Below, piece by piece: positions 1 through 64,000 of a stretch of 64,000 nucleotides of DNA. The stretch is from Eubacterium sp. (GTDB lineage: Bacteria; Bacillota; Clostridia; Christensenellales; CAG-314). Location: positions 55,596-119,595 of the forward strand of contig CAVJWC010000001.1 of assembly GCA_963653425.1 (NCBI GenBank), read 5' to 3'. The notes beneath the pieces are model-generated. The model had not been told where the DNA came from. It made no database searches and saw only the letters and a list, made by a program, of their open reading frames with translations. The first letter of the stretch is position 1. Each line of letters opens with the position of its first letter. The position numbers and the translations under genes are program-made.

Positions 1-2
1 AC

Positions 3-134
3 GCTGTGGTTTCGCTTGTTGGTCGTGCGTCTCAAAAGCCCGTTGAAGGCGAAAAAGTCGTTCACGCCATCGAACTCGACGAAGTTTACGACACTTCCGA
101 AAGCCTCGAGGATTTGCTCGGAGAATTAGGTTAA
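3..134 (+). CDS. 3' end of unidentified gene (partial; continues left of window)
   Basis: Frame 3 is open from the window edge and ends ...GRASQKPVEGEKVVHAIELDEVYDTSESLEDLLGELG* (TAA 132-134). A strong terminator follows. No family recognised. Confidence 0.3.
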   Translation, partial: AVVSLVGRASQKPVEGEKVVHAIELDEVYDTSESLEDLLGELG

Positions 135-234
135 AAACCCGAATTAAGTTAAACTCGCGAAAAGTCCCGTAAAGGCAGAAATTCGCCTTGCGCAAACCTT
201 TTCGGTTGACTTAAACGAAATTATAAAGCAAACG

Positions 235-271
235 AAAAACGCCCGTAACCGTATCGGTTCAGGCGTTTTTT
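235..271. terminator. bidirectional intrinsic terminator
   Basis: aaaaACGCCcgtAACCGtatCGGTTcaGGCGTtttttt: nested GC stem flanked by an A-run and a T-run, between the converging partial CDS (+) and the PAP2 gene (-). Confidence 0.7.
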
Positions 272-342
272 AGTCTGAAAGTTTATTAAGAAGCATTCCG
301 TTCAGGGTAATATCGACAAAGAGAGTCACGCCGAAGTTTACT

Positions 343-1254
343 TTATTCCGCTTTTTCGTTCTCTTTTTTAACGAAAAGCCTGTCGGTAAATCTGAACGAG
401 AAGGGATAAATTCCCACGACGAACAGGAACATAATCGCGTATCTTACGAGTTTCAGCCAATTTGCGGCTTGACCTTGGCTTGCTATAAGCGCGAATAAAG
501 GTTTAAGTCCGAGATAAAGTCCCGTAAGAAGCGCAAGTCCTATCACCGAACGGCAGATAATCTGTCCGAGACCTTTTGCGTTTTGAAAGTTCACGTACTT
601 TCTTTCTATCTTTAAGCCTATAAGCATTCCCACCGTCATTCCGTAGCCGGCAAAAATATCTCCCTGCGTGTTTGCGAAAAAGTCCACGAAAAGAGGCATA
701 ATCAGAAACGGAAGCGGAACCGTCAGTAAAAGCACGGCGAGAAGTTTTTCGTGCTTTCTTGCAAAAGACGGAATAACGAAAGCGCAGAAGATTCCCAGAA
801 GAGCGCCTACGAGAACGTCCGTCGCGTAATGCGCGCCGAGATAGTTTCTCGAAAACATTATAAGAATCGTCATAACCGTAGCTAAAACGTAAAAGACTTT
901 CTTTTTGAAGTAATCCGCGAAAGAGAAGTACAGAAATGCGCCGTTCTGCGAATGTCCGCTCGGGAAACTGAAACCGTCTACGGGTTTAAGTATTTTTACC
1001 TGATTTGAAGCCGTCCAGGGGCGGGGCCTTTGAACGATATTCTTTATAACGCAGTTAAGCGAACACGAAGCGCACGCCGCAAGTCCGAGGTATACGGCTG
1101 TCTTTTTGTCGAAAGCCCAGTAAAAAACGCAGAAAACCGCTGCGATTACCAGTTCTTCGCCGAAAAATGTGAATATTCTGTTCAATATATACAGCAACGA
1201 GCCTTCCTGTCCGAGACTTTGAAGCCATACGATAAAATTGATTTCCCAAAGCAT
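343..1254 (-). CDS. PAP2-family membrane phosphatase
   Basis: PAP2 motifs VQRPRPW, PSGHS and SRNYLGAHYATD, plus several TM segments. The ORF-track start at 1299 is a GTG. The ATG at 1254 (MLWEINF...) has GAGGAG 6 nt upstream and is preferred. Confidence 0.85.
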   Translation of the reverse strand: MLWEINFIVWLQSLGQEGSLLYILNRIFTFFGEELVIAAVFCVFYWAFDKKTAVYLGLAACASCSLNCVIKNIVQRPRPWTASNQVKILKPVDGFSFPSGHSQNGAFLYFSFADYFKKKVFYVLATVMTILIMFSRNYLGAHYATDVLVGALLGIFCAFVIPSFARKHEKLLAVLLLTVPLPFLIMPLFVDFFANTQGDIFAGYGMTVGMLIGLKIERKYVNFQNAKGLGQIICRSVIGLALLTGLYLGLKPLFALIASQGQAANWLKLVRYAIMFLFVVGIYPFSFRFTDRLFVKKENEKAE

Positions 1255-1435
1255 AATTTTCTCCTCGATAGCGGGGCTGATATAATAAGGTGTAATCACG
1301 CAGATATTTCAGTTGTGCAGACGTTGCTTTTTATGGTCTTTTAAGACAATCCCGTTTTCTGCGTAGCTTTGCGCAGAGGTTCTTTCCGCAAAGGCAATGG
1401 TGCTTTTTCAAACTCTGCGCTTGTAATGAATTTTT

Positions 1436-1477
1436 ATAAACGAAAAACGCCCTACCCCGAAAGACGGGATAAGGCGT
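1436..1477 (-). terminator. intrinsic terminator of rpmB
   Basis: Hairpin ACGCCTTATCCCG-tctt-CGGGGTAGGGCGT on the minus strand, followed by TTTTT. The two imperfect pairs are G-U on the minus transcript but C-A on the plus transcript, so it is oriented for rpmB. Confidence 0.7.
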
Positions 1478-1489
1478 AAAAACCAAAAG

Positions 1490-1678
1490 TTATCTTGCGG
1501 CTTTATGGGCAGTTCTCAGGCAGCGAGTACAAACGTATTCGTTCGTCTGTTTACCGTTGATCTCGATTCTTACCTTCTGCACGTTAGCACTCCAAGTATG
1601 GGGAGTTCTTCTGTTTGAGTGGCTGACTCTGTTGCCCGCCATTTTGCTTTTTCCGCAGATAGCGCAAACTCTTGACAT
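1490..1678 (-). CDS. rpmB: 50S ribosomal protein L28
   Basis: 62 aa, MSRVCAICGKSKMAGNRVSHSNRRT...: canonical L28 N-terminus and size. Confidence 0.95.
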   Translation of the reverse strand: MSRVCAICGKSKMAGNRVSHSNRRTPHTWSANVQKVRIEINGKQTNEYVCTRCLRTAHKAAR

Positions 1679-2046
1679 CTCTTAACACCTCCTGTATGAA
1701 CCGTCTTATTCAGCTTGTCTATTGTACCACTTTTTTATGGTTTTGGCAAACGTTTTGACTAACCTTTTGGGAGAAAATCCGTTTTTTTTGTGCTTTTGAC
1801 GCAGACTCTCGGCGTTTATAAGCCTATATGCCTTTTGGGCAGAAATGCCTTAAGGAATTCGTATCGGTATTAAAAACTTAATTTTCAGGTAACATAAAAG
1901 TATAAAATATAGAAAAAGATGCATTTATACGGAAATTTCAAGTCGCTTATACATTTTTATAAGCGAACCGATGTTTTATTATATTGAATTTACGGTTGAA
2001 ATTGCATTAAAAACCGCTCGTTTTTTTGTGAAAGGGTTGAATTTAG

Positions 2047-2075
2047 TTGTAAAACTCGGCTGAATGCTGTATAAT
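2047..2075 (+). promoter_or_regulatory. sigmaA-type promoter for the asp23-DAK2 operon
   Basis: TTGTAA (2047-2052), 17 nt spacer, TATAAT (2070-2075), 32 nt upstream of the asp23 ATG. Confidence 0.5.
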
Positions 2076-2106
2076 GTACAGGTAGTAGTATGCAACGGAG
2101 GGAAAA

Positions 2107-2457
2107 ATGCCGCTCATAACGTCTAACGCTTACGGAAAGATTTCGGTTACAGATGAAGTGGTTGCGTCCATCGCAGGCAGACTTGCGATGGAGTGTTACG
2201 GAGTAGTGCAGTTACTCCCTCGGAAGCTCACGGATACGCTTGCGGACATATTCAAACATGCAAGCGAAGGCAGGGGCGTTCGTATCGTCTCGAAAGGAGA
2301 CAGAGTTTATATCGATCTTTACGTTATATTAAAGATGGGTACTTCTCTGAACGCGGTTGCCGACTCCCTTAAAAGTTCGATAAAGTACGGCGTTGAAAAT
2401 TTTACCGGAATGATAGTCGAAACGGTCAACGTTCATATAATGGGAGTGAGCTTATAG
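2107..2457 (+). CDS. Asp23/Gls24 family protein (YloU-like)
   Basis: 116 aa, GKISVTDEVVASIAGRLAMECYGVV...VHIMGV is typical Asp23. It sits next to a DAK2 gene and opposite rpmB, as in the Bacillus yloU-yloV locus. RBS GGAGGG. Confidence 0.9.
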   Translation: MPLITSNAYGKISVTDEVVASIAGRLAMECYGVVQLLPRKLTDTLADIFKHASEGRGVRIVSKGDRVYIDLYVILKMGTSLNAVADSLKSSIKYGVENFTGMIVETVNVHIMGVSL

Positions 2458-2484
2458 CGACGTACTGCAAGGAGAGACGTAAAC

Positions 2485-4149
2485 ATGGCTGTCAATAAAG
2501 CTGATTGTATAATAACGCCTGCTATACTTAAGAGAATGATAATAGCCGGCGGCAAGTTACTCGAGATAAACAAACAAACCGTAGACTCGCTCAACGTATT
2601 CCCCGTTCCCGACGGAGACACCGGAACGAATATGTCGCTGACTTTGAGATCTGCCGTTAAAGAGATTTACACCGTCTCGGGCAACGATATGGAAGAAATC
2701 GCAAAGAAGCTTTCTTCGGGCGCTTTGAAGGGCGCGAGAGGAAATTCGGGCGTAATTCTTTCTCAGATATTCAAAGGATTTTCCGCGGTTATAATGACCG
2801 AAAAGGAAATAACTCCCAAAATCTTCGCAAAGGGACTTGCAAGCGGTGTGAAAGTAGCTTACGACGCGGTTGCAAAGCCCAAAGAAGGAACGATACTTAC
2901 CGTCGCGAGAGTTATGGCTGAGCAGGCTGCAGAGTTTGCCAAAAAGCCTATAACCATGGCTGATTTCCTTAAAAAGGTCATTGCCGTTGGCGAAGACACT
3001 CTCAGTAAGACTCCCGATATGCTGGACGTTCTTAAAAAAGCGGGCGTCGTAGACAGTGGCGGATACGGTCTTCTCGTTATATTCAAAGGCTTCCTTATGG
3101 GATATAACGACGAAGAGATAACGGGTGCGGAAGATTATAATCCCGCGGCTTCGACGATGGTTCAGAACGCCGAAAACAACATGGACGCCTATATCGATTA
3201 CGAACTTCTCGAAGACATAGAATTCGCTTATTGTACCGAATTCTTCGTAATCAACCTCTATAAGAAGACTTTGCTTTCCGATATAGATAAACTTCGCGAA
3301 AAACTCATGTCCATAGGCGACAGCGTGGTAGTAGTGGGAGATTTATCCTTTATCAAAGTTCACGTTCACACCAACAATCCCGGTACGGCTCTTCAGTACG
3401 CGCTGGAACTCGGGGAACTCGATAAACTCAAGATCGAGAACATGAAAGAACAGAACAGACAGCTCAAAGCGAAGTTCGACGCCGAAAAGAAACCCGTGGG
3501 TATGCTTGCTATATGCGCGGGCGACGGATTCAGGGATATATTCAAAGACCTTCTCGTCGATCAGATTATAGAAGGCGGTCAGACCATGAATCCCAGCGCG
3601 GACGATATTGCTCAGGCGATCAAGAAGATCAACGCCGAAAGCGTTATCGTTATGCCCAACAACAAGAACATAATTCTTGCTGCGGAACAGGCGAGAGGAC
3701 TTATCACCAACAAACAGGTATACGTAGTTCCCACCAAGAACATCCCGCAGGGACTTGCGGCTACGCTTGCCTTCAATCCCGACGCTTCCGTTCAGGAAAA
3801 CCTCAATATGATGAACAATGCCATCCCGACGGTCAAAACGGGTTCGGTTACCTTTGCTGTCAGATCTTCCGCAATGGACGGTCTTACGGTCAACGAAGGC
3901 GACATCATCGGATTGGACGGCAACAAGATCGTCAACAAGGGCGATACCGTTAACGAAGTAACCAAGACTCTCGTCAGCGATATAGCCGACGAAGACAGCG
4001 AAGTTCTTACGCTTTATTACGGAAGCGACGTTACCGAACAGCAGGCGGAAGAGCTTGCCGACGATTTGAGAGAAACTTATCCCGATATGGAAGTCGACGT
4101 ACATTACGGCGGACAACCGCTGTATTACTACATCTTCTCGTTGGAGTAA
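2485..4149 (+). CDS. DAK2 domain-containing protein (YloV-like)
   Basis: 554 aa. N-terminus LNVFPVPDGDTGTNM...ARGNSGVILSQ is the Dak2 phosphate-binding motif set. Conserved synteny with asp23. Confidence 0.9.
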   Translation: MAVNKADCIITPAILKRMIIAGGKLLEINKQTVDSLNVFPVPDGDTGTNMSLTLRSAVKEIYTVSGNDMEEIAKKLSSGALKGARGNSGVILSQIFKGFSAVIMTEKEITPKIFAKGLASGVKVAYDAVAKPKEGTILTVARVMAEQAAEFAKKPITMADFLKKVIAVGEDTLSKTPDMLDVLKKAGVVDSGGYGLLVIFKGFLMGYNDEEITGAEDYNPAASTMVQNAENNMDAYIDYELLEDIEFAYCTEFFVINLYKKTLLSDIDKLREKLMSIGDSVVVVGDLSFIKVHVHTNNPGTALQYALELGELDKLKIENMKEQNRQLKAKFDAEKKPVGMLAICAGDGFRDIFKDLLVDQIIEGGQTMNPSADDIAQAIKKINAESVIVMPNNKNIILAAEQARGLITNKQVYVVPTKNIPQGLAATLAFNPDASVQENLNMMNNAIPTVKTGSVTFAVRSSAMDGLTVNEGDIIGLDGNKIVNKGDTVNEVTKTLVSDIADEDSEVLTLYYGSDVTEQQAEELADDLRETYPDMEVDVHYGGQPLYYYIFSLE

Positions 4150-4209
4150 GGTTTTCGGAGTAAAACGAAAAGGCGCGGAGAGGCTTTTGCCTCTTCGCAA
4201 AGAAAATCA

Positions 4210-4617
4210 ATGGAAAAAGAATGTAAAGTAAGATTGACCAGCAGTGTACTTGGCGACGGCGAGGGTATGGAACTGTTGTCTGCGGGCGTCTGGCGCGAAG
4301 ATAACGGCGTCTGTTCGATAGAATACGAAGAAATAGGCGAAGAAGGCAACCAAAATACTCTCAATAAAATCGTGGTTTCGGGCGACGTTGTTTCGATTTC
4401 GAGACTGGGCGAACACTCGTCGACCATGGTTTTTCGTCAGGGAAAGACTTCCGATACTTATATCGAAACTCCGTACGGAAACATTCCGCTTTCGATATAT
4501 TCTCAGAAGGTTAATTTTGTCAGAAACGATAAAAGCGCAACGCTTGATCTTGTTTATTCGTTTGATTTGTCGGGGCAATTGGGAAACAACGAATTGCGCC
4601 TTTCGGTTGAATATTGA
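4210..4617 (+). CDS. DUF1934 (YwiB-like) beta-barrel protein
   Basis: 135 aa. The pattern ...IEYEE...NKIVVSGDVVSISRLGEHSSTMVFRQGK...YETPYG... matches my memory of DUF1934/YwiB. Weak RBS. Confidence 0.65.
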   Translation: MEKECKVRLTSSVLGDGEGMELLSAGVWREDNGVCSIEYEEIGEEGNQNTLNKIVVSGDVVSISRLGEHSSTMVFRQGKTSDTYIETPYGNIPLSIYSQKVNFVRNDKSATLDLVYSFDLSGQLGNNELRLSVEY

Positions 4618-4658
4618 ATAAAATCACCCGTGCGGTGAATTAAGAGGTATATGATTAT

Positions 4659-5315
4659 ATGAAGATTAAGTGGCGTGGTCATTCATGTTTTGAATTGATT
4701 TCGGACAGCGGAACGGTCGTTCTGACCGATCCGTTCGACGAGAGCGTAGGACTTCCCGTGGAGCGCGGTATAAAAGCCGACGTCGTTACGGTAAGTCATA
4801 ATCACGGAGACCATAATTTTCTTGAAATCGTCAAAGAAGGCTTTCTTCTCGTAAACGAAGAGGGCGAAACTACGTTCGGAAACACTGAAATTAAGGGTAT
4901 AAGGTGTTTCCACGACGACTGCGAAGGAAAGAAACGCGGCGAAAACATAATTTTTTTAATTACTCTGGACGGCGTCGTAATTTGTCATATGGGCGACGTC
5001 GGTGAAAAACCCGAACCTTTCCTTATCGAAAAGATAGGAAAAGTCGACGTTTTATTGATACCGGTGGGCGGTTTTTATACGGTAGAACCGAGCGTCGCGA
5101 AGGAATACGTGGACCTTATTAAGCCCAAGAAGGTTATTCCCATGCACTATAAGACTCGGAAGTGCAGATACGATATAAAGGAAGCGGGTGTTTTTCTCGA
5201 TATTTGTAAAGATTATAATGCGGTTTATACAGGGAGCAACGAAGTATCTTTTACGGCTGAATCGCTGAAAAATTCGAAAGGAACGGAAATAATCGTTCTC
5301 GGCGGAGATTTTTAA
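4659..5315 (+). CDS. MBL-fold metallo-hydrolase
   Basis: 218 aa, KWRGHSCFEL...VSHNHGDHN (HxHxDH motif). RBS AAGAGG. Confidence 0.85.
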   Translation: MKIKWRGHSCFELISDSGTVVLTDPFDESVGLPVERGIKADVVTVSHNHGDHNFLEIVKEGFLLVNEEGETTFGNTEIKGIRCFHDDCEGKKRGENIIFLITLDGVVICHMGDVGEKPEPFLIEKIGKVDVLLIPVGGFYTVEPSVAKEYVDLIKPKKVIPMHYKTRKCRYDIKEAGVFLDICKDYNAVYTGSNEVSFTAESLKNSKGTEIIVLGGDF

Positions 5316-5617
5316 AAACGAAAACAATATATAAAAATATACAGATTTTTCAAAAATGTCTTAATAGTCGTTCCGTCGGTTATTGCGGGTTATTTATGTA
5401 TTAAAAGCGTTTATTGCCGTAACCTGCGATAAATAACGTAACGAAAGTAATGCTTCGGGGGGGAGTGTAATCACATGCAGGATGAGTGTAAGATTCTGTC
5501 TTACATATGGCATAGGTGTAGACTTTGAGTTATTCCTCACGTAGTTTTATCCGCAGATTGTTTTATGCGTTGCGGATGACTGATTAAAAATAAGATTTTT
5601 TATCTCGGGAGATTAAA

Positions 5618-7468
5618 ATGAAATATACGGAAATTGAATTAAGAGAAAAAACTTTAACCGAACTCAGAAAAATAGGCGGTTCCGTTGGCGTTGCCAAATA
5701 CAGCAGAAAGCAGGCGGAAGAACTTATCAGCCTTATTCTTGCCATTCAGGAAGGCGAGGTAGAACCTGCCGTTATGAAACGCGGACGTCCGAGGAAAGAC
5801 GCTCATTCTCAGTCGGACTTTTTGCAGGAACAGAAAAAAGAGAGTAGAAAATCGGTTGCGGAAGTTTCTCAGCCCGTACAGAGAGTTACGGTCTATCCGA
5901 CCAAGCCTCAGATTCGCGATTTTACCGAAGAAAATCAGAGAAGAAACGAAGGCTGTATAGATTTCAGAAACAACGGCGAGAACGGCGGAAATTACCAGAA
6001 CCGTCAGAAAGTCGGCTCTTACGACGATTACGTAAATTCGCGGATAGTTCAGCCCAAACAGCCTAAAAGAGATCCTCTCCGTCAGAAATCTTCGGGCGAC
6101 TGGAAAATCAAAACTCCCGATGGAACTGAAAAAACCGTTGCCGAGCAGACGGACAGAAGTCAGAACGTTCAGGACGGCATAAAGAACTTCGACGTCGCGG
6201 ACGGTTATCAGAATCCCGCCAAGTCCGATAATTACGAAGGTCAATCCGTATCTTACGGCGAAGAGAGTTGGAGAGAGAGCAGAAAGCCGATAAAATACGA
6301 AGAATCTTTTGACGTTCAGCAGGATTTCGACGTTTCGGGAATAGTAGAAGTAATGCCCGACGGATACGGCCTTTTAAGAACGGTAAACTATTATCCGTCC
6401 GACGCAGACGTTTATATTCCCGCAATGCAGATCAAGCGTTTCCAGCTCAGAAACGGCGATAAACTTAACGTCCGCGCAAGACCTTTCCCCAACAACAGAT
6501 ACCCTTCGGCTATATTCATTTACTCAATCAACGACGTTCCCTGCGATCAGCTTACCGCACGCGTGAATTTCGAAGATCTGACGCCCATATATCCGATGGA
6601 AAGAATAAGACTTGAAGACGGTCAGCATCAGTTCGACGTGGCTTTAAGAGCGATAGACCTCGTTTCTCCCATAGGAAGAGGACAGAGAGGACTTATCGTT
6701 TCTCCGCCAAAGGCAGGTAAGACGGTTCTTTTGAAGAGCATAGCTCAGGCAATACTCAGAAACTACGACGATATTCACGTTATCATACTTCTCGTGGACG
6801 AGCGCCCGGAAGAAGTCACGGATATAAGAGAAAGCGTAGACGGAGCGGAGATAGTTTATTCCACCTTCGATATGACTCCCGAACACCACACGAAAGTTGC
6901 CGAACTCGTAATGCAGAGAGCAAAGAGAATGGTGGAAATCGGAAAGCACGTGGTTATATTGCTCGACAGTATCACTCGTCTTTCGAGGGCTTACAATCAG
7001 GTTACCGAACAGACGGGAAAGACTCTTACGGGCGGTCTTGACAGCGCGGCGCTTTACGAACCCAAGAGATTCTTCGGCGCGGCAAGAAACATCAAGGGCG
7101 GAGGAAGCCTTACCGTTATAGCGACGGCTCTCGTGGATACGGGAAGCAAGATGGACGATATAATCTACGAAGAATTCAAAGGCACGGGCAATATGGAAAT
7201 TCACCTGAGCAGAAAGATGTCCGAAAGAAGAATTTTCCCGGCAATCGACCTGAATAAGAGCGGAACGCGCAGAGAGGAATTGCTTCTTAACGCCAACGAA
7301 CAGGAAGGAATGTGGATTTTAAGACGTATTCTTTCCAAAGCCGACAACGCCGACGCAACCGAAAAGATTCTGGATATGCTTCTTGCAACCAAAACCAACG
7401 AGGAATTCCTCGAATACGTCCGTTCAAAAATCGGTACGAAGCAAAACAAACCCAATCCTACGCTATAA
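5618..7468 (+). CDS. rho: transcription termination factor Rho with ~190-aa N-terminal insertion domain
   Basis: Rho_N helix bundle (aa 1-45), CSD-like [14 protein letters not shown] at aa 241, Walker A SPPKAGKT, Rho C-terminal ATPase motifs. 616 aa against about 420 for minimal Rho. Confidence 0.95.
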
Positions 7469-7573
7469 ACTTACAGCGTAAAATATGACGCTATAAACTT
7501 ATAGTGCAGAATATGACGATAGATAATGAAACTATAATTCCCTACAGGGCTTTCAGCCCAAACACCGACCCAA

Positions 7574-7607
7574 AACCGCAACGCCCGAAATCGTTGCGGT
7601 TTTTTTT
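7574..7607 (+). terminator. intrinsic terminator downstream of rho
   Basis: AACCGCAACG-cccgaaat-CGTTGCGGTT followed by TTTTTTT. Confidence 0.85.
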
Positions 7608-7681
7608 GCCGAATTCAGACTTTTATTTGCGTTTGTTCTTTCCGCATTTTTCAGGAAATTTGCGGAAAAAAGCTATTTCTG

Positions 7682-7710
7682 TTGCATTATTTTTTGATTT
7701 ATGATATTAT
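7682..7710 (+). promoter_or_regulatory. sigmaA-type promoter for the heptad-repeat protein gene
   Basis: TTGCAT (7682-7687), 17 nt spacer, TATTAT (7705-7710). This implies a ~170-nt leader. Confidence 0.5.
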
Positions 7711-7890
7711 ATAGGTCATACGGAGAGGTATCCGTAAAAGGGTTGACGTTTCGGGCTTTTATCCGATTGTTTTCAGGCGCGTCGCGCGCCGGACGTTATA
7801 CCGTCGCATTTGGGGGAAGAACGGCGGAATATCGGTAAAATTACGGACAGGGCTATACAGCGAAACGTCTCATGGAAATGAGGATTAAAA

Positions 7891-9450
7891 ATGGCGAAAG
7901 ATAAAAACGAGTTGTCAACGGAAAAAGGCGCGCTTTTCAGATTGCCCGATTCTTACTTTGACGGCGTAAAAACGGAGAAAACGCTGGATTTTCTTAACGA
8001 CGGAGCAACTTATACGTTTACTCCGCAAAACGAAGCTTACGGAGAAGAAAAGCTTTCGGGCGATTCTCTGCGTGGCGACGTTATGGATTCAGAGGGCGAA
8101 AGCATAGGCGTTTTCGATTTCGACGGAGGGTATATTCCCGCAACGAAGAAGAAACAGCTTGCGCAAAAGCAGAAAGATCAGACAAAAGTGCAGGAAGAAG
8201 AGGACGAAGAACCCGTTAAACGCAGGGCTTCGGACGGCATTCAGATAGTAGACCTTCCCGTTGAGATAAAGCCCGCGTCGCAACAGATTCTGCCGACGGC
8301 TATCGGGGATAATTTCGGCGGTTCTCAGTTCAGAACGGCTGTTATCAACGGAGAAAGAGTAGTTTACGCGCCCATGGATTCCATGATGAACGGAGGAATG
8401 AATCCTTTCGGAATGATGACTCCCAACATCACCATAAACCCGCAGAACATTACGATAAATCCGCAGTCCGTCACCATGAACCCGAGCGTCGTTCAGATGA
8501 ACCCGGAAACCGTTACGATGAATCCCAACGTAGTTACGATGAATCCCGAAACGGTTACCATGAACCCCAACGTGGTACAGATGAATCCCGAGACCGTTCA
8601 GATGAACCCCGGGGTAGTAAATATGAACCCCGAAGTCGTTCAGATGCGTCCCGAAGTCGTACAGCTCAAAACCGACGCCGTTCAGATGAAGACCGATTCG
8701 GTCAATATGGCTCCTACGGAAGTTAATATAGAAAAACCCGAAACGAATACCGATCGTCAGGCTTTACCGAACGCGAAGGAGGGAGCGGGCGCCGAAACTC
8801 AGACCGTTCCGCTCGTAAAAGACGAAAAACCTTCTTCCGAACAGAACAACGCCGATTTGTCCGCAAGAGCGGGATATAAGGTTAAAGTCGAAGACCAGCA
8901 GATAAGCCTTGACGACGAGTTTATAAGCACTATTTCAACCCGTATCGTGGGCGAACTCAAAAAAGACGGCGTCGTTTTCTTCAGTAATTCTTCCGCAAAT
9001 GCGGCTGTGGATTCGGGCTTTAAGTACGGAGCCGAAGAAGAACCCGAAGCTGAAAAGAACGAAGAAACTTCAGACCAGGAGGACGCGGACGATAAATCCC
9101 TTTCGCAGAAAGCGGGAGCTTCCGACAGAGGACGTTCGCGTACGTCCGAAGGCGTGAAAGTGGAAGTTCTGGACGAGGAAGATTCTCATAAACCCGTAGA
9201 ACCCGAAATAATCGAACTCGGAGGTGCGCCCGTCACGCCCGCGTCTCAGGCTAAATCCGAAATGAAGAAGAAGCCTTCTTTCCTTAGAGATTTGTTCAAC
9301 AGAATTCTCTCGATTTTTAGAGGCGGAAGGAAGAATACCGAAAACGGCGTTAAGTCTCTTCCCGCAGGAAATTCGGGTAAAAAAGCTTTAAGCGAAAAAA
9401 TCGAAGGCGCGGATAAACTCGGTTCGGTTTACGACTATTTCGGAGAATAA
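7891..9450 (+). CDS. hypothetical acidic protein with 15 tandem V-x-M-N-P-x-x heptads
   Basis: 519 aa, RBS GAGGAT, no signal peptide or TM. Heptad array at 8428-8742. The C-terminus contains an amphipathic stretch PSFLRDLFNRILSIF. No family recognised. Confidence 0.75.
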   Translation: MAKDKNELSTEKGALFRLPDSYFDGVKTEKTLDFLNDGATYTFTPQNEAYGEEKLSGDSLRGDVMDSEGESIGVFDFDGGYIPATKKKQLAQKQKDQTKVQEEEDEEPVKRRASDGIQIVDLPVEIKPASQQILPTAIGDNFGGSQFRTAVINGERVVYAPMDSMMNGGMNPFGMMTPNITINPQNITINPQSVTMNPSVVQMNPETVTMNPNVVTMNPETVTMNPNVVQMNPETVQMNPGVVNMNPEVVQMRPEVVQLKTDAVQMKTDSVNMAPTEVNIEKPETNTDRQALPNAKEGAGAETQTVPLVKDEKPSSEQNNADLSARAGYKVKVEDQQISLDDEFISTISTRIVGELKKDGVVFFSNSSANAAVDSGFKYGAEEEPEAEKNEETSDQEDADDKSLSQKAGASDRGRSRTSEGVKVEVLDEEDSHKPVEPEIIELGGAPVTPASQAKSEMKKKPSFLRDLFNRILSIFRGGRKNTENGVKSLPAGNSGKKALSEKIEGADKLGSVYDYFGE

Positions 9451-9538
9451 AACGAGTAACGATAAAAGCGCGTGAAACCGCCGTTAGTCGCAGACAGGAA
9501 GGCAACTAAGGCTTTTACGCCACATAGGAAGTGAAATA

Positions 9539-10738
9539 ATGAAGATTGAAACACGGATCGAATTCGGCGGATTTACCGATAACCTCAGATCGCTCGGAAA
9601 ATACAACGACAAACAGGTTATTATGGACGGGATTATCCCGGGAGAAACCGCAGACGTCGTTCTTACCGATAAAATAGACGAGGTTTATTACGGAAAACCC
9701 GTAAAAATCGTTAAACCGTCGAAATTCAGAGTAAAACCGCCCTGCGAGTATTATGATACCTGCGGAAACTGTTCTCTGCAACATATCGACTATCAGTTTC
9801 AGGTCGAATCCAAGCTTAAAATTCTTGGTAAAAAGCTTGCTCCTTTCGATAAAGAGGTAACCGTTCTGCCGGCAGAGAAGGTCTTTTTCCCTTATAAATA
9901 CAGAAATCACGTTTCGCTTTATTTTTCGCACAAAAAAGACAGGATCACTCTCGGCTACAAAGATTTGCGGACGGGTTTAGTGACGGATATCGATTCCTGC
10001 GCCGTTTGCGATAAATGGATTGCAGTCCTTATCAAAACGGTAAAGAGTTTCGCGGGTAAGTTCAAGATCAGAAGTTTCAATCCCGTAACGGGCGAAGGCA
10101 AGCTTATTTCGCTTAACGCTATTTTTACGGACAACAGACTTATTCTCGCTGTCCAGACGGCGAGCGAATCTCTTATGGGTTCGGCTTGGCTGTATAAGGA
10201 ACTTTGCGCCGTTTTCGGGAAGGTCAGCTTCTATACCTGTTTCAGAACGGACGCAGGTCTTCAATATAACTTAATCGGAGGCGAAAGAAGAGCTTCCGTC
10301 AGGTTCTGCGGTAAAGATTTACCCGTTAAACCCAATATGCGTCTTCCCGTAAACGATAAGCTTTTCGGTAAGCTTTTCCGCGCGGTGGAAGAAAAAATCG
10401 GCGAAGAATACACGCTCGTATCGGGCGATTGTTCGGCTACGTTAACCGAACTTCTCTCGGACAATCCCAACGTTTTCATTAAAAAATCGAACGATATGCC
10501 CGCAAAGAAACCTTTACAGAGTTTTATCGAACTCAAAGACGGTTTCGAGGACAATCAGCTCAGATTTATAAAGACTTTCAGAACGAAAAGACTTTTGATT
10601 CTGCTTAACGATTGCGATCGGATCGAAGAGACGGTAAAGACCGTCGTTAACGAAAAATATCGGAGCGTAACCGTTACGCCTTTCGATATGCAACCGCAAA
10701 CGAAGAAGCTTTCCGCGCTTCTTTTTTGCGAGACCTAA
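9539..10738 (+). CDS. RumA/TrmA-like protein (TRAM + Fe-S Cys cluster) with degenerate methyltransferase motifs
   Basis: The N-terminus has a TRAM-like fold pattern and CEYYDTCGNCSLQH plus a later C...C (DIDSCAVCDKW), as in 23S rRNA U-methyltransferases. The C-terminus retains PFDMQPQT, which resembles the family's terminal DMFPxT motif as I recall it. I cannot find the GxGxG or catalytic SCNP motifs. Confidence 0.6.
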   Translation: MKIETRIEFGGFTDNLRSLGKYNDKQVIMDGIIPGETADVVLTDKIDEVYYGKPVKIVKPSKFRVKPPCEYYDTCGNCSLQHIDYQFQVESKLKILGKKLAPFDKEVTVLPAEKVFFPYKYRNHVSLYFSHKKDRITLGYKDLRTGLVTDIDSCAVCDKWIAVLIKTVKSFAGKFKIRSFNPVTGEGKLISLNAIFTDNRLILAVQTASESLMGSAWLYKELCAVFGKVSFYTCFRTDAGLQYNLIGGERRASVRFCGKDLPVKPNMRLPVNDKLFGKLFRAVEEKIGEEYTLVSGDCSATLTELLSDNPNVFIKKSNDMPAKKPLQSFIELKDGFEDNQLRFIKTFRTKRLLILLNDCDRIEETVKTVVNEKYRSVTVTPFDMQPQTKKLSALLFCET

Positions 10739-10780
10739 AAAAACGAACCGCCCCAAGCGGACGGATAACGGAGACTTACA

Positions 10781-11704
10781 ATGAATATTTTGGTTTCGGG
10801 CTTAGTGAACATAGAAACTTCCGTACCTGTGCGCGGATTTCCCGTTCGCTATTACCCGATAGATTATCTGTTCGGAAGCGTTACGAGTACGGTTTCGGGC
10901 GTAGGCTTCAATATAGCCAAGGCTTTGTCGCGACTGGGCGACGAAGTGGATATGGTATCCCTTATAGGCAACGATTTTTACGGCGATTTTGCGCTGAAAA
11001 AGCTTAAAGAGTGCGGTATAAACACTCGTCTCGTGAGAAAACAACTCGAACTTACCTGCCATTCGGTAGTGCTTTACGATAAGGACGGAAGCAACCAGAT
11101 TTACTGCGACCTTAAAGACGTGCAGAACCAGCCTTACGTGCAGAATACCGATAAGGCTCTTATGAGAAGCGAACTTGCCGTTCTTTGCAACATCAACTTT
11201 TCTCGGTCGCTTTTGTCGAGAGCAAAACAGCTGAATATTCCGATAGCTACCGACTGTCACGTTTTAAGCGACGTACACGACAGCTTCAACCTCGAATTTA
11301 TGAGATACGCGGATATTCTGTTCCTTTCAAATTCCGCTATTTCAGGTAGCGAATACAGCTTCATAAGGCAACTTGCGGCTACCTATTCGAGTAAGATTAT
11401 CGTAATAGGTATGGGCAAAGAGGGCGCGATGATGTATACGAGAGACAACGATACGATAAGACATTATCCCGTTCCCACCGACGAAAGCTTTGCCAATACG
11501 AGCGGAGCGGGCGACGCGCTTTTCGCATGCTTCGTGCATTATTACGCCAAGGACAAAAATCCCGAACGCGCTTTGGATTACGCTCAGGTTTTCGCCACGA
11601 GTAAACTTCATTCGCCTACTCCCGACGGAGGATTTTTAAGCGAAGAAGAGCTTGAAAACTATATCGGAAAGATCCGTCCCGCCGAGAAACAAGCCGAGAA
11701 ATAA
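10781..11704 (+). CDS. PfkB-family carbohydrate kinase
   Basis: 307 aa, C-terminal TSGAGDALFACFVHYY (PfkB signature 2). RBS ACGGAG. Confidence 0.85.
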   Translation: MNILVSGLVNIETSVPVRGFPVRYYPIDYLFGSVTSTVSGVGFNIAKALSRLGDEVDMVSLIGNDFYGDFALKKLKECGINTRLVRKQLELTCHSVVLYDKDGSNQIYCDLKDVQNQPYVQNTDKALMRSELAVLCNINFSRSLLSRAKQLNIPIATDCHVLSDVHDSFNLEFMRYADILFLSNSAISGSEYSFIRQLAATYSSKIIVIGMGKEGAMMYTRDNDTIRHYPVPTDESFANTSGAGDALFACFVHYYAKDKNPERALDYAQVFATSKLHSPTPDGGFLSEEELENYIGKIRPAEKQAEK

Positions 11705-11732
11705 AACGCAAAAACAATTCCATAAGTAAACT

Positions 11733-11777
11733 GAAAGCGTCCTTGCCGTAAAACTACGGAACGAAGGACGCTTTTTG
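11733..11777. terminator. bidirectional intrinsic terminator (PfkB kinase / lexA)
   Basis: aaAGCGTCCTTgccgtaaaactacggaacgAAGGACGCTtttt between converging genes. Confidence 0.75.
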
Positions 11778-11832
11778 TAATTATTATAATTTATAGTTTT
11801 AAGGAAAGTTTACGAATTTTTCATAAACCGAT

Positions 11833-12438
11833 TTACCAGTTAAACTGACGGATGCTTCCAACGACTTTACCTATAACCGAAATGTTTTCCGAGAATTCCA
11901 TATCGGCGTACTTTGGGTTTTCCGCGTGCAGAGTAACGTGGTCGTCGTGATAAAAAATGCGTTTTACGGTAACGTCGCCGTCGATGTAAGCCACGACGAT
12001 GTCGCCGTTTTTAGTGGAGCTGTCGCTGTCCACGATAATAAAATCGTCGTTGAAAATGCCCGCGCCTATCATACTGTCACCGCTGACTCTCAGAAGGAAA
12101 AGATTGTCTCCGCGGAAGATATTCCCGGGGAGAGAATAAAACTCTTCTATGTTTTCCGCCGCAAATATAGGCAGACCTGCGCTGACTCGTCCGAGTAAAG
12201 GAAATTTTCGTGTGTTCGTCGGAATTTCGGAATTTTTAAGGCTCAAAGAACGGTTGATGTTGTTCTTTTTGGAAATCTTTCCCATCTTTTCGAGCTTATT
12301 GAAATAATACTGAACGGTAGCGGTGGAGTTAAACCCCATGTTCTTCATAATATCTCTTACCGTAGGAGCGTAACCGTTTTTTTCTATAAAATCCTGAATG
12401 CGGAGAAGGACTTCTTCCGATTTATCCGAGCGTGACAT
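11833..12438 (-). CDS. lexA: LexA repressor
   Basis: 201 aa. Winged-helix N-terminus (IQDFIEKNGYAPTVRDI), S24 peptidase C-terminus with GDSM and VKR motifs. Confidence 0.93.
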   Translation of the reverse strand: MSRSDKSEEVLLRIQDFIEKNGYAPTVRDIMKNMGFNSTATVQYYFNKLEKMGKISKKNNINRSLSLKNSEIPTNTRKFPLLGRVSAGLPIFAAENIEEFYSLPGNIFRGDNLFLLRVSGDSMIGAGIFNDDFIIVDSDSSTKNGDIVVAYIDGDVTVKRIFYHDDHVTLHAENPKYADMEFSENISVIGKVVGSIRQFNW

Positions 12439-12501
12439 TTTCTACCTCCTTTCATTATCCCCGATTATTTGCAGTCAATCAATATAAAAACCGAAAGTTC
12501 G

Positions 12502-13003
12502 GCGTTTCGTTCGTTCTTAGCGATATTTTACGGAAATCGATCGGCATATTCGCCCTTAAACTTTTTCCCGATTCCCGTATACGATCCGTATAAAAACTGA
12601 ACGCCTACCGATTTTATACATTATACACTAATATTCCCGAACTGGCAAGCGTTTTTTTATGGCTAAAAACGTTTGTTTAATAAATTGGTCTTTGCGTTCC
12701 GTTTATTATCCCTGATTATCTTACGGAAACAAATCGGTTTAGCCTTCGTTTTACTCCCTCTTACGTATATAAAGTACGCCCTCAGCTCAAAGCTTCGGTT
12801 AAACTACCCACCAATGTGGCGATTTCTTCCGCGTAAAAACGCTACGCGCCACAGTTGCATATTTTTAGCGAATTAAAAGCGGTTACTGTGCTAATCGGCA
12901 ATAACGAATGTTGCGCTTAGCGTTCCGTTCGCAACACTCGTATTTTTTACGGAAACAAATCGGTTTAGCCGTGGTTACTATGCCAATCGGCGATAACGAA
13001 TGT
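12502..13003. repeat. composite intergenic repeat (three A units, two B units)
   Basis: A1 12694-12744 and A2 12920-12970 share an identical 10 bp (GCGTTCCGTT) and an identical 24 bp (TTACGGAAACAAATCGGTTTAGCC) around unrelated 17-bp cores. A3 12502-12544 is a degenerate copy. B1 12879-12911 and B2 12971-13003 are 29/33 identical. Confidence 0.85.
12620..12648 (-). promoter_or_regulatory. sigmaA-type promoter upstream of lexA
   Basis: Minus strand: TTGCCA (12648-12643), 17 nt spacer, TATAAT (12625-12620). About 180 nt upstream of the lexA ATG. Confidence 0.45.
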
Positions 13004-13017
13004 AATACCAACCGTTT

Positions 13018-14304
13018 TTATTCTTCGTTTGTTTTATCGGGCAGGAATATCTTTTTCTCGCCGTTATCCGGATAAGCCGAATATTCTTTCAGAAATTTTT
13101 CCGAGATAACGCAGTTGTAGACCACGCCGTCGCTAAGGACTTCGCGTTTGATTATAACGGCGTTTTTTTCTATCGAAGCAAGAGCCTTTCCGTCGGTAAA
13201 AGGAATTTTAAGTCTGCAATTTACCGATTCTCCGAAAAGAGCCGTTTCTATGCGTTTTTTCAGCGTAGTAAAACCCGTTTTTGTTTTTGCGGAAACGAGA
13301 AGCATATCCGAAGAAAAATATCTTTCTATAGCCGTTCTGTCTATGAGGTCGCATTTATTGAAAACCGTTATAACGGGAGCTTTACATCCGAGAGATTCAA
13401 GCGTTTTAAGAGTTACTTCTATGTGAGCTTCGTGATTTATATCGGAAACGTCGCATACGTTGAGAATAAGGTCGGCGTAAAGAGCTTCTTCGAGAGTGGA
13501 GCGGAAGGACGCTATTAAATCGGTGGGAATGTTTCTTATAAAACCTACCGTATCTATAACCACGGCAAAAGATCCGTTGTCGAAATCCAATTTTCTTGCC
13601 GACGGATCGAGAGTCGCGAAAAGCTGATCGGCTACGAAAACGTCCGACGACGTGAGAGCGTTCAGAAGAGAGGACTTACCCGCGTTCGTGTAACCCACGA
13701 GAGCCACGCAGGGAATATTGTTTCTGACGCGTCTTTTACGATGGTTATCGCGCGTTTTCTCCATTTCGTCGATACGGTTTTCGAGAACGGAAATTCTTTT
13801 TCTTATATAACGTTTGTCCGTTTCGAGTTTGGTTTCGCCCGGACCTCTCGTGCCTATGCCTCCGCCGAGACGGGAAAGTTCTTTTCTCGAACCTATAAGA
13901 CGGGGAAGGTTGTATTTCATCTGCGCGAGTTCGACCTGAAGTTTTCCTTCCGAGCTTTTTGCGCGCGAAGCGAATATATCGAGAATAAGCGCCGTTCTGT
14001 CGATTACTTTACAGTCTATGACTTTACTTACTTCCGCAATCTGAGAGGGCGTGAGTTCGTTTTCGAAAATAACCGCGTCTATATCGAGATTTTCCGCGTA
14101 ATGCGCGACTTCTTCGAGTTTTCCGCTTCCGAGTACGGTCTGGGGATCTATGCTGTTTCGTTTCTGAATGACCGTTTCTATAACTTCTCCGCCCGCGCTT
14201 TCCACGAGACTCGTGAGTTCGTCGAGAATATACTTTACGTCTTCGTTGTCTTTATATACGTAAACGAGAAGAACCCGTTCTTTTTCGTGCGTTGTTTCAT
14301 TCAT
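13018..14304 (-). CDS. hflX: GTPase HflX
   Basis: 428 aa. HflX N-domain followed by a G-domain with GYTNAGKSSLLNALT (G1), DTVGF (G3), NKCD (G4). Confidence 0.93.
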   Translation of the reverse strand: MNETTHEKERVLLVYVYKDNEDVKYILDELTSLVESAGGEVIETVIQKRNSIDPQTVLGSGKLEEVAHYAENLDIDAVIFENELTPSQIAEVSKVIDCKVIDRTALILDIFASRAKSSEGKLQVELAQMKYNLPRLIGSRKELSRLGGGIGTRGPGETKLETDKRYIRKRISVLENRIDEMEKTRDNHRKRRVRNNIPCVALVGYTNAGKSSLLNALTSSDVFVADQLFATLDPSARKLDFDNGSFAVVIDTVGFIRNIPTDLIASFRSTLEEALYADLILNVCDVSDINHEAHIEVTLKTLESLGCKAPVITVFNKCDLIDRTAIERYFSSDMLLVSAKTKTGFTTLKKRIETALFGESVNCRLKIPFTDGKALASIEKNAVIIKREVLSDGVVYNCVISEKFLKEYSAYPDNGEKKIFLPDKTNEE

Positions 14305-15385
14305 CTTTTTTGTCGTCGTCCTCCGTTTTTCTGTGAAGTTTGACTTTGTCCGAAGCTTTTTTCCTTATGTCGTCGGTAATCGCAGCGTAGTGCTTTTTCG
14401 TGGTGTTTACGTCTCTGTGTCCAAGAACGTCCGCCACGACGTAAATATCTCCCGTTTCGCGGTAAAGTTCCGTGCCGTAAGTGCTTCTCAGTTTATGCGG
14501 TGTGATTTTTTTAAGAGGAACGCTTAATCGGGAGTATTTTTTTACCAGAAGTTCTATAGAGCGCGCGGAAAGTCTTTCTTTACTCTTTGAAAGAAAGAGA
14601 GCGCGTTGGTTTTTATCTACTTCTTCGTCGGAAAGTCTTGCGTCTATATAGGGCATAAGAGCTTCTGCGACTTCTTCCGAAAAATAAAGAATAACCCGAT
14701 TTCCGCCCTTTCTCGTTACGACGAAAGAGTTATCTGTGAAGTTTATATCGTCCACGTTAAGTCCCACGCATTCGCTTATACGGATACCCGTGCCGAGAAG
14801 CAGAGTAACTATAGCCGTGTCGCGAAGTTTGTTTTTATCGTGAAAGGCTTTCTGATGTTTTGTCATTCCGCAGCCCGTTTCCACCGTTTCGAGAAAGTCG
14901 GAAATCTCGTTTCCTTTAAGTCTTATAATCTCTTTCTCGTGAATCTTGGGCGTGCTTACTTTGGAGGCTGCGTTATGAGAAATGTAGTCGTTTTTATACA
15001 GGAAATTCATAAGCGCGCGTATCGAAGAAAGCTTTCTTGCCTTTCCTTTTTCGCTGTTTTTCTGAACTTCGTCGTCTTTTTCGTATATCGAAACGTAACT
15101 TAAAAAGCATTCGATTTCAAATGCGGTTATGGTTTCCATATCCCTGAAACCGAACTTTTTTACGTCGTAATCGTTGAATCTGTCTATATTCCTTATGCAA
15201 TAATCGAAAAAGACTCTCAGGTCGTAAGCGTAATTCAGCCGAGTGAGCATAGTCGTGCGGTTTTCTATCGCAACGAAAAATTGCAGACAAAAGGCAGGCA
15301 GGTCGTTTTTAATAACGTAATCCAGCCTTTGTTTGTTTATAACGTCTCTTTGTTTGAAATAGTCGTTTCCGATGTTTTTATCCAT
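14297..15385 (-). CDS. tyrosine recombinase, XerC/XerD family
   Basis: 362 aa. C-terminal HKLRSTYGTELY...LGHRDVNTTKKHY (R..H-x-x-R..Y catalytic pattern). 8-nt overlap with hflX. RBS AAGAGG. Confidence 0.85.
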   Translation of the reverse strand: MDKNIGNDYFKQRDVINKQRLDYVIKNDLPAFCLQFFVAIENRTTMLTRLNYAYDLRVFFDYCIRNIDRFNDYDVKKFGFRDMETITAFEIECFLSYVSIYEKDDEVQKNSEKGKARKLSSIRALMNFLYKNDYISHNAASKVSTPKIHEKEIIRLKGNEISDFLETVETGCGMTKHQKAFHDKNKLRDTAIVTLLLGTGIRISECVGLNVDDINFTDNSFVVTRKGGNRVILYFSEEVAEALMPYIDARLSDEEVDKNQRALFLSKSKERLSARSIELLVKKYSRLSVPLKKITPHKLRSTYGTELYRETGDIYVVADVLGHRDVNTTKKHYAAITDDIRKKASDKVKLHRKTEDDDKKDE

Positions 15386-15510
15386 TTGTTTCGCCTCTTT
15401 TCGATTTTAACATTTTTTCGCGCCGTTGTAAAGTGCTTAGCTTAAAAATGTAATTTACATAGAAATTCCGTTAGACGACGGCTACCCGAACCGTAACGAC
15501 GTGAGCGACG

Positions 15511-15583
15511 CCGATAAAAACGGAGGAAAAACGCCGCCGATAAAAACGGAGGAAAAACGCCTGTAAAAACGGAAAAAACGACG
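15511..15583. repeat. tandem 26-bp repeat, about 3 copies
   Basis: CCGATAAAAACGGAGGAAAAACGCCG (15511-15536), a second copy 25/26 identical (15537-15562), then a degenerate third unit. Confidence 0.85.
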
Positions 15584-15588
15584 CCGAT

Positions 15589-15613
15589 TAAAAAAGGCTG
15601 CCCGAAGGCAGCC
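15589..15613 (-). terminator. intrinsic terminator of spo0A
   Basis: GGCTGCC-ttcg-GGCAGCC followed by TTTTTT on the minus strand. Confidence 0.8.
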
Positions 15614-15671
15614 ATAACACAGCTTGGGTTTTTCTCGGGAAGACGGGGAGAAAAATTTCCCTTAAAAAACT

Positions 15672-16523
15672 TCAGCTATTGTTTTCCTGTTCAGAAGAGT
15701 CGCTTTCCGCGTCGTCTTTCTTCTTTTTACGCTTCTTGTTTTTGACGTGGTCGCCTTCGAGAAGAAGCTTGTCCGCAAGGAGAGCGATGAATTCGCCGTT
15801 AGTCGGTTTTTCGTTTGCCGAATAGACTTTAACTCCGAAAAGAGAATTTATGTTTTCTATCTTACCGCGATTCCAGGCAACTTCGATTGCGTGACGAATG
15901 GCGCGTTCCACTTTACTGCTCGAAGTTTCGAAATCTTCGGCTATCGACGGGTAAAGCTCTTTGGTTATGTTGTTGATAATAGGCGGGTTTTCGACGGCTA
16001 ATTTTATCCCTGCCCGCAGGTAATGATACCCTTTTATGTGCGCGGGAATTCCGACGCTTATAAATACCGACGTTATTCTTTCGTCGATGGAACGGTTCCT
16101 GTATCTGAAAGAATTTTCCGCGCTTGCCGTGGTTATGGGAGAGGGCGGACTGGTGCGGAAGGAAGGTCCCTGAATTTTTTCGAGAATAACCGACGGATGA
16201 CAGGGTTTTATGAAGCAATATTCCGCGCCCGAAGCAAAGGCTTCCGAAATAATTTTACCCGCGCTTAAAGATGTGAGAACGTAAAACGACGGAGCAATTT
16301 CCTGTAAATCACTGCTTTTGCGGATAAAAGTTATTCCGTCCATCACGGGAAGAATAAGATCGGTTATAACTACGTCGATATGCTGTCTGGACATAAAATC
16401 CAACGCGGCTTGCCCGTCGCTTACGCAGTCTACGGAAGAAAAATATTCCGAACCTGACATATAATCTACGAGCTGAGTTGTTTCCGGACTGTTTTCCTGG
16501 ATTACCAAAAGGGTAGGCTTCAT
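15672..16523 (-). CDS. spo0A: sporulation master regulator Spo0A
   Basis: 283 aa. Receiver domain (VVITDLILPVMDG, IKP) plus the Spo0A-specific C-domain (GIPAHIKGYHYLRAGIKLAV...SKVERAIRHAIEVAW). RBS AAGGAGA. Confidence 0.95.
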   Translation of the reverse strand: MKPTLLVIQENSPETTQLVDYMSGSEYFSSVDCVSDGQAALDFMSRQHIDVVITDLILPVMDGITFIRKSSDLQEIAPSFYVLTSLSAGKIISEAFASGAEYCFIKPCHPSVILEKIQGPSFRTSPPSPITTASAENSFRYRNRSIDERITSVFISVGIPAHIKGYHYLRAGIKLAVENPPIINNITKELYPSIAEDFETSSSKVERAIRHAIEVAWNRGKIENINSLFGVKVYSANEKPTNGEFIALLADKLLLEGDHVKNKKRKKKKDDAESDSSEQENNS

Positions 16524-16748
16524 GAAGCATTCTCCTTGAATAAATATTTTATTTTCACGGATTGTAAAAATCCGTTGAATTTATATTAAAAATATTTTTA
16601 TCGGGTTTCTTTCGAGCTTTTATCTGTATTTTTAATTCGTAAAAATGTCTTTTTTCTCTTGACGCGATTATAATAACACATCTGATTTCAAAATGCAAGC
16701 ATTTTTACAAAATATTTTTGTCTTTTTAACACTTAATTTGGCGTAATT

Positions 16749-16755
16749 TGTCGAA
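16749..16755 (+). promoter_or_regulatory. perfect 0A box (TGTCGAA)
   Basis: Exact match to the Spo0A-binding heptamer, embedded in the 11-mer TTTGTCGAAAA that recurs 101 bp downstream. Lies in the spo0A-glmM divergent region. Confidence 0.4.
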
Positions 16756-16849
16756 AAAATGTTTTTGACCGAAAAGCTTAGAAATCCTCGGCGAAAAATC
16801 CTTGTAAAACGCCGAATGACCTGCTTAAAAAAACGAATAAGAGTTTGTT

Positions 16850-16856
16850 TGTCGAA
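16850..16856 (+). promoter_or_regulatory. perfect 0A box (TGTCGAA)
   Basis: Second exact TGTCGAA within the same 11-mer TTTGTCGAAAA, 66 bp upstream of the glmM ATG. Confidence 0.4.
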
Positions 16857-16921
16857 AAGCTTGCTGTGACCGAATAAAAATCTTCGGCATATTATGAAAC
16901 ACGCATTCAAGGAGCAGAAAA

Positions 16922-18202
16922 ATGAAATTATTCGGAACGGACGGAATCAGGTTTATTTATTCGCAGAAGGAAAACGCGACGGCTTACTCTCTCGGATACG
17001 CGCTTGCGACTCTTGCGCCCGTGAAGTCGCCCGTTATCGTAGTCGGACGGGACACGCGGCAGAGCGGTAACGATTTGTCGTCGGCTTTCATGGGAGGCGT
17101 TGCTGACGGCGGAGCAACTCCCGTAAACGTCGGAATTCTGCCTACCGACGCGGTTTCTTTCTTCGTGAGGTCTTTGGGAGCCGATTGGGGCGTAATGATT
17201 TCCGCCAGTCACAATTCTCCCGAATATAACGGTCTGAAAGTCTTTGACGGCAGAGGATTCAAGGCGGACGAAAGAACGTGTGCGGTTATAGAAAAGGTGA
17301 TGAGTAAGAACCGATACTGCGTTTTTCCCGAGATTTCCGTAAAAGAAGTCAAAAACGCCCGAAAAATCTACGTTGAACGCCTTTTAAGCAAAGCTTCGCG
17401 CCTTGACGGATTGAAAATTCTTATCGACTGCGCGCACGGAAGCGCGTCGGGTATTTCGGGGGAAGTTTTTGAGAAGGTCGGAGCCGAAGTTACCGTGGCG
17501 AACGGCGACGGAAACGGAAACTTAATAAACGACGGATGCGGAGCAGCCTGTCCAGAAAGCGCAGACGGGCTTTCTGTTAACGATTCCGATCTTACCTTTC
17601 TTTACGACGGAGACGCAGACAGACTCGTCGTTTTCGAAAAAGAAAGACTGCTTGGAGGCGACAGGCTTTTTTATATTTTTGCTAAATATCTTCAGGAAAA
17701 AGAAAAACTCGGAGACAAAGCCGTAGGAACGATTCTTACCAACGGCGGAGTGGAAAGGGCATTGAACGCGCACGGTATTTCTCTTATAAGAAGCAAAGTC
17801 GGCGACGGAAACGTTCATAGGCTTATGAGAAAAACGAAAAGTCTTTTCGGCGGAGAAAACAGCGGACATTTTATGAATTTTCATTTGACTAAGACTTCGG
17901 ACGCTATCGCGAATTCGCTTTTTCTTGTGCAGATCAAAAAAGAAAAAGGAAGTCTTTTTAGTTATTCCGAAGAGCTTTTCGAGTTCCCGAGCGTGTCGGT
18001 AAACCTTCCCGTTACGGAAGGTTCTTCCCTTTCGGTCAGTCGGCTCAAAGAAAAAAGTCTGAGACTTTATCCCGAGGTAAAAACCGTTATCAGAATGAGC
18101 GGAACCGAACCGCTTTTAAGAATTTACGCCGAGAGCGAAAGGTTACGAAAAGACGAGCTGGAAGAGATATGCCTGAGATTAAGAGAAGAGGCAAAGGAGT
18201 AG
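16922..18202 (+). CDS. glmM: phosphoglucosamine mutase
   Basis: 426 aa, active-site loop ISASHNSPEYNGLKVF, immediately upstream of glmS. RBS AAGGAG. Confidence 0.85.
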   Translation: MKLFGTDGIRFIYSQKENATAYSLGYALATLAPVKSPVIVVGRDTRQSGNDLSSAFMGGVADGGATPVNVGILPTDAVSFFVRSLGADWGVMISASHNSPEYNGLKVFDGRGFKADERTCAVIEKVMSKNRYCVFPEISVKEVKNARKIYVERLLSKASRLDGLKILIDCAHGSASGISGEVFEKVGAEVTVANGDGNGNLINDGCGAACPESADGLSVNDSDLTFLYDGDADRLVVFEKERLLGGDRLFYIFAKYLQEKEKLGDKAVGTILTNGGVERALNAHGISLIRSKVGDGNVHRLMRKTKSLFGGENSGHFMNFHLTKTSDAIANSLFLVQIKKEKGSLFSYSEELFEFPSVSVNLPVTEGSSLSVSRLKEKSLRLYPEVKTVIRMSGTEPLLRIYAESERLRKDELEEICLRLREEAKE

Positions 18203-18205
18203 AAT

Positions 18206-19999
18206 ATGTGCGGAATTTACGGATATACGGGTAAAAACGACGCGACGGGAATTCTTCTCGGCGGACTTAAAAGGTTGGAGTATCGCGGATACGATTCGGC
18301 GGGAATAGCCCTTTCGGACAGCGAAATCAAAACGGTTAAAGCCGTAGGCAGAGTTTCCTGCCTCGAAGAGAAACTTACGGAAAGTCCTTTATACGGAGCA
18401 ACCTGCGGAATAGGACATACCCGTTGGGCGACGCACGGAGCTGTCACCGAAGAGAACTGCCATCCGCATATTTCTTTCGACGGAAAAATCGCTCTCGTCC
18501 ACAACGGAACGATTGAAAACTGGCGCGAAATAAAAGCCTTTCTTCTGAGAAAAGGAATTATTCCTTCGGGCGACACCGACAGCGAACTTCTTGCTCATCT
18601 GATTGCCGTTGAATACGAAAAAGACAATCTTCTGGAAGCCGTCCGCAAGACTCTTACAAAAGTAAAAGGTTCGTACGCTCTTGCCGTTATTGCAAAGGGA
18701 GAACGCGAGATAGTTGCCGCAAGGAAGAATTCGCCTCTTATCGTAGGAAGAAAAAGCGACGGAACCTATCTTTCCAGCGATATACCTGCTTTATACGGTT
18801 GCGACGAAGTTTATATAATGGAAGAAAACGACATTGCCGTGCTTTACGAAGGGGGCGCGCTCTTTTATAACGGCGGTAAAAACGTTATAAGAAAGAGCGA
18901 AGTTCCCGTAGGACTTAACGAAGAGAACGGCTTGGCGGGACACGAATATTATATGCACAAGGAGATATACGATATTCCCAAAGCCGTTTCGGACACCTAC
19001 CGTTCGCTTATATCCGAAGAAGAAAAGATAGAAAGAATATGCCGTTCCGTAGAGCAGTGCGACGAGATTTTGTTTATAGGGTGCGGAACGGCTTATCACG
19101 CGGGAGCGGTGGCTTCTTATCTTTTCGGAAAACGTCTCGGAAAGCGCACGGGAAGTATTCTTGCGAGCGAATTTATCTATTTTACGCCCAATATAGGAAG
19201 AAACACGCTTTGTTTTTTCGTTTCGCAAAGCGGAGAAACCGCGGATACGCTTAAAGCCCTGAAGATAGCGCGCGACGCAGGCGCAAAAACCGTAGCCGTC
19301 ACCAACGTCCGTTACAGTTCGATTTGTTCTTCGGGCGGAATCGATATATACACCTTGGCGGGAAGAGAAGTCGCCGTGGCTTCGACCAAGGCGTACAGCG
19401 CGCAACTTACCGTGTTTTTTGCGGTGCTTCAGAGATTGCTCTTAAAAAGAAAGGGTAAAACCGATATAAAGAATTACGACGCGATAATCCAAACGGAAAT
19501 GAGACTGAGACTTACCGTTGCTCAGGCAGACGAAGAAATGCGGAAGTTTTCGCGCAACTTTTCTCAGAACGAAAACGTGTTTATGATAGGCAGAGGAACC
19601 GATTATATAACGGCTTGCGAAGGCGCGTTAAAGATGAAGGAAATTTCTCTCATTCCCTGTCAGGCGTTACCTGCAGGCGAACTCAAACACGGAACGCTTT
19701 CCCTTATAGACGAAGGCGTAAAAGTCATAGCAATAGTCACGCAGAAAGCAATAAGAGACAAAATGCCTCTTGCCATAGCCGAAACCAAAGCGCGTGGCGC
19801 GGAAGTAACGGTTATTTCGCAATTTAAGGAGCTTTCCGAAATATCGGACAGGTTTATAGAGCTTCCCTGCGTTACGGAAGAAACGATGCCCGTCTTTTCC
19901 ATAATCCCCCTTCAACTGCTTGCCTTTCATTCGGCTGTTTTTCTCGGACATTCGCCCGACAAACCCAGAAATCTCGCCAAATCCGTTACCGTGGAGTAA
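18206..19999 (+). CDS. glmS: glutamine--fructose-6-phosphate aminotransferase
   Basis: 597 aa, N-terminal MCGI (catalytic Cys2), two SIS domains, C-terminal ...KPRNLAKSVTVE. Confidence 0.95.
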   Translation: MCGIYGYTGKNDATGILLGGLKRLEYRGYDSAGIALSDSEIKTVKAVGRVSCLEEKLTESPLYGATCGIGHTRWATHGAVTEENCHPHISFDGKIALVHNGTIENWREIKAFLLRKGIIPSGDTDSELLAHLIAVEYEKDNLLEAVRKTLTKVKGSYALAVIAKGEREIVAARKNSPLIVGRKSDGTYLSSDIPALYGCDEVYIMEENDIAVLYEGGALFYNGGKNVIRKSEVPVGLNEENGLAGHEYYMHKEIYDIPKAVSDTYRSLISEEEKIERICRSVEQCDEILFIGCGTAYHAGAVASYLFGKRLGKRTGSILASEFIYFTPNIGRNTLCFFVSQSGETADTLKALKIARDAGAKTVAVTNVRYSSICSSGGIDIYTLAGREVAVASTKAYSAQLTVFFAVLQRLLLKRKGKTDIKNYDAIIQTEMRLRLTVAQADEEMRKFSRNFSQNENVFMIGRGTDYITACEGALKMKEISLIPCQALPAGELKHGTLSLIDEGVKVIAIVTQKAIRDKMPLAIAETKARGAEVTVISQFKELSEISDRFIELPCVTEETMPVFSIIPLQLLAFHSAVFLGHSPDKPRNLAKSVTVE

Positions 20000-20063
20000 A
20001 GAAGCGGAGAAGCGAATGAACCCGTTTATCTTTGTAAAACGATTCGTTATAAAGAAGAACGCA

Positions 20064-20110
20064 TAAAAAACGAGGTTTTCCCGAAAAGGAAAGCCTCGTT
20101 TCGTTTGTGG
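20064..20110. terminator. bidirectional intrinsic terminator (glmS / MATE)
   Basis: aaaaaACGAGGTTTTCCcgaaaaGGAAAGCCTCGTttcgttt between converging genes. Confidence 0.75.
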
Positions 20111-20116
20111 TTTATT

Positions 20117-21481
20117 TTATTTAAGACCGCCTTCGTCGAGAAGTTTGTCCCACTTAACGGCTTTGTAGAAGATAACCGAAACGATCGTTCCGATTGCCCA
20201 GCCTATAGGCCAAGCCATCCAGATTCCTACGTAGCCGAGAGCGGTCCGGGACAGGAAATAAGCCAGAACGACTCTTAAAAGAAGGTCTGAGAAGGTCGAA
20301 ATCATAAACTGCTTCATCTTTCTCGCGCCTCTTAAAATCGCGTCGGAAATCATCTTTACCGCAACTACGGTGTAGAACGGAGCGACTATTTTAAGGAAGG
20401 AACTTGCGCTTGCGATAGCTTCCTGCGAAGGATTGGTCAGGAAGATTTCGGGAAGCAGGCTCGACAGGAAGAAGTAGAGCAGGGACGCGGGAACGGTTAT
20501 GCATACGATAATTTTGAAGGACGCAAGGAAACCTCCGCGCGTTCTTTCGATTTCGCCTGCGCCGATGTTTTGTCCGGCGTAATTGGAAATACCGTTGCTG
20601 AACGTCGAAACGGACGTTATGATAAAGTTGTTGAGCTTGGTTGCCGCGGAGAATCCTGCCGTTACCGCAACCGAGAAGGTGTTTACGATACCCTGTATAA
20701 CGAGGTTTCCGATGGATATAAAGCTTTGCTGAAGCATACTCGGAATTGCGACCACCGAAATGTGTCCGAGGATTTTCCAGGAAAAGGCTTTTGCTTTGGA
20801 ATCGGTGTGAATCTTATTAAGACGTTTGAAAATGAATACCATTGCGAGAACGCAACTTACGCCCTGACAGATGAAGGTTGCCCAGGCAAGACCGTCTACG
20901 CCCATTCCGAGAACGGTTACCGCGAAAATATCGCCGGCTATGTTTGCCGTGGAGGAACACGCAAGGAACCAGAAAGGAGTTTTCGAATCGCCGAAAGCCG
21001 CAAAAACGCCGGTGGCTATATTATAGAAGAAAACGAAAGGAAGTCCCCAGATGTAGATGTCGAGGTAGGTTTTGGAGTCGGCAAAGATTGCTTCCTGAGT
21101 ATTTATAAGATGCAGAAGCGACTCGCAGAAGAGCGTTCCGAGAACCACGAGAAGCAGACAGATGAAACCGCCCGCGATAAACGACGTGTAAATGGTCGTT
21201 TTCATATCGTCGTATCTTTTCGCGCCGAAATAGTTTGAAACGATTACCGAACAGCCGATGTTGCAACCGAAGGCTATTGCTATGAATATAAGGGTGATTT
21301 CGTAGCTGTTTCCTACCGCGGCAAGAGCGTTTTCACCCAAGAATTGACCTGCCGTAAAAGTGTCGGCTATGTTATAGAGTTGCTGGAAAATAACGCTGCC
21401 GAAAAGCGGAAGACAGTATTTCAGCAAGACGGTTGAAGGATTGCCCGTGGTAAGGTCTACTGTGGCGCGTTCCTTTTTCAT
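20117..21481 (-). CDS. MATE family efflux transporter
   Basis: About 12 TM, N-terminus ...LLKYCLPLFGSVIFQQLYNIADT is typical of MATE. The ORF-track start at 21604 is rejected. The ATG at 21481 (MKKERATV...) has AAGGAGGG upstream. Confidence 0.88.
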   Translation of the reverse strand: MKKERATVDLTTGNPSTVLLKYCLPLFGSVIFQQLYNIADTFTAGQFLGENALAAVGNSYEITLIFIAIAFGCNIGCSVIVSNYFGAKRYDDMKTTIYTSFIAGGFICLLLVVLGTLFCESLLHLINTQEAIFADSKTYLDIYIWGLPFVFFYNIATGVFAAFGDSKTPFWFLACSSTANIAGDIFAVTVLGMGVDGLAWATFICQGVSCVLAMVFIFKRLNKIHTDSKAKAFSWKILGHISVVAIPSMLQQSFISIGNLVIQGIVNTFSVAVTAGFSAATKLNNFIITSVSTFSNGISNYAGQNIGAGEIERTRGGFLASFKIIVCITVPASLLYFFLSSLLPEIFLTNPSQEAIASASSFLKIVAPFYTVVAVKMISDAILRGARKMKQFMISTFSDLLLRVVLAYFLSRTALGYVGIWMAWPIGWAIGTIVSVIFYKAVKWDKLLDEGGLK

Positions 21482-21727
21482 AAATACCCTCCTTATACGG
21501 AAAAATACCGATATTTTCGGAATTCCTTTTTTTGCGTCCGATATATTATCATTTTTAACGGTAAATGTAAAGCGATATACAACGCGAAAGCGAAAATTCC
21601 GCAAAGAAAAAGTGCTTATGCGTTACAGTTTCAATTTTTCGATATATCGATAAAATATTGTAATAAAGCAGTGATTTATATCTTTTCGTAAAATGAAAAA
21701 CATTACGGACAGCCAGTACAAAAACGA

Positions 21728-21756
21728 TTGACATCTTTGTGAAAAAACGATATACT
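21728..21756 (+). promoter_or_regulatory. sigmaA-type promoter for the second MATE gene
   Basis: TTGACA (21728-21733), 17 nt spacer, TATACT (21751-21756). Confidence 0.55.
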
Positions 21757-21808
21757 CAACTGAGTTGCCCGAAAATAGTTTTTTCGGCGCGTAAAGGGGA
21801 AACCAAAG

Positions 21809-23236
21809 ATGAGTAAGTTAAAGAGGTTTATAGGAGACAAAGCGTTTTACAAGCAGGTGGCTAAGATTATTCTGCCGATAATGATTCAACAGCTTACCCT
21901 GTCGCTTGCGGGATATATCGATTCTCTTATGATAAATTCCTACGGAGGAGTAGGCGATCCTTCGGCGTATAACGGCGTAAGCGCGGCGAACAAGCTTATG
22001 TTCGTGCTTAATTTCACCTGGATTGCGGCGGCTTCGGTTGCGAGTATCTTCATAGCTCAGTTCTTCGGCGCGAAAAACACCAGGAAGATAAACGAATCGG
22101 TGCGTCTTTCCGTTTATATAGCGGTAATAATGGGTATTATCGCATTCTTTATTATAGAATTCGCGGGCGACAGAGTCGTGGATATGTTTATTCAGGACGC
22201 CTCGGGAAGAAACTACGGTTACAGATACCTCGATTACATAAAGTGGGCAACCGTCGTTACGGCTGTCGGTATAGCTCTTTCCAACGCGTTCAGGTCGGTC
22301 GAGTTGACGGCAATGCCTTTGGTTGCGGCAATTTCGGGTATCGGCGTAAACATCTTCTTTAACTACTGTTACATCTTCGGTAATTTCGGATTTCCCGAAA
22401 TGGACGCTGCGGGCGCGGCTCTTGCAACTTTCATTTCGAGAATAGTGGAAGTCATCATTCTCTTTATGATGGTTTTCTTCTCAAAGAAATCGCCCTTCAA
22501 GGGAGTTTTCTCCGAGCTTAAAGTATCGGAAAAACTTATAAAAAGCTTCGTAAAACGCGGTGCGCCTTTGCTTCTCAACGAAACGCTCTGGGCGACTTCT
22601 TCCGTGCTTTTCGCTATGTTTTACGCCTGGAAGAACGACGTATGGTATAACGCTTACGCTTACTCGCAGAATATAACCGACCTCTTCTTTATAATGTTCG
22701 CAGGTCTCGGTAACGGAACGGCGGTTATAGTAGGCGCAAATCTCGGCGCGGGCAAATTCGAAGAAGCCCGTATAAGCGCGGACAGAATGAAAGGACTTGC
22801 CGTAGTCCTCGGCGTAACCTTGGGCGTTCTGATGTTTTTGACGTCGCCTTATATAGCGGATTTATTCCAACCCTCAGAAGAAGTCAAGAAGATGACGATA
22901 GACGTCGTGGATATAACCGCGATATTCCTTGCGATATACGCCTATAACGCTACCTGCTTCTACATTTTAAGAGCGGGCGGAGACAGCGTAAGAGCTTTCA
23001 TTCTCGACCAGTTGCCGTCCTACGTTATAAGTATGCCTCTTGCCGCTATTTTCGGAATCAACGCCAAAGCGTGGGGACTTAACCTTGCTCAGGTATTCCT
23101 TATCGCGCACATATGCGATATAGTCAAACTTTTCGTGGCTACGATTTTCGTAAAGAAAGAAAAATGGGTGGTAAACCTTACCGTAGGCAACGAAACCGAA
23201 AGCGAAATAGAAAAGCTTCTCGAAGAAGAGGCGTAA
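21809..23236 (+). CDS. MATE family efflux transporter
   Basis: 475 aa, polytopic, MATE-like N-terminus (ILPIMIQQLTLSLAGYIDSLMI). Divergent from the first MATE gene. Confidence 0.88.
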   Translation: MSKLKRFIGDKAFYKQVAKIILPIMIQQLTLSLAGYIDSLMINSYGGVGDPSAYNGVSAANKLMFVLNFTWIAAASVASIFIAQFFGAKNTRKINESVRLSVYIAVIMGIIAFFIIEFAGDRVVDMFIQDASGRNYGYRYLDYIKWATVVTAVGIALSNAFRSVELTAMPLVAAISGIGVNIFFNYCYIFGNFGFPEMDAAGAALATFISRIVEVIILFMMVFFSKKSPFKGVFSELKVSEKLIKSFVKRGAPLLLNETLWATSSVLFAMFYAWKNDVWYNAYAYSQNITDLFFIMFAGLGNGTAVIVGANLGAGKFEEARISADRMKGLAVVLGVTLGVLMFLTSPYIADLFQPSEEVKKMTIDVVDITAIFLAIYAYNATCFYILRAGGDSVRAFILDQLPSYVISMPLAAIFGINAKAWGLNLAQVFLIAHICDIVKLFVATIFVKKEKWVVNLTVGNETESEIEKLLEEEA

Positions 23237-23326
23237 TCCTTTATTCAGAGACGCGTTTTTGTCGAATTAAAACGACTCGGCAGTCCGTTATAAAGACCGT
23301 CGCGTCTTATATAAGAACCCTAATTA

Positions 23327-23358
23327 ACCCCCGACGTGAAAGAGCGTCGGGGTTTTTA
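23327..23358 (+). terminator. intrinsic terminator
   Basis: ACCCCCGACG-tgaaagag-CGTCGGGGT followed by TTTTTAT. Confidence 0.8.
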
Positions 23359-23407
23359 TATCCAATTGGTATTTTTGAAGCGATTTGTAAGTAATATTTG
23401 ACATTTT

Positions 23408-23436
23408 CGCATAATCGTTGTATAATCGTAGGTAAA
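23408..23436 (+). promoter_or_regulatory. consensus sigmaA promoter for the phosphohexomutase gene
   Basis: TTGACA (23408-23413), 17 nt spacer, TATAAT (23431-23436). Confidence 0.7.
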
Positions 23437-23483
23437 CGAGAACGCTCGGATTTTCGATAATTTAAGAAACGGGAGGCTATTTT

Positions 23484-25133
23484 ATGGATATAATTTGGGA
23501 ACGATACAACGAATGGCTCAATCACTGCGACGGAGAAATGCACACCGAGCTCGAATCCATGACGCAGGAACAAATGAAAGACGCGTTTTACGCCGAACTC
23601 AAATTCGGAACCGCCGGACTCAGGGGAAAACTCGGAGCAGGCACGGGAAAACTCAACGTTTTTACGGTAGCGAGAGCAACTCTCGGACTTGCCGATTATC
23701 TTAAATCCATAGGAGGCAAGAAGGTTGCCATAAGTTACGACAGCAGAATAAATTCCGACCTTTTTGCCGTAATAAGCGCAGAGGTTCTCGTGGAAAACGG
23801 TATAAACGTAATTATGACGCAGGATATGATGCCCACGCCCTTTATGTCTTACATGATAAGATACTATAAGTGCGACGCGGGAATTATGATTACCGCAAGT
23901 CATAACCCCAAAGAATATAACGGCTATAAGGTTTCGGGAAGGGACGGCTGTCAGATTAACGACGAAACCGCGGAGAAGATTCTTGCCTGCATAGACAGGC
24001 ACGGATATTTCGGAATAAAGAAATTCAGTTTCGAACAGGCTTTGCGTTACGGTATGGTGCGTTACGCGGGAGATGACGTCAGAGAAAGCTATCTTAAAGA
24101 CGTGTGGAATTGCGGAGTTTCTCACGACGCAAAAGGTCTTAAAGTAACTTACAGCGCGCTTAACGGAACGGGCATCAAGCTTATCCCCGAGATTTTCGAA
24201 AAGCTCGGAGTTGACTGTAACTTCGTGGACGTTCAGTGCAAGAAAGACGGAACCTTCAAGACCTGTCCTTATCCCAACCCCGAAAAGCCCGAAGCAATGG
24301 AACTCAGCGTCCTGCAGGCTATAAAGGAAGGTAGCGATATAGTAATCGCGACCGATCCCGACGCCGACAGAGTGGGCGTTGCCGTTATAAAGGACGGAAA
24401 AGCAAGCCTTCTTTCGGGTAACGAAACGGGACTTCTTCTTACCGACTACGTTCTTAAAAACAAAAAGAACGTTTCCCGTCCCATAATCATAAAGAGCATA
24501 GTAACCACACGCCTTACCGAGAAAATCTGTAAAAAATACGGTGCGGAACTGTTTAACGTTTTCACGGGCTTCAAGTATATCGGCGGAAAGATTACCGAGC
24601 TCGAAGAAAAGGGCGAGGCGGACAGATTCGTTCTCGGATTCGAAGAAAGCTACGGCTATCTTGCGGGAAGTTACGTCCGCGATAAAGACGCTATGTCCGC
24701 GTCCATGCTTATATGTGAAATGGCTGCCGATTATAAACGCCAAGGCAAGACTCTTCGCGACGCGATAAACGATATTTACGCCGAATTCGGTCTTGAGGAA
24801 GAAAAACTCGTAAGCTATAAATTCGAAGGCGCGGAGGGAAGCGAAAAGATTAAGGCTATAATGGCTCATTTCAGAAACAATCTTCCAGAAGAGATCTGCG
24901 GACTTAAAGTAATAGAAAAAACCGACTTCCTTACGGACGACACGGGAATGGTCAGATCCAACGTTCTGAGATTCATTCTCGAAAAAGAAGCTCAGATTAT
25001 TCTTCGTCCGTCGGGAACCGAACCTCTGATGAAGGCTTACCTGTCCGCCTGCGGAAACAAAGAAAGCAACGCAATCATTATCGGCGGTATGACGGAATGG
25101 CTTGACCGTCAGGTAAAAAGCGCGATAGAATAA
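23484..25133 (+). CDS. phospho-sugar mutase (phosphoglucomutase/phosphomannomutase family)
   Basis: 549 aa, active-site ITASHNPKEYNGYKV, metal loop DPDADR. RBS GGGAGG. Confidence 0.9.
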   Translation: MDIIWERYNEWLNHCDGEMHTELESMTQEQMKDAFYAELKFGTAGLRGKLGAGTGKLNVFTVARATLGLADYLKSIGGKKVAISYDSRINSDLFAVISAEVLVENGINVIMTQDMMPTPFMSYMIRYYKCDAGIMITASHNPKEYNGYKVSGRDGCQINDETAEKILACIDRHGYFGIKKFSFEQALRYGMVRYAGDDVRESYLKDVWNCGVSHDAKGLKVTYSALNGTGIKLIPEIFEKLGVDCNFVDVQCKKDGTFKTCPYPNPEKPEAMELSVLQAIKEGSDIVIATDPDADRVGVAVIKDGKASLLSGNETGLLLTDYVLKNKKNVSRPIIIKSIVTTRLTEKICKKYGAELFNVFTGFKYIGGKITELEEKGEADRFVLGFEESYGYLAGSYVRDKDAMSASMLICEMAADYKRQGKTLRDAINDIYAEFGLEEEKLVSYKFEGAEGSEKIKAIMAHFRNNLPEEICGLKVIEKTDFLTDDTGMVRSNVLRFILEKEAQIILRPSGTEPLMKAYLSACGNKESNAIIIGGMTEWLDRQVKSAIE

Positions 25134-25218
25134 CCGCTTGTCCGTCGCTCATTTTCCGTGTATTTGCGGAATATAGTTAATATTATCCGCGTTTTAATGC
25201 GGAAAGAGCGGTGGAAAA

Positions 25219-26415
25219 ATGATAGTCTGTAAATTCGGAGGCTCGTCGCTTTCTTCGGAAGAGTCGGTAACAAGAGTCGTTAAAATCGTAAAAAGCTCGC
25301 CCGCAAGACGCTTTATAGTCGTTTCCGCGATGGGTAAAGCTTCCCCCGAAGAAGAAAAGATTACCGACCTTTTAATCAAAGCTTATAACGGAGACGGTTC
25401 GGCTTGGAAAGAAGTGAGATTGCGTCACGAAAAGCTTTGTAAGAGTCTCGGCGTTAAGAACGTGGAACGCGAGCTTGACCACATCGAAAAGCAGTACGAA
25501 TCGGGTTGCGGTTTCGATTATTTCGTTTCGCGCGGCGAGTTTCTTATGGCTAAGATTATTTCCGCTCTTCTCTGTATGCCTTTTATAGACGGAAAGGAAA
25601 TAGCCGTCTTTTCCGATAAGGGAAAGTGGCTTATAAAAGAGACTCTTCTGAAAGCCACGGCAAGTCTTTCGGATTACGATTCGGGCGTGATAGCGGGTTT
25701 TTACGGAGGCGACGAAGAAGGAAACGTTCATCTTTTCGAAAGGGGCGGAAGCGATATATCGGGAGCGATTACGGCTTATGCGGTGGACGCGGAACTTTAC
25801 GAAAACTGGACGGACGTGGACGGTTTTTTGTCGGCTGATCCGCGTTTCAGAGCCGACGCCGAAGTCATAAGATGTCTTTCTTACGGGGAACTTGCCGAGC
25901 TTTCTTATTACGGAGCGGGCGTTCTGCATTATATGTCCGTCCTTCCGCTGACTTATAAGCTTATTCCGCTTTGCGTAAGAAACACATTTGACAGTAACAG
26001 ACAGGGGACGACAGTAACTTACAGAACCGCTCGGGGAGTAAAGGGAGTCGCCGTTAAAGAGGGCGTTTTATACGACGTTCAGGGAGACGCGGAAAAGATA
26101 ACGGCTTGTTGGCCCGACGCGGTGAAAACCGTAAACGGAGTAAGGCTTTTTTCGTCCGATCCGCTGGACGGCAGAAAGCTTGCCCGTTCGGGAGCAGCCA
26201 TGAAAATCAAAATGACCGACGCTTCCGTAATAGCCGCGGCAGGTTGCGATTTTCACGGATTTTGCGAAGTGTGCGCTTTGCTTTCGGAAGAGAAAATTCT
26301 TCCGCTTTTTGCCGAATATACGGGAGGATGCGTGCATTTTGCCGTAGAAAGACGTAAAGCCGATTATTCGGCGGGACTTATTTACGATAAACTTTTGGGA
26401 GATAAGAAACGATAG
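25219..26415 (+). CDS. aspartate kinase
   Basis: 398 aa, N-terminal CKFGGSSL...VVSAMG amino-acid-kinase motifs. Size is right for a monofunctional aspartokinase. Confidence 0.8.
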   Translation: MIVCKFGGSSLSSEESVTRVVKIVKSSPARRFIVVSAMGKASPEEEKITDLLIKAYNGDGSAWKEVRLRHEKLCKSLGVKNVERELDHIEKQYESGCGFDYFVSRGEFLMAKIISALLCMPFIDGKEIAVFSDKGKWLIKETLLKATASLSDYDSGVIAGFYGGDEEGNVHLFERGGSDISGAITAYAVDAELYENWTDVDGFLSADPRFRADAEVIRCLSYGELAELSYYGAGVLHYMSVLPLTYKLIPLCVRNTFDSNRQGTTVTYRTARGVKGVAVKEGVLYDVQGDAEKITACWPDAVKTVNGVRLFSSDPLDGRKLARSGAAMKIKMTDASVIAAAGCDFHGFCEVCALLSEEKILPLFAEYTGGCVHFAVERRKADYSAGLIYDKLLGDKKR

Positions 26416-26419
26416 ATAA

Positions 26420-27265
26420 ATGTGGGACGTTATTTGGGACGCGTTAAAGGATTCGCTGAAAGTGTTTCCGTTTATATTCCTCGTGTACGTGCTGATAGAA
26501 CTGCTCGAAGAAAAGCTTGAAAAGGGCAATAAGAAAAGCTTTATCGCAGGCAAAGCCGCACCAGTTTTCGCTGCAGCCGTGGGAATTATTCCTCAGTGCG
26601 GTTTTTCCGTTATGGCGGCAAAGCTTTACGACAGGAAAATGATTACCACGGGAACCGTACTTTCCGTTTTTATAGCGACGAGCGACGAAGCCGTTGTTAT
26701 CCTTCTGACCAACGGAACGAAAATAGCTTCGATATTGCCTTTACTGTCCATAAAACTCGTTTTCGCAATACTCGTAGGTCTTATAACCAACGCCGTTCTT
26801 AAAGAGAAAACGGAAACTTTCGTGGACGACGAATGTATGTGCGGTCACGAACACAAAGAAAGCAAAGTCAAAAAATATCTGTTGCATCCGCTCGGACACG
26901 CCGCGCAGGTGTTTGCCTATATACTTGCGGTAAACCTCGTTTTCGGGATAATAGTCTATCTTGCGGGAGAAGAAAGCTTTATAGCGTTTATCTCGGGAAG
27001 TCACGCCTTTCAGCCGATACTGACCTGTCTTATAGGGTTGATTCCAAACTGCGCTTCTTCGGTTATAATAACGCAGGCGTACATTCTCGGCGGAATATCT
27101 TTCGGAAGCTGTCTTGCGGGGCTTTGCGTGAACGCGGGGCTCGGATACGCGGTGCTTCTTAAAAACAAAACCTACCTTAAAAGAAACCTTCTTTTAATAG
27201 GCTTTACCTTCGTTCTGAGCGTTGCGCTCGGATATATTACCGACCTTATAGCAAGCGTTTTATAG
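26420..27265 (+). CDS. polytopic permease with internal duplication (possibly ArsP_2/10TM-exporter-like)
   Basis: 281 aa, about 8-10 TM. Two homologous half-motifs, GIIPQCGFSVMAAKLY and GLIPNCASSVIITQAY. The family name is from memory only. Confidence 0.6.
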   Translation: MWDVIWDALKDSLKVFPFIFLVYVLIELLEEKLEKGNKKSFIAGKAAPVFAAAVGIIPQCGFSVMAAKLYDRKMITTGTVLSVFIATSDEAVVILLTNGTKIASILPLLSIKLVFAILVGLITNAVLKEKTETFVDDECMCGHEHKESKVKKYLLHPLGHAAQVFAYILAVNLVFGIIVYLAGEESFIAFISGSHAFQPILTCLIGLIPNCASSVIITQAYILGGISFGSCLAGLCVNAGLGYAVLLKNKTYLKRNLLLIGFTFVLSVALGYITDLIASVL

Positions 27266-27273
27266 GAGAAAAG

Positions 27274-28626
27274 ATGACGCCCGTTGCAGATATGCTTAAA
27301 CGATACGCGGAGAAAAATCCTCTGCGACTTCATATGCCCGGTCATAAAGGAAAATCGGACGATTTTCTCAGCGAGTTTTCGCGTTTCGATCTTACAGAAC
27401 TAAGCCAAACGGACAACCTTTTCGAGCCTTTCGGCGAGATAGCTCGGGCAGAAGAACTTTACGCCGGACTTTTTAACGCAAAACACGCTTACTTTTCGGT
27501 GAACGGAAGTTCCGCGGGCAACTTCGCTTTCGTTGCGGAAAGCAACACGCTTGCTTTGGACAGGCTCAGTCATAAATCTCTTTTTGCCACGGCAAGACTT
27601 ATGAATAAAAACTGCGTCGTTATGGAAAGAAACCTAAGCGGAGGACTGCCCGAACCCGTCAACCTCATCGACGTTAAAAACGCACTCGAACTTTATAAGG
27701 AAATCGACGCTTTCGTACTCACGTCGCCCGATTATTACGGAAGAACGGTAGACTTAGAGCCGATATACGCGTTTTTAAGGAGCAGAGGAGTCAGGCTTTT
27801 CGTGGATTCCGCCCACGGCGCGCATTTCGGATTATCGCCCTTTCTTCCCAAAAACGCAGTGAACTTCTGCGACGCGTGTATCGTTTCCGTCCATAAAACT
27901 CTCGGCGGACTTAATCAGACGGCTGTTCTCTTGTCAAATGCGGACGATACGGAGTCTCTTCGGGATAAGTTCTATTCGTTTATGACAACAAGTCCGTCTT
28001 TCGGGCTTATGGCAAGCATAGATATTGCCCGCGAATACGCTTCCGAAAACTCATATAAATACGAAAATATAAGAGAACGCAAGCTGATTTTTGAAGAGCG
28101 AATAAAAGAACTCGGACTTTTCCTCGAAAAAAACGACGACTTTACGCGCGTGGTAATAAACTGCTCGGCTTGGAAAATCCCTGCGGAAGACATAAGTGCT
28201 TTTCTTGAAAAAGAAAACGTGTTTTTCGAGATGGCGGACGACGTAAGACTTGTCGCGATAATAACGCTTTACGACGACGAAGACGTTTTCGACAGGCTTT
28301 TTGTCGCGCTTAAAAAAGTCCGCGAAAATCTGAAAGACGTTAACGTTACGTCTCGTGCGGAAGGTTTTGCGAAAACGAATTATAAGGCTTTGCCGTCGGC
28401 TTTTATGCTTAAAAGAGGCGGAAAGGTTAAAGAAGTCCCGATTTACGAGGCAGAAGGTATGATTTCGGCTCAGACGGTACTGAAAATGCCTCCGTGCGTG
28501 CCGATTGTACTTGACGGAGAAGTCGTGACTAAGGAAGCGATAGCCGAGACTTGCGCGTTTAACGCAAAGCTCGGAAAAGAAAAGAAAACGCTTAAGGTGA
28601 GATATGAAAGGATTGATAACGATTGA
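27274..28626 (+). CDS. Orn/Lys/Arg decarboxylase family PLP enzyme (YaaO-like)
   Basis: 450 aa, HMPGHKG near the N-terminus and SVHKTL (PLP lysine). Sits upstream of tmk-holB-yaaT, as yaaO does in Bacillus. Confidence 0.85.
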   Translation: MTPVADMLKRYAEKNPLRLHMPGHKGKSDDFLSEFSRFDLTELSQTDNLFEPFGEIARAEELYAGLFNAKHAYFSVNGSSAGNFAFVAESNTLALDRLSHKSLFATARLMNKNCVVMERNLSGGLPEPVNLIDVKNALELYKEIDAFVLTSPDYYGRTVDLEPIYAFLRSRGVRLFVDSAHGAHFGLSPFLPKNAVNFCDACIVSVHKTLGGLNQTAVLLSNADDTESLRDKFYSFMTTSPSFGLMASIDIAREYASENSYKYENIRERKLIFEERIKELGLFLEKNDDFTRVVINCSAWKIPAEDISAFLEKENVFFEMADDVRLVAIITLYDDEDVFDRLFVALKKVRENLKDVNVTSRAEGFAKTNYKALPSAFMLKRGGKVKEVPIYEAEGMISAQTVLKMPPCVPIVLDGEVVTKEAIAETCAFNAKLGKEKKTLKVRYERIDND

Positions 28627-29230
28627 AGGCTGTGAAGGCGTAGGAAAAAGCACCCAGCTTCGTATGCTTGCGAATTATTGCAAAAACCACGGAATAGACG
28701 CTCTTTTTACGCGTGAACCCGGCGGAAGTAAAGTTGCCGAAAGTATAAGAAGAATCATTCTCGACGCGAGAAACTCTTCCATGTCTGACGGTTGCGAAGC
28801 TCTTTTATACGCGGCGGCAAGAAATCAGCACGTCCGCGAGATAATAATTCCCGCGCTTAACGCAAACAAAACGGTTTTTTGCGACCGTTATATAGACAGC
28901 ACTTTCGCTTATCAGGGAATAGCCCGCGGACTGGGGGCGGAGTTCGTAGATAAGCTCAACGCCATGGCTGTGGGCGAGTATTATCCCGAACTTACGATTT
29001 TTCTCGATCTGAAACCCGAAGAAGCCTTTGCCCGTAAAGGCGGTCCCAATAAAAAAGACCGTCTCGAAATTCAGGGAAGCGAGTTTTTCAGGAAGGTTTA
29101 CGAAGGTTACCTTCTTGCCGCCGAAAGAGAACCTCAGAGAATAGTCCGTATCGACGCGTCGGGAACTATCGAAAAAACCCACGAAATCATAGTGGATTTA
29201 CTTATAAAAAAGGGTATAATAAATGGCTGA
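28604..29230 (+). CDS. tmk: thymidylate kinase
   Basis: 208 aa, P-loop EGCEGVGKST, DRY motif. 23-nt overlap with the upstream gene. Confidence 0.93.
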   Translation: MKGLITIEGCEGVGKSTQLRMLANYCKNHGIDALFTREPGGSKVAESIRRIILDARNSSMSDGCEALLYAAARNQHVREIIIPALNANKTVFCDRYIDSTFAYQGIARGLGAEFVDKLNAMAVGEYYPELTIFLDLKPEEAFARKGGPNKKDRLEIQGSEFFRKVYEGYLLAAEREPQRIVRIDASGTIEKTHEIIVDLLIKKGIING

Positions 29231-30197
29231 ACTGCTTGAAATCGCGCGTCAATCTACGGAGTTCCGGAAGCTTTTAAGGGACAAAGAAAACGGAAAGCTT
29301 TACCACGGTTATATAATCGAAAGTCTTGACGCGAAATACGCCGACGCTTTTATAAAGGCGACGGAAATGCTTTTTATGTGCGAAAAGAACGGCTGTGGCG
29401 AATGCAACGTCTGCCGTAAGATTTCCGCGGGCGTTCACGTGGACGTTTTTGCCTTTCCGAGCGGAGGAAGAAAGATAATCAGCGCGAAAGACGATATTGC
29501 GATTTTCCGCAACGCCTACGCTTTCAAACCTCTTGAAGGCGGAGCGAGAGTGTTCGTGTTCGATTCGGTAAGTTCGGTTCGCGACGACTGGCAAAACAAA
29601 ATGCTTAAGTCTCTCGAAGAACCTGTTTTAGGCAATTACATTCTGATTAAAACCGACGGCGCGGAAAGACTTCTGCCAACGGTGAGAAGCCGTTGCGAAC
29701 TTATAAGGCTTTCGGGACTTAGCGAAGGAGAAACGACGCTACTGCTTACGAAAGATGGCTTTGACGAAATTACCGCTCAGGAAGCAAGCTGGCTCTTTGA
29801 CGGGAACTACACTCTGTCGGAAGCTTTCGTTTCGGGCGGAACGGGAAGGAAGATTACCGACGAACTGATGGGCGTTCTTACGGGTTGCCGTTCGAGTAAA
29901 GATTGCGTAAGGTACGTTTCCGTTCTCGGCGGTATGAAAGACGATAAAGACGCTTTTTTTGCGGTAATTTCGGCGATATTCCGTAAACTTATCGGATTTT
30001 ACTGCGGAAAGGAAATATATTTCAGGCAACGCGAATTCGAAACGCTTAAAGAGATTTATTCTCTGAAAAGCGCGGGAGAAATCGCTCGGTTGCTTATAAA
30101 AGAAAAAAGAAGAGCGGAGCAAAACGTTTCTTTTCAGGCGATAGCCGACGATTTGCTTCTTTCGATGATGGAGGTTAAATACAGATGCCGACAATAG
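29223..30197 (+). CDS. holB: DNA polymerase III subunit delta'
   Basis: 324 aa. Degenerate clamp-loader AAA+ fold with a Zn-module CGECNVCRKI and the SRC motif (VRSRC). Conserved position after tmk. Confidence 0.85.
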   Translation: MAELLEIARQSTEFRKLLRDKENGKLYHGYIIESLDAKYADAFIKATEMLFMCEKNGCGECNVCRKISAGVHVDVFAFPSGGRKIISAKDDIAIFRNAYAFKPLEGGARVFVFDSVSSVRDDWQNKMLKSLEEPVLGNYILIKTDGAERLLPTVRSRCELIRLSGLSEGETTLLLTKDGFDEITAQEASWLFDGNYTLSEAFVSGGTGRKITDELMGVLTGCRSSKDCVRYVSVLGGMKDDKDAFFAVISAIFRKLIGFYCGKEIYFRQREFETLKEIYSLKSAGEIARLLIKEKRRAEQNVSFQAIADDLLLSMMEVKYRCRQ

Positions 30198-31069
30198 TAG
30201 GCGTTAGATTCAGGAATGCGGGTAAGATATATTACTTTGATCCGACGAATATACAATTCAGTCGAGGCGACGGCGTTATAGTGGAAACGGTAAGAGGCGT
30301 TGAGTACGGTAAAGTCGTTATCGCCAACAAAGAAGTCGATGAAAAAGAAATCGTCGGACAACTTAAACCCGTTATGCGCATAGCTACAGAGGAAGACAAA
30401 AAACAGTACGAAAACAATCTGCTTAAACGGGAAGAAGCCATGAAAGTCTGCCGTGAAAAAATCAAAAAGCACGGCTTGGATATGAAGCTTATCGACGTTG
30501 AATTTACTTTCGACAATTCCAAAGTCATCTTTTATTTCGAGTCGGAAGGAAGAGTGGATTTCAGAAATCTTGCCAAAGACCTTGCAAGTTATTTCAGAAT
30601 AAGAATCGAGCTTCGTCAGATAGGAATAAGAGACGTTACGAAGATAATAGGCGGTCTGGGAAGTTGCGGACGTCCGTGTTGCTGTTCGGCTCACCTCGGC
30701 GACTTTGAAAGAGTGTCCATAAAGATGGCTAAAATTCAGGGCTTGTCGCTTAATCCCACCAAGATAAGCGGTTTGTGCGGAAGACTTATGTGCTGTCTGA
30801 AATACGAAAACGACCATTATACGGAAACTACCCGTCTTATGCCCAAAGTGGGAAGCGAAGTCCGTACGCCCGACGGAAAGGGTATAGTCGACAGCATAAA
30901 CGTCCTTCTGAAAACGGTAAAAGTGAGTTTCGAAAAGGACGGTTCGCAGGACGTAAGAGAGTATAAACTGGGCGACGTTCAGTCCAAAGTAAAGGCGTCC
31001 GAAGTCGAAATCACTAAGGAAGACTTAGCGGATTACGGCGAAGAAGACGAGAAAATGCTCAGAGACTAA
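30185..31069 (+). CDS. yaaT: PSP1 domain protein (YaaT/RicT-like, stage 0 sporulation)
   Basis: 294 aa, PSP1 C-terminal domain with a Cys-rich GSCGRPCCC...LCGRLMCCLKYE segment. Conserved position after holB. Confidence 0.88.
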   Translation: MPTIVGVRFRNAGKIYYFDPTNIQFSRGDGVIVETVRGVEYGKVVIANKEVDEKEIVGQLKPVMRIATEEDKKQYENNLLKREEAMKVCREKIKKHGLDMKLIDVEFTFDNSKVIFYFESEGRVDFRNLAKDLASYFRIRIELRQIGIRDVTKIIGGLGSCGRPCCCSAHLGDFERVSIKMAKIQGLSLNPTKISGLCGRLMCCLKYENDHYTETTRLMPKVGSEVRTPDGKGIVDSINVLLKTVKVSFEKDGSQDVREYKLGDVQSKVKASEVEITKEDLADYGEEDEKMLRD

Positions 31070-31304
31070 AAGTAAAGAAAGTTAAACCGACCTTTCCGTT
31101 CATTATCCGAGCGGTAAGCGTAGGTAAAGAACATTGCGCCTTACGTTCCGTTCGTTACAGGGAACGCCGTAAAGCGGGAAGGAAAGAAGGTTTCGCTTTC
31201 TCAAAGAAAATCAGCGCGGAATTTAATAAAGAGATTAAAGCCCTTTACGGACAAAAAGGTTGATTTGCACAAACAAAAACGACGGGTATTCAACCATAAA
31301 TCTA

Positions 31305-31333
31305 TTGACAATTTTCAGGCGCGATGATATAAT
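31305..31333 (+). promoter_or_regulatory. consensus sigmaA promoter for the ferredoxin gene
   Basis: TTGACA (31305-31310), 17 nt spacer, TATAAT (31328-31333). Confidence 0.7.
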
Positions 31334-31379
31334 GACGATAGCACGAAAAGTGCAAAAAAGTATAAGGAGAATATGAAAA

Positions 31380-31550
31380 ATGCCTCACAAAATCGGAGAT
31401 GAATGTATTAAATGCGGTTCTTGCGCAGCTACCTGCCCCATCGGATGTATTTCCGAAGGCGACGATAAGTACGTTATCGACGCTTCTCAGTGCGTAGATT
31501 GCGGTGCTTGCGCAGCTCAGTGCCCTGTGAATGCAATAACAGGTGAATAA
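31380..31550 (+). CDS. 2x[4Fe-4S] clostridial-type ferredoxin (56 aa; missing from the ORF track)
   Basis: My translation is MPHKIGDECIKCGSCAATCPIGCISEGDDKYVIDASQCVDCGACAAQCPVNAITGE*. It has two CxxCxxCxxxCP motifs. RBS AAGGAGA lies 9 nt upstream, with a consensus promoter before it and hairpins after it. Confidence 0.9.
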   Translation: MPHKIGDECIKCGSCAATCPIGCISEGDDKYVIDASQCVDCGACAAQCPVNAITGE

Positions 31551-31561
31551 TAATTGCAGAA

Positions 31562-31614
31562 AACAAAGTTAAACTTTGTTGAAGGTTGCCCGATACCCGT
31601 TCGGGCGACCTTTA
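31562..31614 (+). terminator. tandem hairpins / terminator after the ferredoxin gene
   Basis: AACAAAGT-ta-ACTTTGTT, then GGTTGCCCGA-tacccgt-TCGGGCGACC followed by TTT. This overlaps the TTG start given in the ORF track for the next gene. Confidence 0.6.
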
Positions 31615-31627
31615 TCAAAATTTAGGT

Positions 31628-32485
31628 ATGAAAAAAGCGTCTTCTCTTCGTTATATATACAAAAACTTTTTCAAGCTGGTTCTTATAGTGGTGATTCCGG
31701 CTGCGTTTTTGGCGCTGTTCAGGTCGGATTATATAATTTCCGACTTTTTCGTTAATTTCGCCAAGAATATCAAAGGTTTTACGATAGAAGACTTTTATAA
31801 AGACGTTTTCAGATATTTTTCTTTCATCAACTTCGACAGTTTCGGAAATTTTATTCTGTGGTTTTTAAGCGCGTCTGTCGCCGTAGTCGGTCTGGGTGCG
31901 CTTTTCAGCGCTGTGGAAAGGCATATGCGCTTGGGCGTTCCCGTTAATTTCAGCCTTGTGCCTCTTATTAACGACAGTCTCGTAATCGTTCTTCCCTTTG
32001 CGGGAGTGGTTTTTCTGAGTTGCGAACTTCTCGGTCTGGTCACGAGCGGTATTATATCTTTGCTTTTTCTTATTATAAAAAGCAAACAGGTTCTTTTTGC
32101 GGTATGTCTTCTGCTCGTGGTAATTCTTTACGCGCTTTATTTTGCGTTCGTCGCGCTGGTATGTCTGTCCGTACCGGCTTCGCTTATAGACGGATACAGC
32201 TTTAATTATTCCGCAGCCACGTCCATCAACCTCGTAAAAGAAAATCTTTTACGGATAACGGCGGCTCTCGTGCTTCCTCTTTTGGGAACCATGCTTGTCG
32301 TAAGCCTGCTGAAATTGCTTTTCTCGCTTTTTTCGCCGACGGCTCAGGACATATGCGGAACGATAACCTGGACGATTGTCTACACTCTCTGGATGGTCTA
32401 TTTCCCCGTTCTGACGATAAGATATTATATGCATCTTACGGGTATGGAACGTATAGATACTCAGTTTATCGTAAGGAGGAAGTAA
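31628..32485 (+). CDS. hypothetical polytopic membrane protein
   Basis: About 6 hydrophobic segments. Start moved to ATG 31628 (MKKASSLRYIYKNF...) because the track start (TTG 31586) lies inside the terminator hairpin. Confidence 0.65.
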   Translation: MKKASSLRYIYKNFFKLVLIVVIPAAFLALFRSDYIISDFFVNFAKNIKGFTIEDFYKDVFRYFSFINFDSFGNFILWFLSASVAVVGLGALFSAVERHMRLGVPVNFSLVPLINDSLVIVLPFAGVVFLSCELLGLVTSGIISLLFLIIKSKQVLFAVCLLLVVILYALYFAFVALVCLSVPASLIDGYSFNYSAATSINLVKENLLRITAALVLPLLGTMLVVSLLKLLFSLFSPTAQDICGTITWTIVYTLWMVYFPVLTIRYYMHLTGMERIDTQFIVRRK

Positions 32486-32488
32486 ACG

Positions 32489-33436
32489 ATGAAAGTGACA
32501 AAAACGCTCAGCCTTTTCGGCTCAAACCGATTATTACTGCTTAAAACGTCTCTTTCGAGATTCGCGGTAATCTTAATATTTCTGTCCGTTCCGATACTTC
32601 TTCTCAACTGCTCGGTAAGCCAGTTTGCGAAATTTATGGACGAGTCCGTGGACGCGCTTTCGCTTCTTACCGAAGAAATGTCGAGCGGTAAGGTCTATTC
32701 CGCGGAAGGATTTTCCGAAGTTTTAAGGAAATTCGTGTTTACGGTCTACGACCTGTTCGATTCGCTTTTCGTGAATTGTCCCGAATACCTTTCAAAACCC
32801 GTCGTTATTTACGTTGGAATAGCGATTTTCTATTTTCTTTTCAGACTGTTTGACGGGCTTTTCGATTTCTCGACGACGGTCGGACTGAAAGAATTTATGA
32901 AGTGCGGAAGACCTTCCCCCTATTTATGGGGAATTTACAAAAACTTCGGTAAATTCATAACTTACGAGCTTCTCTATATCCTCGTAACTACTATTGCCGA
33001 TGCCGTTATATGTTTTGCCGTCATAGGAGCCTACGTTTCCTTTTTGGTAGAACTTAAACTTCTCGGCGTTATAATAACGGTCGTATTCGCTCTTTTATGC
33101 TTTGCGTTCAGAGGAGCCGTATTTGCTTTCTGGGCGGCGGAAAGAGTAGTAGAAGATGAAAGCGTTGGGAAGAGTCTTAAAAATTCGCTTAAACTGATAA
33201 CGGACAGATTTTTCCCCGTCTTCGTATCTACTTTTATAACTCTGCTTCTGTGTCTGACGACTGTAGTTTTATTAAGGCTTTTCGTCGGCAATCCGATAGT
33301 ATCGTGGGTGCTTTCGCTGGCGTCTGTTCTTATATCGGGATACGAACTTCGTTGTATGGATCTCGTGCAGTACGCCGAAGCCAAAGGCAAGCCTTACTTT
33401 ACGAAAAAACTTGATCTGGTGGTAAACAATGGCTGA
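32489..33436 (+). CDS. hypothetical polytopic membrane protein
   Basis: 315 aa, RBS AAGGAGG. 3-nt gap to the upstream gene and 8-nt overlap with the downstream flavoprotein gene. Confidence 0.7.
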   Translation: MKVTKTLSLFGSNRLLLLKTSLSRFAVILIFLSVPILLLNCSVSQFAKFMDESVDALSLLTEEMSSGKVYSAEGFSEVLRKFVFTVYDLFDSLFVNCPEYLSKPVVIYVGIAIFYFLFRLFDGLFDFSTTVGLKEFMKCGRPSPYLWGIYKNFGKFITYELLYILVTTIADAVICFAVIGAYVSFLVELKLLGVIITVVFALLCFAFRGAVFAFWAAERVVEDESVGKSLKNSLKLITDRFFPVFVSTFITLLLCLTTVVLLRLFVGNPIVSWVLSLASVLISGYELRCMDLVQYAEAKGKPYFTKKLDLVVNNG

Positions 33437-34580
33437 ATCTGTTCTGATAGTCGGCGGCGGAGCGTCAGGGCTTGCCGCGGCAATAACGGCGGCTAAAAAG
33501 GGCTGTCGTGTAACCGTTCTTGAGAAAAACGAACGGGTAGGCAAAAAAATTCTTGTAACGGGAAACGGACGCTGTAATTTCGGTAACCTTTCCGTTACGG
33601 AAGGTTCGTACAACAATTCGAAATTCGTTTCGGACGTCCTTCTTCGCGCGAAAGAGGGTGCGAACAAGCTTTTTGAAGAAATCGGACTTATGAGTTATTC
33701 CGATTCGGAAGGAAGACTTTATCCCCTTTCCGAAACGGCTTCGAGCGTGCTGGATTGTCTTCGTTTTGCCTGTGAAAAATACGGCGTCGTTTTTTTGACG
33801 GGTAAAACCGCCGACGCTGTGTATAAACGCGACGTAGGATATACCGTTTTAAGCGGAGACGAAAGCTTCTTTGCCGATAACGTAATAATCGCCGTTGGCG
33901 GAAAGGCTCAGACTCAGACCTATAATCTCGAAAGACTGGTAGAAAATCGGGTTATAGTGCCTTACGTGCCGTCGCTTACGCCCGTTAAGGTGGATCCCGC
34001 GCCCAAGGCTCTTTCGGGGCTTAGGGTAAAATGCGTCGTAAGTCTTTATAGGGACGGCAAAGTCGTGCGCAGAGAAAAAGGCGAGGTTCAGTTCAAGGAC
34101 AACTCGCTCAGCGGAATAGTCGTTCTGAATATGTCCGCCTTTATCGCCCGTTCGAGAGAAGAACACGGTTTTGAAATTTCTCTCGACTTGTTTCCTGCCG
34201 TAAAAGCCGAAGATCTGCTTCCTTTACTTAAAGAAAGATACAATCAGTTCGGCGCTCAGCGTCTTATGACGGGTATGTTCCATAATCGTCTTTCGGACGA
34301 AATCAAAAGAAGGGCCATACTTCTCGATAAGAACGATTTGTCGGGACTTGCCACGGTTATAAAGGATTTCAGGTTCAGAGTGGAAGGGCTTGCGGGCTTT
34401 TCGGAAGCTCAGGTAATGTGTGGCGGAGTGGACGTCAGAGCATTGAGAACAAGTCTTGAATTCCGTAAAAACGAAGGACTTTACGCCTGCGGAGAAGCCG
34501 TGGACATAGACGGTCTTTGCGGCGGATTCAATCTGCATTGGGCTTTTTCCAGCGGAATAGTCGCGGGCGAATTGGAGTAA
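33429..34580 (+). CDS. HI0933/BaiN-like NAD(P)/FAD-dependent oxidoreductase
   Basis: 383 aa, N-terminal VLIVGGGASGLAAAITAAKKG dinucleotide fold, GNGRCN motif, C-terminal GGFNLHWAFSSG typical of the HI0933 family. Confidence 0.8.
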   Translation: MAESVLIVGGGASGLAAAITAAKKGCRVTVLEKNERVGKKILVTGNGRCNFGNLSVTEGSYNNSKFVSDVLLRAKEGANKLFEEIGLMSYSDSEGRLYPLSETASSVLDCLRFACEKYGVVFLTGKTADAVYKRDVGYTVLSGDESFFADNVIIAVGGKAQTQTYNLERLVENRVIVPYVPSLTPVKVDPAPKALSGLRVKCVVSLYRDGKVVRREKGEVQFKDNSLSGIVVLNMSAFIARSREEHGFEISLDLFPAVKAEDLLPLLKERYNQFGAQRLMTGMFHNRLSDEIKRRAILLDKNDLSGLATVIKDFRFRVEGLAGFSEAQVMCGGVDVRALRTSLEFRKNEGLYACGEAVDIDGLCGGFNLHWAFSSGIVAGELE

Positions 34581-34583
34581 ACG

Positions 34584-36170
34584 ATGGATTACAGAATAAA
34601 CAATCTTTCCGTCGCTTTTGACGAGAAAGATTTTTCGGGTATGATTGCGGACAGGCTCGGAATAAAGAAATCGGAGGTAAAAGCCCCCTTTCTTATAAAG
34701 CGTTCGCTTGATTGCCGTCACGGAAACGTAAAACAGGTTTTGTCGCTGGGTTTTGCGAGCGACCTCGATTTATCGGATAAAAAGAACGTTTTTCACTACG
34801 AAAAACCTATAAATTATCTTGACGGGATTCGTCCCCGCACTTGCAGCGGAAAGAAAATCATCGTTGCGGGAAGCGGGCCGGCGGGTCTCTTTTGTTGTAT
34901 GGCTTTGGCTCTTTCGGGCGCGAAAGTCATTCTTGCCGAACGCGGAGAGGACGTTAAACAAAGGAAAAAAGCCGTCGAAGACTTCTGGAATGGCGGAGAA
35001 CTCGATCTTTCGTCCAACGTTCAGTTCGGTCTCGGCGGAGCGGGTACTTTTTCCGACGGAAAACTTACTACGGGCATTGCCGACGAAGGCTTGTTTACCG
35101 TTTTCGACACTTTCAGAAGAATGGGCGCAAATCCCGATATAATGGTTTCGTCCACGCCCCATATAGGAACGGACGTTCTCGAAAAAGTCGTGGCTGACTT
35201 CCGCGACGAACTTATTAAAGCAGGCGCGGAAATCAGGTTCGGAACGACTTTAACCGACTTTGAAACAAAAGACGGAAAGATAACTTCGGCGATACTTAAC
35301 GAAAGAGGAATTGTCAGACGGGAACCGTGCGACGCTCTTGTGCTTGCGGTAGGGCACAGCGCGCGGGATACATTCGAAATGCTTGTTAAAAACGGCGTTT
35401 TAATGGAAAGAAAAGCCTTTGCCGTGGGCGTCAGAATAGAACACGAACAGGCTCTTATAAATGCGTATAAGTACGGAAAGTTTACCCACAGAGATCTTGA
35501 CGCGGCGGATTATAAGCTCGTGGAGCATCTGAGTAACGGAAGAACGGCGTATACCTTCTGTATGTGCCCGGGCGGTTTCGTAACGGCTGCCGCAAGCGAA
35601 AGAGGCGGACTTGTTACCAACGGAATGAGCAACCGCGACCGTGGCGGAGAGAACAGCAACAGCGCCCTTCTCGTAAACGTCAATCCCGAAGATTTCGGCG
35701 GAGAGGGCGTGCTTTCGGGCGTTGAATTCCAGCGCAGACTTGAAAGAAAAGCCTTTTCTCTTTTCGGTAATTACGTTGCGCCCGCGGAAAACACCTCGGA
35801 CTTTTTATCGGGAAGAAAACGTTTCGGAGAGGGGTACGAGTTCAAAGTAAAGCCCACCTACCAGAGAGGCGTGAAACCTGCCGATTTAAGAGAGTGTCTT
35901 CCTTCGTTCGTACACGAGTCTATAAGGGAAGCTCTCAGAGCTTTCGGGAAAAGAATCAAAGGCTTCGACACGGAGGGAGTTATGACGGCGGTGGAAACCA
36001 GAAGCAGCAGTCCCGTGAGAATTCTCCGTAACGAAAAGGGCGTAGCCAACGTTTCGGGACTGTATCCTTGCGGAGAAGGAGCCGGTTATGCGGGCGGAAT
36101 AGTCTCTGCTGCGACCGACGGACTGACCGTTGCGTGGAAAATCATCGCGCTTTATTCAAAAGAGGTATAA
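34584..36170 (+). CDS. FAD-dependent protein (COG2509-like dehydrogenase)
   Basis: 528 aa. Internal IIVAGSGPAGLFCCMALALSGAKVILAERG Rossmann motif after an about 85-aa N-domain. C-terminal GEGAGYAGGI. Confidence 0.75.
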   Translation: MDYRINNLSVAFDEKDFSGMIADRLGIKKSEVKAPFLIKRSLDCRHGNVKQVLSLGFASDLDLSDKKNVFHYEKPINYLDGIRPRTCSGKKIIVAGSGPAGLFCCMALALSGAKVILAERGEDVKQRKKAVEDFWNGGELDLSSNVQFGLGGAGTFSDGKLTTGIADEGLFTVFDTFRRMGANPDIMVSSTPHIGTDVLEKVVADFRDELIKAGAEIRFGTTLTDFETKDGKITSAILNERGIVRREPCDALVLAVGHSARDTFEMLVKNGVLMERKAFAVGVRIEHEQALINAYKYGKFTHRDLDAADYKLVEHLSNGRTAYTFCMCPGGFVTAAASERGGLVTNGMSNRDRGGENSNSALLVNVNPEDFGGEGVLSGVEFQRRLERKAFSLFGNYVAPAENTSDFLSGRKRFGEGYEFKVKPTYQRGVKPADLRECLPSFVHESIREALRAFGKRIKGFDTEGVMTAVETRSSSPVRILRNEKGVANVSGLYPCGEGAGYAGGIVSAATDGLTVAWKIIALYSKEV

Positions 36171-36306
36171 AAAGCGTAAAAAAATTACAAAATCATCTTA
36201 AAAATCATTGTGTTTTCCAGAAAATAGTGATAAACTATAAGGTAGCGGTGGTGCGCGTAAATTCAGACGCACTGCCTGATACAGCAATTAAGAGGTGAAA
36301 TTTTTT

Positions 36307-37347
36307 ATGGAAAAAATGGACGCGTTAGTCAAAAAATATCCGGCACCGGGTTTGGATCTTGAAAGAGTAGATATCCCCGTAGCAAAACCGGGCGAAGCTC
36401 TTTGCAAAATACATAAGACCGCTATCTGCGGAACGGACCTTCATATCTTCAACTGGGATCCGTGGAGTCAGCAGACTATAAAGACGCCTATGATCATAGG
36501 TCACGAATGGGTAGGCGAAATCGTTGAAATCAACGGTCAGAGCGAATACTTCAAAGTAGGCGATCAGGTAAGCGCAGAAGGTCACGTTACTTGCGGACAC
36601 TGCCGTAACTGCAGAGCCGGCAGAAAACATCTTTGCCCCACGGCTCAGGGTATCGGCGTAAACAGACCGGGTATTTTTGCGGAATACGCAGCTATTCCTC
36701 TTACCAACCTTTGGCACTGTGATCCTTCCATTCCCGAAGAAATGTACGCTATTTTCGATCCGTTCGGAAACGCAACTCACACCGCGCTTTCTTTCGTTAT
36801 GTCGGGTGAAGACGTTCTTATCACCGGCGCAGGTCCCATAGGTATTATGGCTGCCGCTATCTGCCGTCACGTAGGCGCAAGACGCGTAGTATTGACCGAC
36901 GTTACCGATTACAGACTCGAACTTGCAAAGGAAGTTTGCCCGACCATAAGAACAGTCAACACTCTCAAAGAGAAACTCGAAGACGTTATGAAAGAACAGG
37001 GTATCGTTGAAGGTTTCGACGTAGGTCTTGAAATGAGCGGTAGCGGTATAGCTCTCAATCAGATGATAGACGTTATGATCAACGGCGGTAAGATGGCTCT
37101 TCTCGGTATTCAGAAGCCCAACACCGTTATCGACTGGAACAAAGTCGTATTCAAAGGTCTTTTCATGAAGGGTATTTACGGCAGAGAAGTTTTCGAAACG
37201 TGGCACAAGATGACTGCTATGCTTCAGAGCGGACTTGACATCAGCAAGGTTATAACTCACAGATTCGACCACAAAGATTACCTTAAAGGTTTCGAACTTA
37301 TGAATACCGGTAAGAGCGGAAAGGTTATCCTTGACTGGACGAAATAA
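36307..37347 (+). CDS. tdh: L-threonine 3-dehydrogenase
   Basis: Zn-ADH fold: [16 protein letters not shown], Cys cluster [21 protein letters not shown]. Followed by kbl. The ATG at 36307 is preferred over the GTG at 36295. Confidence 0.9.
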
Positions 37348-37374
37348 GTAATATAATTTTCAGGAGATTTATAT

Positions 37375-38565
37375 ATGTATAAGACAGGTAAAGAAGTTTA
37401 CACCAAGATCCTCGAAGGTATCAAAAACGACGGTCTCTGGAAAGAAGAACGTATTATAACCACGCCGCAGTCTAACGTTATCAACACAACCAAGGCTGAT
37501 AACGTTATAAATTTCTGCGCAAACAACTATCTCGGTCTTGCCAACAACGCCGAAGTTATTGCCGCGGCAAAAGCAGGTTACGACAAGTACGGTTTCGGTA
37601 TGGGCAGCGTTCGTTTCATCTGCGGTACTCAGACCATTCATAAGGAACTCGAAGCTAAAATAAGCTCCTTCCTCGGCACCGACGACACTATCCTTTATTC
37701 CAGCTGTTTCGACGCAAACGGCGGTCTTTTCGAGACCATCACCACAGCCGAAGACGCTATCATCTCCGACGAACTCAACCACGCAAGCATCATCGACGGC
37801 GTAAGACTTGCCAAAGCTAAGAGATACAGATATAAGAACAGCAATATGGAAGACCTCGAAGCTCAGCTCAAAAAGGCTGACGAAGACGGTGCAAGACTTA
37901 AAGTTATCGTTACCGACGGCGTTTTCAGCATGGACGGTATCATCGCTAACCTTAAAGGTATTTGCGACCTTGCCGATAAGTACGACGCTATGGTTGTCGT
38001 AGACGACTCTCACGCAACCGGTTTTGTAGGCGAACACGGCAAAGGTACCGCTGAATATTGCGGAGTTATGGGCAGAGTAGACGTTATCACTTCTACCTTC
38101 GGTAAAGCTATGGGCGGCGCTTCCGGCGGATTCACCAGCGGCAGAAAGGAAATCATCGACATTCTCCGTCAGAGAAGCAGACCTTACCTTTTCTCCAACG
38201 CGCTTGCTCCTTCCATCTGCGCTGCAACCCTTAAAGTTCTCGAAATCGTTGAAAGAGACGACTCTCTGAGAAAGAAGGTTATGGAAAACGCTAAGTACTT
38301 CCGTAGCGAAATGGAAAAGAACGGTTTCGATCTTATCGGTAAAGACCACGCTATCGTTCCCGTAATGTTCTACGACAGCGTTCTTGCAGCTAAGGTTGCG
38401 GATTATATGCTCAATAAGGGCATTTACGTAACGGGCTTCTTCTATCCCGTAGTTCCTAACGGCAAGGCAAGAATCAGAACGCAGATGTCTGCGGCTCACA
38501 CCAAAGCCGACATCGATAAGTGCGTTCAGGCGTTTATCGACGCTAAGAAGGAAATCGGTTTCTAA
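37375..38565 (+). CDS. kbl: glycine C-acetyltransferase (2-amino-3-ketobutyrate CoA ligase)
   Basis: 396 aa alpha-oxoamine synthase: [23 protein letters not shown] (PLP Lys). Classic tdh-kbl pairing. Confidence 0.92.
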
Positions 38566-38590
38566 GAAAACAATAAATACCTGATTCAAA

Positions 38591-38621
38591 GGGGACGAAC
38601 GTTTTTCATTCGTCCCTTTTG
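38591..38621 (+). terminator. intrinsic terminator after kbl
   Basis: GGGACGAA-cgtttttca-TTCGTCCC followed by TTTT. Confidence 0.8.
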
Positions 38622-38633
38622 TCGAGAGGGGAT

Positions 38634-39965
38634 ATGAAATTAAGAGTAAAAAATACCGTGCTCATAGGCTTTTCGTTTTTATCGATTATGCTCCTTTGGG
38701 CAGGATACAACTGGTTCGTTCCGTTGTTTCTGGACGCAAGACTGGAAAAACTCTTTAACGAATGGCTGGGTAACGAAAGCCTGACCAAGTTTTGCGTAGG
38801 TGCGGTAATGGGACTTGACAACCTTCTCGCGTTGTTTATGATTCCCGTCGTATCGAAACTGTCGGACAGAACTGACACTAAATACGGCAAGCGTATGCCT
38901 TTCGTGTTTATAGGTTTGCCCGTTGCGGCAATCGCGTTTGCAGTGCTTCCCTTCGTTGCTTCGGGTTCGCTTATCGTTCTCGTCCTCGTGTTACTGTTTA
39001 TCATGGTAGCCATGAACTTCTATCGTTCGCCCGCCGTCGCGCTTATGCCCGACATAACCCCCAAACCTTTACGCGAAAGGGGAAACGCGATAATCAACAT
39101 TATGGGCGGAATAGGCACGGGACTCGGTTATGCAATCGTATTCGTTTGCAGCGATAAAATTCTCAACACGTCTTATTTCGTTCCGATAGAAATCATCTCG
39201 GCTATAATGTTCGTCTGTCTTGCCGTTCTTGCTCTGACCGTCAGAGAAAACGAATTCAAACGTCAGATGTTCGAAGACGTAAAATCTTATTGCGAAAGAA
39301 CGGGCGAAAACGTCAGCGATTTTATAGGAGAAGAGGACGAAGAGAGCAAAACCGCTTCCGAGAAGACTTCTTCGAGTAAAGCCGACAGAAAGAATATGTT
39401 CGTTATGCTCGCGGCTATTTTGTTTTTCTATATGTCTACCAACGCCGTCGAGTCTTTTATGTCCACGTACAGCAATCACTTTTTCGGAAGCAGTACGCTC
39501 GGATTGGTGCTTTTCGCCGCGCTTGCGGTAGGTAACTTTATTTTTATGCTGCCGTCTACGGTACTTGCGGAAAAAATCGGAAGAAGGAACGCTATGCTTA
39601 TAGGCAGTGCGATTATGACGCTTTCCGCGGCAAGTCTGATTTTCGTAAGGCAGTTCAGCTGGTTCCTTATGATTCCGTTTTTCCTGTTCGGAATAGGAAT
39701 GGCTGTTATGGTAACAAATATGTATCCAGCGATAGTAAGCTTTTGCAGTAAGGGCGATTACGCAAGGTTTACGGGCTACTATTATTCTTCGACCATGCTC
39801 GCCCAATCGATAACTCCGGCTCTTGCCGGATTCTTTATGGCTCCTTATTTCGGAGGCGGCACAGGAAACTTAATGCCGTATTCCACGGTATTTGCCTTTC
39901 TTTGCTTTATAGCTCTTTTATTCGTAAGCAAAGACGGCGATGAAAAAAACAGAGGTAGAAAATGA
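38634..39965 (+). CDS. MFS transporter
   Basis: About 12 TM with a central hydrophilic loop, and the motif LSDRTDTKYGKRMPF (MFS loop 2-3). The ATG at 38634 (RBS AGAGGGGA) is preferred because the track start overlaps the terminator. Confidence 0.85.
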   Translation: MKLRVKNTVLIGFSFLSIMLLWAGYNWFVPLFLDARLEKLFNEWLGNESLTKFCVGAVMGLDNLLALFMIPVVSKLSDRTDTKYGKRMPFVFIGLPVAAIAFAVLPFVASGSLIVLVLVLLFIMVAMNFYRSPAVALMPDITPKPLRERGNAIINIMGGIGTGLGYAIVFVCSDKILNTSYFVPIEIISAIMFVCLAVLALTVRENEFKRQMFEDVKSYCERTGENVSDFIGEEDEESKTASEKTSSSKADRKNMFVMLAAILFFYMSTNAVESFMSTYSNHFFGSSTLGLVLFAALAVGNFIFMLPSTVLAEKIGRRNAMLIGSAIMTLSAASLIFVRQFSWFLMIPFFLFGIGMAVMVTNMYPAIVSFCSKGDYARFTGYYYSSTMLAQSITPALAGFFMAPYFGGGTGNLMPYSTVFAFLCFIALLFVSKDGDEKNRGRK

Positions 39966-41176
39966 AAACTTTAGACAGATTTTTGAAATACGTTTCCGTA
40001 GATACGGAATCCGATCCCGACGCGGAGTGCTTCCCGAGTACCGCAAAACAGAAAAACCTTCTTGAACTGCTTAAAAACGAACTTATCGAAATGGGCGTTT
40101 CCAATGCGAGAATGGACGAAAACGGATACGTTTACGCAAGCATTCCCGCTAACTGCGAAGGTCGTCCCGCAATAGGTTTTCTTTCGCACGTAGATACGTC
40201 CAGCGCCGTAAGCGGAGCAAACGTCAAACCCGCTATCATAAAATACGAAGGCGGAGATATAGTTCTTAACAAAGAGAAAAATATCGTTATGAAGGCTGAA
40301 ACTTACGCTTCTCTTGCAGAAAACGCAGGCAAAGAACTCGTAGTTACCGACGGAACGACTCTTTTGGGCGCAGACGACAAAGCAGGCGTTGCCGAAATTA
40401 TGTCGATGGCGGAATTCTTTATTGAAAATCCCGACGTAAAACACGGCGAAATTCTTATATCTTTCACTCCCGACGAAGAAATCGGAAGAGGCGTGGAATT
40501 CTTCAATATGGACGAATTCAAAGCTGATTTTGCTTATACCGTCGACGGCGGAGCTTTGGGCGAAATCGAATACGAGAATTTCAACGCAGCCGCTATGACC
40601 CTCACGGCTCACGGCGTAAGCATTCACCCCGGAAGCGCGAAGAATATGATGATAAATGCGGTAGAAGTTCTTATGGACTTCCATTCGCTTCTGCCCGCGG
40701 AAATGCGTCCGCAGTACACAGAAAATTACGAAGGTTTCTATCATCTCGATAAGATTTCCGGTTCCGTTCAGGAAGCCAAGTCCGACTATATAATCCGCGA
40801 CCACGACAAAGCCAAGTTCGAAGCAAAGAAGAATTACGCGCTTAAAGCGGCTGAACTTATCAACGCAAAATACGGCGAAGGAACGCTCGATATTAAGATC
40901 AAGGATTCTTACTACAATATGAGAGAGTTCGTCGAAAAGCATATGGAACTCGTTCATAACGCGGAAAAAGCCATGGAAAACGTAGGCGTAACGCCCGTAG
41001 TCGTTCCCATAAGAGGCGGAACGGACGGCGCTCAGCTGACTTACAGAGGACTCGTTTGCCCCAATTTATGTACGGGCGGATACAATTTCCACGGAATATA
41101 CGAATATATCCCCGTAGCTTCCCTCGATAAAATAGTAAACATTCTTATCGAAATCGTTAAGATTTTTGCCGAATAA
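39962..41176 (+). CDS. pepT: peptidase T (tripeptide aminopeptidase)
   Basis: 404 aa M20B. N-terminal LDRFLKYVSVDTESD, then SHVDT, GADDKAG, PDEEIG motifs. Confidence 0.93.
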   Translation: MKTLDRFLKYVSVDTESDPDAECFPSTAKQKNLLELLKNELIEMGVSNARMDENGYVYASIPANCEGRPAIGFLSHVDTSSAVSGANVKPAIIKYEGGDIVLNKEKNIVMKAETYASLAENAGKELVVTDGTTLLGADDKAGVAEIMSMAEFFIENPDVKHGEILISFTPDEEIGRGVEFFNMDEFKADFAYTVDGGALGEIEYENFNAAAMTLTAHGVSIHPGSAKNMMINAVEVLMDFHSLLPAEMRPQYTENYEGFYHLDKISGSVQEAKSDYIIRDHDKAKFEAKKNYALKAAELINAKYGEGTLDIKIKDSYYNMREFVEKHMELVHNAEKAMENVGVTPVVVPIRGGTDGAQLTYRGLVCPNLCTGGYNFHGIYEYIPVASLDKIVNILIEIVKIFAE

Positions 41177-41191
41177 ATTTCAGGTAAATCC

Positions 41192-41219
41192 GAGGATGCC
41201 TTTTACGGCATCCTCTTTT
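41192..41219 (+). terminator. intrinsic terminator after pepT
   Basis: GAGGATGCC-ttttac-GGCATCCTC followed by TTTT. Confidence 0.85.
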
Positions 41220-41266
41220 CGGTATAGAGTTAAAACATAATCCCCCAAGAGAGGAGACAGCCCGTT

Positions 41267-42250
41267 ATGGACAAAAAGTTAAAAAACAGAGGCAAAATCA
41301 TAAAGACGATAAATCCATTTTACACAAAGAAGAAGTTTTCTTTCTGCAATAAGATTATGGATGCGTTTGCCGTAGGAAGAAAATTATGCGGAGGCGTGAA
41401 TTATCGTCAGGAATTTATAAGGCGCGAAGACGGAACTTTACTCAGAATGTGTATTTATTCGCCCGAAAAGCAAACCGACGACGCTGTAGGTCTTTTATGG
41501 CTTCACGGCGGAGGTTACGCGATAGGCGTTCCCGAGCAGGATATTCCCTTTATCAAAAACTTCGTCAGAAACTTTAATTGCGTGGTGGTTGCGCCCGATT
41601 ACATCCGTTCGGTAGAAGAACCTTTCCCTGCCGCAATTCTCGACTGTTACGACGCGCTCGTATGGCTTGCTTCAAACGCAAAGGACTTGGGAGTAAATCC
41701 AGAGAAAATCTTCGTCGGCGGAGAATCTGCGGGCGGAGGACTTACAGCCGCGCTTTCTCTTTACGCAAGAGATATGGGCGAGGTTAATATTGCCTTTCAG
41801 ATGCCTCTTTATCCTATGCTTGACGACCGCGAAACGCCTTCTTCGAGAAATAACGATATGCCCGTGTGGGATACAGAATCCAACAGGCTTGCCTGGAAAC
41901 TCTATCTCGGCGAAGATACGGAGAACGTTTCTCAGTACGCCGCGCCCGCAAGAGCAACCGATTACAGTCGGCTTCCGCCTACGCTGACCTACGTCGGAAC
42001 GCTCGAACCTTTCCGCGACGAAACGGTTACTTACGTCGAAAATCTCAGAAAAGCGGGAGTGGACGTGTTGTTTGAAATCTTCGACGAATGCTACCACGGA
42101 TTCGATATAGTCGCGCCGGGAAGCGAACCCGGGAAAAAAGCGAGAGAATTCTTACTTTCGGGCTTTTCTTTCGCTACCGAACACTATTCTGCTTCTCAAC
42201 CCGAAAAATCCAAGCCTGCTAAACCTCTTTTATCGAGGAAGAAGATTTAG
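41267..42250 (+). CDS. alpha/beta hydrolase (HSL-type esterase/lipase)
   Basis: 327 aa. HGGGY oxyanion motif, nucleophile elbow GESAGG, C-terminal His region (CYHGF). Confidence 0.85.
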   Translation: MDKKLKNRGKIIKTINPFYTKKKFSFCNKIMDAFAVGRKLCGGVNYRQEFIRREDGTLLRMCIYSPEKQTDDAVGLLWLHGGGYAIGVPEQDIPFIKNFVRNFNCVVVAPDYIRSVEEPFPAAILDCYDALVWLASNAKDLGVNPEKIFVGGESAGGGLTAALSLYARDMGEVNIAFQMPLYPMLDDRETPSSRNNDMPVWDTESNRLAWKLYLGEDTENVSQYAAPARATDYSRLPPTLTYVGTLEPFRDETVTYVENLRKAGVDVLFEIFDECYHGFDIVAPGSEPGKKAREFLLSGFSFATEHYSASQPEKSKPAKPLLSRKKI

Positions 42251-42425
42251 AAGTTCAATTTATATAGCGAGTAGTAAAACAAGAGCGCTTTAAGCATAAA
42301 TTTATAAACCGAAAACGAGAAAATTCGTCGCGCGGAAAACGTCCGCACGGCGTTTTTTATTGCTTGCGGTATAAAAACGGCGATAACGGCAATGCTTTTT
42401 CCGAGAACTGTTTAAGGAGAAGAAA

Positions 42426-43217
42426 ATGAAGAGGAAAATCGTCGTTTTAATCGTTGTTTTGTCTGTATTTGCGTTATTGCCTGTCGGTTGCGAAAGAAGC
42501 AGTACGGGAGCGAATATGACCGTCACGGCTTACGGAACGGTAGGAAACTGTATAGGCGAAGTTTCGCTTACTACCGATAAATCGGGAGCCGTTGTCGATA
42601 TGACAGTTGAGGAGTATTATACACCGCACAATCTGTTTCTTCTTTCGGAGTACGATCGGACGCTTTTCGGAGAAGGACAGACCGAAAAAGCGGTTTTAAG
42701 CGACGGAAAGAACTACGAATATATAAAAACCGTATCCGTCGGCGGAGAAACTTTCACTTTGTATAAAACCGAATTAAAGGATAAAGACGGAAAGTCCTAT
42801 AAAACGCCGAGGTTTTCCGTAGATTATTCGAGTAAAAACAAAAAGAGCCTGAAAAGTTATATATCGACAGACGAAGGCGGAGAGTATTTCGTGAAAATGC
42901 TTAAACGAGGCGAAGTTACCGCAGGAATTGTCGTTAACGGGAAATATCAGGCGGTAGCTCAGGCTAAATATCTCGGTGGTATAAACAAAAGCTGTACGGG
43001 TTTTTGGTCGGAAGATTTATCTGAGAGTAAAGGTTGGGCTTTGAACGTTCAGCTCTTCAAAACGAAAATGATTAAAGAATTCAATAAGAACGAAGTCAAT
43101 AAGCCCGATAAAGATTATACGGAAGAAGTAAAGACGGCTTCGGGCGCAACTTTCTCTTCGTTTGAAGACTACGTTTATATCGCCTATAAAGCCTATAAAA
43201 AACTTACGAGCAAATAA
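42426..43217 (+). CDS. hypothetical lipoprotein
   Basis: 263 aa. Signal peptide with lipobox LLPVGC. RBS AAGGAGA. No family recognised. Confidence 0.7.
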   Translation: MKRKIVVLIVVLSVFALLPVGCERSSTGANMTVTAYGTVGNCIGEVSLTTDKSGAVVDMTVEEYYTPHNLFLLSEYDRTLFGEGQTEKAVLSDGKNYEYIKTVSVGGETFTLYKTELKDKDGKSYKTPRFSVDYSSKNKKSLKSYISTDEGGEYFVKMLKRGEVTAGIVVNGKYQAVAQAKYLGGINKSCTGFWSEDLSESKGWALNVQLFKTKMIKEFNKNEVNKPDKDYTEEVKTASGATFSSFEDYVYIAYKAYKKLTSK

Positions 43218-43222
43218 AACGG

Positions 43223-43251
43223 GAATAATTATCGCAAACGGTTGCACACTA
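43223..43251 (+). promoter_or_regulatory. candidate forespore (sigmaG/sigmaF-type) promoter of spoIVB
   Basis: GAATA (43223-43227), 17 nt spacer, CACACTA (43245-43251), against my recollection of the sigmaG consensus GHATR-N17/18-CATxxTA. 39 nt upstream of the ATG at 43290. Confidence 0.35.
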
Positions 43252-43289
43252 AGAGAGAAATATCAGCCTGCGGGCTATTGAGAGGTACT

Positions 43290-44408
43290 ATGAAAAAACC
43301 TATATTGGCGGTGATTCTTCTTGTGTTGCTCGGCTCGGCTTTGAGCGCAGTATTTTGCCCGTTCAAAGCCGTTCTGACGTCTGCCGAGCAGTACGATTGT
43401 TCTTTATCGGACAACGAAAACCTTTACGCGTCGGGCGAAACCATTATAGATAAGATCGGTCAGGCTATCTTTAAGGGTAAAACCGTCGTCGGCGAAGTTC
43501 GTCTGGGAGGAATTCCTATCGGGATAAGTCTCGAATCGAGCGGAGTAAAAGTTATCGGAATAAGCGAAATAATGACGAAAAACGGCGTTCAGTGTCCAGC
43601 GATAGAGTCGGATATAAGAATAGGCGACGTGATAATCGGAGCTGACGGCGTTGAAATAAACAGTTCTCTTCGTTTAAGTCAGCTGGTCTTAGAAAGCAAC
43701 GGAGAGGAGATCGAACTTGAAATTATACGGGGAGAAAAACTAAAAAAGAAAATAAAACCGCTTTACGACGAACTTAGCGGAAAATACAAACTCGGACTCT
43801 GGACGAAAGAGGGCAGTAGCGGAATAGGCACGCTGACGTTTGTAAAAGAAGACGGACGGTTCGCGTCTTTGGGGCATCCGATAGTCAATCCCGAAACGGG
43901 AGAGATATATAAAATCAGCGGAGGAAGCGTTTATAAGTGCGTGATAACGGGAGCCGTAAAAGGCGGAAGAGGCAGAGCCGGAGAACTCAGAGGCGATTTT
44001 AAGGACGTGAAACTCGGAACGGTTTCTTCCAACGGGAAAATCGGCGTTTACGGAACGTTTACAAACCGTGACTATCTTAGTTATCCCAAGATAAAGATTC
44101 TTTCGTCCAAGTCGGTAAAACCAGGGAAAGCCTACGTTTATTCTACCGTGGAAGGCGAAAAGCCCGAACTATACGAAGCCGAAATAATCAAAGCTTCCGT
44201 TCAGAGCGGAGAAAGCGACAAAGGAATAGTCGTAAGAATTACCGATAAAAGACTTATCGAAAAGACGGGCGGTATCGTTCAGGGAATGAGCGGAAGTCCC
44301 ATTATTCAGGAAGGTTGTCTCGTCGGCGCGGTAACTCACGTTTTCGTAAGCGACGGAGTGAAGGGATACGGAGTTTACGCCGAATTTATGTACGACAAAC
44401 TGAAATAA
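43290..44408 (+). CDS. spoIVB: SpoIVB peptidase (S55)
   Basis: Signal-anchor, PDZ (IRIGDVIIGADGVEI), S55 motifs GTLTFV...SLGHPI and GMSGSPII. The ATG at 43290 (RBS GAGAGG) is preferred over the track start at 43242. Confidence 0.93.
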   Translation: MKKPILAVILLVLLGSALSAVFCPFKAVLTSAEQYDCSLSDNENLYASGETIIDKIGQAIFKGKTVVGEVRLGGIPIGISLESSGVKVIGISEIMTKNGVQCPAIESDIRIGDVIIGADGVEINSSLRLSQLVLESNGEEIELEIIRGEKLKKKIKPLYDELSGKYKLGLWTKEGSSGIGTLTFVKEDGRFASLGHPIVNPETGEIYKISGGSVYKCVITGAVKGGRGRAGELRGDFKDVKLGTVSSNGKIGVYGTFTNRDYLSYPKIKILSSKSVKPGKAYVYSTVEGEKPELYEAEIIKASVQSGESDKGIVVRITDKRLIEKTGGIVQGMSGSPIIQEGCLVGAVTHVFVSDGVKGYGVYAEFMYDKLK

Positions 44409-44442
44409 ACCGCATTATGTACGATAAATCGGAATAAACCGC
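44386..44442 (+). repeat. tandem duplication of the spoIVB 3' terminus (2 x 28 bp)
   Basis: 44386-44413 (includes stop TAA 44406-44408) against 44415-44442: 24/28 identical, and all 4 differences are transitions. Confidence 0.9.
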
Positions 44443-44630
44443 GTTGTTTCCTATAATAAGCCGTTCGGGTTTAAGTAAAAAACGGACGGCAAAAACTCTG
44501 TAAAATAACGCAAAAACGAGAAGCCCGCAAAAGTTATAATAACCGAGAAAGCCGAGAAACCGTAAAAGTTATAAACGACGGAGAAGTAACGCAAGAGAAA
44601 AAGTCATAAATAACGGAGAAAGACAATAAA

Positions 44631-44657
44631 ATACCGTATGAATATACGGTATTTTTT
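44631..44657 (+). terminator. intrinsic terminator
   Basis: ATACCGTAT-gaat-ATACGGTAT followed by TTTTTT. The next ORF's ATG (44638) lies within the stem and loop. Confidence 0.7.
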
Positions 44658-45240
44658 GTCAAAGCAGGTTGATTACGTAAAAGAAACGCTGAAAAGTAAG
44701 GCTTACTGCCTTATAATAGCTTTAGTCGCGGTTTTATGCGGAATTATCACGGGCATAATCAACAGTCACGCGATAACGGAGTTTTGTCGGGTAGAATGTT
44801 GCGGATTTTTTATCTGCAAGATCTCGGGAACGCCCGATACCTTTTCGATTTTCTTCAAAAGTTTGTTTTCGTCGGTGTTTATTACGCTTTTACTAAGCTG
44901 TTTCTGCGCCGTAAACAAATGGTCGGCTGTTGCTCAGTACGTTTTTCTGTTTATATTCTCGGCGGGTTTTACGGCAGGCGTATGCTCTGTTATAAAGACC
45001 GTTACGGCAATAGGAATTCTTATCGTTTTTACGGTTTTTCTCGTCTATTTTTCAGGTGTAATCACGATATTTGCGGGAATAATTCTCTATACGAGGGGAG
45101 ACGACTACGGGAACGGAAAAATCACCGTGCAAAAAACGGTCCTTCTTATCGTGACGTCAACCGCGCTTCTTGCCGTAATATGTTTGCTGTCGGCGACCGT
45201 ATACGTCACGTTTTTCAGACCGTTGTTTTGTTTTCCGTAA
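44638..45240 (+). CDS. hypothetical membrane protein (start uncertain)
   Basis: 200 aa, 4-5 hydrophobic segments. The only ATG sits inside the terminator hairpin and has no close RBS. An in-frame TTG at 44656 is an alternative. Confidence 0.5.
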   Translation: MNIRYFLSKQVDYVKETLKSKAYCLIIALVAVLCGIITGIINSHAITEFCRVECCGFFICKISGTPDTFSIFFKSLFSSVFITLLLSCFCAVNKWSAVAQYVFLFIFSAGFTAGVCSVIKTVTAIGILIVFTVFLVYFSGVITIFAGIILYTRGDDYGNGKITVQKTVLLIVTSTALLAVICLLSATVYVTFFRPLFCFP

Positions 45241-45274
45241 AGTAAAAAGTCTTTGCGCTTTTCGCCTTTTCAAG

Positions 45275-45337
45275 TCGCATAGCATTCGCTAATCCGACAG
45301 CTAAATCCGCATAGCATTAGTTAATTCGGCTACTGAA
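45275..45337. repeat. tandem 31-bp repeat (2 copies)
   Basis: TCGCATAGCATTCGCTAATCCGACAGCTAAA / TCCGCATAGCATTAGTTAATTCGGCTACTGAA, in a convergent intergenic region. Confidence 0.8.
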
Positions 45338-45373
45338 TCTGTCAGACGTAAAGAAGGTAAGGCTGACTTCAAA

Positions 45374-45877
45374 CTATTCCACGATTATCTGACAACTGCG
45401 CATTGCTTCGAGAGCGGCTTGATGTTTTTCTTCCGTAACTCCTGCGCACAGCTCGGAAAGAACGGTGATTTTAAGCGACGGATAAAGCGTTTTTATAATA
45501 AGAGCGTTGGTGATTACGCAAATATCCGTACACGTTCCTACCAAAACTACTTCGCCGAATTCGTCGAGTTTCCAATCGAGCGTTCCGAATGCGGGCTTGT
45601 CTATAATAAGACAGCCTTTTTTATTTATAACGTCGAGAATGCTTTTTTCGATTTCGTGGCCGTAAGTTCCTTTCACGCAATGTACGACGGGCAAAGCTTT
45701 TCCTTCGGGCGTATCGAGGTAATCTTTTTCGTGCGTATCGCGCGTGGCTATAATTTTTCCGTCAAAACTTTCCGCAAGTTCGGCAATAGGTTTTACTATA
45801 GCTTCCGCCATGGGATTTTTAAGAGAACCCGTAATAAAGTCGTTCTGCATATCTATAATAATCAAAGCTTTCTTCAT
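45374..45877 (-). CDS. isochorismatase-family cysteine hydrolase (nicotinamidase-like)
   Basis: 167 aa, ALIIIDMQNDF, catalytic GTCTDICV. RBS AAGGAG. Confidence 0.88.
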   Translation of the reverse strand: MKKALIIIDMQNDFITGSLKNPMAEAIVKPIAELAESFDGKIIATRDTHEKDYLDTPEGKALPVVHCVKGTYGHEIEKSILDVINKKGCLIIDKPAFGTLDWKLDEFGEVVLVGTCTDICVITNALIIKTLYPSLKITVLSELCAGVTEEKHQAALEAMRSCQIIVE

Positions 45878-46008
45878 CTTTTCGTCTCCTTTTCGGGTAG
45901 AATTTTATTGCTTGTCGCCGTTTAGTAAAAGTTTTTTTGGCTTTTACGGAACTTTCCTCGTTCGTTGCTATGCGGAAAGTTTTTCCCGTTCGTTGCCGCT
46001 TGGTAATT

Positions 46009-46461
46009 TCAGCGTCTGTCGTTCTCCTGAAGCGGAGCGGCTGAACTTAACTCGCGGACTTTTTCCTTTAAGGCTATATAAGCCGATTGAGGATCGGAGC
46101 AATTTTCGACCGCAAGTTCCATAGGGCATTTACCCGTACCCGTTCTGTTTACGACGTAATCGGTAAGTTTTCCGTAATAAGCGGGGATATTTGCGGAAGA
46201 GAAAATCTCCAACGCGGTTTTGCTCATAACTTCAGCGTAGATTTCCTTGGTCTGAAGAAGAATATGCAAAAAAGCCGCGGCTTTTCCGACTATTTTATCT
46301 GCCGCATAAGCGTCTCTGACGTCTTCATCGGAGTCCAAAAGATTAAGGAGAGGTTTGATTCCGTGTTCCGAAGAAACTATAAATTTATCGGGTTTATAGA
46401 GAACGAAAGTGCAGTCGTTCTCTTCCAGCCGTGTTTTTGCTTTAATGAGATTGTCGGTCAT
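46009..46461 (-). CDS. DUF1893 domain protein
   Basis: 150 aa. GIKPLLNLL...ADKIVGKAAAFL...VVNRTGTGKCPMELAV matches my memory of DUF1893. Start overlaps the TetR stop (TAATG). Confidence 0.7.
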   Translation of the reverse strand: MTDNLIKAKTRLEENDCTFVLYKPDKFIVSSEHGIKPLLNLLDSDEDVRDAYAADKIVGKAAAFLHILLQTKEIYAEVMSKTALEIFSSANIPAYYGKLTDYVVNRTGTGKCPMELAVENCSDPQSAYIALKEKVRELSSAAPLQENDRR

Positions 46462-47066
46462 TAGTTGTGCCTCTTTTCTGTGTTTTTTATGAATAAATCG
46501 GAATTAAGAATATCGTTGTAAAGCGCAAATATATCCGCGTAAACGTCGCTCGACGCCTTTCCGTCGATAGTTTCCGAAATAACGCCCCAAAGACCGTTGC
46601 AAAGAAGAGCGACGGTTTGTTTTATGGGGTATTTAGGTTTCATCATAGAGCTGTGATGATTGATATAAGTAACCGCCTGATCGAATACCTTGTTATAAAA
46701 ACTCGAATAAAGATAAGGGTTTATATCCGATTTTGCGGCGGAGAAGAAGTCGAAGTGATTTTCGCACAGGTTAATAATAGCCGTAAGCATATTATTGTAA
46801 CCCTGAAGATCTTTAAGCTCGGAGTTGTTTTCCTTCTGAAGAGCATGATAGTCGTCGAGAGCTTCCTGAACGTATTCGTCGAATATCTCTTCCACGAGAG
46901 CGTATTTGTCCTCGTAGTAGTTATAAAAAGTTATTCTGCTGGTAGTGCTTTCGTTGCATATATCGGTAACCGTAATATGCTCGAAGGAATCCTTTTTAAG
47001 CAGTTCGTGAAAAGCCGCCTTTATTCCCTTTTTCGTCTTAATTATCCGTTTGTCCGTTCCTGCCAT
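46461..47066 (-). CDS. TetR/AcrR family transcriptional regulator
   Basis: 201 aa, N-terminal HTH (FEHITVTDICNESTTSRITFYNYY). Confidence 0.88.
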   Translation of the reverse strand: MAGTDKRIIKTKKGIKAAFHELLKKDSFEHITVTDICNESTTSRITFYNYYEDKYALVEEIFDEYVQEALDDYHALQKENNSELKDLQGYNNMLTAIINLCENHFDFFSAAKSDINPYLYSSFYNKVFDQAVTYINHHSSMMKPKYPIKQTVALLCNGLWGVISETIDGKASSDVYADIFALYNDILNSDLFIKNTEKRHN

Positions 47067-47224
47067 AGTCCGCCTTGGAAATTAACAATTTCTACATAAT
47101 GTAAGTTATTGTTCATTTTCCGAAAAATGTAATTGCAATTTGTTGTAAAATAAGTTAATATACAACATGTAAGTTATTATACTACAAATATTGTTATCAG
47201 TCAAGAATAAAAGGAGACGAACCT

Positions 47225-48112
47225 ATGACGAAATTTTTGGTTTCAACGGATTCCGGTTGCGATTTACCTATCGAGTTGCTTAACGAAAAAGGAATAGTTC
47301 CTTTCAAGCTTTTCTACGCAATCAACGGAGAACTCTTCGAAGATACTATGGAACACGCCGATTGCATAGAATTTTACGAAAAAATGAAGAACGGAGCCGT
47401 TCCCAAAACAAGTCAGGGAACGCAGGCGCAGTTCGAGAAGTTCTTTGAAAATCTTCTTAAAGAGAACTCGCAGATTCTTTACATAAGTCTGGGAAGCGCG
47501 GTTTCGGGTTCTTACGACAGCGCGACTGCCGCTGCCAAAAAGCTCGAAGAAGCCAATAAAGGAAGCAAAATCATAGTTATAGACTCGACGTTGTGTTCGA
47601 CGGGATACGGAATGCTTGCGCTTAAGGCGGCGGAACTCAGAGATTCGGGCTATTCCATAGATAAATGCGCGGCTGAAATAGAAAGGCTGAAAATTACCGT
47701 CAACACTTGGTACACAACCGACGAACTGCTTTATCTGCGCCGTTCGGGAAGATGTAGCAGAGCTGGACAGGTTATAGGAACGATTCTGAAAATCTGTCCT
47801 ATTCTCAACCTCGACGCCAAAGGCCATCTTATCGTTCAGGAGAGAGTAAGAGGCATCGACAAGACCATAAACAGAATTCACGCTATAATCAAAGAGAACG
47901 TGGTTGACGCGGAAAATCAGACTTTGTACGTTTGTCACAGCACCACGCCCGAAAAAGCGCGCGAATTCGGCGAAGGCTTAAAGAACGACGTCGGCTTCAA
48001 AGACGTTTATTACACGTATATAGGCGCGATTATCGGTTCTAACTGCGGTCCCGGACTCAGAGCCGCCTTTTATTACGGCAAACCTCGTACCATGGACGGC
48101 TACAACGATTAG
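47225..48112 (+). CDS. DegV family fatty-acid-binding protein
   Basis: 295 aa, N-terminal VSTDSGCDLP, ...TSQ..., typical DegV length. RBS AAAGGAGA. Confidence 0.9.
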   Translation: MTKFLVSTDSGCDLPIELLNEKGIVPFKLFYAINGELFEDTMEHADCIEFYEKMKNGAVPKTSQGTQAQFEKFFENLLKENSQILYISLGSAVSGSYDSATAAAKKLEEANKGSKIIVIDSTLCSTGYGMLALKAAELRDSGYSIDKCAAEIERLKITVNTWYTTDELLYLRRSGRCSRAGQVIGTILKICPILNLDAKGHLIVQERVRGIDKTINRIHAIIKENVVDAENQTLYVCHSTTPEKAREFGEGLKNDVGFKDVYYTYIGAIIGSNCGPGLRAAFYYGKPRTMDGYND

Positions 48113-48133
48113 TTATCGGGCGTTTCAACCCGT

Positions 48134-48192
48134 TTATTCCCTTAAATACCGGAGAAAACGAATTGTTCCCTCAAAATATCGGGGATAACGAA
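48134..48192. repeat. tandem 29/30-bp repeat downstream of degV
   Basis: TTATTCCCTTAAATACCGGAGAAAACGAA / TTGTTCCCTCAAAATATCGGGGATAACGAA. The ATCGGgGATAACGAA part resembles the B units at 12879-13003. Confidence 0.8.
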
Positions 48193-48257
48193 AGAAATAG
48201 CCTTTAATTATTTATAAATTCCGATAGTCTTGTTTTTTAGGAGAGAACAATTTTATT

Positions 48258-48299
48258 AAAAAACCCTGCGATTCAGAAAAATCGCGGGGGTTTGTTTTT
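48258..48299. terminator. bidirectional intrinsic terminator (degV / XRE gene)
   Basis: aaaaaaCCCTGCGATtcagaaaaATCGCGGGGgtttgttttt. Confidence 0.8.
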
Positions 48300-48310
48300 A
48301 TAAAAAAATT

Positions 48311-49030
48311 CTAAGACGGGTTGTTCGGCGTCGTTTTTAATCCGTCGTCTTTTTGGTCTTGTTTTTTGTCCGTAACCGCGTTTTCCGCGTGCGGAGCGTT
48401 TTCTTCCGTTTTCTGAGAATTCTTCTTTTTCCTCGGTTTGCGCTTCCTGAAAAGCGTATAAACGACAGCCATTGCTTCGAGCGGAATTATAAGGAAGAAG
48501 AGAGGCCAGAAGTTATATTGTATAAGTTGCAGGTAAGTCCCCGTAACCAGACCGCATATCACAAGCGAAAGCAGAATGGTATTAGCCCATTTTATATTTC
48601 GGTTGTTAATATTGTATTTGTAGACGATAACGGCGGAGGGGGGGACCGCCCAAACGAAAATCTGCCAGAACCGATAGCTTTTCATTATATCGAGTCCCAC
48701 GTAAATCAATACGGCGACAAGCCATACCGTAAGCACTGAAAGACACAACATCGCGATTCGGTTTACGGTGTCTTCCTGTTCGATAATATGAGCCGCGTCG
48801 GAGGATTTGACGACGGCGTTTTCCCCGATTAAATCGTCTACAGTAATATTGTAGAACTCGGCTATACGCGCCAGCGTACATATATCGGGAACGGTAGTTC
48901 CGTTTTCCCAACGGCTTATGCTTTTATCGGAGTATCCGATTTTCTCCGCAAGGTCGGTTTGTTTCAGATGATGAGCTTTTCTGAGTTCGACCAGATTTTT
49001 GGAGATGTTAGCTTCAATATTCGTATCCAT
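48311..49030 (-). CDS. membrane-anchored XRE-family HTH regulator
   Basis: 239 aa. N-terminal Cro/C1 HTH (LKQTDLAEKIGYSDKSISRWENG), then about 4 TM segments and a Lys-rich polar tail. Confidence 0.85.
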   Translation of the reverse strand: MDTNIEANISKNLVELRKAHHLKQTDLAEKIGYSDKSISRWENGTTVPDICTLARIAEFYNITVDDLIGENAVVKSSDAAHIIEQEDTVNRIAMLCLSVLTVWLVAVLIYVGLDIMKSYRFWQIFVWAVPPSAVIVYKYNINNRNIKWANTILLSLVICGLVTGTYLQLIQYNFWPLFFLIIPLEAMAVVYTLFRKRKPRKKKNSQKTEENAPHAENAVTDKKQDQKDDGLKTTPNNPS

Positions 49031-49243
49031 ACCTCAATGATACCCTATTTTTTAGGAAAAGTCAAGTAAAATCAGCATTATTCTCGTTATTCTCACAATA
49101 AGAGAGTGAAATTCTCGCAAAATAAGAGTGTGGTATATAAATCCGAAAGTGGTTTAGACGCGAAAATCGTTGCGCTTTTTGACGCAAAATGGTAAAATCA
49201 CCCGCGTGTCCGAACAAAAGACAAAGGACTACAGGAGGAAAAA

Positions 49244-51583
49244 ATGAATACGAAAAAGACATCGCTCGTAATGCTTGCAGTGCTTGTCGCTCTTATGTTG
49301 GTTTCCTTTTCAGGCTGCATAAGACCTGACGAACTCGACCTTCCGGAAGTTATTCCCGGAGAAGATTCCATAGTAAACGACCTCACCCTCACTCCCGATA
49401 AATACAGCGCTCGTATGAGCGTTTTTGCAGCTCTCGGCAAACTCGATTCCGCAAAAACTTACCTTTCCGAAAGTCACGGAAAAACCGTTGCCACCAAGGG
49501 CGTTATAACTTACACTCAGAACATCGAATGCAACTCCGTTAAAAACGGAAATGAATTTTACACGAAATCCGTTTCCGATTCCACGTTCGTGAACGTTTGT
49601 CACGAAGCTTTCGCAAAGAACGGCAAAGTCGCTTACAGAACGGACGGAGGAGCTATTCTCAACTCCACAAAGAGCGAATACGTTTCGGTTTACGGCGTAA
49701 CTCCCGACAAGCTTCTTTCCGGTCATATCTATAACTCGGATACCATTCTTTTCGCTCAGCTCGAATCTCAGGAAAACGGACTTTACACCTATAAGATCGT
49801 TCTCGATAAGACCACGGCTACGGCTCTTCTCGTTCGTCAGATGAAGATGCTCGGAAGTCTTTCTTCTCTTCCCGTTTTTAACGACAATATCGCCGTTACT
49901 CTCGTGATGAAAGAAGATTTTACTCCCGTAAGCCTGTCTTCCGTAAGCAAATACACCGTTGCGGGAACTCTTCTCGGAACTATGGACTGCACGGAAGAAA
50001 ACACCGTCCTTTTCGGTAACTTCAATTCGTCCGTTTCCGTTCCCGATACCAAGGATTTCAATTTGGCAATCAACGAAGAACCCGGTAAAATCGATTACTC
50101 CGACGAAGCTATAGACGAAAACGTTGCCGCCGTAATTTCCGCCGCTCTCAACGCCGACCTTAAAGGCGGTATCGTGCTTAACGGTTACGTGGACTACAAC
50201 GGCAAAAAGCTTCCCTTATGCATAAAGAACAAAGTCGATATCGACGGAATAATCGACGGAACGGTTGACTTCAACGACGCTTTCGAAGCTGAAATGTCCG
50301 TAGTTACTTATAGCGGAGAAATGTCCGTGCTTTATCACGAAGGCAAGTTCTATATGAACTTTATGGGCAACAAATACGCTTTCAGCACCAACGAAAAAGA
50401 CAGAGACGTAAACTTCGAAGAAATCGACATCAACGAATTCGTTACCGTTACTAAAAACGCAGAAAATCCGTCCGTTTACGATATTACGCTCAGCGACGAA
50501 TATATGAGCGCGGTTACGGAGCTTCTTTCGGCAGCAGGACTTCTCGGCGAAGAAGATTCTCTTGAACTCGGTTTGTCCTGTTACGTTTCGAACGGAAGAA
50601 TCGCTCAGATCGACGCGGCTTTCAAGACCGATATGACTGAAGAACTTTCGGCGCGTTTCTATATTTCCGATTGCATTTACGAAGAAGCGAACGAAGAAGA
50701 ACTGAGCGAATATCTCACTCGTATGGACTTCGCTTTGGACAGCACGATTAAGCTTCTCGGTTTCGACGCAAGCGGTAAAATCGCTCTTTCCTATAACACC
50801 GAAGAACCCGATCCCGCAAAGGCTTTCGAACTCAGCGCAAAATACGTTATAAATTCCAGAGAAAAGAACTTCTCGGAAGTTGCTGCTATCTTCACTAAGG
50901 ACATTCCCGAAATCGTTTCCGCTCTCGATGACGCAGAAACCATTGAAATTGCGGTTAAAGACGGATATACCTATCTTATCGCTTTCGACGCAGAAGGCAA
51001 TACAGTAGTGGCTGAAAATCTCGGCGCATTCTCCGATAAGCTTGCCGATCTGTTTGCTCTTATCAAGGGAGACGACAGCGAAGAAGAAGAAAGCACGCCC
51101 AGCCCCATGCTTAAAATCGCGCTCGATATTCTGAAAAAGACCTATATCATTTCCTTCGAATCGGACGCAACTTACGAGAACAAGCTTCTCAAAGCGCATT
51201 TCGGCGAAGAAATGACCAATCTGGTTCGTATGATGTGGAATCAGCTTCCCAGACTTATAGGTTTGTACGTTCCCGGAAACCAGACCGTTATCGACATCTT
51301 TGCAAACGAAGATTTCATTCAGCTTATGAAGTTCGATAAAGTATTCTGCGATTTAAGCGCGGGACTCAGAATTCCTTACGACGACGACGTAAATCTCGTC
51401 TGGAAGAACACCGAACTGTATCTTTCTCTTACCGTATTTGACGTAACTCGCAGCGAATACGACGAAGAAGAGGATTACGACGTAATCGACGTAGTTTATA
51501 TCGGCTTCACGCTTACCGAAGAAGTTCCTTCCGAAATTTTAAGCGAAGCTACTCTCGCGGCTATCGAAGCGATTGCTGACTAA
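49244..51583 (+). CDS. large hypothetical lipoprotein (779 aa)
   Basis: Signal peptide with lipobox VSFSGC. RBS AGGAGG. Acidic, no family recognised. Divergent from the XRE gene. Confidence 0.75.
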   Translation: MNTKKTSLVMLAVLVALMLVSFSGCIRPDELDLPEVIPGEDSIVNDLTLTPDKYSARMSVFAALGKLDSAKTYLSESHGKTVATKGVITYTQNIECNSVKNGNEFYTKSVSDSTFVNVCHEAFAKNGKVAYRTDGGAILNSTKSEYVSVYGVTPDKLLSGHIYNSDTILFAQLESQENGLYTYKIVLDKTTATALLVRQMKMLGSLSSLPVFNDNIAVTLVMKEDFTPVSLSSVSKYTVAGTLLGTMDCTEENTVLFGNFNSSVSVPDTKDFNLAINEEPGKIDYSDEAIDENVAAVISAALNADLKGGIVLNGYVDYNGKKLPLCIKNKVDIDGIIDGTVDFNDAFEAEMSVVTYSGEMSVLYHEGKFYMNFMGNKYAFSTNEKDRDVNFEEIDINEFVTVTKNAENPSVYDITLSDEYMSAVTELLSAAGLLGEEDSLELGLSCYVSNGRIAQIDAAFKTDMTEELSARFYISDCIYEEANEEELSEYLTRMDFALDSTIKLLGFDASGKIALSYNTEEPDPAKAFELSAKYVINSREKNFSEVAAIFTKDIPEIVSALDDAETIEIAVKDGYTYLIAFDAEGNTVVAENLGAFSDKLADLFALIKGDDSEEEESTPSPMLKIALDILKKTYIISFESDATYENKLLKAHFGEEMTNLVRMMWNQLPRLIGLYVPGNQTVIDIFANEDFIQLMKFDKVFCDLSAGLRIPYDDDVNLVWKNTELYLSLTVFDVTRSEYDEEEDYDVIDVVYIGFTLTEEVPSEILSEATLAAIEAIAD

Positions 51584-51604
51584 AACGTTATAACTTAAAC
51601 GAAT

Positions 51605-51633
51605 GCTCCGCGGAAATCTCTGCGGAGCTTTTG
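51605..51633 (+). terminator. intrinsic terminator
   Basis: GCTCCGC-ggaaatctct-GCGGAGC followed by TTTT. Confidence 0.8.
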
Positions 51634-51687
51634 TATACGCAAAAATCGTTTATTTTATAAAAATACGCAAAATATAAGTTCAGAAAC

Positions 51688-51716
51688 TTGCTAAGAAATC
51701 CCGTAAGTTATATAAT
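51688..51716 (+). promoter_or_regulatory. sigmaA-type promoter for the phosphatase gene
   Basis: TTGCTA (51688-51693), 17 nt spacer, TATAAT (51711-51716). It overlaps the upstream candidate starts, which argues for the ATG at 51739. Confidence 0.55.
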
Positions 51717-51738
51717 GAAAGAAAAAACGGAGCAGAGT

Positions 51739-52902
51739 ATGGAAAGTTCATTGACTTTAAGTATAAAAAAGCGTTCGCGCATTCTGATTATAACGGCGGT
51801 AATTCTCGTTATTCTTGCGTCGTCTTGTTTACTCTCGGCGTGTTACAAGAAGAAAGTCGTTGCCGTTAAAAACGTAGCCATAGGCGAAGACGTTAAATTC
51901 AACGCCGCCATCGTGGGTATTGCGATCGAAGACTTCAACGACAGAGGCTTTGCTTTGGGAGACAGTTGCGACGTCAGATTCAGCAACGGATACGAAATGA
52001 CGGACGTGCCTTATTATAACGGCTATTACGTTCAGAACGGTCAGCCCGTTATCGTGGCTTACCCGTCCGACAAGTTTATCAAAATCACCCTCAATAACGT
52101 CGGAATATGGGACGTGGCAGAGCTTAACGACAGCTGTACGGTAGATATTACGCTTAATACCGCAAAGAAATATTTAGCCACTCAGGAAGCTTTGGGACAG
52201 AGTTATTCGCTTGACAGAAATTCGTACGACAGCGACGAGTCCTTTGCTAATTTCAGGGCGATTTCGGGCGGGAACCTCAAAGAAACTTTGATTTTCAGGG
52301 GAGCGAGTCCCGTTGACAACAGCAGAAATCGCGCAAGATACGTAGACGCGTTATTGGAAATCCATGAAATAAAGTGCGTAATCGACCTTGCCGACTCGTT
52401 TGAAAATATAGCCGAGTATACGGCGCTCGACGACTTCTTTTCGGAATACACGCTTTCGCTTCTTGAAAAGGGCGACGTCGCGCTTTTGTCCATGAGTTCG
52501 AGTTACGGTTCGGACGCTTACAAACGAAGCCTCGTTAAAGGTTTCGAGTTTATGCTCAGCCACGACGGACCTTATTATATCCATTGTATGGAAGGTAAGG
52601 ACCGTACGGGTTTCGTCTGCGCGCTTATAGAAGCTCTTGCGGGCGCAAGTTACGAGGAAATGCGTAACGATTATATGATGACTTACGAAAATTACTATAA
52701 GATTTTCCCGGATTCGAACCCCGAAAAATACGACGCCGTAGTTAAGCTTTACTTCGACTCGTTTATGAGATGTATTTCGGGTAAAGACGACCTGTCCGCG
52801 GTAACCCAAGACGATTACGTTTCGGGCGCAAAGAGTTATCTTATGAGCGGAGGAATGAGCGAAGAGAACGTAAACCTGTTTATCGGGCTGATTTCGAAGT
52901 GA
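51739..52902 (+). CDS. lipoprotein tyrosine-phosphatase-like protein (CX5R, Y_phosphatase3-like) with extra N-terminal beta-rich domain
   Basis: Lipobox LLSAC. C-terminal half carries HCMEGKDRTG (the CX5R P-loop). The ATG at 51739 has ACGGAG 7 nt upstream. Confidence 0.75.
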   Translation: MESSLTLSIKKRSRILIITAVILVILASSCLLSACYKKKVVAVKNVAIGEDVKFNAAIVGIAIEDFNDRGFALGDSCDVRFSNGYEMTDVPYYNGYYVQNGQPVIVAYPSDKFIKITLNNVGIWDVAELNDSCTVDITLNTAKKYLATQEALGQSYSLDRNSYDSDESFANFRAISGGNLKETLIFRGASPVDNSRNRARYVDALLEIHEIKCVIDLADSFENIAEYTALDDFFSEYTLSLLEKGDVALLSMSSSYGSDAYKRSLVKGFEFMLSHDGPYYIHCMEGKDRTGFVCALIEALAGASYEEMRNDYMMTYENYYKIFPDSNPEKYDAVVKLYFDSFMRCISGKDDLSAVTQDDYVSGAKSYLMSGGMSEENVNLFIGLISK

Positions 52903-53020
52903 GCATAGCCGATACGAAAAAACAAATACAAAAAACAAACGAACGAAGAAAAACACAAGAAGAACGAAGAAAAATACGAAAAAGCAAAGAAAATACAAAC
53001 TAAAAGATACAAAAGAGCAA

Positions 53021-53059
53021 AGAAAAAGTCCCTGAGTTAACTTAACTCAAGGACTTTTT
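53021..53059. terminator. bidirectional hairpin terminator abutting the tRNA 3' end
   Basis: aaaaaGTCCCTGAGTTAAcTTAACTCAAGGACttttt, with one C-A mismatch. Confidence 0.7.
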
Positions 53060-53143
53060 TGGTGCGGCGAGTGGGACTTGAACCCACACGGGGTTACCAT
53101 GCGCCCCTTAAACGCACGCGTCTGCCGATTCCGCCATCGCCGC
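53060..53143 (-). tRNA. tRNA-Leu (class II), anticodon AAG by hand folding
   Basis: 84 nt with encoded CCA. Acceptor GCGGCGA/UCGCCGC, D-arm GCGGAAUCGGCAGACGC, anticodon stem UGCGU/GCGCA, loop UUAAGGG, 12-nt variable region, T-arm GUGGG-UUCAAGU-CCCAC. It aligns with E. coli tRNA-Leu(CAG) as I recall that sequence. Confidence 0.85.
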
Positions 53144-53155
53144 CCGAGTGACACC

Positions 53156-53184
53156 ATTATACAACCATTATATCCCGTTGTCAA
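53156..53184 (-). promoter_or_regulatory. consensus sigmaA promoter of the tRNA-Leu gene
   Basis: Minus strand: TTGACA (53184-53179), 17 nt spacer, TATAAT (53161-53156), 12 nt before the tRNA 5' end. Confidence 0.7.
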
Positions 53185-53318
53185 GCGTTTTTTTAATTTT
53201 ATACGCAATCTGAGCCTCTTTGTTTTCGCTTATTGTCAAAGGTTTTCTTAGATGCGAAAAAACCGTTTATCGTTCTTTTAACGGCTGAATTTTCGTTCTT
53301 TTTACGGTTTTCTACGCT

Positions 53319-54095
53319 TTATTTCCGAATAAGATTTTCAAAAGACGCTTCGAACCAGACGACGGGGTAAGCGAAAACGAATCCGATTTTTTCCGCAAGT
53401 TTAATGCTCGGCTCGTTTATGTCAACTATATGTACGAAAGGAACGTTGCCTCTCTTAAGAACCTGCTTTATAAGGAATTTCGAAGCGTTTACGGCAAGAT
53501 TTTTGTGCCTGAACTGAGGTTTCGTGAACATCGCTCCCATAGAACCGTCTTCGTGAACCAGCGACCAGCAGGCAATTTCGCCGTCGATATAGGTTGCGCC
53601 CGACGGGCGGGTGGATATTTCGCTTTTAATCTTTTCGAGACTGTGTTCGTTGCGGTAAGTATAGAAGTAATCGATGGTTTCCGCGCAATCGGGATCTATC
53701 GCCCGCACGTTATCGGGAAGATCGGACAGGTCTATGTCTTTTTCGGGATAAAGGTAGAGGTAACAGTCGTCGTGAAGAAGTTCTTCGTCGGTTTTATCGG
53801 CAAGCGTAAAGAGAACTTCCGCCACGTCTTTTCTTACGCCCGAGAAAAAGATAAGTCCGTTCGGCGCGAACACTTCGGTTGCGGCTTCGACTATGGAATT
53901 CCGGGAATAAGCGTTTATAAAAAACGTATCTGTATTCCGCTTTCTCATAACCACGCAGTCGGTTTCGCCGTCGTTTACCCATATATCGGGCAGAGGATTG
54001 TTTTCGAGAAAGCCAAGCATGTTAAGACTGTCGGTTTTATGTTTTTCAAGAAACTCTTTTGCCGTATAAGTTTCGTTTTCGGTAAGTTTTTTCAT
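53319..54095 (-). CDS. GNAT family N-acetyltransferase
   Basis: 258 aa. The C-terminal half (...MFTKPQFRHKNLAVNASKFLIKQVLKRGNVPFVHIVDINEPSIKLAEKIGF) looks like a GNAT acetyl-CoA-binding core. RBS ACGGAG. Confidence 0.7.
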   Translation of the reverse strand: MKKLTENETYTAKEFLEKHKTDSLNMLGFLENNPLPDIWVNDGETDCVVMRKRNTDTFFINAYSRNSIVEAATEVFAPNGLIFFSGVRKDVAEVLFTLADKTDEELLHDDCYLYLYPEKDIDLSDLPDNVRAIDPDCAETIDYFYTYRNEHSLEKIKSEISTRPSGATYIDGEIACWSLVHEDGSMGAMFTKPQFRHKNLAVNASKFLIKQVLKRGNVPFVHIVDINEPSIKLAEKIGFVFAYPVVWFEASFENLIRK

Positions 54096-54317
54096 AAAAT
54101 TCTCCGTATTTTCGCCGTTATCTTATAGCATAAAGCCGTGTTTTTGTCAAGACTTTTAAGTGCGCGTTACCTTCTTTATCGCCGATATTTTTACGGGAAT
54201 AAATCGTTTTTTTGTTTTTACCGTGCTTAAAATCGACGCAACACGCCAATAATCCTTTTATATCGACGGAGCTTTCGTTCGTCGGTACCGTATAATAAAA
54301 ACACTGCGGAGGTACTT

Positions 54318-54626
54318 ATGGAAATATCGTATAAAAAGGACAGAAGCGTTCTTATTATGTACTTCAAAGGCGAACTCGACGAATGTGCTTCTTACGCCGC
54401 CAAACAGACCATGGAAGCCATTATATTCGCCAATAGTTTCAGAACTCTGATTCTCGACCTTAAAGATCTGACTTTTATGGACAGTACGGGAATAGGCGTT
54501 CTTATAGGACGATACAAACAGCTGAAAATTCGCGGAATAAGCGCGTATAGCGTCAACGTAGGCGAAAACGCCGATAAAATATTCAGAATGTCGGGATTAT
54601 ACGATATATTCCCCCTTCTCGATTAA
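54318..54626 (+). CDS. spoIIAA: anti-sigma-F factor antagonist SpoIIAA (STAS)
   Basis: 102 aa STAS domain with DLKDLTFMDSTGIGVLIG (phosphorylatable Ser). First gene of the spoIIA operon. Confidence 0.93.
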   Translation: MEISYKKDRSVLIMYFKGELDECASYAAKQTMEAIIFANSFRTLILDLKDLTFMDSTGIGVLIGRYKQLKIRGISAYSVNVGENADKIFRMSGLYDIFPLLD

Positions 54627-54641
54627 AGCGGAGAAAAGAAG

Positions 54642-55085
54642 ATGAAATCAGACGAAATGACGTTAAAAATCAATGCAAATCCACTTAACGAAAGCTTTGC
54701 GAGAAGTACGGTAGCGGCGTTTTGCGCGAGACTTAATCCTACCGTCGAGGAAATAGGCGATATAAAAACCGCCGTCAGCGAAGCCGTTACAAACTGCGTG
54801 GTTCACGCCTACGATTATGCGGGCGGAGAAATAGAAATAACCACTCTTCTGTGTAAAGGGTGCGTTTTTATTACCGTTTCGGACAAAGGAAAGGGCATAA
54901 AAGACGTGGAAGCCGCTATGCAACCCTTTTATACCACGGGTAATTCCGACGAGCGTTCGGGAATGGGATTTACCGTCATGGCGGCTTTTACCGACGAACT
55001 TACCGTGCGTTCCGAACCTCAGAAGGGTACGGTCGTAAAGATGAAAAAATACCTCAAATCGCCTGCGGAGAAGGAGCGATGCTGA
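54642..55085 (+). CDS. spoIIAB: anti-sigma-F factor SpoIIAB (Ser kinase)
   Basis: 147 aa HATPase_c: EAVTNCVVHAY, DKGKGI, GMGFTVM. Confidence 0.93.
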   Translation: MKSDEMTLKINANPLNESFARSTVAAFCARLNPTVEEIGDIKTAVSEAVTNCVVHAYDYAGGEIEITTLLCKGCVFITVSDKGKGIKDVEAAMQPFYTTGNSDERSGMGFTVMAAFTDELTVRSEPQKGTVVKMKKYLKSPAEKERC

Positions 55086-55804
55086 ATCACGACGAAACCA
55101 TGGAGCTTTTATATAAAGCCAAAGACGGAAGCGAAGAAGCCAAAGAAAAGCTTATTTCCGAGAACAGACCGCTTATTAAAAGTCTTATAAGGAGATACGC
55201 GGGACGGGGAGTGGAATACGAAGACCTTATGCAGATAGCTTCGGTAGGTCTTCTTAAAGCCGTTTCCAACTTCAACGGCGACTATAACGTAAGATTTTCC
55301 ACCTACGCCGTTCCTATGATTCTCGGCGAGGTCAAAAGGTTCATCCGCGACGACGGAAGCATAAAGGTTTCACGGTCGGTAAAAACCCTTTCGTGCAGAA
55401 TTTACCGTTATATCGAACGTTGCCGTATGAACGGAGAAAAAGATCCTTCGATTTCCGAAATCGCCGAATATTTCGGAGTAACGGAAAACGACGTCGTTTT
55501 TGCGATGGATTCGAGGAAAGAACCCGTTTCGCTGTTCGAAAAAACCGACGACGGCGACGAACAGGGAACTTCCCTTATCGACAGACTGGGAGACGGTTTC
55601 CGCGAAGACAAGCTCATAAATAAAGTTATATTAAAATCCCTAATAGAAGAGCTTTCACCGAGAGAAAAGAAAATAATTCTTCTTCGGTTTTACAGAGATA
55701 TGACGCAAAGCGAAATCGCGCGTCTTCTCGGAGTATCTCAGGTTCAGGTATCCAGACTGGAAAACAAAATAATAGAAAAACTTCGCTCGGGAATGAAAGA
55801 ATGA
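55079..55804 (+). CDS. sigF: sporulation sigma factor SigF
   Basis: 241 aa. Sigma-70 regions 2-4 (YEDLMQIASVGLLKAVSNF, FSTYAVPMILGEVKRFIRD, MTQSEIARLLGVSQVQVSRLE). Overlaps the spoIIAB stop. Confidence 0.93.
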   Translation: MLNHDETMELLYKAKDGSEEAKEKLISENRPLIKSLIRRYAGRGVEYEDLMQIASVGLLKAVSNFNGDYNVRFSTYAVPMILGEVKRFIRDDGSIKVSRSVKTLSCRIYRYIERCRMNGEKDPSISEIAEYFGVTENDVVFAMDSRKEPVSLFEKTDDGDEQGTSLIDRLGDGFREDKLINKVILKSLIEELSPREKKIILLRFYRDMTQSEIARLLGVSQVQVSRLENKIIEKLRSGMKE

Positions 55805-55811
55805 ATGCAAA

Positions 55812-55846
55812 CCGCCTGATAAAAGACGATCGGGCGGTTTATTTTT
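55812..55846 (+). terminator. intrinsic terminator after sigF
   Basis: CCGCCTGAT-aaaagacg-ATCGGGCGG followed by TTTATTTTT. Confidence 0.75.
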
Positions 55847-55865
55847 CGTCCGTTTGCCCATAATA
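55837..55865 (+). promoter_or_regulatory. candidate sigmaG-type promoter for spoVA genes
   Basis: GTTTA (55837-55841), 17 nt spacer, CATAATA (55859-55865). The -10 matches the sigmaG CATxxTA pattern as I recall it. Confidence 0.35.
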
Positions 55866-56000
55866 ATAAAAACGAAAAAAGCGGAGGAAAAGGCGTGAAA
55901 GAAACTTATAAAGAAAGAACGAATATATACAGGGATTTCGAGAAAAACGCGGACGTCAGGGAAACCCGGTATAAAGAGCGCGCTGAAAAGGATATAAGAA

Positions 56001-56564
56001 ATGAAAGATAAAGCTCGGCTCGGAAAACGCGGAACGAATAGGGAGGACGATAAAGGCAGATACAAAAACGCTTGCGTAAAAGGGAAAGACGACAGCGTTA
56101 AAACGCGGGGAAGGGATTTCCCCGTCATAAACGAAGACAACTACAAAGACTACGTTTCAGCGGTTTCGCCCAAGTCGAGGCATTTCAGGAACATAGTCTG
56201 GGCTTTTTTAGTCGGCGGAAGCATTTGTCTTTTGGGACAGGCAATAATCGAAATCTTCGTTTCGTTCGGATTTCCCCGTGAAGATTCCCAAGGCTTTGCG
56301 TCGTGTATTCTGGTAATTCTTGCCGCAATTGCCACGGGTGCTGGCGTTTACGACAGGCTGGGAAGATTTGCCGGCGCAGGTTCTACCATTCCCATAACGG
56401 GCTTTTCCAACGCCGTTGTCGCGCCCGCTCTCGAATATCGTTGCGAAGGAATGATATACGGCATAGGAACGAGAATGTTTTTCGTTGCCGGTCCCGTAAT
56501 CGTAAACGGAGTCACGGCAGCCATTATCGTTGCGCTTATAAAGTGGCTTTTTCGCGGACTTTAA
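56001..56564 (+). CDS. spoVAC: SpoVAC with about 40-aa basic N-terminal extension
   Basis: The core ...NIVWAFLVGGSICLLGQ...GAGSTIPITGFSNAV... is canonical SpoVAC. The only in-frame ATG/GTG/TTG upstream of the core is the ATG at 56001. Confidence 0.85.
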   Translation: MKDKARLGKRGTNREDDKGRYKNACVKGKDDSVKTRGRDFPVINEDNYKDYVSAVSPKSRHFRNIVWAFLVGGSICLLGQAIIEIFVSFGFPREDSQGFASCILVILAAIATGAGVYDRLGRFAGAGSTIPITGFSNAVVAPALEYRCEGMIYGIGTRMFFVAGPVIVNGVTAAIIVALIKWLFRGL

Positions 56565-56575
56565 TCGGAGGTAAG

Positions 56576-57610
56576 ATGTCAGGGAGCAGAGGACAGTGTT
56601 TGTTTTTTAACGGCGTTTATATAAAGTGCGGATATACCGTCGCGGGGCCCAAGGAGCAGGAAGGAAGACTTCACGACAGATTCGACGAAGCCCTCAGCGA
56701 CGACAGGTGCGGAGAAGCTTCCTTTGAAAAAGCCGAACGCCGTATGTTCAGGGACGCCATAAACGGAGTTGCAAAAAAATCGGGTATAGATATAGACGGC
56801 GTTCAGACGGTCGTAGGCGGAGACCTTCTGAATCAGATAATTTCCACGTCTTTTGCCGTAAAGGGATTGAATTCGACTTTTATAGGTCTGTATAACGCCT
56901 GCGCAACCTTTGCGGAAAGCCTTCTTGTAGGCGGAAGTCTGATTTCGGGCGGATTTAAGGACAACGTCGTTTGTATCGCGGGAAGTCATTTTTCAACGGC
57001 TGAAAGACAGTATCGTTACCCGTTGGAACTCGGCGTTCTTCGTTCGCCCGAAAGTCAGTGGACGGCAACGGGTGTCGGCGCGACTTTACTCGTTAAAGGC
57101 AAAGAAAGAGCCAACGAAAAAGGACGGAAGATTCTCGTTAAAGGCGGAGCTTTCGGCAAAGTTGTGGATTACGGCATAACCGACGTAAACAACATGGGAG
57201 CGGCTATGGCGCCGGCTGCCGCGGATACGCTTATACGTTTTTTTTCCGAAACGGGAACCAAGGCTTGCGATTACGATCTTATTGCGACGGGCGACCTCGG
57301 GTTTCTCGGAATGGAAATAATGATGGACCTTATGGAGAAAAAAGGTTATCCCTTAGGCGAAGAGTATATGGATTGCGGAGCTTCGCTTTATTACGAAAAA
57401 CAACAAACCTATCAGGGAGGAAGCGGAGCCGCGGCTTCGGCTATGGTTTTTAACGGCACGCTTCTCGACAGGCTTTATAAAGGAAGCTTTTCCGATATGC
57501 TTCTCGTGGGAACGGGCGCGCTTATGTCACCGCTTACCTGTTTTCAGGGCGAGAACATCCCCGTTATCGCGCATATCGTGCATATAGGCGCGGACGAATC
57601 TCCGTCGTAA
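56576..57610 (+). CDS. spoVAD: SpoVAD
   Basis: 344 aa thiolase-like fold (...YTVAGPKEQEGRLHDRFDE...SFEKAERRM...). The ATG at 56576 has GGAGGT upstream and follows the spoVAC stop. The longer track ORF from 56303 overlaps spoVAC out of frame. Confidence 0.9.
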   Translation: MSGSRGQCLFFNGVYIKCGYTVAGPKEQEGRLHDRFDEALSDDRCGEASFEKAERRMFRDAINGVAKKSGIDIDGVQTVVGGDLLNQIISTSFAVKGLNSTFIGLYNACATFAESLLVGGSLISGGFKDNVVCIAGSHFSTAERQYRYPLELGVLRSPESQWTATGVGATLLVKGKERANEKGRKILVKGGAFGKVVDYGITDVNNMGAAMAPAAADTLIRFFSETGTKACDYDLIATGDLGFLGMEIMMDLMEKKGYPLGEEYMDCGASLYYEKQQTYQGGSGAAASAMVFNGTLLDRLYKGSFSDMLLVGTGALMSPLTCFQGENIPVIAHIVHIGADESPS

Positions 57611-57814
57611 CGCATCGGTTTCCTTTGTCGCAAAGCCTTAGCGAAAGCCTTTTTGTCTACCCGTTCGCTAAAACTCTTTCAGAGGCGAACGTAAGCCCGT
57701 TGTCTGACGCATTCAAAGCTATTTCCATTAACTAAACGGAGCGTAAAGTCTTCGCGAAAAACGACGAACTCAGCTCAGAAACGAAAACTGTTTGTAATTA
57801 CGAGGAAAACGGTA

Positions 57815-58174
57815 ATGATATATCTCAAAGCTTTTTTAATAGGCGGACTTATCTCTGCCATCGGACAAATTTTAATAAATCTCACTAAACTCACCAACGG
57901 GAAAATTCTCGTTATTTTTCTCGTAAGCGGATGTATTCTCGAAGGCTTAGGACTTTACCAGCCTCTCGTAAAATGGGCGGGAGCGGGGGCGTCCGTGCCT
58001 ATTTCGGGGTTCGGAAGCAGTCTCGTCAAAGGTGCGTACGAAGGAATGGAAAAGGAGGGCGTTTTCGGTCTTATAAAGGGCGGACTTTCGGCAACTTCGG
58101 CGGGCGTGTCGGTAGCGATTTTATTCGGTTACGCCGCGGCTCTTATTTTCAAGCCCAAAACCAAAGCCAATTGA
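57815..58174 (+). CDS. spoVAE: SpoVAE(b)
   Basis: 119 aa, FLIGGLISAIGQ...GAGASVPISGFGSSLVKG (paralogous to SpoVAC). Confidence 0.9.
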   Translation: MIYLKAFLIGGLISAIGQILINLTKLTNGKILVIFLVSGCILEGLGLYQPLVKWAGAGASVPISGFGSSLVKGAYEGMEKEGVFGLIKGGLSATSAGVSVAILFGYAAALIFKPKTKAN

Positions 58175-58334
58175 CTGTTCCGCGCTTTTCTTAATTTCGC
58201 GTAAGCCTCGTTTTCCGCAACGTTTCGCGGAGTTTATGAGGCTGTTACATATAGTTTTAAGCTTATCCGTAAAGGGCGTTTTACGTCGTAAAACGTTAAG
58301 TCTTATTTCTTCGTTCTCTCTATGCCCGAGTTTC

Positions 58335-58535
58335 GCGAGCGGAGCAAACTGCAGACGTGTTTAATGAGCATAGTAAGCAACGCAGGCGATTTCTTATGAG
58401 CCGATAATTAGTCGGCGATTTTCAGCGAGCAAAGTAAGTTGCAGACGATTTTAATGAATGGATTAAGCAACGCAGACGATTTTTAATGAAAGAATAAGTA
58501 ACAGACGATTTTTAAGCAGCAGAGCAAGTACCTCA
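58335..58535. repeat. six-unit degenerate tandem repeat, about 30-bp period
   Basis: The core GCAGACG(A)TTTTAATGA recurs at 58351, 58382, 58412, 58441, 58472 and 58501, each preceded by AAGTAAGCAAC-like sequence. Confidence 0.85.
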
Positions 58536-58551
58536 ATAAAAATCACTATAT

Positions 58552-58577
58552 AAAAAAGGCTCCGCAAATGCGGAGCC
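58552..58577 (-). terminator. intrinsic terminator of the subtilase-LRR gene (possibly bidirectional)
   Basis: GGCTCCGC-attt-GCGGAGCC followed by TTTTTT on the minus strand. Confidence 0.8.
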
Positions 58578-58594
58578 TTCGCCTTTCGGCTTGT

Positions 58595-58706
58595 TTAATC
58601 GTTTGTTTTGCGATTGGCTATTTAATCGCTTTTACGATTGGTTGTTGTTGCTTAATCGCTTGTTTTACGATTTGGTTTTAATTAAATCGCTTATTTTACG
58701 ATTATG
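58595..58706. repeat. four-unit tandem repeat; first unit is the 3' end plus stop of the subtilase gene
   Basis: Plus-strand units TTAATCG(C)TT(G)TTTTACGATTGG start at 58595, 58622, 58652 and 58682 (period 27-30). The unit at 58682-58706 contains codons ...IIVK and the stop. Confidence 0.85.
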
Positions 58707-61700
58707 TTTTTGAAGTAAGTTCTCCAGATGTAGTTGGTGTAAGAAACGTCGCTGCTTACGTAAATCTTAACGCCTTCGTTTCCGTTTGCTTCTTCGATGT
58801 TATTTACGAACTGGTTATAGAGGTATCTTGCGCCGTCTCTGTAATAGCTCTGAAGAACGGGTGCCTTTTCGGATTTGAAGGTGATTTCGGTAAGAGCCGT
58901 GCAACCGAAGAATGCTCCGTCGCCGATATAGCCGAGGCTTTCGGGAAGAACTACGTTCTTAACGGTCGTATTTCCTGCGAAAGCTTCTGCGTCTATCTTA
59001 ACGATTCCTTCGGGAAGAGTTACGTTTGCTTCCGTTCCGAAGTATCTGTAGAGAACGGTCTTGTCTGCGTTATAGAGTCCGTCTTCGAATTCGGTGAGAA
59101 CTTCACAGCCGTTAAGTTCAACGGAAGCAATGTTGGTGGAACCGAAGAATACTCTGGAGAAGTTGAATTCTGCTACGGCTCCGAGCGTTACCTTTTCGAG
59201 GGTTTCTATTGCGCCGAAAGCTTTGTTTCCGAGGTATTCCGCATTGTTTACGGTAACTTCGGTGAGCTTGGTTGCATAGAAAGCGTTGTCGTCGATTTCA
59301 ACGAGATCGTCGCTCAGAACTATTTCTTTAAGTGCCGAGTAAGCGAATGCTTTTTCACCGATGCTCTGAACCGCGGGTAGAACTACCTTTTCGAGGTTGG
59401 GCGCGCCCATAAACGTTCCTGCGGTGATTGCGGTAATGCTTTCGGGCAGTACGAGTTCGGCTACGGTGCTTGCCGTCGGGTAAAGAAGGATAGCCGTTTC
59501 TTCCTTGTTGAAGAGAACGCCTTCTACCGAAGCAAAGTATGCGTTGTTCTCGTGAACGACGATTTCTTCGAGAGCGTCACAGCCCGTGAAGGTTCCGAGC
59601 GCGTCGAAGTAACCGAGTTTTTCGCCGATGTAGAAAGATTTAAGAGAGGTGCAGTATGCGAACGCGTTGTAGCTTTCTCCTTCGAAGCTCATTACCGATT
59701 CGATGGTTTCGAGAGCGGGGAAGTAAACCGATTCGATCTTGTCTGCATAGCAGAAGGAAGAACCGGTGAGAATCTGTACGTTTTCGAGTTCGAGTTCGGT
59801 AAGACCGGAGTTCTTAAACGCGTAGTCGCAGATAACCATTACGTTATCGATACCCGTAATTTCTCTGAGAGCGGGCGTATTGCTGAAAGCTCCCATACCT
59901 ATCGTCTGAGAATCGGTGTTGAGGAAGGTTACCTTTTCGAGTTTTTCGCAGTTTACGAACAGATAAGGCACGTCTGCGGTAATGTACGCAGGAACTTCGA
60001 TTTCAACGAAACCTGTGCCGGAATAGAAGCTTTCGTAAGTTTCCACTTCGACGTTTTCGCCGATAACGATTTCGGTAAGGTTATGGCAGTCCGTCCAGAC
60101 GCCAGAAGCTATTCTCTTGGTGTTTTCGCTCGTTACGAAGCTCGTTATAGCCGTTCCCGCAAGAGACTGCGTTTCGAATACTTCGATGTTTTCGATGTTG
60201 ATTTCTTTAAGGTTGGTGTTTCTGTAGAAGCAATATGCGGGCAAAGTCTTCAGCTGACTTCCGAGTTTAACTCCCTGAAGGAGAGTCTTGTCGTAGTCGG
60301 CAGAAACGAACGTGGATCTGAGATTCCAGTAATAACCTCCGCCGTATTCGCTTTCGGGACGGATACCGTAATCAGGTTTAACGTATTCGGGAACGTATTC
60401 GGGAATGGAGAATGCTCTTTCGTTAAGTTCGGTTATGGTTTCGGGCAGTTCGAGTACGCCGTCATAATCCCATGCAAAGGGCTTATACAGCGTGGTCTTT
60501 TCTGCGTTGTAAACGAGGCCGTTTTCGTCTTTAACGAGTTTGTCGTTACCTTCGAGAACGTTAAATCCGCCTGCAAGCAGATTGCTTCCGCCGAATGCTA
60601 AATTACCGATATAACCGATAGTTCCGCCGAAAGATACGTTGGAAAGCTTGGGACAGTCCGCAAACGCGAAACCGTCAATCATTCCTACGTCTTTTTCGAA
60701 GATAACTTCTTTAAGGCTCATAAGAGAAGAGGTTGCCTGACTGTACTGTTTGGGATAATACGGACCGTTATCCGAAATACCGCCTATACGGGTTACGTTG
60801 CCGTGGAAGACTATTCTTTCGAGCTTATCGCAGAAAGTCAGAGAGTAAGCTACTCCCATAGACGCACTGATGTGGCTTTCGAGAATATTAACGTTACCCA
60901 TAAATTCGACTTCTTTAAGAGAGTCGTTGAACATAACGGAACTCTGCATAAATTCGACGTCGCCGAGGAAGGTTACCTTTTCGAGGTTGGGACATACGGC
61001 TACGGAGAAGCCCAGACTGAGAGCGGTGCTTGCCTTGGGGAAGGTAAGAGTCTTAACGCCGAGACCGTTGAACGAGAAGGCTGCGTTGTTGATGCTGGTG
61101 TTTTCGAGATCGAGAGAGGTAAGCTTGGGAAGCGTACATACGGAAATGCCTTCCAGTCTTTCCAGAGTTGTGGGAAGAATGAGTTCAGTGAGGTTATAAA
61201 GATTCATAATGGAATAACCGTTTATGATCTTAACGCCTTCGGGAAGCACGATCTTGGTGATTCTGCTGTCGCCGTTGAAGACGAACGCGCCTATAGAGGT
61301 AACGCCGTCGGGTACTATAACTTCTCCGCCTTCACCGTTATAAGCCTTAAGAACGCCGTCTTCGATAACGAATTCTTCTGCTTGTTCTTCTTCGTTTTCG
61401 GAATTAACGACTGCGCCGTTCATTGCGACGGAGCTGTCAAAGCTGTTGTAAGTACGTACTTCCGTGTAGGAAGGATCGTTTACGTCGTAGTAAATTACGA
61501 AGTTGTCGGTGCGGTATTTAACTGCAAGAGTGCGGTTGTCGTTGCCAGTAATAACAGCGTTTGCGTTGTTTTCACCGCTATCGGGAAGTTCGATTTCGTA
61601 AACCGAAACGTTTCTTGCGTAGTCCACGAGCTGAACGGCAAAGGTGTTATTTACAACGTTAGCCATATAATCGGTAACGTCTATGGAGTAGGAGTAACTT

Positions 61701-64000
61701 CCGTTCTTAACGTCGCCGTAGCAGGGGAACATGAATCTGTAGAGATTGCTGTAACTGTCTTCCGTTCCGTAGGTAAGAAGACCCGTTGCCTGCAGATAGT
61801 GGTTGTCGTAAACGGTAAGATCAAGGTAAGTTCTGCCGTCTTCCGTTCTCCAGGCAGCCTTTTCAAGCGTGGGAGCTTCGAGGTCTACGAATACGGGCAT
61901 ATCCACAACCTGTCCTACGGGTTTGTCGTTGAAGTCGTAGGTGAAACTGAAGAGAATTTCTTCGTTATTTGCGAACATCATTGTTTCGGGATAGAATTCG
62001 CTGATGTTAAGCGCGTATCCGCCTTCGGTACCTACGCAGGCTTTTCTTACGTTATAGAAAACGTCCTGACCGAGACTTTCGTTGGTGTCGGTTTTGGAGT
62101 AACTGAGATAAATAGCCGAAGCGTTACGTTTGATACTGAGGTTAAGAGCGTTAAGCATTACCGTTCCGTCGAATTCGCCGTTTTCGTCAACGCCTCTGCC
62201 GATAGCGGCTTTGTCAGCTTTAGCCGTGGGAGCCTGGTATCCGTCGGGAAGGTCGTAAGAATATACGCCCGCGTTAATGGTCTGACTCGTCGTTTCGCCG
62301 TAAACCGAGGTTTCATAAACTATAAACGAAAGACCGAAGTAGTTGTCCCAGGTAGGAACGGCGCCGTCGGAAGCCGTGGGTTCGTATGCGGGAAGAGTCA
62401 TCCAGTCGCCGTAGAAAGCTATGTAAGGAATATGAAGATCTATTCCGTCTTCGTCGGTGCTTTCGAGAACCGCAAAGCCTTCAACGTAAATACCGTTGGG
62501 GAAGGTTTCGTCCATATAAGCTTTATGTTCTTCGGTAAGAGTGACAACTGCCTTTATTTTAAGCTTTTCGCCTGCTTCTACGGTGATTTCGTCGCCTTCG
62601 AGAAGTTCGCCGTTTACGTAATACTTAATTTCCGCGCCGTCGAGCATATATGCCTTTTCGGCGATCATAAGCTTATCTTCGCCCTTTGCGGTGTAGTAAA
62701 TGGATTTACCCGTAACTGCGGATTCTGTGAAGGTAAGTACGTTGAGTTTATATCCGAGAGCGTTTTCGCCGTCGTTTACAACGTTGAAGTTAAGAGTATA
62801 AATACCGTCTTTTTCGGTGTCGCTACCGAGGTTGAGTTTGGTTCTGTCCGAACCCGTTACGGTAATATAAGCGTCGGTTTCGAAAGCTCTCGTAATGTCC
62901 GCAAGACCCGAACCCTGTCTTCTGGGGGTAATGGGGTTGCCTTCGGCGTTTTCAAGAAGAATAGCCGTACTCATAAGACGTTGTATTGCGAGATTGGAAA
63001 TTTCCGAAGGAGTCTTATTCGGATAGGTCTGTTTAAGGTAGCCTTTAAGAACAGCCATAACGCCCGAAACGTTGGGGGTAGCCATGGAGGTACCGTCCAT
63101 ATATTCGTAGCCGTTGGTGCCGTATATCCAGTCGTAATACATAGGAACGGCAGAGTAAACGCCACCGCCGATACCGAGAATGTCTACGCCGATGGAAAGG
63201 TCGTTAAGAGCGCCCATCGAAGAGAAGTAAGAATATTCGATATAATAGTTGGAAGAGGTGATCGTAATGCGTTTGTCCTGCGCGTCAGCGAGCATAGTTC
63301 CGTCTTCGAGAGTGATGGTCATGGTGGGGATAGCGTCTTCGCCTACGACAGCGCCGAATTTTCCGATTTCTTCGCTTACGTTATCATAAAGAATACAAGC
63401 TATCGCGCCTTTGTCCGTGGCGTTCTGAACCTTTTCCGTAAAGGTGATTTCGCCTCTCTGAACGAGAGCGATCTTGCCCGTAACGTCAAGTCCTTCGTAG
63501 TCTTCGGGTGCGCCCGCGCCGGGTACTGCAACGTATTCGAAGGTTGCTTCGTCTTTTCCGTCAAGAATAGCGAGGAAATCGCTTTCTTTACTCGTTGCGG
63601 AATCTATAACGCCGTTTCTGCCGATCATTCTCGTGCCTTCGAAGTCGATGTAAACTCTCATAAGGTTGTTTGCGGAACCTACGGCAAAAGTGCCGTCGTA
63701 AGAAGCGGGGGAGCTTACCGTGCCGTTATCGGGATCGTCAACCGTGGAGAACGGATCGAGAGTGTCGGAGAACCACCAAGCCGTACCTACGTTACCCGTT
63801 GCGCAACACATAGTAAGACCTGCTTTTCTTGCAAGGTCAACGATGTCGTTTACGAACTGCTTCTGTTCGGATTTTTCGTAAGCGAAACCGCAGTTACTGC
63901 CGAGAGAAAGGTTAGCTACGTCAACGCCGAGAAGCACGCAGTCTTCTACCGCAGCGTAGATGTCGGTGTCGTTTGCGCCCTGCTGTCCTGCGCCGAAAAC
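58691..64000 (-). CDS. giant subtilase (S8) - PA domain - BspA-type leucine-rich-repeat protein (partial; N-terminus beyond the window)
   Basis: The frame is open to the window edge. It has the catalytic Ser motif DGTSMATPNVSG (Ser codon 63086-63088), the oxyanion region NLSLGS, and a PA insert (GKIALVQRGEITFTEKVQNATDKGAIACILYDN). From about 61350 downward there are about 900 aa of LRR_5-like repeats (...IGxxAFxxCxxLxxIxLPxxL...). Confidence 0.9.
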   Translation of the reverse strand, partial: VFGAGQQGANDTDIYAAVEDCVLLGVDVANLSLGSNCGFAYEKSEQKQFVNDIVDLARKAGLTMCCATGNVGTAWWFSDTLDPFSTVDDPDNGTVSSPASYDGTFAVGSANNLMRVYIDFEGTRMIGRNGVIDSATSKESDFLAILDGKDEATFEYVAVPGAGAPEDYEGLDVTGKIALVQRGEITFTEKVQNATDKGAIACILYDNVSEEIGKFGAVVGEDAIPTMTITLEDGTMLADAQDKRITITSSNYYIEYSYFSSMGALNDLSIGVDILGIGGGVYSAVPMYYDWIYGTNGYEYMDGTSMATPNVSGVMAVLKGYLKQTYPNKTPSEISNLAIQRLMSTAILLENAEGNPITPRRQGSGLADITRAFETDAYITVTGSDRTKLNLGSDTEKDGIYTLNFNVVNDGENALGYKLNVLTFTESAVTGKSIYYTAKGEDKLMIAEKAYMLDGAEIKYYVNGELLEGDEITVEAGEKLKIKAVVTLTEEHKAYMDETFPNGIYVEGFAVLESTDEDGIDLHIPYIAFYGDWMTLPAYEPTASDGAVPTWDNYFGLSFIVYETSVYGETTSQTINAGVYSYDLPDGYQAPTAKADKAAIGRGVDENGEFDGTVMLNALNLSIKRNASAIYLSYSKTDTNESLGQDVFYNVRKACVGTEGGYALNISEFYPETMMFANNEEILFSFTYDFNDKPVGQVVDMPVFVDLEAPTLEKAAWRTEDGRTYLDLTVYDNHYLQATGLLTYGTEDSYSNLYRFMFPCYGDVKNGSYSYSIDVTDYMANVVNNTFAVQLVDYARNVSVYEIELPDSGENNANAVITGNDNRTLAVKYRTDNFVIYYDVNDPSYTEVRTYNSFDSSVAMNGAVVNSENEEEQAEEFVIEDGVLKAYNGEGGEVIVPDGVTSIGAFVFNGDSRITKIVLPEGVKIINGYSIMNLYNLTELILPTTLERLEGISVCTLPKLTSLDLENTSINNAAFSFNGLGVKTLTFPKASTALSLGFSVAVCPNLEKVTFLGDVEFMQSSVMFNDSLKEVEFMGNVNILESHISASMGVAYSLTFCDKLERIVFHGNVTRIGGISDNGPYYPKQYSQATSSLMSLKEVIFEKDVGMIDGFAFADCPKLSNVSFGGTIGYIGNLAFGGSNLLAGGFNVLEGNDKLVKDENGLVYNAEKTTLYKPFAWDYDGVLELPETITELNERAFSIPEYVPEYVKPDYGIRPESEYGGGYYWNLRSTFVSADYDKTLLQGVKLGSQLKTLPAYCFYRNTNLKEINIENIEVFETQSLAGTAITSFVTSENTKRIASGVWTDCHNLTEIVIGENVEVETYESFYSGTGFVEIEVPAYITADVPYLFVNCEKLEKVTFLNTDSQTIGMGAFSNTPALREITGIDNVMVICDYAFKNSGLTELELENVQILTGSSFCYADKIESVYFPALETIESVMSFEGESYNAFAYCTSLKSFYIGEKLGYFDALGTFTGCDALEEIVVHENNAYFASVEGVLFNKEETAILLYPTASTVAELVLPESITAITAGTFMGAPNLEKVVLPAVQSIGEKAFAYSALKEIVLSDDLVEIDDNAFYATKLTEVTVNNAEYLGNKAFGAIETLEKVTLGAVAEFNFSRVFFGSTNIASVELNGCEVLTEFEDGLYNADKTVLYRYFGTEANVTLPEGIVKIDAEAFAGNTTVKNVVLPESLGYIGDGAFFGCTALTEITFKSEKAPVLQSYYRDGARYLYNQFVNNIEEANGNEGVKIYVSSDVSYTNYIWRTYFKNIIVK

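Follow-up and report, generated by a model that had tools for sequence, protein, structure and literature searches.

Introduction

Can a member of the Clostridia read leucine codons with a tRNA whose anticodon begins with adenosine? The question is raised by a 64-kb stretch of DNA (hereafter the window), in which an initial annotation made from the sequence alone had proposed a tRNA-Leu gene with the anticodon AAG, remarking that, outside tRNA-Arg(ACG), A at position 34 is uncommon among bacterial tRNAs and on record for some Firmicutes. The literature agrees with that remark (bioRxiv 10.64898/2026.05.15.725136; PMC13249217). Leu-tRNA(AAG) is the commonest ANN tRNA other than ACG in GtRNAdb and is fixed in Lactobacillus, Lactococcus and Streptococcus, and the known carriers have genomes of 60-70% AT (bioRxiv 10.64898/2026.05.15.725136). 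The class Bacilli accounts for 'almost all' such genes, Mycoplasma and Prochlorococcus for a few (PMC13249217), and scattered cases of tRNA-Leu(AAG) are recorded from Mollicutes, Prochlorococcus and Proteobacteria (bioRxiv 10.64898/2026.05.15.725136; PMC13249217). No paper turned up when the literature was searched for Leu-AAG jointly with Clostridia, and Clostridia are not mentioned in any of the papers found.

Results

The window encodes a single tRNA, a leucine tRNA with anticodon AAG

The only tRNA that ARAGORN finds in the 64 kb is a tRNA-Leu with anticodon aag, precisely where the gene had been placed by hand folding (Table 1; the minus-strand sequence of the gene is GCGGCGAUGGCGGAAUCGGCAGACGCGUGCGUUUAAGGGGCGCAUGGUAACCCCGUGUGGGUUCAAGUCCCACUCGCCGCACCA). 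Infernal aligns the same sequence to the full length of the Rfam model RF00005 (positions 1-71) with a score of 47.4 bits (E = 3e-9, gathering score 29), obtained on 401 searched bases. The anticodon arm in this alignment reads UGCGU / UUAAGGG / GCGCA, and the sequence and alignment together give a perfect 7-bp acceptor stem followed by A73 and an encoded CCA, a D stem of 3 bp with GG in the D-loop, and a long variable arm. The tRNA aligns with other Leu isoacceptors from end to end. Both programs agree with the hand fold and with its AAG register, and we conclude that this is a real tRNA-Leu gene with anticodon AAG.

A scan of the whole window (1-64000) with Rfam at the gathering threshold listed no match. 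Since the same tRNA scores 47.4 bits in the 401-base search, we take this miss to be a filter effect of the large search and not evidence against the tRNA. Type II tRNAs can be missed by a whole-window gathering scan of this kind.

A second register, with anticodon UAA, had been considered and dismissed in the initial annotation, and we reject it as well. It is used by neither ARAGORN nor Infernal, and it is excluded by the homologous loops of GAG and CAG tRNAs (UUGAGGG and UUCAGGG), which it would turn into UGA and UCA, meaningless for Leu tRNAs.

Table 1. Positions of the tRNA gene, its signals and other features of the window.
Feature	Position	Strand	Details
tRNA-Leu(AAG) gene	53060-53143	-	Type II, 84 nt with encoded CCA, A73 discriminator; ARAGORN and Rfam RF00005
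Anticodon A34-A35-G36	53107-53109	-	A34 = 53109; register from Infernal alignment
Anticodon loop UUAAGGG	53105-53111	-	U32 U33 A34 A35 G36 G37 G38
Promoter, sigma-70/SigA type, TTGACA-17-TATAAT	53156-53184	-	12/12 match
Intrinsic terminator hairpin, then T-rich stretch	53023-53059	-	17 pairs; starts directly after encoded CCA
A-rich degenerate tandem repeat	52912-52999		Periods of ~12, 13 and 21 nt; units such as AAAAAACAAAAGAACGAAG
6-kb block with a counterpart in UMGS692	36171-42192		11-17 kb before the tRNA
ORF, 435 aa	56303-57610		Mechanical start placed too far upstream; the SpoVAD product called in relatives has 344 aa
ORF, 1748 aa	58691-63937	-	Without assignment
ORF, 779 aa	49244-51583	+	No Pfam match
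ORF, 519 aa	7891-9450	+	No Pfam match
ORF, 399 aa	9539-10738	+	No Pfam match

The gene has its own promoter and terminator

The perfect consensus promoter and the hairpin terminator that had been described on either side of the gene are both borne out (Table 1). Twelve nucleotides separate the -10 hexamer from the 5' end of the mature tRNA, and perfect matches to TTGACA-17-TATAAT occur three times in the 64-kb window against none expected from shuffles. The terminator hairpin folds with -21.6 kcal/mol (z = -5.1), and none of 200 shuffled sequences folds as well. Judged by these signals, the tRNA-Leu(AAG) gene is probably strongly expressed.

The tRNA is almost invariant in diverged surroundings

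At least four lineages share both this tRNA and its position downstream of the GNAT-spoIIA-sigF genes. Among conspecific assemblies, three carry the whole tRNA (L001, L003 and L208) and one is cut inside it (L002), with A34 present in all four; the sister species UMGS692 has the gene as well, and it is carried by ten of ten further contigs of that lineage, which come from separate gut metagenome assemblies and MAGs. All 84 nucleotides of the tRNA are identical in the window, a Logan contig (L194) and a JGI contig (L195), and 83 of 84 are shared with UMGS692 (L004), the single difference being one base of the variable loop. The GNAT protein encoded next to it is 69% identical to that of the window in UMGS692, 66% in L194 and 50% in L195. 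A34 is thus fixed across species, with AAG found in four lineages whose GNAT identities are 100, 69, 66 and 50%. In the four-lineage alignment the DNA flanking the tRNA on both sides is largely unalignable; the -35 TTGAC and -10 TATAAT elements are in register in all four, the spacer and surroundings vary, and each lineage has its own, different hairpin after the CCA. Because the tRNA is near-invariant and the promoter hexamers are kept amid diverged flanks and a GNAT that falls to 50% identity, the comparison shows that A34 is conserved under purifying selection and belongs neither to an error nor to a decaying gene.

It could be argued that the gene is not a working AAG tRNA at all, but a pseudogene or a misregistered UAA tRNA, or that position 34 was misread in sequencing or misassembled. 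The minimum-free-energy fold of the bare sequence is indeed not a cloverleaf and has a z-score of only -1.07 against shuffles, although tRNAs commonly fold in this way when the tertiary context is left out. Such a reading would have to account for A34 in the window, in L001-L003 and L208, in ten UMGS692-lineage contigs and in two more lineages, for an invariant sequence amid diverged flanks, for a consensus promoter and terminator, and for two programs that choose the same register where the UAA frame yields UGA or UCA in the homologues. Its probability is negligible, and we regard it as effectively refuted by the conservation.

UMGS929 (L005), with a SigF of 66% identity, keeps the GNAT-spoIIA genes and has no tRNA at this site, and more distant relatives have instead a Pro-Met-Asp-Phe-Thr-Tyr tRNA cluster near the spoIIA genes.

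The host is a spore-forming member of the gut Clostridia

Pfam matches in the window include FakA, Rho, LexA, HflX, a XerC/D-type recombinase, Spo0A, GlmM, GlmS and MatE transporters. Beside the tRNA are genes for a DegV protein, an HTH regulator, a 779-aa protein, a Y_phosphatase3 protein and a GNAT/FR47 acetyltransferase, and beyond the acetyltransferase lie spoIIAA, spoIIAB, sigF and spoVAC/AD/AEB. In a scan with one genome per species, the closest SigF relatives are those of uncultured Clostridiales UMGS692 (81%) and then UMGS929 (66%), followed at 50-59% by Clostridia and Christensenellaceae-type MAGs, Ca. Limihabitans (placed under Clostridia by NCBI) and Pumilibacter; the contigs that bear the locus are gut metagenome assemblies. 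The SigF relatives, the presence of spo0A together with spoIIA-sigF and spoVA, and the gut-metagenome origin of the contigs identify the host as an uncultured spore-forming member of the gut Clostridia, and not of the Bacilli or Lactobacillales.

The GC content is even across the region, at about 45%, and a megablast search of phage and plasmid collections found no match to positions 48000-58000. The context of the tRNA is chromosomal and vertically inherited.

A rearrangement breakpoint coincides with the 3' end of the tRNA

The initial annotation described the gene as solitary. This is true of the window and of the MAG GCA_963637745.1, but not of L003, a strain of 99.4% identity, nor of the sister species UMGS692, in both of which a tRNA-Leu(CAG) lies about 70 nt downstream of the AAG gene. 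The window and L003 are homologous exactly as far as the 3' end of the tRNA (53059) and no further. L003:1-131 continues into the tRNA-Leu(CAG); the window, past 53059, has another hairpin, followed by an A-rich tract and the Y_phosphatase3 gene, and GCA_963637745.1 is arranged in the same way. Two Logan assemblies (L001, L002) break at or inside the tRNA. The end of homology at 53059, the contig ends and the two strain arrangements together show that the tRNA 3' end is a strain-level rearrangement breakpoint.

Several further observations concern this region. The A-rich tandem repeat listed in Table 1 lies in the interval that separates the tRNA terminator from the stop codon of the Y_phosphatase3 ORF. 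The 6-kb block that precedes the tRNA in the window is found directly after spoVA in UMGS692 (L004:10099-16110), with 81% identity and in the same orientation, indicating a larger rearrangement around the locus. On the same reference contig, the tRNA-Leu(CAG) at L004:4748-4790 (-), which in other contigs comes after the AAG gene, is cut after the anticodon loop and has T for C at position 34 (UUUAGG), a structure resembling the scar of an insertion or of recombination; about 130 nt further on lies another tRNA-Leu(CAG), intact and slightly different in its body (L004:4570-4656, -). ARAGORN also reports a 94-nt 'tRNA-Lys(ttt)' (L004:4766-4859; L199-L207:5044-5137) that runs from the end of the AAG tRNA through the terminator hairpin into the start of the CAG tRNA, and this is almost certainly a false call.

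The tRNA body resembles tRNA-Leu(GAG)

To find related bodies, metagenomes were searched with the pattern GGYAGACGCGNNNNNTTNAGGGNNNNNTGG, which describes a Leu-type D-arm and anticodon-arm frame with any base at position 34; the pattern is too general, and at least 120 stretches matched it. Among the 120 matches listed, position 34 is G in 89 (UUGAGGG), C in 30 (UUCAGGG) and A in one. The closest bodies among the matches listed are those of tRNA-Leu(GAG), the nearest agreeing in 71 of 83 aligned columns (86%). These share with the window tRNA the U31-G39 pair, U32, G38, the UUNAGGG loop, the short variable arm and the T arm, and differ from it in having G at position 34. None of the matches listed has the GNAT-spoIIA synteny, and an orthologous ancestor with G34 was not found among them. 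The one A34 match (L123:576-656, on the 1.6-kb JGI contig Ga0265595_1044065) is an unrelated tRNA-Leu(AAG) with a different body and no encoded CCA.

The tRNA-Leu(AAG) of S. pyogenes, the sequence of which was taken from the oligonucleotide table of PMC11472039, is 74% identical to that of the window. Its T arm is the same and its acceptor stem differs at one base pair; the anticodon stem is different, the loop is CUAAGGA (with C32 and A38 where the window tRNA has U and G) and the variable arm is longer. Within the Bacilli, GAG is found in all Bacillales and several Lactobacillales families, so that AAG arose within the Lactobacillales (PMC13249217). Given this origin, and given 86% identity to GAG bodies compared with 74% to the streptococcal AAG tRNA, the tRNA of the Clostridia likely arose by an independent G34A change of a GAG-type tRNA.

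If instead the gene had been acquired horizontally from the Lactobacillales, from a phage or from another mobile element, and not from the lineage's own tRNA-Leu(GAG), one might point to the breakpoint between strains at its 3' end, and to the shared T arm and near-identical acceptor stem. The anticodon arm, positions 32 and 38 and the variable arm are, however, GAG-like and not streptococcal (86% as against 74%), and the host is outside the Lactobacillales clade of AAG carriers. Moreover, positions 48000-58000 have no similarity to phages or plasmids, the GC content of the locus is uniform, and the same GNAT-spoIIA context recurs in four lineages down to a GNAT identity of 50%. Horizontal gain is accordingly very improbable.

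The tRNA matches the commonest leucine codon

Codon use was counted over 18,500 codons from 50 long ORFs of the window that do not overlap. Leucine is encoded by CUU in 47% of cases, CUC in 23%, CUA in 1%, CUG in 14%, UUA in 8% and UUG in 8%. The anticodon AAG therefore matches the commonest Leu codon, CUU, and if this tRNA is the only reader of CUY it would serve the 70% of Leu codons that are CUU or CUC. The CUU+CUC fraction is 0.63-0.70 in the two AAG-bearing species, compared with 0.34-0.46 in the next SigF relatives (L005-L010). Such an enrichment together with AAG parallels a report from the Lactobacillales (PMC13249217). High CUU+CUC and low CUA are also seen at other mid-GC Clostridia loci, so the pattern is suggestive only and not diagnostic. 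Avoidance of CUA was likewise considered as a marker of inosine at position 34 (I34) and rejected, many mid-GC Clostridia loci also having 1-3% CUA.

The bias in A-ending codons is marked and uneven in the window. CCA, ACA, UCA and CUA each make up at most 6% of their boxes, and GUA, GCA and GGA are common; AUA accounts for 42% of Ile codons in the long ORFs.

A34 is likely to be deaminated to inosine

The initial annotation had offered two ways in which such a tRNA could function, a TadA of widened range that deaminates A34, or decoding by unmodified A34. These are the right alternatives, and the first has been shown experimentally in S. pyogenes, whose tRNA-Leu(AAG) is fully I34 and is modified by its own TadA and not by that of E. 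coli (PMC11472039). I34 in tRNA-Leu(AAG) is also recorded for S. mutans and with the TadA of S. pneumoniae (PMC13249217), and for Oenococcus (PMC8072771). In the window tRNA the loop core U33-A34-A35-G36-G37 is identical to that of the streptococcal substrate, and UUAAGGG fits six of the seven positions of the S. pyogenes TadA consensus YUAMGRA (32-38; PMC11472039), with G38 in place of A38. Pairing between U32 and G38 could narrow the loop.

From these comparisons a pathway can be proposed. The gene would be transcribed from its own consensus housekeeping promoter and transcription would stop at its own terminator; RNase P would trim the 5' end, the CCA being already encoded; and LeuRS would charge the tRNA through A73 and its tertiary shape. 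LeuRS does not read the anticodon. Most probably, TadA would then deaminate A34 to inosine, and the resulting tRNA-Leu(IAG) would read CUU and CUC, and CUA weakly. A change from G34 to A34 without deamination would lose efficient reading of CUC. Deamination would need an adapted TadA, since E. coli TadA rejects tRNA-Leu(AAG). A search for the HAE...PCxxC motif found no tadA-like ORF in the 64-kb window.

Alternatively, the tRNA could be functional with A34 left unmodified, reading CUU well and the other CUN codons poorly or by four-way wobble, with CUC read by another isoacceptor such as a co-resident GAG or U34 tRNA. Unmodified A34 tRNAs do exist in bacteria, tRNA-Leu(AAG) is not a substrate of the E. 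coli enzyme (PMC11472039), the loop has G38 where the editing consensus has A38, and CUU by itself makes up 47% of Leu codons. On the other hand, every bacterial tRNA-Leu(AAG) tested so far carries I34, the loop core is the one proven as a substrate in streptococci, CUC ranks second among Leu codons (23%), and in the reported lineages AAG replaces GAG and is not added to it. An unmodified A34 is therefore the less probable of the two, although a serious minority possibility, and deamination of A34 to I34 by TadA is the likely outcome.

Taken together, we consider that the locus probably encodes a functional, chromosomal, CUY-reading Leu tRNA of gut Clostridia in which the G34 of GAG has been replaced by A34, with conversion to I34 by TadA as the most probable fate of that base. 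By analogy with the reported lineages, we infer that AAG replaces tRNA-Leu(GAG) and does not coexist with it.

Discussion

The closest known counterpart is the tRNA-Leu(AAG) of the Lactobacillales, which is converted to IAG and occurs in Streptococcus, Lactococcus and the Lactobacillaceae including Oenococcus and Leuconostoc. It has the same amino acid, anticodon and loop core as the tRNA described here, and in both cases the gene is on a Bacillota chromosome, CUU and CUC are heavily used and the origin is presumed to be a G34A change from tRNA-Leu(GAG). The two differ in their hosts, a spore-forming member of the Clostridia with 45% GC here and Bacilli with 60-70% AT there.

Two other groups of A34 tRNAs invite comparison. 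The universal bacterial TadA substrate, tRNA-Arg(ACG), which becomes ICG, likewise has A34 in a four-codon box, and the pattern of that box, in which I34 serves U, C and (A) and a C34 tRNA serves G, is expected here too. Codon use in the two boxes is similar, CGA making up 8% of CGN codons and CUA 0.8% of CUN. In contrast to the C35 and A37 of tRNA-Arg(ACG), the present tRNA has A35 and G37, and canonical TadA, as in E. coli, rejects this type of loop. The unmodified A34 tRNAs, Mycoplasma tRNA-Thr(AGU) and the tRNA-Thr and tRNA-Ser of Oenococcus, are also non-Arg A34 tRNAs of four-codon boxes in Bacillota-related organisms; theirs, however, are reduced or AT-rich genomes, whereas the box read here has abundant CUC (23%). 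A C-ending codon such as CUC would be read poorly by unmodified A34 (PMC11066159).

New here are the host class, Clostridia, the mid-GC genome and, probably, an independent origin. It is an evenly balanced proposition that this clade of gut Clostridia has come independently to the inosine decoding of leucine, through its own G34A change and a convergently broadened TadA. The CUN box might then be read by IAG and CAG only, since CUA makes up 1% of Leu codons and a CAG tRNA adjoins the AAG gene in relatives.

The finding leaves unchanged the known picture of how such tRNAs work. In the Lactobacillales, tRNA-Leu(AAG/IAG) has been linked to a broader range of TadA substrates, a greater diversity of mRNA editing and the recoding of leucine codons across the genome (PMC11472039, PMC13249217), and whether the phenomenon extends beyond that order has been asked explicitly (PMC13249217). 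A case in the Clostridia offers an independent test of whether TadA broadens convergently and whether CUU and CUC become enriched after the anticodon switch. If inosine decoding of leucine has indeed been reinvented here, this clade would be a second natural replicate of what is seen in the Lactobacillales, phylogenetically separate from them and with a mid-GC genome, in which one could test whether the shift to CUU and CUC is driven by I34 in tRNA-Leu.
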